From: Podarcis pityusensis | Taxonomy: Eukaryota | Strand: one strand, 5' to 3' | DNA length: 64,000 bases | Assembly (NCBI GenBank): GCA_964106645.2 | Contig: OZ078259.1 | In this document: piece by piece, positions 1-64,000 of the stretch | Layout of the letters: each line of letters starts with the position of its first letter | Numbering within the stretch: the first letter of the stretch is position 1 | The notes under the pieces: generated by a model | The model's input: only the letters and a program-made list of their open reading frames with translations | Told to the model about the DNA's origin: nothing | Databases searched by the model: none | Made by a program: the position numbers and the translations under genes

Positions 1-134
1 CTCAAGAACTTGGGACCAATTTACTTGCAGCATTACTCCATATGTGCTCACTCAGCCACTTCATGCAGACCCAGGTCACCAGTCCTGAGCTTCCAGAGCT
101 GCCGTCTGCCATGAAGCACCATTGGAAGAACTCT

Positions 135-188
<54 letters not shown>
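135..188 (+). repeat. (CAG)17 trinucleotide microsatellite
   Basis: Perfect CAG run followed by CAA; it explains the poly-Q in ORF 42..272. Confidence 0.95.
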
Positions 189-1398
189 ATATGTTCTATG
201 CTTATGGTAATATTTTATTCCCTTGCTAATTATGCTGCTTTAAATGTTTGTTTTACATTTTTCTTCCTTTAGTAGCGTTTTCTCTTGAAACATTTCAAGG
301 TTCTGTTTTTTGTTTTTTAAACTTTGCTGTGTTAAATGCGCATCCCATACCTGACCTTTGTACCGTAATGTTTTATTTCAAAATCGTAAAGATAATATTT
401 TAGTTTCCTGTTACTTTTGTTGCTTTTGAATGTATACTTTATTCTTGACCTTTTTCTGTAATGCTTTATACTGGATTGTTTTATTTTATGTTTCAATGTA
501 GGCTATCAACCTCTTTTGAGATTTTCTTCTTTAAATTATAAAGTGGTATAGAAATGAATGTATAATAGTACAGTGCCAGAGGAGCACCCACCTCCAGAGA
601 GACAGGGCTACCTCCAGCGTCTGACAGCACCACGGCAGAGGGAAGGGTCAGAGAAAGGTTCCAACTGCTATTGGGAGGGAAGTGGGAATGGAGAGGGGGG
701 TGGGGCTCAAGGCTTTCGTTTTGGAGATGGGTGAGGTGAGAGAGCAAGTTGAGGACTCCCACCCCACTATCAAGCTGCCCCAATTCCAGCAGAGTCCTCT
801 ACATCCCACTGGAGCCCTCTCTCAGCCCTCTATTCTGCATCATCTTGACTTGGCTATTACATACCCTTCCCCTGTGAGATTTCTGATTGTGATGATTGAT
901 CTGTCCACCTATAGATGACATTTCCTAACAGAAGTTCCTGATCTCTCAATAGTATGACCAAGGTTGCCTTCATGTGACAATTTACTCCATTTATCCCAAC
1001 ACTTCCCTAACTGTTAATTTCCAAATCATTCCTGAGCCTTGACACAGCGCAAATACCACTTCCGTAAAACTAATGGAATATAGTGCTTGTTAAGCACTCA
1101 TTTCTGCTTTGTTTGATTTTTCTTTTTTTAATCTGTTTCCAGCCCCCTTAAGCTGGAAAATCACAGGAGTAAAGTGATGAAATTTAGGGCGGTGTACCAG
1201 CTCAAGGTTTTTTCCTGCCACTTTCAGGGGGGAACAGAAGTAGGTATGTGCGGAGAGGGTGGTTGACTAGCAATGTTGTCCAGTGATGGTCATTGTGCCA
1301 ACATGATGGTATATCCATCAGAAAGCCACAGTTCCACAGCACAACTGCAGCATGAAAGAAGCATTAGAAAAATGGGACAGAAGCACTATCTTAGTAAT

Positions 1399-1663
1399 CC
1401 TTCTGGCGGTTCCCTTGCTACGAGAAGCCAAGTTACAAGGAACCAGGCAGAGGGCCTTCTCCGTAGTGGCACTGCCCTGTGGAACGCCCTCCCACCAGAT
1501 GTCAAAGGGAAAAATAACTACCAAACTTTTAGAAGACATCTGAAGGCAGCCCTGTTTAGGGAAGCTTTCAATGTTTAATAGGTTATTGTATTTTAGTGTT
1601 CTGTTGGAAGCCACCCGGAGTGGCTGGGGAAACCCAGCCAGATGGGCGGGGTATAAATAATAA

Positions 1664-1700
<37 letters not shown>
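1399..1700 (+). mobile_element. L2-clade LINE, 5'-truncated 3' end with (ATT)n tail
   Basis: Encodes LAVPLLREAKLQGTRQRAFSVVA / ALWNALPPDVK...FRRHLKAALFREAFNV with one frameshift; near-identical to the 3' end of the long copy at 58074-60911; ends in an (ATT)n tail. Confidence 0.9.
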
Positions 1701-1701
<1 letters not shown>

Positions 1702-2254
1702 CCGGCAAGCAATATTTCCCACATCTGAATATACCCCACAATATAGAACACAGGGCAGGGCTATGTAAATGAAGTGGTGGGACTATGCAGATTCGGTCTG
1801 TATTGGTTCTCACATAAGTTTTGTGAGAGGTGGCAAATTAGCAGGAGCTCCTGAAGTGTACAGGTCCTATGTCTCCATTTACCCATCCATGGGTGCAGGA
1901 TCCTGGGGGCCCAAGGCACCATGGGTCCCACTAATCTTTCTTTTTCTTTTTCTGAAGGATCCAGGCCTCCTCAATGTTCAGTGTGCATGATGTCAGGACG
2001 TTCTGCGGCATTGCCCGCGAGCCCCCTCAATCCTCCAGAGAAGGTGGCACCTCTGTGCCCATCATGCCAGCTACAAGCATTTTGCTGGTTTCACACTATG
2101 CAGATATGTTAGGGGCAGAGGAGTGTGCTGTGCGCCAGGTTAGACTCTTTGTCCATCTAGTGCATCATTGTCTGACTGGCAGCAGTTTTCTAGGATCTCA
2201 AATGGAAGGGATCTTTCCCATCAGCTGCTACCCGATCCTTTTAAGTAGAGAGGC

Positions 2255-2557
2255 CAGTGTAGTGGCAACTATGCCTATTGGGGCTGGTGGTGCAGAAAGC
2301 AGGGAGGCCAATGGCAGGTGGAGTCAGAGTCAATGACAAGCACAGCCAGAGCCAATGAGAAGCAGAACCAACTAATCCTAAATTTTGTCCTTATCCTCCT
2401 CTCTACTGAGCTCTGCAAGGGCAATGCAAGAAGGAGGTAGCTGAGACCTACTAGACTGGATATACCTAGACTGGTATATACCCCCTAGACTGGATATAGC
2501 CAGGGGGCTGAGGTTGGAGGGGCAGTGCCCCATTTGCTCTGATTGACCAGCCTTTGC
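2255..2557 (+). mobile_element. Old non-autonomous DNA-transposon-like repeat (related copies at ~13455-13710 minus, ~18013-18215, ~36880-36960)
   Basis: Shared internal motifs (ggaggccaa..ggtggggc.agagccaat; ttttgtcc.tatcc) recur in the window. This copy contains a 3x ~17-bp CTAGACTGGATATAC repeat at ~2451-2498. Confidence 0.55.
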
Positions 2558-2558
2558 T

Positions 2559-2621
2559 GACCAGGGACTGAATATAGGATCTTCTGCATGCAAAGCAGAT
2601 GCTTTTATTACTGAGCTATGG
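2559..2621 (-). mobile_element. tRNA-derived SINE head fragment (Squam3-like)
   Basis: Reverse complement of a CCATAGCTCAG..AGCATCTGCTTTGCATGCAGAAG tRNA-like head shared with ~10 other copies in the window. Confidence 0.6.
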
Positions 2622-2629
2622 TTACATGT

Positions 2630-2772
2630 GACACAATGGGTCTGTGTCCAGCTGTTAACCAGAAGGTTGGTGGTTTGAGCCCACCCAGGGACGGCTGTGG
2701 GTAGGATTTCTCCAGTGCAGGGGCTTCAACTAGATGACCCTTGGGGTCCCTTGCAACTCTACAAGTCTATGA
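2630..2772 (+). mobile_element. tRNA-derived SINE with CR1-type 3' tail (Squam2-like)
   Basis: tRNA-like head (GTTAACCAGAAGGTTGGTGGTTTGAGCCC) joined to a CR1-like tail (GGTCCCTTGCAACTCTACAAGTCTATG); other copies at 23672-23830, 36300-36400 and 43893-44030. Confidence 0.75.
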
Positions 2773-4194
2773 AATGTTCCATATAATAAATAAAACAGCT
2801 TTACTCTTCCAAGCTCTTTCCCTGCATCTCCAGGATGTGGTACAGAATGTGAAGAGGAAAAAGACAAAAAAAAAAAGTTATGACATCCCCCCCCCTCCAT
2901 GTCCCCTATAGGAAAGGGTTTGTTTTGTGGAGGGGGTGTGGCTTACTCTGATTTGAATACATGACTTCTCCAGCTTCTCCTTTCACCATGCTTAGTCTCT
3001 GTTTCTTCTTTCACTCCCACCCCTTTGGTTTTTAAAAAGAGGCTTGATGACAAACTATGAGGGATGCTGTTGCAATGGGTTTCCTGCATCAGGGGCTGGA
3101 CTATTTGATATTTGGACATACCTCTCAACTCCAGGCTATTCCAAGGATTGCCATTCTTTCTGGGCCACTGGTCACACTTGGAGTTATGTGCAAGTACAGT
3201 GAGCATCCGTCACAAAATATCTGCCATGGTGTTGTGGCATAACACAAAAGAGCTGCCACACCTAAGCAAAGGGGCATGGGAAAAGATAGGAACACAACAT
3301 GGCGTAGCCGTGCCCCTCCACATCAGTACCCACAATCCACAGAAAGCACAGGCATTTACATTACACCTATGCCATGTATCTTTGCACCTCTCCTCTGTTC
3401 AGACTAGATAGGCTATGCCTCCAGTGCTGACATTCAATGTAACGTGAGCATGCAGCAGGGCGTATGCTCAGTGTAAGAGAAGCCAAGCCACTACAAGCAG
3501 GAACTGAGCAGGAACAACAACCAATATCTTGTGCACTGTGAAGTTTTAAAGGGATATTTACGGAGGCTTTTGAAGGGCTCGTTTTGGAGGGCATTTGATT
3601 GCCTGTGACCCCAGATTCATGACTCCTGATCTGTTCCCTGACCCCAGCTCCGTAGCCATCATATCACTTTTCTAAAAGCTCCCCCCCACTTGTTTCTTCC
3701 TTGCAGTTCGTGCTTACGGTCCCAATGTAGCCTCCCCTTATCTTGCCCCTGAAAGTTCACTCAGGGTTGACTCTGGGGACATGCCAGAAATCATGTCACT
3801 CTTGGTTGTGCCTCTGCTGGTTGCAGCTCTCCTTACTGAAGTCTAAGCTCCCAGGGGTGAGTGAATCCTCTTACGTTCCAGTAATGCTGAGTATACAAAA
3901 TCATTTAGTTTACTACCATTTGCATTTTGCTCATCAAAAACGAAGTAGCATCCCCCCCCTCCCACCAAAAATAATAATTAAAAAATGCATTATACAAAAT
4001 AAGTTGGCAGAGATGAGACATCAGTACATCTGATTCCAGAATGGTTCTTCTGCCCTCTGGAAACCTAGTCAGGTATATTTATGCATGCATGACAAGGGTT
4101 AATCAGTTTCCCACAGTTTGGTTATTAAAGAGGGTTCTCCCTGACCACTAGCCATCTGCTAGGGTGCAGAATTCTTTCCTTCAGGGAAGTGTGC

Positions 4195-4330
4195 CTTAAC
4201 GAATTTTTGACATCACCGTCGCATCGGCTCAGCGTTTTCCTGTCATCTCTCGGTTCCGATTAACTTTTTCTGAATTGACAGCTGCCATCAAAATTGCTGA
4301 GGTGGCAATCTGGAGTGTGTGCTCAATGGA
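4195..4330. promoter_or_regulatory. Candidate conserved non-coding element/enhancer
   Basis: Repeat-free; six CpGs within 4217-4258; MEIS-type CTGTCA (4240) and TGACAG (4276), the latter overlapping E-box CAGCTG. Conservation not tested. Confidence 0.35.
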
Positions 4331-5147
4331 GCAAGGTTAAAGCTTTTCCCCTCTTGTTTGCCACATGGCAGAAAATCAGGGGCAGAGAGAGAGTGGCAGG
4401 CTGAGCTTTTGCCAAACCATGCCCCACAAGGAAAACTGATCTATACTCCTTTGGGTGTTAGTATTTACAAATTAAGTAGCATTTCCCTCCAATGTGTTCT
4501 TTTTAAAAACTACATGAAATGCTTCACTGCTTTCTAAAACTTAAGTCTTAGTTTATTGGCAGAAGCGCACAAAGACTGTACGTACGCTGTGCTAAAAACT
4601 AATAATAATTGGTCAAAATTCTGCATCAGTGTTGGCCATCTTTTGTAACTGTAGTAAATGTTGTGCATATTGTTTCCTGTCTTGTATAACCTATTATGTG
4701 TGTTTTTATTTAAAGGAAAACTATTTTGCATAATTTATTTCACTTTTAGTAGTCATAGAGAGGTTCAAAAGTCTGTATGCCTCCCCACAGTGATGTATAA
4801 ACTCACTGAGGTGCTGAGATCTGAGATTTGTTTGGTATTGTTTGGTATTGCCCACTCCAATCATAAAGACTAGATTTATTAAAGGCGTAATTTTTTGGAA
4901 AGGAAAGCAGCAGCAGCAAGCTGAGATATTTAGGAAACTGGTTTCTGCAACCAATACCTGCAGAATTCTGCAGTGTTCCATGCTTCAGGAGGACCATGTT
5001 ATACGCACAGTCCTGGGTCCTGTCTGTGTAGAAAGGACTGAGAATGAAATTCCAGTCCCTTTAGAAATCCACTGAACATGGCTCAATGGACTAGCTCCTC
5101 CATTGCATTGTTGTAACCCACCCTGAGACCTGCTGGAGAATAATAGG

Positions 5148-5177
5148 TAATTAATTAATTAATTAATTAATTAATTA
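5148..5177. repeat. (TAAT)n microsatellite
   Basis: TAATTAATTAATT... run following an old LINE-tail-like motif (ttgtaacccaccctgagacc). Confidence 0.85.
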
Positions 5178-5315
5178 CTAACAAGAAATAAATTGTGGTT
5201 TTGCTTTGAATACAGTGTGGACATCTCTGAACTTTCCTCGGGAGAAGAAATCAGTTTCTAGCAAAACTGTAAAATATAAAAGAACTATCTGTCTTGCAGG
5301 GGATTGGATGAAATG

Positions 5316-6280
5316 ACCCCCAGGGCTCCTTCCAGCTCTACAATTCTATGAAAGCTGGCACCTAGTCTGAAACTAGGATCTGTAGGGTGGATGAAAGGGG
5401 GAAAAACATACAGGACGACAGCAGGCAGGTATTTGGGCATGAACATATGAACTGGATGGGTGGAGAGATATAGGCAGTCACTACTGGAGACCTGTAGGAA
5501 GGCTGGCAAGCAGCCTTTGGCTCAAAGCCAAAGCCATGGGTTTTTCTGTGCTGTGGCAGAGCTCAAGTAGGGAAGGAAAGTGTTTTCTGCTCAAGGCAAC
5601 CTTATGGGGGCACTGGATGCTAGTTGTGGACAGGGCAGGGGCAAAAGTGTGTTAAGTAACAGATGTGGCAATTGCACCTACTTTAGTTCTGTAGGCTGAA
5701 TTACAATTAAGCAAAAGCCATAGGGAAGCAGGAACCTGATTTGAACCATTGGTCCACCTTGCTCAGCATTGTCTGCACTGACTTAAAGTGACTCTCCAGA
5801 GATTCAGGCAAGAGTGTCCCCCAGCCTTGCCTGGAGATGCTGAGGATTGAACCTGGAGTCTTCTGCATGCTTGTGCATAAATTCCCCCCACCCACCCCTT
5901 GCATGTACAGCATATAGGTGCATACCCAACCTCCATTCAGGCAAGCAAGAGGAAGCATCACATATCAATGAGGCATTCCAATCATGCAAAATCACTTGAG
6001 GAGGGTGTGGAGCAGGGATAATAAGGGGCGTGGCTTGGGGAAAGAGGGTGTGGCTTGTGAAGAGCCTTGAGGACTCGCTAGAGAGGGATGGAGGGCTACA
6101 TTCAACCCCTAGGTCTGATCTCCCTTAAGAGTTTCAGTAGCAGGATGTGGATCCTGAGTGGTCCTCCACTGTCACTTCCAGGCTCAAGCTGAAGCTCTGC
6201 TTCTACAGATGCTAGTTTCAGACTAGGTGCCAGCTTTCATAGAACCATAGAATTGTAGAGTTGGAAGGAACCCCAAGGGT
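5316..6280. repeat. Inverted repeat pair (arms 5316-5385 and 6203-6280)
   Basis: A CR1-like tail plus 35 bp of flank (AAAGCTGGCACCTAGTCTGAAACTAG(G/C)ATCTGTAG) recurs reverse-complemented ~820 bp downstream. Confidence 0.9.
5560..6125 (+). mobile_element. Old hAT-like non-autonomous element interrupted by a tRNA SINE (~5722-5870, minus)
   Basis: Shares GGCAACC..GGGCAAAAGTG..CCATTCAGGCAAGCAAGAGG..GAGGAGGGTG motifs with copies at 44068-44432 (minus) and 54577-54902. Confidence 0.55.
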
Positions 6281-7074
6281 GAGTAGAACTCTTAACTGGG
6301 CAGTAGTACTAGCAGTATGGTGAATGATATACCTGGCTGTCCAGGCTTAATGTATTTGAGATACTTTTCAGTCATTTCCATCATACTTGATTCATTCCTG
6401 TTGATTGTCTACCTCGCCACCACACAAATGATTTATGGTACTGGCAATAGTAGGGGAATGGTTTGGCTTGAGTTTTCCCTCAGGCATCATGCTTTACAAG
6501 GGCTTTTCCCACATGAGGCACGAGGCTTACCTAAACCTCAGTGTTAACAATACGGCAGAAGCAGAATGCAAAGGCGAAACAGTCTTCAAATTGGCATGCT
6601 TTCGCAATGGCATTTGTGACACATGGCCTCCATTATTAGAAGCCATTTTCCTCCTGTAGTTTGTGCATTTTTGGAAAGCACTTAGCCCAAAGGTGAAAAA
6701 TGCTCCATTATGCAGTTTTGGGAAACTATCAAGGAATCCTAAAATGAAATAAAGCACATTGAAAAGTACCCCCTCTCCCAGGTTCCTGACCTAGTTTGTT
6801 AGATACACTGTTTCCTACAAAATTTACTAGATAACAGCTGAATTCACATCATTATAGTTAAAAGCTGTATCAGCATATCCTTTATAAAGTATCCCTTTCT
6901 CTCAACCTTCCCCAGACAGGTCTCAAGTTATTTCCCCCTATAATGATCCTCTGACATTCCCTACGCCTTTGTGAACAGTGACCTGTTTATTGCTGCTTAG
7001 AGACACTAAGATGACTTCTTTTTCTTTGGGACCAATTCTCAGTTCTGATCTGGTTCTTTTTATCACATATAGGG

Positions 7075-7280
7075 CAGAGCTTTCCCAACTGTGTGTCGTG
7101 ACATGTTAGTGTGTCGGCTGCAGTGTGTAGGTGTGTTGCGCAAATGCTTCCTGCGCTCCTCCTGGGACTGAAAAGGGGTTCGTTTGACCTCCGGTTTGCT
7201 AGTAAAACTGAATTACTGTGTTGTGAAATGATGCATGTCCAAAAAGTGTGTCACCAACATGAAAAGTTTGAAAAGCTCTG
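7075..7280. mobile_element. hAT-superfamily MITE
   Basis: TIRs CAGAGCTTTCCCAACT / AGTTTGAAAAGCTCTG; 8-bp TSD ATATAGGG / ACATAGGG. Confidence 0.85.
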
Positions 7281-8159
7281 ACATAGGGAATGAAAAGCAG
7301 TCAAATGTGAAATATTTCCATTTTTAGTGATTTTGCGAATGTTTGAGAAAGGGTGCTTGACAAAGCCAACCCTACTATTAGGCAAGGTGAGAAAGCTACA
7401 TAAGGCAGCAGATATGGAGGGATGCTAGACATAGCTGCATGTGCCAAATGGTTGCCTTGTGCCTTCTAAGCTAGCCCGCTTAGGACATAGTGTGGAATGG
7501 TAGCACTTGGCTGACCTCCCCACAGCTGAGTTGCTTCTGTTTCCTGAGAGGGAAATGGGGAGGGGCAAAGTGGTGGGGAAGTCAGCATGGTGCAAATACC
7601 AATCCAGTGCTCTTGCCACTGTGTTTGCAGTGCACCATCCTCCCCACTGCCTTTCCTTCCCCTTCTCCTTCTTGGAAAGCAGCACGGACTCATCCGTTAG
7701 GAAGTCAGGTGAGCCCCACCAGCCCAGCTTGCTGTCTACTAGCAGGTGAAATGGAGGGTGCCGCCAATGCTGAAGTAAGGATTAAATGCCAATCTAGTTT
7801 GTGTTTGCACATGGGATGGAGGGGGAGGTTGTCAGAGTGAAAGATGCCTCTGTTGCAAGCATTGATGTCTTCGGCATTGTCCACTAAGTAGGTAGTCATG
7901 GCGATGTTGCTCATTATTTCGTGTGAATAATTATGGTTTGCTGTTGACTTTCCTAATAGCCCTGAGTAACGCATTGATTTATTTGATTGATTAAATCAAT
8001 GGCTAAGAAAGCTTGGGTTATAGTATTTTGGACTCCTCTGTGTGCTTCTGAAATTAATTGAGCTGAAGCCTGTGGCTGGACTGCAGGAGGCAATTTACTG
8101 ACCCACTCACTGTAGTGTTTGTGTGTGCCTCTGATTGTTCTTGCTTTTTCACATATAGT

Positions 8160-8372
8160 CTTCTGTGAGCTTGTGGAAAATGCATTCTGTCCCTTTGCTC
8201 CAGTATAACTCTATCCCCATCACCATGAGCACTGTCAGTGGGACATCCAGGAAGCTTGAGCCCCATAACGTTTTGCTGCGCCCCCCTGGTTCTGATTGGG
8301 CATTGTGAGAGCAGGAGGCTGGGATAGATGGACCCTTGGCATAAGCAAGCAAGGCTCTTTTTAGGTTCTTAA
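8160..8372 (-). mobile_element. Squamate interspersed repeat (CR1-associated family; also ~20805-20980, ~35750-35900, 39083-39360)
   Basis: Reverse complement of the AAGAGCC.GCT..ATCAGGCC..GGCCCATC..TCCAGC..CCTG.TCTCACA motif seen in several copies. Confidence 0.55.
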
Positions 8373-9173
8373 CGTTAGCTATCTGTTTACCTTCAGTATT
8401 CAAGATGTTTTCTTATTGTAGTCTGATTATTGTGCCTTGGCTGGTGGTGCTTGTTTCTTGCCAAGCCAGAAAAAGTGTTCTCTTGCCAGCTTCTTTTTCT
8501 GTCCAATGTGTGCTTGCTATTGAATGTACAGATGTTTTTAAATCACATTTCAGCATGTTGTCTAATTTTTATGGCACGTCATTACAGTAACTATCCTGAT
8601 GAAAATGAAAGAGGAAATTGGTTTGGCTTCAAAAATCAATGAGCCATTAAATAGGGGACAGTAGTTGGAATAGGAATTTAGGATATTTAATTAGCTTGGC
8701 AGTGCAGTTGCCTATTCCCTGTTTCCTTCAAAATATCAAGCATGTGTACTGATATTTTTGTGGGATTTGGACATGACACCTTCATTTTTATTTTTATAAG
8801 GGGTCATCCATCACTGGAGCATAGGAAGATATAAAGATGCCATGCTCTGAGGGCCTAACCACACTTCCATTTCTCTCACATCTACCCCCCTCCCACTTGA
8901 AGATCAGTAGTGCCATAAGTTTTGTCCAGGAATCCTGTTCTTCATGCCACACTGCAATGTTTTAAGGAGGCATCCCTGAAAACATTTGATATTCCATCCA
9001 CTGCTGTTCCACTGTTCCTCTTTCTCTGCCCCCTTGTGGTTCAGCTTAGCTGCACATGCCCTCCTTTTCTGTTGTTCTTTGCCTGGGGATTCTTGCAGTT
9101 CACTGTGTTCCTGAACACAAGCACTTAGTATCATGTTGTCACTTCTCCGGAAACCCCAAGAGGGGAGTCCAAC

Positions 9174-9521
9174 AAGGTAAAGGTAAAGGGACGCCTTACC
9201 ATTAGGTCCAGTTGTGACTGACTCTGGGGTTGTGGCGCTCATCTCGCTTTATTGGCCGAGGGAGCCGGCATACAGCTTCCGGGTCATGTGGCCAGCATGA
9301 CTAAGCCGCTTCTGGTGAACCAGAGCAGCGCACGGAAACCTTCCCGCCAGAGCGGTACCTATTTATCTACTTGCACTTTGACGTGCTTTCGAACTGCTAG
9401 GTGGGCGAGAGCAGGGACCAAGCAATGGGAGCTCACCCCATCGTGGGGATTTGAACTGCTGACCTTCTGATCGGCAAGTCCTAGGCTCTGTTGTTTAACC
9501 CACAGCGCCACCCGTGTCCCT
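9174..9521 (-). mobile_element. Sauria SINE (POMSINE/Squam1), near full length
   Basis: Minus strand begins GGGACACGGGTGGCGCTGTGGGTTAAAC, contains the tRNA-related region and ends in the (ACCTTT)n tail. Confidence 0.92.
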
Positions 9522-10016
9522 TATAGCCAAGGGAGGAGGGTGCAATTTGGACAGTGTACATTCATCCGAAGTCATTCCTAACTTTTGCGTTGTGGTCACA
9601 CATCTGACACACATTGGGCACTGGAAAGGAAAAGTGCTTTTGCTCACGTATATGTGGTTGAACACAATGCCTATATGACTGCTAAAGGGGGACACATTAA
9701 AAAATAGTGTGGGGCAGAGGACTGGGAGTGCACAGCAATGTGCTCTGGAGACAACTGGCAAATTTTACTCATGGCGTGGGCAGAAAGAGCCCAGGAAAGG
9801 ATCAGATCAGAAGGGGAACAAATTTCTATTTGGGTTTTAAGGGTTTTTTCATTTGTTCTGATACAGCAGTAAAAAGCTTGTGTTTTTGTTTTTTTAAAAT
9901 GTTTCTTTGTTGGGATATAAATGAAAAGCTTTTGGGCTAGTGTTGCTGATCCAGTGCAAATTCTAAGAAAGCACAGTACAACCGGAAGTGTGTGTCAGAC
10001 TACTGTTCCAACTAGA

Positions 10017-10127
10017 CTCACTGGCAATTCCTCTATTGGGTTTCAGACAAAGGATAGTCCCAGTTCTACCTGGAGATTGAACCCGGGAACCTCCGCATGT
10101 GGATCAGATGCTTTGCCACTGAGCTAA
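10017..10127 (-). mobile_element. tRNA-derived SINE fragment (Squam3-like)
   Basis: Minus strand TAGCTCAGTGGCAAAGCATCTG...GGTTCAATCTCC: A/B-box-like head. Confidence 0.65.
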
Positions 10128-11317
10128 GACAAAGGGAATGGTCCCCTGCATTGCACTGGCTACTCAGTTTGTCTATAGTCTGTAAGGTTCTTTGTTCTGC
10201 ACATAACTTTTAATCATTTAAGTGACATATGAATTTTACTGAAAGTCAGTTGGGCTTGTCTACCATTGTTGCTCTTAAAAATCCCACCGACTGAGTTCAG
10301 TGCAATTATGCAATGGAAACACATTAGTATCTCCTGCTGCAATTATTAAGTGTGATTACCCTGGCTTGCCTTGGGTTGCTGTGTAGTTTACTTTTTATTT
10401 TTCACCCAGGGCATGTCTTTCTGAATCTAGGTGATTCTCTTTGTATGCTTTTTGCATGATGACAGCTGCATAATGGAGGCAGGAGAAGAGTAGGAGCCTG
10501 AATTGAAGGGTTATTTTCTAGTCTAGAAAAGAAAATTGTGATAGAAAATTGCATATGTTGTAGAACTACTCTGTATCCTTGCCAAATCAAGGCTTCTTGC
10601 TTTCCCTCATTTGTCATGGTGTATTTTTGGGGGGTTTTTTCCAGCATGGATTCAGCTGGCCCAGACTCTGCTGGACTTCCCAGTAGGATGATGTAGGCAT
10701 TTTCAGCCTGAAGCAATCCCATTGTCAGGACAGCTTTGGCTGATACTCATTGTGAAATTCTTTTCTGTTAATTTAATCAGGAGCACTGGAAAGAAATCAG
10801 TGCCTCAGGCATGATCTCACAGTGGCCTCTAATACCAATTTAAGTCATTTCCAACTGGTAGATGAAAGAGGCTACTGACATACAGCTTTTCCTCCCCCTT
10901 CCCATTTATTAAACTGTTCTCTTAAACCTCAAAGTGAGGTCAATTCTGCAGCTCCTGTGCATTTACACTGATGTGCCAACTTCTGTGCAATTCAGATACC
11001 TGCCCACAGCCTACACATATATGGATATAACTAGAGGCTGTTGCCCTGCTCATGTTGCTCATCAGCTTCATGCTGCTCTGTGACTTCATGCAAATCCAGG
11101 ACTGTGATGCAGTAGTACATATCCTCCAATGGGAGCTGAGTGGTGACAGCCTTACATTTTTATGTATATTGGAAGACACAGTGCTTTTTCTGGGGGTACA
11201 CAGGGGTACGTATACACGTTTTGTGAATCTTTGTACTTTTGTCCATTTACTGTATTTATTTTTCCTGATTTGAACTATAAAATGATGATTTCATTGAGTC
11301 AAAATGAGAGGACCCCT

Positions 11318-11319
<2 letters not shown>

Positions 11320-11358
<39 letters not shown>
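11320..11358. repeat. (CA)n microsatellite
   Basis: About 19 CA units. Confidence 0.95.
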
Positions 11359-11359
<1 letters not shown>

Positions 11360-11384
11360 CACTGGGAAGACATAATAATTACTT

Positions 11385-11848
11385 TGCTGGATCAAACCAA
11401 GATGCATCTAGATCAAAATCATTTTGCCTTTATATACATATCTAATTCACACTTTTTGAAAGAAGATGCAAACTGAAATACAGCCATCCTTCAAAATTCA
11501 CTCTTCTTCAGATTTTGCAGTGTAGTCAGGTAACATGTACAAAAATGCATAGTGTAAAGTGTGCATATAAATTCATATTTTATTGGAAATGCTGTACAAA
11601 ATTGCATTATATTAGCAAAAATTGCTTTGTAGAAATGTGATTATTAGGCAAAATTGCATACAAAAAATGTGTTATGTGTTAGAAGATGTATCAGGAGAAA
11701 TTCACACTAAAATGCTATTGAATTTTCATAAGGACTTTCTTTTTCTTTTTTAAATGCAAACATATCTGAAATTGTGGAGAACTGAACGTAAGTTTAGGAA
11801 AAGGAGAAACTGAGAGCAACCAACATTGAGATTTTTGGCCATCCCTAT
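11385..11848 (+). mobile_element. AT-rich old interspersed repeat ending CATCCCTA (related copies ~12130-12375 minus, ~41260-41705, ~46445-46735, ~53790-54020 minus)
   Basis: Shared motifs ACAGCCATCCTT..AAATT, AAAATTGCATAC, AATTCACAC.AAA, GAGAAACTG across five loci; TAGGGATG/CATCCCTA-like termini suggest a DNA transposon derivative. Confidence 0.65.
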
Positions 11849-11910
11849 TGTAGGCAAACTTTCCATTTCCAGCAGTGGCCCAGCCAGATGAAATTTTCTG
11901 CCCCAAGAAT

Positions 11911-12125
11911 CTGCCTTATGATGATTCAAATCATTGGTTTACCTAGCTCAGTACTGCTGACACTGACTGGCAGCATCTCTCCAGCGTTTCAGACAGGGAC
12001 TCTTCCAGCCTTACCTCTAGGTTGAAACTGCAACCTGCTGAATGCAAAGTAGATGCTCTGCCACTGATCTAGGACTGTTATCTGAGGGGCCATAGCTCCA
12101 TGACAGAAAGTCTGATGTGCAGGCA
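11911..12125. mobile_element. Two tRNA-SINE fragments head-to-head (11911-12075 minus; 12085-12125 plus)
   Basis: Minus copy body TACCTAGCTCAGTACTGCTGACACTGACTGGCAGC; plus head GGGGCCATAGCTCC..GAAAGTCTGATGTGCAGGCAGAA. Confidence 0.6.
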
Positions 12126-36400: not shown

Positions 36401-38119
36401 TCTACCTATAGGCATAAACAGGTCTCCACAGGAACAGGAGTAGAAGTGGCTCTGCTGTGAATATGGTGGATGATTGTCTGTGTTATTTTGGACGAAAACC
36501 AACATTGCTGAATTACATTAACACTCAAACCTGCCAGTTCTGCTGTTTTACACATGTTCTACCTCCCTGCCATATATTGTTACCCATCCAGAGGACATCA
36601 TTAATTTGGCAGTGTACGAATGATGTAAATTAATATAATGCCAAATTGCAATAAGTGAATCTGCTTTTAGCTTTTCCTCTTGCAAGCTTAATTCCCAGGG
36701 ATGGCTGGTACCCACTGGAACTGGCAGAGAATAAGTCAGGGAGACCAATTACAGTCAGAATCAATGAAATCTAGATTTGCCGCCGTCTTCCTCTCATAAG
36801 AGTTCTGCAAGGGCCAAACTGCAAGGGCCAAACAGACTAAAGAGGAGGAAGGTGACAGCCCATGCTGCTTGCTGTACTGTGAATAAGAAGGCAAGCAAGT
36901 GGAGTCAGACTGAAGTTGATGGAAGGCTAGGCCCCAGTGGCCTAGCCTCCACTATCAGTGCCTCATAAAAGAAACATTAATTTTTTTTTGTGGTCCTTTG
37001 CAATGTCTTTTTGTGGAGAAAAGTAATTAGCAAGAGATAAAAAGGGTGGAGCTTAAGAACCAATGCAGCTTGCAGTCGAAGGAAGCTAGAGTTGCTCTCA
37101 CACCGTTACATGATATTTTGGCTGTGTGGTTCATGGAAACAGTGACTTGACCTTATACCAGTGCCTTGTCAAATGAGTACATAAATTGTTAGCTCAGTCT
37201 CCCTTGGGGGTAGACAGCTTGGGAAACTGTCTCCTTGCAATCTTTGAATCTGATTTGCTGCTATTAGTTCATGTATGTATTTGAGCAGTTTCCCAATAGT
37301 GCAAAATCTCATCACAATAACAGGATTTGCCATAGCCCAAACAGACATGTAGTTTCTCTTCTAACCTTCTATACTCCCACAACATTAGAATTCCAGAATA
37401 TTAGGCACTTTAAAAAAAAGCAAAGAAAGTGCTAACTCTGTGCAGGTGCTCATAACTCTGACATTTGCAGACCAGAGGAACACAAGGGTATGTAAGGTGT
37501 GTGAGAACAGTCACATAACTTCTCTCAGTTCTGGCACAACCTATCATTAGGTCAGAAAGGAAAACCTTGCACTCAGTCTTGGATAACAGCAGCGTGTGAC
37601 CAAAGGTGCAGACAATCAGCAGCAAATTCACTCTTGAAAACATCAGATCAAAGTGGTAAGAGCAGAAAGGCCATAATTATTTTGCATCCCATCTCTGCAT
37701 TAATCTATGAATTCTTTTAAAAAAAAAAAAAAAAAACCTGTATTTATACATATTTTTTCGCAGTGTAAGCATTTCAAAATGTATTTGGTTCTAAAATATG
37801 CACAGGATTCATAGGGTGAGATGGGCCCAGTGCTGTTTTCCTGAGAGAGATGGCACATCAAGAAAAACAAGGAGAGGTGATGTCTTAGTCAGAGCGGGCA
37901 GGTATTCCTGCAGGGATTCTTGTATGTATTCTTTGCCTCTTCTTAAAAGCTTGGTGGGTAGGCAGGAAAACCCATGGGAACAAGTTTGCAGTGCCTAGGC
38001 AATCTTGGAACTCCTGTTACTAACCTCAGGCTTGTGAATCTCAGCCCTTGGTCCAGGACTAGATTTATTGTTGCTACTCCTTTTTCTTGTAAGGGCACCT
38101 GGATGAGCTTGTGTCTTTA

Positions 38120-39064
38120 TTTTTTTTTGGGGGGGGGGGAATGATATTTATTGAAGTTTCAAAAAAAGGTTACAAAAATAGGAAAAAGAAAAGAAAAAAA
38201 AAGAAAAAAATACAAAATACAGAAAAGTGAAAGCATTTAAAAACAAATCAGTCTTTCCATGTCTTGTCTTTCATTTACTTGTTTCCCTGACCTCCTCACA
38301 CCTCCCTTTTTTGTATTCCAGTCCAGTTAGCTAATTCAGCAAATCCTTTCCCTCTTTGTTTTTATCCTAATCCTTTAACTTAATATATTGTAACTTTAGA
38401 TTCTCACCTGTTAACAATCCATTTTTACATACTCCTTTGTAATATTGCTGCTAAAACCACGTAACTTCATTCTGACATCGTTCTAACATTCATTAATTTT
38501 ACAGTATTTCTGTAAATAGTCTTTAAATTTCTTCCAATCTTCTTCCACCAACTCTTCTCCCTGGCCTCGGATTCTGCCAGTCATTTCCGCCAGTTCCATA
38601 TAGTCCATCACCTTCATCTGCCATTCTTCCAGGGTGGGTAGATCTTGTGTCTTCCAATACTTTGCAATAAGTATTCTTGCTGCTGTTGTGGCATACATAA
38701 AAAAAGTTCTATCCTTCTTTGGCACCAATTGGCCGACTATGCCCAGGAGAAAGGCCTCTGGTTTCTTCAGGAAGGTATATTTAAATACCTTTTTCATTTC
38801 ATTATAGATCATCTCCCAGAAAGCCTTAATCCTTGGGCACGTTCACCAAAGGTGAAAGAATGTGCCTTCAGTTTCTTTACATTTCCAACATTTATTATCG
38901 GGCAAATGATAGATTTTTGCAAGCTTGACTGGTATCATGTACCACCTGTATATCATTTTCATGATATTCTCTCTTAAGGCATTACATGCCGTAAACGTCA
39001 TACCTGTGGTCCATAACTGTTCCCAGTCAGCCATCATTATGTTATGTCCAACATCTTGTGCCCA
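38120..39064 (-). mobile_element. L1-clade LINE, 5'-truncated 3' end with 18-bp TSD
   Basis: Cys-rich C-terminus (CWKCKETEGTFFHLW...ARILIAKYWK), 3' UTR and A-rich tail; TSD GATGAGCTTGTGTCTTTA at 38102-38119 and 39065-39082 (TT/AAAG target on the minus strand). Confidence 0.93.
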
Positions 39065-39150
39065 GATGAGCTTGTGTCTTTAACACAATAAGAGCCTACT
39101 GAATCAGGCCAGTGGCCCATCCAGTCAAACATCCTGTTCTCACAGTGGCC

Positions 39151-39234
39151 TGTTGGATCACATGCGCAGCGAAAGTGATGCCGAACCCAGTTCCATCTAA
39201 ATCATCCATCAGAGGTTGATGGATTGATCCAACA
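39151..39234. mobile_element. 84-bp TG...CA mini-element with 10-bp TIRs and 5-bp TSD
   Basis: TGTTGGATCA...TGATCCAACA flanked by TGGCC on both sides; it splits the host-repeat motif CACAGTGGCC|AACCAGAT. Confidence 0.8.
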
Positions 39235-39679
39235 TGGCCAACCAGATTCCTGTGGGAAACCAGCAAGCAGGTTTCAAGTACAAGAGCTCTCTCCCCTCCT
39301 GTTCTTTCCAGCAACTGATATTCAGAAGAATTACTGCCTCTAGTTGTGGTGACAGAGCATTTCTTTCCTTTCATCTAAGTGCACTTGTCATTGGTTTGGG
39401 GCAAGTGCTAGGACAGGAGAGCCACTGCCAGTCAGTGTAGAGAATAATGTAGAGCATAATGGGCTAGATGAACCAGAAGCAGCTTCTTATGTTTGCTTGT
39501 GGCTCTTTGCATGGCGGCTTGGACCAACATATTGACTTTATTATGTACTCATTCTGTGATGTACAGCTACTGTCCCATCACTATTAGCAATGGCAGGAAT
39601 TAGCAGATTCTACTGGAGGTTCTTCAGCTCCTTCTCCAAGAAATGATACCAAGGTCCTCTGTTGGCATCAGCTATGAAA

Positions 39680-40170
39680 ACATTGCCTTTCTGTGTCGCT
39701 TTGCAAAACTTGGTGGTGTTGCATCAAAGAGCTAAATACACCCTGCTAGTCTTCTAAAGATAACGGTCTGCCCTTTTAACCTGAGAGGAGGCAAGACAGA
39801 AGCACTGTAGTGTTAGCTACTTGTGTTTAATGAAGAATGCCGGTTGCGATACAAAAAAATCTGTGTGTGTGTGTGTGTTCAGTGATGACATGGGAATGTA
39901 AGAGCCCAGGGCACTGCAACAATGTGTTGCTATTTTTAAGGATGGCTGGGTGACAGGTAAAACCCATTAATTTGCGCTCCTATAGGGGTTGATGGAAGAT
40001 TAGATTACTTTTCGATGCTTTTTCCTCCCTAAAGGATTTTAGTAAGGCAAGGGAGAGAAACCAGGGTGGCTTTTTTATTATCGATTCAAAAATGCTTTAG
40101 CGGACTCTTTTTCAAACTGGAGTACTGTGGGGATCTTTTCAATGTGGAGGTTAAAGAGATGGTGTACAAA
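39680..40170. promoter_or_regulatory. Candidate conserved non-coding element
   Basis: Largely repeat-free with several retained CpGs; CATCAAAG (TCF/LEF-like), TGACAG, CATTAATT and ATCGAT motifs. Untested. Confidence 0.25.
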
Positions 40171-40583
40171 AATATGTTTAAATGAGGGCTTATCTATGCC
40201 ACCATGAACTTAGCTTGCTGTTGCACCAGTTTGACTGTTACGGCTTCTTCTAAAGAACCTTGGCAATTATAGTCTGGCTAGTATTCCTTGCTGATGATCC
40301 CCAAAACTATAAATGAAAATGCTTCCCAACCAAATAATTCAGGTTAAACCCATTTTAACTCTGTAGTGGTGATGCAGCCTAAGTAAACGCTACCATAGGT
40401 CTTGCAGCTCTGCTTGGGAAAGCATGCTATAAGGGACTTTGGGTGTGAGCCTCTTTTGAGCAGGACCGGCCCACACAGGAAGCAAGGTGAGGGAACTGCC
40501 TTGGGTGGCAGGATCCACAGGGGCAGCACATCCAGCCTCCAAGGAACGCATTGCCCATGGCTGCTGCTGCTGCTGTCACAGTT

Positions 40584-40667
40584 ATTGTTGCTGTTTACTC
40601 ATTTAGTTGTGTCCAACTCTTCGAGACCCCATGGACTAGAGCATGCCAGGCACTCCTGTCTTCTGCA
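40584..40667 (-). mobile_element. Short BovB 3' tail fragment
   Basis: GTGTCCAACTCTTCGAGACCCCATGGACTAGAGCATGCCAGGCACTCCTGTCTT matches the BovB ends at 20445 and 30392. Confidence 0.8.
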
Positions 40668-43219
40668 GTGACAAATACATCATGCTCTTTGGAGACTGTT
40701 CAGCAGCTCCCACCCACCCCCATACCACTTCTGCAGTGGCCTCTTGGTGTCTAGGAGGCACTTCTGGTCTGCTCCCAATGCTAAGGATTAAATGGCAGGG
40801 GCTCCCTTCTGGGATCTCCTGGGGTCTGCACCTTCAAGGCATGAGACAGAGTGCCCCCAACCCCCCCAGCCTTTGATTCCCACTTTAACCATTGGATAAG
40901 GTTGATTTGAATCCCCTCTCTACTTGTTCCCAGTGTATATCTTCACTCCCTGTTTCTTCCCTGGTATTGGAGGGCACCATGTTGTAGTTAGTCTCAGGTG
41001 CCAAATGTCATGAGCTGGACCTACTCTTGAGCAGCAGCCACACCTCACCCCCCACCCCATGCTGCACGACAACCTGCTTGCCTGCTTGTGAAACAGAAGG
41101 TGGCCCAAACAGCTGTTTGTGATAAAGAAGGGCCTGGTACTGATAGAAAGAAAGAAAAATCCCTACAGCTATGACCAGTCCCTTGGAAGCACCCAATGAA
41201 GGAGTCTTTGGACCTTGGCCAAGTTATGTCCGAAAGAAGTCCTTCTGTTCTACTGTATTTAGGATGGGGGGGTGAATTCTATTCAGTTTGCATTTGAAGG
41301 CAAATCTATCAAATTTACACTTTCCTAAACAATGTGGAACCAAAACACAGCCATCCTTTGAAATTTGTTCTTGTATTGAATTTGTGATGTAGTTCTCCAA
41401 CCAAACAACATTTACAAAAATGCATGTTAGGGTAAATTATGCATAAAAATAATTATATTCAAGGGGAGAAACATACAAAATACATTATGTTCAGGAAAAC
41501 TTTGCAAAATAATAATAATACAGTAGTCAGAAATGCATTCAAAAATTGTTTATTAGGATGAATTCACACCAAAGTTCTGATTAATTTTGATAAGGAATTA
41601 AAAAAATATATATACATAGTGCTGAAGAAATGTGGAGAGCTGAATTTAAGATTGGAAAAATGAGAAACCAAGATGTCTGAAATCATCAGATCTTTTCAGC
41701 CCTGATAGTAATATGCTGTCTCAATTAAGAGGTTCCTTTGTTTTTTTTGTCTTCTATGCTGTCCTTTTCCATTGGATAGCTATACTCCTTTTTCCTCTAA
41801 GGCTCAGCTCCTCAAACAGTGGCTCATCTTGTAGTCATCCTTCCTGACTCCAGCCTTCATTAACAAAACCTTTTATAATTTCCATGTCTTATGGTCTTTG
41901 AAGGTAGCTTTGATGGCACTGAGGTTGTGCTTTTTTAGTGTATTTTCTTCTGTAGCAGCCAGATGTTTAAAAATACAATGCAAACATGCTAGCCATTTTT
42001 AAAGAACCTTTCAAGACAAGCATCTCTTGCGATCCACATTAGACAGGTTCAGCAGGTTTTGTTTTCTGAAAGCAAATTGTGTTTGGCAGGAATTGGCTTG
42101 GAGCCACTAAGAATTTGAGTGACGCGGTAACCTGATTTTCAGAACCATTCGAGGAAAATGCTTCTGAGCCTCCAGTAAATAAATAAAAGTGAAGGATCCT
42201 CTTGTACAAGTCAAAAATTCTGTGGCTTTTCTGAAAACACAGTATTTCATCAGTTTAAGGCAGGAGTGGGAAGACTTCTTTTCCATCAAGGGACCTTATG
42301 ACAGAGGTGGGTGAGGCTAGAGTAATAAATGGGCAGGGCAATTTAAAAAGAGGGCAGATTCCTCCTTCTTTCTCTGCCACACACTTTCTGCCCACTTCCC
42401 TCCAGTGCTTGGAATGAACTTATTTGGTTTAATGAGCTTCACTGAATTAGGTTTTTTTAATAAAAAAAAAACAACAACTCTGAACTGCACCCAAAAGTTG
42501 CTCCCAAAGTTACCAGGTAAACTGAATGTGAATGAAGTCCTTTTGGGGGTAGAACTTTCAATGATTTTCTTAAAGGAATCTTTGAAATATAGGCTTTGCC
42601 CATAAAACCCCCAATCCAGATTTCATTTTTGCAAAGTTTCATGTGACCAGTTGTTGATGGCATTGTGCATGTGTGTGTTTATAGCACTGAGAGATAGCCA
42701 TGCTCATGTATCCAATCTGAATTGCATGCAGTCTGTGTTCCTCCTTCTCTGCCAAACCTCCATATTCAGTCATTGATTCCCCTCCTTTACAGAAAATAAA
42801 TTGTATGGAATCAGACACAATGAAAGTTCAAAATAATTGCCCACACCAATGGAGCAGCAGTTTCTGCATCAGATTACAGTGGTATCTATTGTTTAAGGTC
42901 AGATAGAGTCAGCAGACAGACCATCCAAAGCTCCTCCATTATACATTTTCCTTCGCTCAGTTGCAACACAGTCAGTTCAAGTTAATGCAACATGAATTGT
43001 GCACTGCAACTATTTCAGCAAGAACATTTCAAATGTCAAAGGTACTCTTTTAAAGTTATCTTGAGTACACTGTGCTTCAGTGGCATATTTTGTGAAACAT
43101 ACATAGAACTTTAGCAAAATGCTTTAAAAATAACATTTAAAATAAATAAATTGGGGGAGTTCTTGCTGGGCTTTATCACATCAGGCTGAAAGTGGTGGTA
43201 GAGGATTGCACCCCAAGTA

Positions 43220-43487
43220 CAGTGGTGCCTCGCAAGACGAAATTAATCCGTTCCGCGAGTCTCTTCGTCTTGCGGTTTTTTCGTCTTGCGAAGCACGGCT
43301 ATTAGCGGCTTAGCGGCTTAGCGGCTTAAAGAAAAAGGAAACAAACTCGCAAGAACTCGCAAGACGTTTCGTCTTGCGAAGCAAGCCCATAGGGAAATTC
43401 GTCTTGTGGAATGACTCAAAAAACGGAAAACTCTTTCGTCTGCGAGTTTTTCGTCTTGCGAGGCATTCGTCTTGTGGGGCACCACTG
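43220..43487. mobile_element. Tc1/mariner-pogo (Tigger-like) MITE, CpG-rich
   Basis: TA TSDs; TIRs CAGTGGTGCCTCGCAAGACGAA / TTCGTCTTGTGGGGCACCACTG; internal repeated TTCGTCTTGCG motifs and (TTAGCGGC)3. Confidence 0.92.
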
Positions 43488-43892
43488 TAGATTTTCTACA
43501 TGTGGGGATATGCATGCATGTGAATGTGATCCTTGTTTTAGGGAAGCTGGATAATTCCATTGAAAGAAGAAGCAGGAATAGCTTTCACTTATTTGTCCCA
43601 TGTCCAGTATGGAAATCCATCCAGTGAATATGATCAGTATTTATTCCTTTTGGTGTTGTTACTTTTTTCAGTTTGCAGTTGATTGGTATCTGATCACCCA
43701 CCCACACAATTTGCATTACATTCTCTTTTAATTGAAATAAATGGGGTAGAATAATGTAATGACAAGGTATCTGTACCACAGTGGACAGTGAGATGAATAA
43801 TGTAGGTTTTTTGTCAGAAGCCAAACCGCAGCAGAACAGAAAATGTGGCAAATACAGGGCAGAATAGAAAATTGCACCTTCTTCCATCCCTT

Positions 43893-44030
43893 TGGTGCAA
43901 ATGGGTCAGTTCGTCTGGCTGTTAACCAGAAGGTTGGTGGTTCAAGCCCACCCGGGAACGACTGTGGGCAGAATTCCTGCATTGCAGGGAGTTGGACTAA
44001 CCTTCCAACTCTACATGATTCAGTGATTCT
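43893..44030 (+). mobile_element. tRNA-derived SINE with CR1-type tail (Squam2-like)
   Basis: GGCTGTTAACCAGAAGGTTGGTGGTTCAAGCCCACCC head and CCTTCCAACTCTACATGATTC tail. Confidence 0.8.
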
Positions 44031-44067
44031 ACTCACCACCATCACATCCTGCAGTCATGTTCTAAAG

Positions 44068-44432
44068 CAGAGATGAGGAACCTCAGAGATGAGGGCCAAA
44101 GGTTCCCACCAGGCTTCCCTATTCGTCCTTCAGGACTTTCCACAGACCCTCCTCAGGCCATGCCTCTCACTGACGCTGGATTCCCCTGAGTACTTTTGCC
44201 TGGCTGGATTGTGTTTTTGAACTGGGATAATGCCTCTTGCTTGCCTGCATGGAGGATGCAGAGAGATGTACTTGTGTATAGAAACCTCATTCATGGCTTA
44301 CTGATGCCACTTCTGTTGCTCCACCCTCTCTTGCCTCTGGCCACACCCACTTTTGCCGCTCTTCCTGCCCACTCTTGGAAAGTTGACCAAGAGGGAATGT
44401 GGCCCCTGGGCTGAAAAAGGTTTCACACACGT
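44068..44432 (-). mobile_element. Old hAT-like non-autonomous element
   Basis: Termini CAGAGATGAGGAACCT / AAGGTTTCACACACGTG; interior is the reverse complement of 54577-54902. Confidence 0.6.
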
Positions 44433-45131
44433 GCCCCAAATATTCAATGGCTGTCAAGGAACCATCTTCTGGATTGCTTGATGATGATGGGGGCGAGATC
44501 TTTCTGCAACAATGAGCCTTCATGGTTGGTGTCTGGACCACACGAAACATGCCTCCATGGGGACTGAAGCAGCTGTTAAAGATAACCAGCAAGAAAGACG
44601 GGTGAAGAGGCTGCTTATTTGGGGGAGGAACTGGTGCTGCTTTGCACCATTGGCCTTCAGCTGGTGGGTCAGGATCCACGATTGGGTCACAGCTGGATCT
44701 TAGGTGGGCTGCAACAGTAGCACTACCACTATAGAAATACATGGTAAAATTTATGAAATGGGCCAGTAAATGCATGTTCAGGCTAAAGGTGGGCCTTTAA
44801 CCCAAACAAGTCTGAAAACGATGGAGACTACCAATGTAAACCATATATATGTGTTACATAAGCAAAGTATTGCTTAGAAAGACCATAAACTAGTGGACAT
44901 TTTCATCACTTGTTGGAAGTGACTAGGGATGGATGAATGTGTCAGTTTCGGTTTTTCAATCCCCTGCGCCCCCCAGTCTTCAATTTGGTGGTTCAGGAAC
45001 TGCAAATGACAGAGGTTCAAATTAAAATGCAAACTTAACCAATTTCCCCCACACCTCTAGAAGCATGTAGCAATATAATCTCTCTTGCCCTTTCCAAAGT
45101 CTATTTGAAATCAGACTATTCCCCCCAATGA

Positions 45132-45133
<2 letters not shown>

Positions 45134-45164
<31 letters not shown>
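45134..45164 (+). repeat. (CAG)10 microsatellite
   Basis: Direct observation. Confidence 0.95.
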
Positions 45165-45165
<1 letters not shown>

Positions 45166-45474
45166 TCCTTGTTGACAAATGCACTTTAAGGAAAACTGCC
45201 TTCAACCTCCTCCTTTTTGAGAGAGAGTAATTGCCAAGGAATTTCAGAAACTGTTCACTTTCAAGATTGCATTTGTCTCTGGAGAGTAATTGTGTACAGT
45301 TGTATATTCTTGAAGCAGTATTTACAATCCTTTTTAGAACTTGCTGTTCAGTGAAGGCTTACGTCTGTCACATTTCATTATTGTGCAGGCACGTGCTTAA
45401 CACCTTTTTTCACATCAAAACATCGCTATGCCAAAGCATCCACTAGCACAGTGCTGCTGCATGATGGAAACTTT

Positions 45475-45644
45475 GGCTGGATCTAGACACATCAAAGAAG
45501 CGTTTCAGTTAAAAGCATTGTAAATTTAAACAGGGAAAACAAGTAGAGAAAAACGGGACTCCACGTAGCCATCTGGTGGCACAATATTATATTGCACATA
45601 CAATGCATATAAATCGCTTTTTCTTTACCAGTCTAGCTCAGTCC
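45475..45644. mobile_element. Small MITE with imperfect GG..CTAGAC TIRs, containing a CTCF-consensus motif
   Basis: GGCTGGATCTAGAC / GTCTAGCTCAGTCC termini with TTT on both flanks; GCCATCTGGTGG at 45568-45579. Confidence 0.55.
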
Positions 45645-46901
45645 TTTGTCTTTGTTTAATAAAAACACAACAAACAACAGTTCATTCAGATCTAGTTACT
45701 TTCTTGAGTTTTGACATATCTATGTTGTCTCAAACAATTGATTTGAAGAATTGTTTAATACTGATAAACTGACCAAGCGGCCCTTTTTTGTTAAGGACAT
45801 AGCTTCCTAGTATGTCTAAACTAGCTGCTGCAACTGCTTTTTGGGGGTTCATTTAGGAACCCTTGGGTTGAAGGAGATCTGGACCTCAGCTTAGTAGTCT
45901 AATCTTAGGCTCAAGTTCTGCTCAAACATTCCACATTTCTGAGTCATTCCTTGCTCTCCAGTATGGTGTGTACCAGATTTTGAGTAAAGTCAGGCAGTCC
46001 TTGGAGATTTTTATTTTTATTTAATTTTTTAGAAAATGGATTTAAGGTAAAAGTATTTTATTGTATTAAAAAAGAACACTTTGAAATTAGTTTAGAATAC
46101 ACGACTTTCTTATTGCTGCTGATCAAATGCACAATGACTTCTCTATATTTTTTTAACTTGAAAGAGGCATGGATTCCTTCAAAACTAGAGAGAACAAGCT
46201 TCCCCCTTTCCCCAGCCTTTCAAAACAGAGCATTGTTGTATCGCTAAACCAGCCTGCCTCTGTGCAATCATCTGTCTGCTCCTGGGACCTGACACAATTA
46301 CTGCTGAGAACAAGGAAGCTGGAAGGATGCTGGTAGTTTTGTTGGTGAGGAGGGGATGGATGAAGTTTGTTCAAAAATATATTTCTTAAAACTTTCCTTC
46401 TGATGCGGTGCAACTTTTGACTCTGAATTCAGAAGTGTGCTCCATGTATGGATGGGGGAGAAATCCGTCTCAGGTCACACTTGAAAACAAACCTGTTAAG
46501 TTCACACTTTTTGTAAAACGGCATTACTTTTAGAAAAATTGCTTTGCAAAAAGGGATATATTAGCCAAAATTGCATACATAAAAGAGTTTGTGCTGGGAG
46601 GAATTCACACTAAAGTGACAATGAATTTTCACGAGGACTTAAAAAGAAATCCACAAACAGATGTGCAGATGTGGAGATTGCAAAAAAATGAGAAACTGCA
46701 AGGATCAAAAAATGACAGATTTCCTTATACCTAGTACACAACTTCCAGGAGATGCTGATGTACTATTGATAAGTGGTTTTATTTTTTTAATTGCAACAGT
46801 CCCCAAAGGACTATAAAATGTCTTCCACCTAAGATGTGCTTGTACAGCACTAAGGATCCAGCTATTTCACAGTCCATGGTGTTTTGTACTTTGCTGTTTT
46901 G

Positions 46902-47091
46902 CATGGGTGCCAACTTGAATGAAATACTGGGGGGGGGAGGAGGTAAGTCCCACCCACATAATAGATCAGAAGACGTGGTGCATGGACACCATTTGAATGC
47001 AATGCCCATCAACTTTGGAGGGGCCCAGCACCCTCAAATATTTTATTGGGGGAAGCGAAGGGACCTCAGCTGCTAGAAGTTGGTTCTTACG
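46902..47091. mobile_element. hAT-type MITE
   Basis: Termini CATGGGTGCCAACTT / AAGTTGGTTCTTACG; 8-bp TSD CTGTTTTG / CTGTTTTA. Confidence 0.75.
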
Positions 47092-48890
47092 CTGTTTTAT
47101 TTTTTAATTTGGGGTTTTTCACTAATGAAAATATCACCAGGGATCAGTTCGACCCAATTAAAGTAAATAGGAGTGAAACACTATGCTTCTACGGTATTAG
47201 GGCTCTAACTGACCCAACAAACTCAATATTTCATTTATTTTGATGCATAGGGAGAAAGAGGGTTACCCACTCAGTATTCCCCCCACCTCGCTTAATTCAT
47301 AAACTCGGCTGTTTAGACAGTATGACAGCCAGGGTAGCTCAGTGCTGTTTTTAACTTACTGGCAGCAGGTCTTGTGGGTTGAAGGCAGGGATATTTCCAA
47401 ACCTCCTCTTTATATGTAAGGGCATTTGCCTTTCACAAGGTAAGTGTGCTTTGCTTTGTGCTACAGCCCTGCTGCTTTTCAGTTAAATTGTGTGGGTAAA
47501 AGGATCTGGGGCCTCCGAGACTCCATGACAGCATTCCCTTAGTTGGCTCTCCAGATGTTGCTGGCCTCTAACTCCCATCAGCTCAATGCAGTGTAGTCAA
47601 AGGATGATGGGCTCTGTAGTCCAATAATATCTGGAGGGTATATGACTGGAGAAAGCTGCCTAGTAGGAAAGAACATAGTGGAGAACACTGGACACCATTG
47701 TTATATAGATGTAGCCCTGCACTGTAAACCATAATTCTTAACAGAATGTCATCTATAATATTATTTTATTCGTAAACCTATATATGTGGGTTGCCTTTTA
47801 GGACACTGTCCTCACAAGGCAGCTTATAATTTGTCTTTCTCTCACACCTCACCACCCCCAAAAAGCAGCCAACTTTTCATTACAGTAAAGGCTACAGACA
47901 ATATTCAATTACAACTTCATTTTCTCATTTCATATCACAAAATATTGAAGTGAGTGTCAGAGGTTCCCTTGTAGAGGTAAAATGGTAAGAAACGGTCACC
48001 ACCTTTGAAGAAAATCACCAATAAGAGAAATCACTTGTCAAAATCTTGTTCATAAGTAAAATTTCCAAGAACTTGTTAAACTGTTCTTTAATGGGTGGTG
48101 AGGGGCGGGGAACTATTGCAGACTCAAGAGGAGCAACTCACCCTGTGATCACTTTGCCCTCTGGATGCTGTTAGACTGCAGCTCCCTTCATCCCCGGCCT
48201 TGTTGACTAGGACTAATGGGAAGTAGAATCCAACAACATCTGGAGGGTATCGTGTTAGCTACCCCTGCATTGAAAGAGTCCCGGCCAACCTTAGTACGTG
48301 GGCACCTTAAGTGGTAGTAAGTTCCTCTCTCCCCACATTGTTTGCAGCAATGTAAACTACTGATTTTCAATATTTGATTAGTAAAGTGTTTTTTCTTTCT
48401 TTAGCAGGATTAGGGCAATTAAAAAGACTGAGTAGCAGTTAAATGAAGTGTCACAGTCAATACCTAGGATTCTAACATGAGTGAACAGAAGGAAGTTCAT
48501 GAAAGGCAAGTTTCTCATTTTTCCTTCTCCACTGTACCATCTACACAGTTTTCACCAGAGGGATCTTCCTGAATCATGTTGGATTCATGGCCCCTGGGGA
48601 AGGAGGTATCTCCCAAAATGAGGTTGGAGGTACCTTTTCCTTTTTGATTGATTATTCCCTTGCAACCCAGCCCTGAACACATGGAGAGGTATTTCAGAGT
48701 ACTTAGCAAGGGTAAGGGAATGGAAACTTTTCCTTCTTTCACTTCCTCAGGATCCGAACCCATGATCAAAATTGTAATGATGGCTGACATTCACATACAG
48801 ATGCTGATAATCCCAGGCAAATGTCATGATTGTCAGTCATATATCCCCACTTGTTGGACAAATACTAGTGAATGATGACAGTCACACTTA

Positions 48891-48989
48891 TTTTCAGTGT
48901 ATCTGAAGAAGTGTGCTTGCACACGAAAGCTCATACCAAGAACTAACTTAGTTGGTCTTAAAGGTGCTACTGGAAGGAATTTTTTTTAT
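48891..48989 (+). mobile_element. Penelope-like element (PLE) terminal-repeat fragment with 11-bp TSD
   Basis: TSD AGTCACACTTA at 48880-48890 and 48990-49000; contains a hammerhead core followed by TTAGTTGGTCTTAAAGGTGCTACTGG, which I recognise as a reptile PLE pseudo-LTR end. Confidence 0.85.
48899..48936 (+). ncRNA. Minimal type I hammerhead ribozyme motif
   Basis: GUAU-CUGAAGA-A-GUGUGC(UU)GCACAC-GAAA-GC-UC-AUAC: catalytic boxes, a 6-bp stem II, stem I GUAU/AUAC and a vestigial palindromic (AGCU) stem III. Confidence 0.8.
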
Positions 48990-49589
48990 AGTCACACTTA
49001 GGTGACTGTCAAAACCCATTGGTTTATTTATACTTGTGGGGCATTCATACAGGGAAGATTGCAAAGATATGAATTCTGGCATTCACCAATTTGGGGATAT
49101 TTGCCATAATGTAAATGTTCAAGAACGAGCAAGATTCCTGATGCTGGATTTATCCATAAACAAAGCTTCCTTTGATAAATCCTCTTGCACATTCCAAGTC
49201 CATATGCTGTCCTGGTAATGCTATAATTAAGCCAAAGAGTCATGTCAAAACGGCCTTTTCCATCTGTTGTGCGATCTGCTCAGGGACCAATTCAGAAAGA
49301 GTGACAACTGACCTGAAAAAAAAGAGAGACACTTCATTCATTTTACAAGAGTTGTTGTTTAGGTCCACCTCTTCTTTTCCAAATGAACAGGAGAAGCATT
49401 CCAAGTCAATAAAATAACTGTTGTCCCCCCCATCTGACCGACACATTCTGAAATCTGCTATGTTGTTCCTTGAAAATGTTGTGTCTTAGAGAGAAGGCAC
49501 AAAGGTCCACTCATGCACAACATACAAACACATTATGAAACATTTTAATTTTCCCCTTACGTAAAGTACAAAAACCATGGGAAGAATTA

Positions 49590-50290
49590 AAATTAGCAGC
49601 AGACGGTCTGTACCCCCCCCAAAAAAACCCCCACTCTCTTTCGTTAGTAAGATCACATCCCAAATCTGCTTGCTGTTCTCTGTTAAGTCTGAGAATGTTT
49701 GGTCTAAAGAACTGACGTGCAGGACACCAAGAACTCGGCCTGTATTTATAATACTAATTGATTTCATTTATTTTCCCTCCCCGGAGCATTTTTCACTGTC
49801 AGCCTTGCCATTATCTTAATGTTGTTGTTTCCAATAAACACTCTGAAAAGTCGTTTTAAAGGCAGGGGGTCTTTGAGCACAGATGTGTCAGGTGTATCGG
49901 CCCGCTCTCCTCCGAGACGGTGAGATTGGCTAGAGGAAACCCCATGGAATGTTGCTTCTGAAAGAGCCATGGTTTAGCCATCTGTTTGAATCTCTGCTAC
50001 CTGGAGGAAGTCTGTCTCATGCTTGGTCCCATGACGGCATGGAGTCATATAGCAGAGGCGCTTACCGTTGGGTAATGTGAAACATGAGAGTGTTTGGAAC
50101 CAGAGGCAATCTTTCGAAGGTCATTATCTTTTAACAGGGAGATAACAAGGTTTTTCTGTTGCTGTGTACATTGGAGGGGCTGAGTTTCTGCACCAAAATA
50201 TTTGCAAGCAGATGGGGCTCCTGTGGGCAGCAGGATAGTGCTGCTGTTGAGTTTCACCTAAAGGGCAATCAAATTTCAGGTGAGTTTAGA
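49590..50290. promoter_or_regulatory. Candidate conserved non-coding element(s)
   Basis: 700 bp repeat-free with many retained CpGs, TGACGT, CTAATTGATT, CTGTCA and CCAATAAA motifs, and exon-like splice signals on both strands. Confidence 0.3.
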
Positions 50291-51921
50291 AGTGCCAGCA
50301 CCATCTGATGGAGTTGAGGAGGTGATAAAAGTGGGTGGATAACTGTGTGATTCTAAGCACATTAACATGGAAGCATGTCCTAATGATTCCCTGGAGCTTA
50401 GTCCCAAGGAAGTGCATATAGGATTGCAGCTGAAAATGAGCTGAATATACTGTGGAGTGGAGGAGAGCACATTTTGAATATTGCAGAGGTGATACTGGAA
50501 TCCATTTGGACAAATAGGGTTGAATTTGGAGGTCACCAGCTGGTGAACTTCTAAGGAATGTTGGAGAGGTTCAATTTGGCTGTAATGAAATATGTCAGAC
50601 TTTAGGGAGGTTTACACAACCCCCCACCACACACACATTGATAGCATCTGTGTCAGAGGTGGCTTGTAAGAGCCATGCAGTCCGAATTTGGAGCAACCAG
50701 CTCAGACCTCACACATTGAGCTTCCCTAGTTAAGTGGGCAAAATATTTTTTCCTATTGGAGATTTTTGAGAACAATGTATTATTTTTGGCATTTTTCCTT
50801 GCCACCAACCAAGAGCATCTCTGGGTCTTCATTGAGCCAAAGTCTCTCCCCCCACCCATACATCACTATGCTCAAGAAGACCTTATCTGTGTATGGACTC
50901 TTTCAACATGCATGGGTGTGCATGCATGTGTGAATCACCAAATTAAGTTTTCAGCAAGACTTAGGCCGGACATACATAACTGGGAAATCGTTGTTTGTGC
51001 TCTGACTACAACCCTGGTTTGCAAACAAGGATGAAACCATGGTTTACCAGCTTTGTTTCTAGTCAGAGCTTGAATCACAGCTTCCTGGTAAGGGTGTAAC
51101 AGGGAACTTCAGTTTAACAAACCTTAGATGGATTGCATTAAGGGGTGAGACTGGAGGGAGGGCACTTTTTCTTGATCTTGGGTGTATTCACACCTGGGGT
51201 CTAATTAGTTTCACTGATTATAATGGTAGTACTTCTGTTCTGATAGAGTTGCTTGCTGTTCTGTCTGTGGAACTTATATAGTCAGAGTGGTCCAGTGCAA
51301 GAATGCCTTCGATTTTTGCTAGGGATTTTATTTTATCTAGTGCCAGAACTTTTTTTGTCCTCAAATCCTTTGAGGATATGTAACAATAGTAGTATAAATG
51401 GCTATCACTTCTCCCTCTTCTGGTGGTAGGGTACTTGCATAATTATCTTCTCCCATGCAACCTTAGATTGTGACCTGCTGCTTCTCATTCTGTTATACAT
51501 ATGACTAGTTTCATGGAAAGCAGAATCCTCTGACATTTCCCCAGCAAATTTATTATCATCTTTTGCTAGAACACAAGCTGAAATAAAGCAAGATAAACAT
51601 GTTGTCTTGGATTGTGGTTGGGATTGTACAATGCAACTTTGTCACTGAACCTCAAAATGTGATAAAGTCAGTGATGATGATGGTTCTTTTTCCCCCATTT
51701 TGCTTTAACATGTTTGTGAAGTTGATCTGAATCTCCACACCAATATTAAAATAAGTCATGCTGTAGGGTTGGCCATATTTTTAGCATGGGGTCAGTGGCT
51801 TAAAATATCCAACCCATAAATGTTGCTGGAGACTCAAGGTCACTACTTTAAAATGCATATTCTTGTTGAGTTTTCTCTCAGGCTACAGTCTTATACTAGC
51901 CACATTGAACTCAATAGGACT

Positions 51922-52446
51922 NNNNNNNNNNNNNNNNNNNNNNNNNNNNNNNNNNNNNNNNNNNNNNNNNNNNNNNNNNNNNNNNNNNNNNNNNNNNNNN
52001 NNNNNNNNNNNNNNNNNNNNNNNNNNNNNNNNNNNNNNNNNNNNNNNNNNNNNNNNNNNNNNNNNNNNNNNNNNNNNNNNNNNNNNNNNNNNNNNNNNNN
52101 NNNNNNNNNNNNNNNNNNNNNNNNNNNNNNNNNNNNNNNNNNNNNNNNNNNNNNNNNNNNNNNNNNNNNNNNNNNNNNNNNNNNNNNNNNNNNNNNNNNN
52201 NNNNNNNNNNNNNNNNNNNNNNNNNNNNNNNNNNNNNNNNNNNNNNNNNNNNNNNNNNNNNNNNNNNNNNNNNNNNNNNNNNNNNNNNNNNNNNNNNNNN
52301 NNNNNNNNNNNNNNNNNNNNNNNNNNNNNNNNNNNNNNNNNNNNNNNNNNNNNNNNNNNNNNNNNNNNNNNNNNNNNNNNNNNNNNNNNNNNNNNNNNNN
52401 NNNNNNNNNNNNNNNNNNNNNNNNNNNNNNNNNNNNNNNNNNNNNN
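51922..52446. other. Assembly gap (N run)
   Basis: Ns in the sequence. Confidence 1.
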
Positions 52447-52849
52447 GTACAAAACGCAATAACACCAGATGGAGTCAGTTAAAAGCAGCACAGAAAAATA
52501 ACAGCAGAGCGGTTTTAAGAAACAATACAAACTAGTCACCCATGGCAGAGACCTGTTCATCCAACTAGGGAAAAAATGTCAGAACAAAAATGTCATGGTA
52601 TCCAGAAAGTGCAGCTAGTGGGTGCCTTTTGTATCTTGACAGGAACAGAGTCAGATCCACTATAAGCCTTGCTCCAAGGTACTGTGGAATGGGCTTCTGA
52701 TATCCTTGCAGGGTTGTGCTGTTAATTGCGAAGCAATACAGCACCATGTGACGTGGTTTAATCCTAGCACACATTTCCCTCTTCCTGTCCTTGAAAGGCA
52801 TTGGTGGAGAAATGCATATTGTGATGGTGTCATTGATCTGGCGGATTGA

Positions 52850-53272
52850 GTGGATGAGACCAGTAGTGGGTCCAATGGTCAAGAAGGCAGTTTCTGCACA
52901 TTCTGTAAAGGGAAGTGAAGGTCAGATGGGGCTCGTTAACTTGGGAAGGTAGCCCATCTAGGAGAAGGAAATCTCTTATCCTAAACCTCCGTTGTCTTGT
53001 GGGATATCTACACAAATCCGGAGTGGAGTCCCTAAGGCAGTTGGATGGCACCTTGTATGCTATTGTTCGGCAACTCCTGCAGCCAAGCTGGTGCCAAACA
53101 TCTTGCTCTGCTTTCCTTTGGACTACATCAGCAAGGCCAAGAGGGGGGTCATTATCTGGGCTGCCAAGGATCTCCATACATGCTGCCCAAGCTTGCACTT
53201 TGGTGCTGCTAATGCAGCAGTTTTACTTCACCCCAGGGGGCTCACTCCATTGTCTCTCGACTGAAGGATTCC
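52850..53272 (+). mobile_element. Second copy of the non-tRNA SINE-like element (see 26510-27193), internally deleted
   Basis: Colinear shared motifs with 26510-27193. Confidence 0.65.
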
Positions 53273-53399
53273 ATTTGTGCCAGCATCCTTGTGTATAGTT
53301 TCAGCCTTGGCCAAAGAGCTATTAAACTGTAGTAGATTGGGGTACTTTAGCCTCTCTATTTTAGGTTTTGGATATTATTGAAATAGCAGCCGATGCCAC

Positions 53400-53640
53400 A
53401 TAATCTACCTCCTTCAGCAATCTAGACTCCAGTGTGCAATCTCCTTTGTATTCATGACACCTGCCCTTTCATGGTGTCAGCATTTTCCCACTCTCTACAA
53501 AGACAGTCTTTCTTTAGGTCATTTAAAACCAAATTGAAAAGCCGCAATACCACCAGCTCTGACCCAGACTGTATCTGACCTCTTTTCTGCCCCCCCTTCC
53601 CCTCCACCACATTCACAGAGAGCCATTTTTGCTGACTTGC
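53400..53640 (-). mobile_element. Highly degenerate CR1-like RT fragment
   Basis: ORF 53452..53658 contains QSGSELVVLRLFNLVLNDL...ENADTMK, resembling the RT motif QGSVLGPVLFNIFINDL...FADDTK. Confidence 0.45.
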
Positions 53641-54576
53641 TGCATAAGCTCTTTGCAATGATTTTCACCGTCCCTTAAATGTGCATTGCTTGGCTAGGTT
53701 TTTGTCCGTACAGCAGTGCACAAGAAGAAAATTCAGGCCATTCACAAGTGGCCTACCTTTGTCCACCCCAACTATTGTACCATGCCATTATACAACTCAA
53801 TCTTCTCCCTTCCTTTCTCTCTCAATTGCAGATTCTCTCAGTTCTCATTTTCCCAATGTTAAGTTCAGTTTTCTACATCAGTGTCCTTTAAAAAAACACA
53901 CCACAACTTGTGAAAATTCATTAGCATCTTAGTGCGAATCTTCTCTAGTACACACATTTTTGTATACAATTTTGTCTAATGTACACATAGTTGCAGAATA
54001 GTTTTCCTGAATATAATTCACTGACACACGGGGACTTTAAGCCTGATGGTCACTATTTCCCCACATGCCTGAAGGCAAGACCACCCACCTGTCAGTCACC
54101 CAGCAGCATGAAGCCATCAGATGGTTGACAGGTGAGTAATTCTACCCATTTGTCCAAGTTTGCTCCTGGAGTGAGCATGGAGATCTGGTCTGCTGGGGCA
54201 AAAAGGTTTCTCACCCTTGCTGTAAATGCCTTAGAAATCCAAAGTGCATAACTGGGTCATTGTCTACTGACTACTGCCCTTTGTGAAGTGAAGTACACAA
54301 CTATAGCTTCTTATTGAGGGTCCTTCCCGGCTCTGGTGAAGCCTGGCTTTACCCATGAAGCTGGAAATTTGATCCTTTTGGGCAGGAAGGGAGTACAAAA
54401 GGGCTTCTTGTCTCCATGGTGAGCAAACAAGTTCTACTTGAGCTGTGGCATGTCTAGTATTCTTGGTCTTGCACCCTAATCCTGACAGCTCCTTTAACCT
54501 TGATTATTGTCTCCTGGCTCCTGACCTGCTCCAGTCTGTTGCCCATCACCCAGCCCAGACACATGCCATGATATAA

Positions 54577-54902
54577 AACAGGGATAATGAACCTTTTTCC
54601 AGATTGAGGGCAACATTTCCATTGGGCAGTCTTCTAGTCTGGGCAACCATGCCAGTGTCAGGCAAGGCCAGAGGCAAAGTGGGTGGAACAATGAATGTAC
54701 ATTTTCAATTTTGTACTAGTTTTTACACATCACCCCATCCTCCATCCAGGCAACCAAGGGGCATAAGCAGTGTTTAAAGACACTTTGCTGTGAGGCAAAA
54801 ACACTCAGGGAGGGTGTGAAGGAGGGTTTTTGAGTGGGGTGGCTGAGGAGGGGGGTGGCCTGGGGAAAGTCCAGATTCAGATGTCTGAGATTCCTCACCC
54901 CT
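54577..54902 (+). mobile_element. Old hAT-like non-autonomous element
   Basis: Termini CAGGGATAATGAACCT / GATTCCTCACCCCT; same family as 5560-6125 and 44068-44432. Confidence 0.6.
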
Positions 54903-55886
54903 AATCTAAATCAATAACTGATGTAATATTAAGGACTAGGCCTCTGTCACACACACTTCTGTAAATACGTTTCTTTTTGACTGAAACCATGGACAAGTTT
55001 TCAATGAATGCCATGAAGATGATGTCAAACCTCCAGGGGGCAGCTAAAATTGGCTCAGGCCCTCATTTGTGTCAGGTTACTATCTCCCCACAGCCACCCC
55101 CCAGTGGCTGTTGTGTAAGAGACTTGTTTTTTGGACCTATCGCTAGCTTTTCTCTCGGCTCCATAACACTTCACTCAGGCCCTGTTACTTAAGCTCTGCC
55201 TACCTAGAGAAAGTGGTAGGCTGCTTCCCTCCCTTTCGACTCCACCAATATGGAAGACCTTTGCCAGGGATAATACGGCAGTGCCCCGCTACTTCAATGA
55301 AGTATTAAACAGAATTGTTTCCACATCATGACGACCTGCCAGAAAGCTTTAGTTCAACTTTCAGAGCAGGATTTTTGAATCCTGAGTCACTTGACCTTCA
55401 GGATGTTGTGGAAAGGATGCTTGTGCTTTTATTATCCAAGCAGTTTTGCCCAGCGGAATCAGGCAAGGATTAGTGGTAGGCAGGAAAGATACGTTTCTCC
55501 CTTAAAAAGAAACGTGTGTGTGTGTGTGTGTATGTCAGGGATAGCCAAAGTGGTGCCCAGTAGATGTTGCTGAACTTCCATCAGCCAAAATCGCCAATGG
55601 TCAAGGATGATGGAAATCAAGCAACATGGACCATGTCCATCGTCACCATCATGAGTTTATTTGTATGCCCCTTTTTCATGTTAGAGCCATGTAGGCTACC
55701 CCTGTTGGATGTGGTGCAGAGGGAAGAGGCAGCCGGGTACACTTGCACTGGTCCTCAGAGGGCTAAGCTGGCTAGGGGGCCCTGCTAGGGACTGGCTGCT
55801 TTTCTGTTTGAGTTTATAACTTTATTCTAACAAAACTCCCATCCCAAGCCTCAGACAAGCTCTGCACAGGCCTGGTACAGACACAC

Positions 55887-56682
55887 TGTCAGGGACTGGG
55901 CAGAGGAGGAAGACACTGGAGATAGGGTGATTTCAAGGGCTGGGCAGGAGAGGAGAAGTGGTGGAGACTGCCTCCCCATCTTGACCCTTCCAGGGAGGAG
56001 GAAGACAGTACAGTGGACGCTCAGGTTGTGAATGTGATCTGTGCAGGATGCACGTTCACAACCCACAGTGTTCGCAACCTGCAGTGGTGCATCTGCGCAT
56101 ACGTGGGTTGCAATTCGGCACGTCTGCATGTGCACAAAGCACAATTTAGCGCTTCTGCGCATGTGTGACCGCTGAAACCTGGAAGTAACCCGTTCTGATA
56201 CTTCCAGGTTTTGGCAGTCCGTAACCTGAAAAAACGCAACCTGAAGCATCTGTAACCCGAGGTACGACTGTATAGATTTAAAACAGTGGTTTGTGGGAAG
56301 TCACAGCTCAGAGGCAGAAGAGGGGAAACGTTGGGAAATAATGGGAGAGGAGGAGCAGGCAGAGCCGGAGCAGCAGCTGGCTGACACGTTGTCACTAGAA
56401 AGCATTCCAGACCCACCATCTCCCAGAACCTGGCAAGCCTTAAAAGTAGGAGAGCAAAGAGCTCAAAGACATAGGGCACTTAGAGGCACCTGTAGAGGAG
56501 GTGATGATGATGATGAATGAGGAAGTAGAGATGGGGGAGTGGAGATTCACTCGGGACAACACCATTCTCCAAGAGACTGGGTTCTATAGCCTCTCTCTGT
56601 AAAGTTTTAAATTAAAAATAACGGTAAGAAACTTTCCCTTGTCTTTATACTTTCCTGGGCAACCAGCAGGGAGCCGCTGACA
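55887..56682 (+). mobile_element. Probable solo LTR (Gypsy-like), interrupted by a MITE
   Basis: TGTCAG...CTGACA inverted termini, purine-rich body, ATTAAA/AATAA-like signal near the 3' end, flanks ACAC/GCAC as a possible 4-bp TSD. Confidence 0.6.
56011..56270. mobile_element. Tc1/mariner-pogo (Tigger-like) MITE nested in the solo LTR
   Basis: TA TSDs; termini CAGTGGACGCTCAGGTTG / TAACCCGAGGTACGACTG. Confidence 0.85.
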
Positions 56683-56835
56683 GCACTCTGACACACACCT
56701 AATAAGAGTGTAGGAGTCAGGAAGTGCAACAAACGTTGATGTCCTGGAGCCTGGCCCCACTGGGTCCTGACAGGTTATCCCATTTGATCTTCAGAGAGAG
56801 AGACAGAAAGAGACTTGCCCAAGCCCCTCTCATTG

Positions 56836-57260
56836 CAGGGGTGCTGACTTGGGCCCCACATTGTGGGTGCCCAGCACACGCACATTGCGCTGCAATGTGA
56901 TGGCATCACAACATGATGTGACGACATCGTGTGACATCGTGATGTCATGTCTTTACGCCGTGGTGCGCGTGCGCCAGCACTGCAGCAGCGACCGGGGCCT
57001 GAGCCTCCACCGTGGGGCCTTGTGGAGGAGACCCAGCCCCTGGTCCAGTCGCCACCACAGCACCAGAGCATCAGAGGTGAAGCAAGGCTTCAGAGGTGAG
57101 CATCAGGGCAAGGGCAGTGGGAAGGGGCTGTGGCAGCTGCTATTGCGGTGAGGTATGCAGAGCTGGGGGCAGAGGCTGTGCAACCGCAGACACCCACAGC
57201 AAAAATAAAAATAAAAATGTGGAAACCCGAGCACCCAGAGTCCTGGGGAATTCACCTGTG
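56836..57260. mobile_element. GC-rich hAT-type non-autonomous element
   Basis: Imperfect termini CAGGGGTG / CACCTGTG; 8-bp TSD TCTCATTG / CCTCATTG. Confidence 0.65.
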
Positions 57261-57486
57261 CCTCATTGTGTTATATGACTGGGCATTTATTTTGCCCCCA
57301 AACAATTGTTGAACACTCTTTGTCCACTGTTTTTTAAAATACGTTTTGGTCAAAGAGCATGCTTAGCTTCCTACATCAACTCATGTGGCTTTATCAAGTG
57401 ATATTATAGGCTGACTGAATTATTTCGTTCTTTTCTTTATGCTTGACTGGTTGATAACCTCAGCATTGGTTCCCTCATGGCTTTAA

Positions 57487-57859
57487 AAGGTAAAGGTAAA
57501 GGGACCCCTGACCGTTAGGTCTCGTCGCGGACAACTCTGGGGTGCGGACAACTCTGGGGTTGCGGCACTCATCTTGCTTTATTGGCTGAGGGAGCCGGCA
57601 TACAGCTTCCGGGTCATGTGGCCAGCATGACTAAGCCACTTCTGGCGAACCAGAGCAGTGCACGGAAACGCCGTTTACCTTCTCTCCGGAGCAGTACCTA
57701 TTTATCTATTTGCACTTTGACATGCTTTCAAACTGCTAGGTGGGCAGGAGCAGGGACCGAGCACCGGGAGCTCACCCCGTTGCGGGGATTCAAACCGCTG
57801 ACCTTCCGATCGGCAAGTGCTAGGCTCTGTGGTTTAACCCACAGCACCACCTGCGTCCT
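57487..57859 (-). mobile_element. Sauria SINE (POMSINE/Squam1) with an internal ~18-bp duplication
   Basis: (ACCTTT)n tail and GGACGCAGGTGGTGCTGTGGGTTAAACC 5' end; GCGGACAACTCTGGGG is duplicated at ~57528-57559. Confidence 0.92.
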
Positions 57860-57919
57860 TTAGTGAGTGTTTATTTGTGTGTTTTGGATTGTATTTTTGT
57901 GGGAGATGTAACCAAATCA

Positions 57920-58066
57920 CAGAATCATGGAATTGTAGAGTCAGAAGTCACCATGAGGGTAATCTATTCCAACCCCCTGCAATGCAGGAATCTTTTGCCC
58001 AATGCAGGGATTGAACGCATGGCCCTGAGATTAAGAGTCTCATACTCTACCAACGGTGCTACCCCA
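57920..58066 (-). mobile_element. tRNA-derived SINE with CR1-type tail
   Basis: CAGAATCATGGAATTGTAGAG tail; tRNA(Lys)-like head GTAGAGTATGAGACTCTTAATCTCAGGGCC...GTTCAATCCC on the minus strand. Confidence 0.75.
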
Positions 58067-58072
58067 GCATGT

Positions 58073-58073
<1 letters not shown>

Positions 58074-58110
<37 letters not shown>

Positions 58111-60911
58111 TTATTATTTGTACCCGCCCATCTGGCTGGGTTTCTCCAGCCACCCTGGGCGGCTTCCACAGAAACCGAAAATACACTAAAATATCACACA
58201 TTAAAAACTTCCCTGAACAGGGCTGCCTTAAGATGTCTTCTGAATGTCAGGTAGTTGTTTATCGCTTTGACATCTGACGGGAGGGCGTTCCACAGGGCTG
58301 GCGCCACTACCGAGAAGGCCCTCTGCCTGGTTCCCTGTAGCTTTGCTTCTCGCAATGAAGGAACCGCCAGAAGGCCCTCGGCGCTGGACCTCAGCATCCG
58401 GGCAGAATGATGGGGGTGGAGACACTCCTTCAGGTATACTGGGCTGAGGCCATTTAGGGCTTTAAAGGTCAACACCAGCACTTTGAATTGTGCTCGGAAA
58501 CGTACTGGGAGCCAATGCAGGTCTTTCAAGACCGGTGTTATGTGGTCTCGGCGGCTGCCCCCAGTCACCAGTCTAGCTGCCGCATTCTGGATTAGTCGTA
58601 GTTTCCGAGTCACCTTCAAAGGTAGCCCCACATAGAGCGCATTGCAGTAGTCCAAGCGTGAGATAACTAGAGCATGCACCACTCTGGCGAGACAGTCCGC
58701 GGGCAGGTAGGGTCTCAGTCTGCGTACCAGGTAGAGTGGTAGACAGCTGTCCTGGATAAAGAATTGACCTGTGCCTCCATGGACAGCTGTGAGTCCAAAA
58801 TGACTCCCAGGCTGCGCACCTGGTCCTTCAGGGGCACAGTTACCCCATTCAGGATCAGGGAGTCCTCTACACCAGCCCGCCCCCTGTCCCCCAAAAACAG
58901 TACTTCTGTCTAGTCAGGATTCAACCTCAATCCATTAGCCGCCATCCATCCTCCAACTGCCTCCAGGCACTCACACAGGACCTTCACCGCCTTCACTGGT
59001 TCTGATTTGAAAGAGAGGTAGAGCTGGGTATCATCTGCATATTGATGGACACCCAGTACAAACTCCCTGATGATCTTTCCCAGCGGCTTCATATAGATGT
59101 TAAAAAGCATGGGGGAGAGGACGGAACCCTGAGGTACCCCACAAGTGAGGGCCCAGGGGTCTGAACACTCATCCCCCCCACCACTTTCTGAACATGGCCC
59201 AGGAGGAAGGAGCGAAACCACTGTATAACAGTGCCCCCAGCTCCCAGCCCCTTTAGACGGTCCAGAAGGATGTTATGGTCGATTGTATCAAAGGCCGCTG
59301 AGAGATCCAGCAGAACTAGGAAACAGCTCTCACCTTTGTCCCTAGCTTGCCGGAGATCATCAACTAGCACGACCAAGGCAGTTTCAGTCCCATGATGAGG
59401 CCTGAATCCCGATTGGAAGGAATCCAAATGGTCCGCATCCTCCAGGCGCGCCTGGAGTTGTTCAGCAACCACTCGCTCAATCACCTTACCCAAGAATGGA
59501 AGATTTGAGACTGGGTGATAGTTGGCCATACTGGCTGGGTCTAAAGATGTCTTTTTAAGAAGCGGTTTAATGACCGCCTCTTTTAGCGGATCTGGGAATG
59601 TTCCCTCACAGAGGGAAGCATTCACCACCCCGCAGAGCCCATCACCCAGCCCTTTCCAGCTTGCTTTTATTAGCCAGGATGGGCAAGGATCAAGGAGACA
59701 GGTGGTTGGTTTCACGTGTCCAAGCAGCCTTTCCACATCCTCGGGGGTAACAGATTGAAATTGATTCCATGCAACTTGACCAGACAGAGATCTAGCACTC
59801 TCCCGCCCCAGCCCTGCTCCCACGGTGATGTCTAGTTCCTTCCGAATATGAGTGATTTTATCTGCAAAAAACTTTGCAAAATCGTTGCAGGAGATCTTGG
59901 GGTCTTTACAAGGCCCCGGTGGTAAGGTGGTTCCGTTAAATTGCGGACCACCTGAAAGAGTCTCCTGCTACTATTTTCTGCAGATGCAATAGAGGCGGTG
60001 AAGAAAGTCTTCTTCGCCGTCGCTATCGCCACTTGGTAGGCTTGATGTTGAGCTCTAACCTGTGTCTGGTCAGATTCGGAATGAGTTTTCTGCCACCAAC
60101 GCTCTAGCCATCTCAGCAATTGTTTCATTGCCCTCAGCTCCGAAGAAAACCATGGGGCTGTCTGGGCTCCATGCAATCGGAGAGGGCGCTTCGGAGCCAG
60201 ACAGTCGATAGCCCTGGTTAACTCCGTATTCCAGCGGGCCACCAGGGAATCAGCTGAAAGGCCATCAACATGGGATAAAGCATCCCCTACCACTCTCTGG
60301 AAGCCAATTGGATCCATTAAGTGGTGGGGGCGGACCATCTGAATTGGTCCCACCTCCCTGCAGAGGGGAAGGGTCACAGAGAAGTCCAGTTGCACCAGGA
60401 AGTGATCTGACCAGGGCAGTTTTTTTGTTTCACTTTTACTTAGTGTCAGATCACCCACGTCACTAGAGGTGAACACCAGGTCTAAGGCCAAACTTATTTT
60501 GGGACAGCCCCATGGAGGCCATGCTTTCCACAAAGTCCCGAGCGGCCCCTTGTAAGGTCGTGTCGGCATGGATGTTAAAATCCCCTAGGACAACCAAACT
60601 AGGTGTCTCCAGGAGAATATCCGCCACGACCTGAAGCAGCTCGGACAGGAAATCCTTGGTGCAGCGGGGAGGTCGGTACACCAAAAGGAATCCTGTACTG
60701 CCCCTATTGCCCAACTTCCAGAACATGCACTCAGAAAACTGGGTCTTCCCAGTAGGACACCTGATGCAAGCTAATGACTTCCTAAAAATCACTGCAACCC
60801 CCCCTCCCCACCCACATGACCTGGGTTGCTGTGCGTAAGAGAAACCTGGTGGGCAAGCAGTGGCAAGGACAGGCCCATCTGCTTCCTCCAACCAGGTCTC
60901 TGTCACCCCAT
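58074..60911 (-). mobile_element. Decayed L2-clade LINE ORF2 (APE endonuclease + reverse transcriptase), 5'-truncated
   Basis: APE motifs VTETWL, GGGVA, VYRPP, GDFNIH and SDH; RT motifs QSGFRP.HGTETAL, LLDLSAAFDTIDH, GVPQGSVLSP and YADDTQLY; L2 C-terminus SRLDYCNALY...LHWLP; several frameshifts; (TAA)n tail. Confidence 0.96.
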
Positions 60912-61169
60912 TAATGTTGCTTTGTGTGATTTTCTTTGACAGTCTTTGTGAACTGTTTTTGGAAAGCACTCTTTGTGCACTACAACTTTAGGACTGAGCT
61001 GAAATGGGAGGAGTGCTTTTTCATGCCTCCATAAAGAAAGGCCAATTCATTTTGGTGAAATTTTGTGGAGTGAAACTAGCGGGGGTGGGGTGGGGTGGTA
61101 ATCTCAGGAAGAGGAGGAGTGCATTGTGCTTTGCATAGCTCTGGAGGTCACCATTCTTAAAGTGACTCC

Positions 61170-61620
61170 CAAAGCCGCTTTAAGAATTGTGAACTGTTTG
61201 GTGGAGACCCTCTGTCATTCAGAGCAGACAACACCGAGGTAGATAGGCCAATGTCCTGACCTGGTATAAGGTTGCTAATTGTGATCCGAAGCAGTGGGCA
61301 TAGCTCCGAAGTGCAAGCCAGCAGCTTTCCTCGAATTAGCCAGTGATCAGGCTTTGGCTGAGCTGCAATGGTGAATCCTCTTTTGTGAAAGTTTAAGTGC
61401 TGCATGCTTAAATGGGAGCTGCTTTGAAAAATCTAGGAATAACAAATAAACCCGTTAGGGGCAAGTCCTTTCTATTGGCTTCCAGCAATGCTTAATGGCT
61501 ATTGTGGGATTTAACGGAGCCGAGGCAAGCAGAAGTCAATTAAACTTTAATCAGTCACGACTGGTGTCTTATTTATTTTTTTCCTGTGCAATGACATTGA
61601 AATAGCCCTTTGGCAAGCAG
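61170..61620. promoter_or_regulatory. Candidate conserved non-coding element
   Basis: Repeat-free, ~9 retained CpGs, homeobox cores CTAATTG, GAATTAG, CAATTAAA and TTAATCA. Untested. Confidence 0.3.
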
Positions 61621-62109
61621 CCTATGGCAATGGCTCTTTCAGTCTTTTCTCTCCATCTTGCAGAACATCAAGTTCGCCTTTTTAAAAAAAGAAGAAAAAA
61701 AAAGAAAACTCCATTTCCTGCCCGTGCCCTTCAATATCACTTATCCTCTTCACAAATCTACCCCTGTTCTCAAATCAAAGCATCCTGTTTATTCTTCCTG
61801 ACCAAAGGAGGGCTGCTTACTCATTAGTAATCTTTTGTCTCTTCTTCTAGATAGTCCTAGAAATTTAGCGGGACAGTTTTCTTATTGTGCAAACCTCCTC
61901 TGAGAAAAATCAGTGGAGGAGTTTGCCCCTTCTTCCACATCACATCCTATGATGTAGCATTAGGAAGACAGGGAGCTTGACCAATTCTAGCACTGAGTGG
62001 AAAACCCTTCCCCCATTATTTCATGGGTCTATTAGAAGGAAGTGAAGAAGGGCATTTTGGGTGATTTCATAGTGGAATAGGATAGGTTTCCCTGACCTAT
62101 AAAGTGTTG

Positions 62110-62275
62110 TGTCAAAGAGGTACAGCACCTGCTTTGCGCAAGAATGTTTTCTGGTTGGAGAACCCTGGAATGGAGAACCCTGCCTGGTATCCTGGAAAGT
62201 CACTGCCAGACATTGCAGACAATGCTTAGCAAGATGGACCAATGACCTGAGTCAAAAGAAGGCAGTTTCCTATAT
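62110..62275 (+). mobile_element. tRNA-derived SINE (Squam3-like), degenerate
   Basis: CAGCACCTGCTTTGCGCA head...GATGGACCAATGACCTGAGTCAAAAGAAGGCAGTTTCCTAT tail. Confidence 0.6.
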
Positions 62276-62490
62276 TCTTATGTGTAGCTTTACATGCAGC
62301 TGTTGACAGGGCATGCATGTAAGGCTGTCATTTTCTTCCCACAGTGCTTTGGAAGATCGTTAAATCCAGGGCATCATGTGGGATTCAAAACTATTATTAT
62401 TATTTCTTTAATTTGTATGCCACCCTTCATCTGAAGATCACAGGGCTGTTCACAACAAGCGGCTGCCAGGCTGGCAAGAGAGCCAATACT

Positions 62491-62583
62491 GGAAAGGAAA
62501 GGAAAGGAAAGGAAAGGAAAGGAAAGGAAAGGAAAGGAAAGGAAAGGAAAGGAAAGGAAAGGAAAGGAAGGAAAGGAAAGGAA
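62491..62583 (+). repeat. (GGAAA)n pentanucleotide microsatellite
   Basis: About 18 units of a pure purine tract; it explains the KGKER/FLSFP ORFs. Confidence 0.97.
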
Positions 62584-63035
62584 CTGTGCTACAATCGCTG
62601 CCAATGGCAAGCACCACCCATGATAAGTTCTTGGATAATTTTCCCTCCCCCTGGAGATATTTGGTGGGTTCCTGCTCCATTTCACCACCTAGCAATAGGG
62701 TGGATAATTGTAAGAGGTCCTTTGTGCCTGTCTCTAATCTAAACCCTTACTAATTTCATCAGCTAATGTTTAAGCAAAAGTTGAATCATTCAGCTCTATG
62801 TGCATAACTTGCTCTGCTGTTGCCGATATGACCAAATTTTTCTGTGGACATTAAAAAGGTCAGCCAAAAGTGTTCAGCCACAGAAAAAGAACTCTCAATG
62901 AAACACTAACGGGAGGAATTTAGTTCCGCTTCTCTTCTATGAAGTTACTATAGCTGACACAAATGACTGCAGGATGCGATTATAATAGGGCAGTAAAACC
63001 AATTTGATGAGGCTTATTAATTTCTTGTTGCCAAG

Positions 63036-63058
63036 ACACACACACACACACACACACA
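63036..63058. repeat. (AC)n microsatellite
   Basis: Direct observation. Confidence 0.9.
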
Positions 63059-63410
63059 AACTTTTGATTTTTTGTAAAATGACATATACAGATTGGGCCT
63101 GGTATCCTCTGCATGGCTGTGAAAGGTGAGAAAATGTGGTAGATCGCTCAGGAAAAAAAGGATCAGATTGAATGTTGATTGGCATGCTGTACACTTTATA
63201 TTCCATGAGATGTTTGTCCCATTGGGCAAGGGTATCAGAGTTAGAGTGCAAACACAGCAAATTCTACCTAGAGCAGCTGGCAATTATTTCTGTTGTCATT
63301 AAAATTTTACGTTACCTCTGCTCCTTTAGAGAAATGTGAAAGTTCAGATATAGATACATATAGTTTTTAAGTTTTTTGTTTTTTTAACAGAGCAAGACCT
63401 ACAGCTCAGT

Positions 63411-63756
63411 CAGTGGCGGAGCAAGCCGATTGGGCGCCTGGGGTGGCGCTTGTGCCCTGTGCCCAGGGGCAGGGCCAGCTGCCTGCAGGGCCGGAGTCAG
63501 CCACCCATGGGGCGGGGCCAGCCAGGGCAGGATGCTCCGTGGGGCCTCCAAGGAGTCTGCCAGCCTCCTCCCACACAGCCACCCTACAGCTAGCAGGGTG
63601 GCAGTGGGCCCCCAAGCCACAGCATCACTCCCAGGAGAGATGCGTGGCTCAGGTGGCTGCAGGCCCTGCGGTGAGTGCCGCCTGGCATTTTGTCACCCCC
63701 TCAGTGATGACACCCGGGGCAACCCACCCCCATCACACCCCCTTCTTCTGCCCCTG
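63411..63756. mobile_element. GC-rich hAT-type MITE inserted into a tRNA-SINE head
   Basis: Termini CAGTGGCGGAG / TTCTGCCCCTG; perfect 8-bp TSD AGCTCAGT; removing it restores ACAGCTCAGTGATAGAGCATTTGTTTTGTATGCAGAA. Confidence 0.85.
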
Positions 63757-64000
63757 AGCTCAGTGATAGAGCATTTGTTTTGTATGCAGAATATCTCCAG
63801 GCAGGGCAGAAAGAGACACATTCCTGAAATCCTGGTATATCTGTGAAGCACACTTAAATTTTGAATCTTTTAGAATTCAAATTCTAATGCAATAAAATGC
63901 AACATAAGAAATAAAAGAAGCAGTAAAAATACAATTAAAAACCATACAACAATACTAGATAGCTCTGTTGGTTAGAGCAGAGGTTTTCAACCTATCTGAG

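Follow-up and report, generated by a model that had tools for sequence, protein, structure and literature searches.

The window analysed here is a 64-kb stretch of DNA in which an exact 11-bp direct repeat, AGTCACACTTA, occupies positions 48880-48890 and 48990-49000 and encloses 99 bp, with no extension of the repeat on either side. A sequence-only reading had described a perfect 11-bp target-site duplication (TSD) around 99 bp, and all of its coordinates were reproduced. The features of the insert and its edges are as follows.

48880..48890, plus strand: left TSD copy (11 bp), identical to 48990-49000
48891..48989, plus strand: 99-bp insertion, member of a high-copy repeat family, with family homology from 48892
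48894..48898, plus strand: Inr-like TCAGT, a putative promoter element, which in longer family members lies 20 nt behind TATATATA
48897..48899, plus strand: frequent start positions of sister copies (predicted RNA 5' ends), seen as loose ends with unrelated AT-rich flanks
48899..48902, plus strand: 5' strand of helix I, GUAU, complementary to AUAC at 48933-48936
48903..48910, plus strand: hammerhead core CUGAAGA (C3-A9, 48903-48909) and the unpaired A48910 typical of minimal hammerheads
48911..48924, plus strand: helix II, 5 bp (GUGUG/CACAC) with a CUUG loop, closed by G10.1-C11.1
48925..48932, plus strand: GAAA of the core (48925-48928), the AGCU palindrome (48928-48931) replacing helix III, and C17 (48932)
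48933..48936, plus strand: 3' strand of helix I, AUAC, with no listed family variant of at least 3 %
48961..48966, plus strand: segment predicted by folding to pair with 48899-48904, blocking helix I and C3-U4
48980..48989, plus strand: T-rich 3' end without poly(A), a likely internal reverse-transcription start, with loose ends behind 48986-48989
48990..49000, plus strand: right TSD copy (11 bp), identical to 48880-48890

Direct repeats of 11 bp are not rare in themselves, as 15 with a period of 60-300 were counted in the window outside tandem arrays (about 1e-6 per position and period). Thus, the weight of the TSD rests on its position at both edges of the family homology, for which the chance probability is about 1e-4 (5 nt of slack per edge). 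No second copy of the insert was found in the 64-kb window (best other BLAST match E = 0.19). Neither a crude exon scan nor Pfam searches of 12 flank frames, which would miss short exons, found a host gene at the locus, and the earlier remark that the ribozyme would lie in any sense pre-mRNA is therefore unsupported. When all 224 stop-free frames of at least 70 aa outside the GC-rich tandem array were searched with Pfam, only LINE remnants at 58.9-61.0 kb were observed. Minus-strand frames at 48500-49330 have a faint decayed-coding look, with a best Pfam match of only E = 0.09.

Without the insert and one TSD copy, the target is a perfect hairpin with a 10-bp stem and a 6-nt loop (48876-48885 / 49002-49011), and one edge of the duplication falls inside the loop. 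Four other non-microsatellite hairpins of this kind are present in the 64 kb, and the chance of overlap is about 1 in 600. The hairpin may have been a cruciform target or may be a fold-back from repair.

Elsewhere in the window, a decayed AP-endonuclease/RT LINE (Pfam RVT_1 and Exo_endo_phos) lies on the minus strand at 58074-60987, with related LINE 3' pieces at 1399-1700, 24474-24943 and 26655-26736. The GC-rich tandem array occupies 21829-22984 (period about 89 bp, 89-97 % identity between units), and a near-perfect tandem duplication of 115 bp (99 %) was found at 30128-30358. An element flanked by TA at 43220-43487, which has inverted repeats at its termini and short repeats inside, is presumably MITE-like. 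Judged by its repeats, the host would be a vertebrate, probably a lizard.

In the definition of Cervera and De la Pena (2014, PMC4209133), the minimal hammerhead ribozyme (min-HHR) of Penelope-like elements (PLEs) has a short helix I and a G10.1-C11.1 pair, one base is left unpaired ahead of helix II, and a palindrome serves for helix III. The insert carries the CUGANGAH and GAAA core, the unpaired nucleotide before helix II and G10.1-C11.1, and a 15.2-16.2 palindrome followed by U-H (AGCU then C, 48928-48932) stands in the place of helix III. With GCTC at 48929-48932, cleavage is predicted at 48932/48933. The sequence-only reading had placed CUGAAGA, the extra A, GAAA, GCUC and the AUAC/GUAU pairing at exactly these positions, and its assignment to a Penelope-type minimal type I hammerhead with an AGCU palindrome and predicted cleavage after C48932 agrees with the published anatomy. 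In the case of stem II, for which 6 bp had been proposed, the helix was redrawn with 5 bp and the CUUG loop. It is because a sixth pair would close a 2-nt loop, which is disallowed by construction in the folding model used.

The core plus stem-II pattern has its sole match on either strand of the 64 kb here, and the full min-HHR descriptor gave one match in the window and none in 150 order-2 Markov windows (both strands). A hammerhead pattern had no matches in viral, metagenome and prokaryote-genome contigs. Rfam scans gave chance-level matches only, and the Rfam hammerhead models, which had been named earlier as a check, reported no hammerhead at the motif; since min-HHRs are expected to escape Rfam, this miss carries no weight against it. 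A snoRNA identity was rejected as the scores were far under the gathering threshold.

When the insert was folded in silico, the predicted probability of the helix I pairs was below 0.01 in the whole insert, against about 0.5 in the core alone, and that of a hammerhead-compatible fold was 3e-6 for the insert by itself and 4e-5 once flanks were included. A double hammerhead was predicted at -24.9 kcal/mol, against -30.2 kcal/mol for two monomers. The poor activity in cis proposed by the sequence-only reading would thus be expected both from the folding prediction and from published min-HHRs, of which the monomer showed no cleavage and the dimer low cleavage (PMC4209133). The ribozyme of the 99-bp copy is predicted to be folded off, and it would need a partner copy and probably a PLE protein.

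For the family, public contigs were mapped to 48720-49170 at 84 % likeness; they came from four of the 24 runs listed and represent four related organisms (A, B, C and E), and 3971, 2667, 4411 and 9368 contigs, respectively, were placed on the insert. The flanks had no contig cover in any of the four runs, probably as a filter effect, and the empty allele was not observed. The ratio of plateau depth to long-contig depth was 96,000, 39,000, 119,000 and 67,000. As this ratio is not a copy number, would be halved by heterozygous long contigs and stands beside one copy in 64 kb, the family size is stated only as likely tens of thousands of copies. In organism A, 31 % of the depth carries the window allele A48960, against 0.4-1.2 % in the other three. 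This skew points to a young lineage-specific subfamily, with which the perfect duplication agrees, and the 99-bp copy belongs to a subfamily that likely underwent recent expansion in organism A. Counts of 99 %-alike contigs were rejected as a measure of age as they did not separate the runs.

Listed stem positions of helices I and II are invariant in the family, in a variant table that is seemingly blind within about 30 nt of the alignment ends. C17 is U in 7-30 % of the family depth, so that the U-H rule is kept. Catalytic G12 (48925), which lies in a CpG, reads A in 8-17 % of the depth of every run, and the variant table has no entry for the mirror change at 48924. An end-filter effect could account for this variant, as could a subfamily that went on amplifying with a dead ribozyme. 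The idea that copies with the variant propagate as a subfamily was rejected because of the CpG site and because the mirror change is possibly hidden by the end filter.

Upstream of 48892, shared sequence was observed in 24, 29, 28 and 38 contigs of the four runs (agreement 0.58-0.79), and behind 48986-48989 the contigs run on into partly shared T-rich sequence (agreement about 0.5). The 99 bp are thus a slice of a longer parent and not a discrete retrozyme unit, and the 3' end of the insert, past which the family sequence continues, is likely an internal reverse-transcription start. One plus-strand frame (48893-48988) has both of its stop codons at family-variable positions (48944 and 48959-48960); the parent may be open in this frame, as in PLE ORFs that start inside the pseudo-LTR (pLTR). 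Go-back (partial tandem) joints make up 11 of the 12 joint rows listed, out of 23 in all, and opposite-strand joints were found in three rows. The family therefore displays truncation at the 5' end, a 3' extension in some copies, and insertions that are partly tandem or inverted; 5' truncation, optional 3' extension and partial tandems are described as standard PLE traits in PMC8557442 and PMC8969392.

No TATA box is present in the 99-bp copy. In the upstream shared sequence, TATATATA lies exactly 20 nt before TCAGT, and the contig loose ends therefore place the hammerhead within a pLTR-like layout of TATATATA, 20 nt and Inr, a PLE trait recognized here by motif match alone. The 5' ends of sister copies fall at 48899 in all four runs (46, 48, 51 and 53 contigs) and at 48897 in three of the four (20, 17 and 17 contigs), in both cases with unrelated, AT-rich flanks (agreement 0.37-0.42), these figures being drawn from 24 of 426 loose-end rows that were not ranked by count alone. 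Starts at 48899 were also seen for 11 of the 32 contig pieces listed, and 7 of the 11 go-back joints listed restart at 48897 or 48899. The upstream consensus holds two TATA registers, and each of the two positions follows one of them by 31 nt. G precedes 48899 in every one of the four loose-end consensus lines, as it does in the four listed go-back joints that restart there.

The sequence-only reading had considered a discrete short family, with random truncation of copies as the mark of an ordinary PLE fragment. A discrete unit is not supported for the copy beginning at 48892, since the family extends both ways; at the level of the family, the idea has partial support in the clustering of 5' ends at 48897 and 48899, and these ends are not random.

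Published min-HHRs occur as thousands of mostly single copies per genome, reptiles included (PMC4209133). Similarly, the present family is dispersed, high-copy and mostly single (thousands of contigs per run with unique flanks; one copy in the window), and it shares with the PLE min-HHRs of that paper the 4-bp helix I, the 5-bp helix II, the U-rich upstream sequence and the mostly solitary, dispersed occurrence. On a rough estimate, its abundance is about 10 times the 4,000-9,000 motifs given there for coelacanth and Xenopus. The min-HHR of the painted turtle Chrysemys picta (Fig. S3 of PMC4209133) has the same CUGAAGAA core, unpaired nucleotide before helix II, G10.1-C11.1 and GAAA-G-C-U-H without loop 3. 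In a single by-eye comparison, the turtle has C-G for U-A at helix I pair 2 and G-C for U-A at helix II pair 4, and both changes are compensatory. The turtle motif differs in loop II and in having U17 against C17 in the insert, and in Fig. S3 it is not marked as ORF-associated.

By layout, the insert resembles the Poseidon PLE PAc of Anolis carolinensis (Frangieh et al. 2024, PMC11167929), which has a hammerhead at the pLTR end, an internal reverse-transcription start downstream and insertions across the uncleaved site. According to that paper, the anole PLE in vitro starts reverse transcription internally, takes uncleaved RNA as its main substrate and has a ribozyme that needs the PLE protein; PAc prefers ATT-rich targets, whereas the target here is a hairpin. 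The pLTR of Adineta vaga Pen2a_Av (Arkhipova et al. 2013, PMC3846280) likewise has TATATATA, 20 bp, an Inr-like pentamer, an optional tail and solo pLTRs, and TSDs of 8-10 bp are reported. Unlike it, the window copy is without the TATA part and without an inverted arm. The insert is likely a well-formed example of a kind already described, namely an inert Penelope-type pseudo-LTR stub with a minimal hammerhead.

No RT or GIY-YIG ORF was found in the window by Pfam searches of frames, and protein searches with two short insert frames were also empty, which is weak evidence. Since no such ORF is linked to the family, its membership in PLEs is argued from non-coding anatomy. L1-type mobilisation was rejected, as there is no poly(A) and no T4/A-type cut. 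In addition, the insert does not look like a LINE-mobilised SINE: its 3' end is T-rich and no A or B boxes are visible by eye in the 99 bp.

When family depth was compared across the scissile bond, the 48938/48932 ratio was 0.93, 0.83, 0.97 and 0.90 in the four runs, with no rise past the bond. The absence of a step up argues against a large class that starts at the cleavage product, and the templates were likely uncleaved; the 99-bp copy itself spans an intact scissile bond. The predicted blocking of helix I by 48961-48966 would offer a reason for uncleaved templates. We consider it highly probable that the 99 bp are a copy of a very abundant family, likely a 5'-truncated PLE end (pseudo-LTR plus minimal hammerhead) that likely came from uncleaved RNA and was inserted at a staggered cut, the source of the 11-bp duplication.

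The motif, the duplication, the family membership and the family sequence past both ends are established for the insert, and from these we infer the following insertion steps. A PLE RT/GIY-YIG protein would nick the target, cDNA would start inside the U-rich stretch at 48989, and RT would read across the intact scissile bond and halt at 48892. This position lies a few nt ahead of the predicted start site, so that the template would be a read-through transcript with its end in the downstream pLTR, and the copy is best read as a plain truncation. Without a TATA box, it was likely dead on arrival.

Two other accounts of the copy were weighed. That it acts as a functional self- or trans-cleaving element within a host pre-mRNA would be in keeping with its intact core (G12 and C17 in place) and with the very many potential partner copies in the family. 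However, no host gene was found at the locus in the scans described above, the hammerhead-compatible fold and the double hammerhead are both disfavoured by the predicted probabilities and energies, published min-HHR dimers cleave poorly (PMC4209133) and the subfamily is young, so that we regard this account as very improbable. The other account, a retrozyme- or SINE-like family of discrete, non-autonomous units of about 90-100 nt that spreads from its own short copies via PLE proteins, is less far-fetched but still unlikely. The clustering of 5' ends at 48899 (four of four runs) and 48897 (three of four) and the very high abundance would suit it, and a preprint (bioRxiv 10.64898/2026.07.22.740005) describes families derived from pLTRs, 51-972 bp in size, in which solo monomers occur. 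Against it, the window copy begins at 48892 and the family continues on both sides, short copies would be without a TATA box, depth shows no step where cleavage is predicted, no tandem array occupies the locus, and the hammerhead is minimal and not of the canonical retrozyme type.

The same contrasts appear when the insert is set beside metazoan retrozymes, which are tandem units of 150-450 bp with canonical hammerheads and circular RNA (PMC7229834). Like non-LTR retrozymes, it has a type I hammerhead, is non-coding and likely PLE-dependent, and has a TSD of more than 4 bp (PMC7229834; bioRxiv 10.64898/2026.07.22.740005). Unlike them, its ribozyme is minimal, and it is single, 99 bp long, a slice of a longer parent and bounded by ends unrelated to the cleavage site. 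By the definition of PMC7229834, a canonical type I hammerhead has a helix III and loop-loop contacts; the insert carries no such ribozyme, and the locus holds a single copy, with partial tandems only among the joints listed. The window copy therefore falls outside the strict retrozyme class on ribozyme type, array and length. The 2026 preprint uses the term more broadly, for tandems that derive from pLTRs and occur with solo monomers. Arrays may exist elsewhere in the genome, and this broader definition could cover them.

For the clustered 5' ends of the family, a capped PLE RNA 5' end, reached by run-off after an internal RT start in the 5'-proximal pLTR tail (a strong-stop-like cDNA), is in our estimate about as probable as its negation. 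A TATA box typically lies at -31/-30 relative to the start site, and a cap can be copied as G by RT. Both 48897 and 48899 are 31 nt past a TATA register, and the G before 48899 throughout the listed lines and joints is what a copied cap would yield; internal RT initiation is also shown by the anole PLE (PMC11167929). However, the RNA 5' end is a prediction from contigs, for which 24 of the 426 loose-end rows and 12 of the 23 rows of joints were used, and the Inr predicts A48896, which is absent from the loose-end rows listed. Snap-back of the cDNA on helix I would also yield G before 48899, and one joint has the expected TTG stub, whereas two of the three joints at 48897 fit GTG microhomology with 48911-48913. 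A different origin of the ends, by RT stall or cDNA snap-back at the 5' edge of helix I or by RNA trimming there or at a CAG acceptor (48895-48897), is one that we hold to be possible, with a probability well short of even. Position 48899 opens both helix I and the predicted blocking helix, the opposite-strand joints of three rows are consistent with it, the intron in D. virilis ends at helix I (PMC4209133) and self-priming was proposed in PMC3846280. The 31-nt spacing would be left unexplained, however; the 4-bp pairing is weak for snap-back, and a spliced template should bring a shared upstream exon, whereas flank agreement is just 0.37-0.42.

A broader proposal includes the capped end, and we put it forward tentatively and would sooner doubt than assert it. 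Most solo min-HHR copies in the lineage would be strong-stop-like integrants: reverse transcription would start internally in the 5' pLTR tail and run off at the capped end 31 nt behind the two-register TATA, and the cDNA would either integrate as a stub of about 90 nt or jump template and so rebuild a pseudo-LTR. The 99-bp window copy is outside this strong-stop class. The proposal was not found stated in the literature searched, a search with subscription papers and Repbase outside its scope.

The locus itself is of little consequence, as the stub that it holds is likely inert and the class of retroelement is known. More can be drawn from the family, whose data point to uncleaved templates, and this bears on what the PLE hammerhead is for. 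The fresh lead is that many sister copies stop where the parent RNA is predicted to begin, and such a defined 5' stop could explain pseudo-LTR formation. If the proposal is true, strong-stop integration would account for the mass of solitary hammerheads, and template jumping would offer a way to regenerate pLTRs, a process whose mechanism was not obvious to the authors of PMC2377424.
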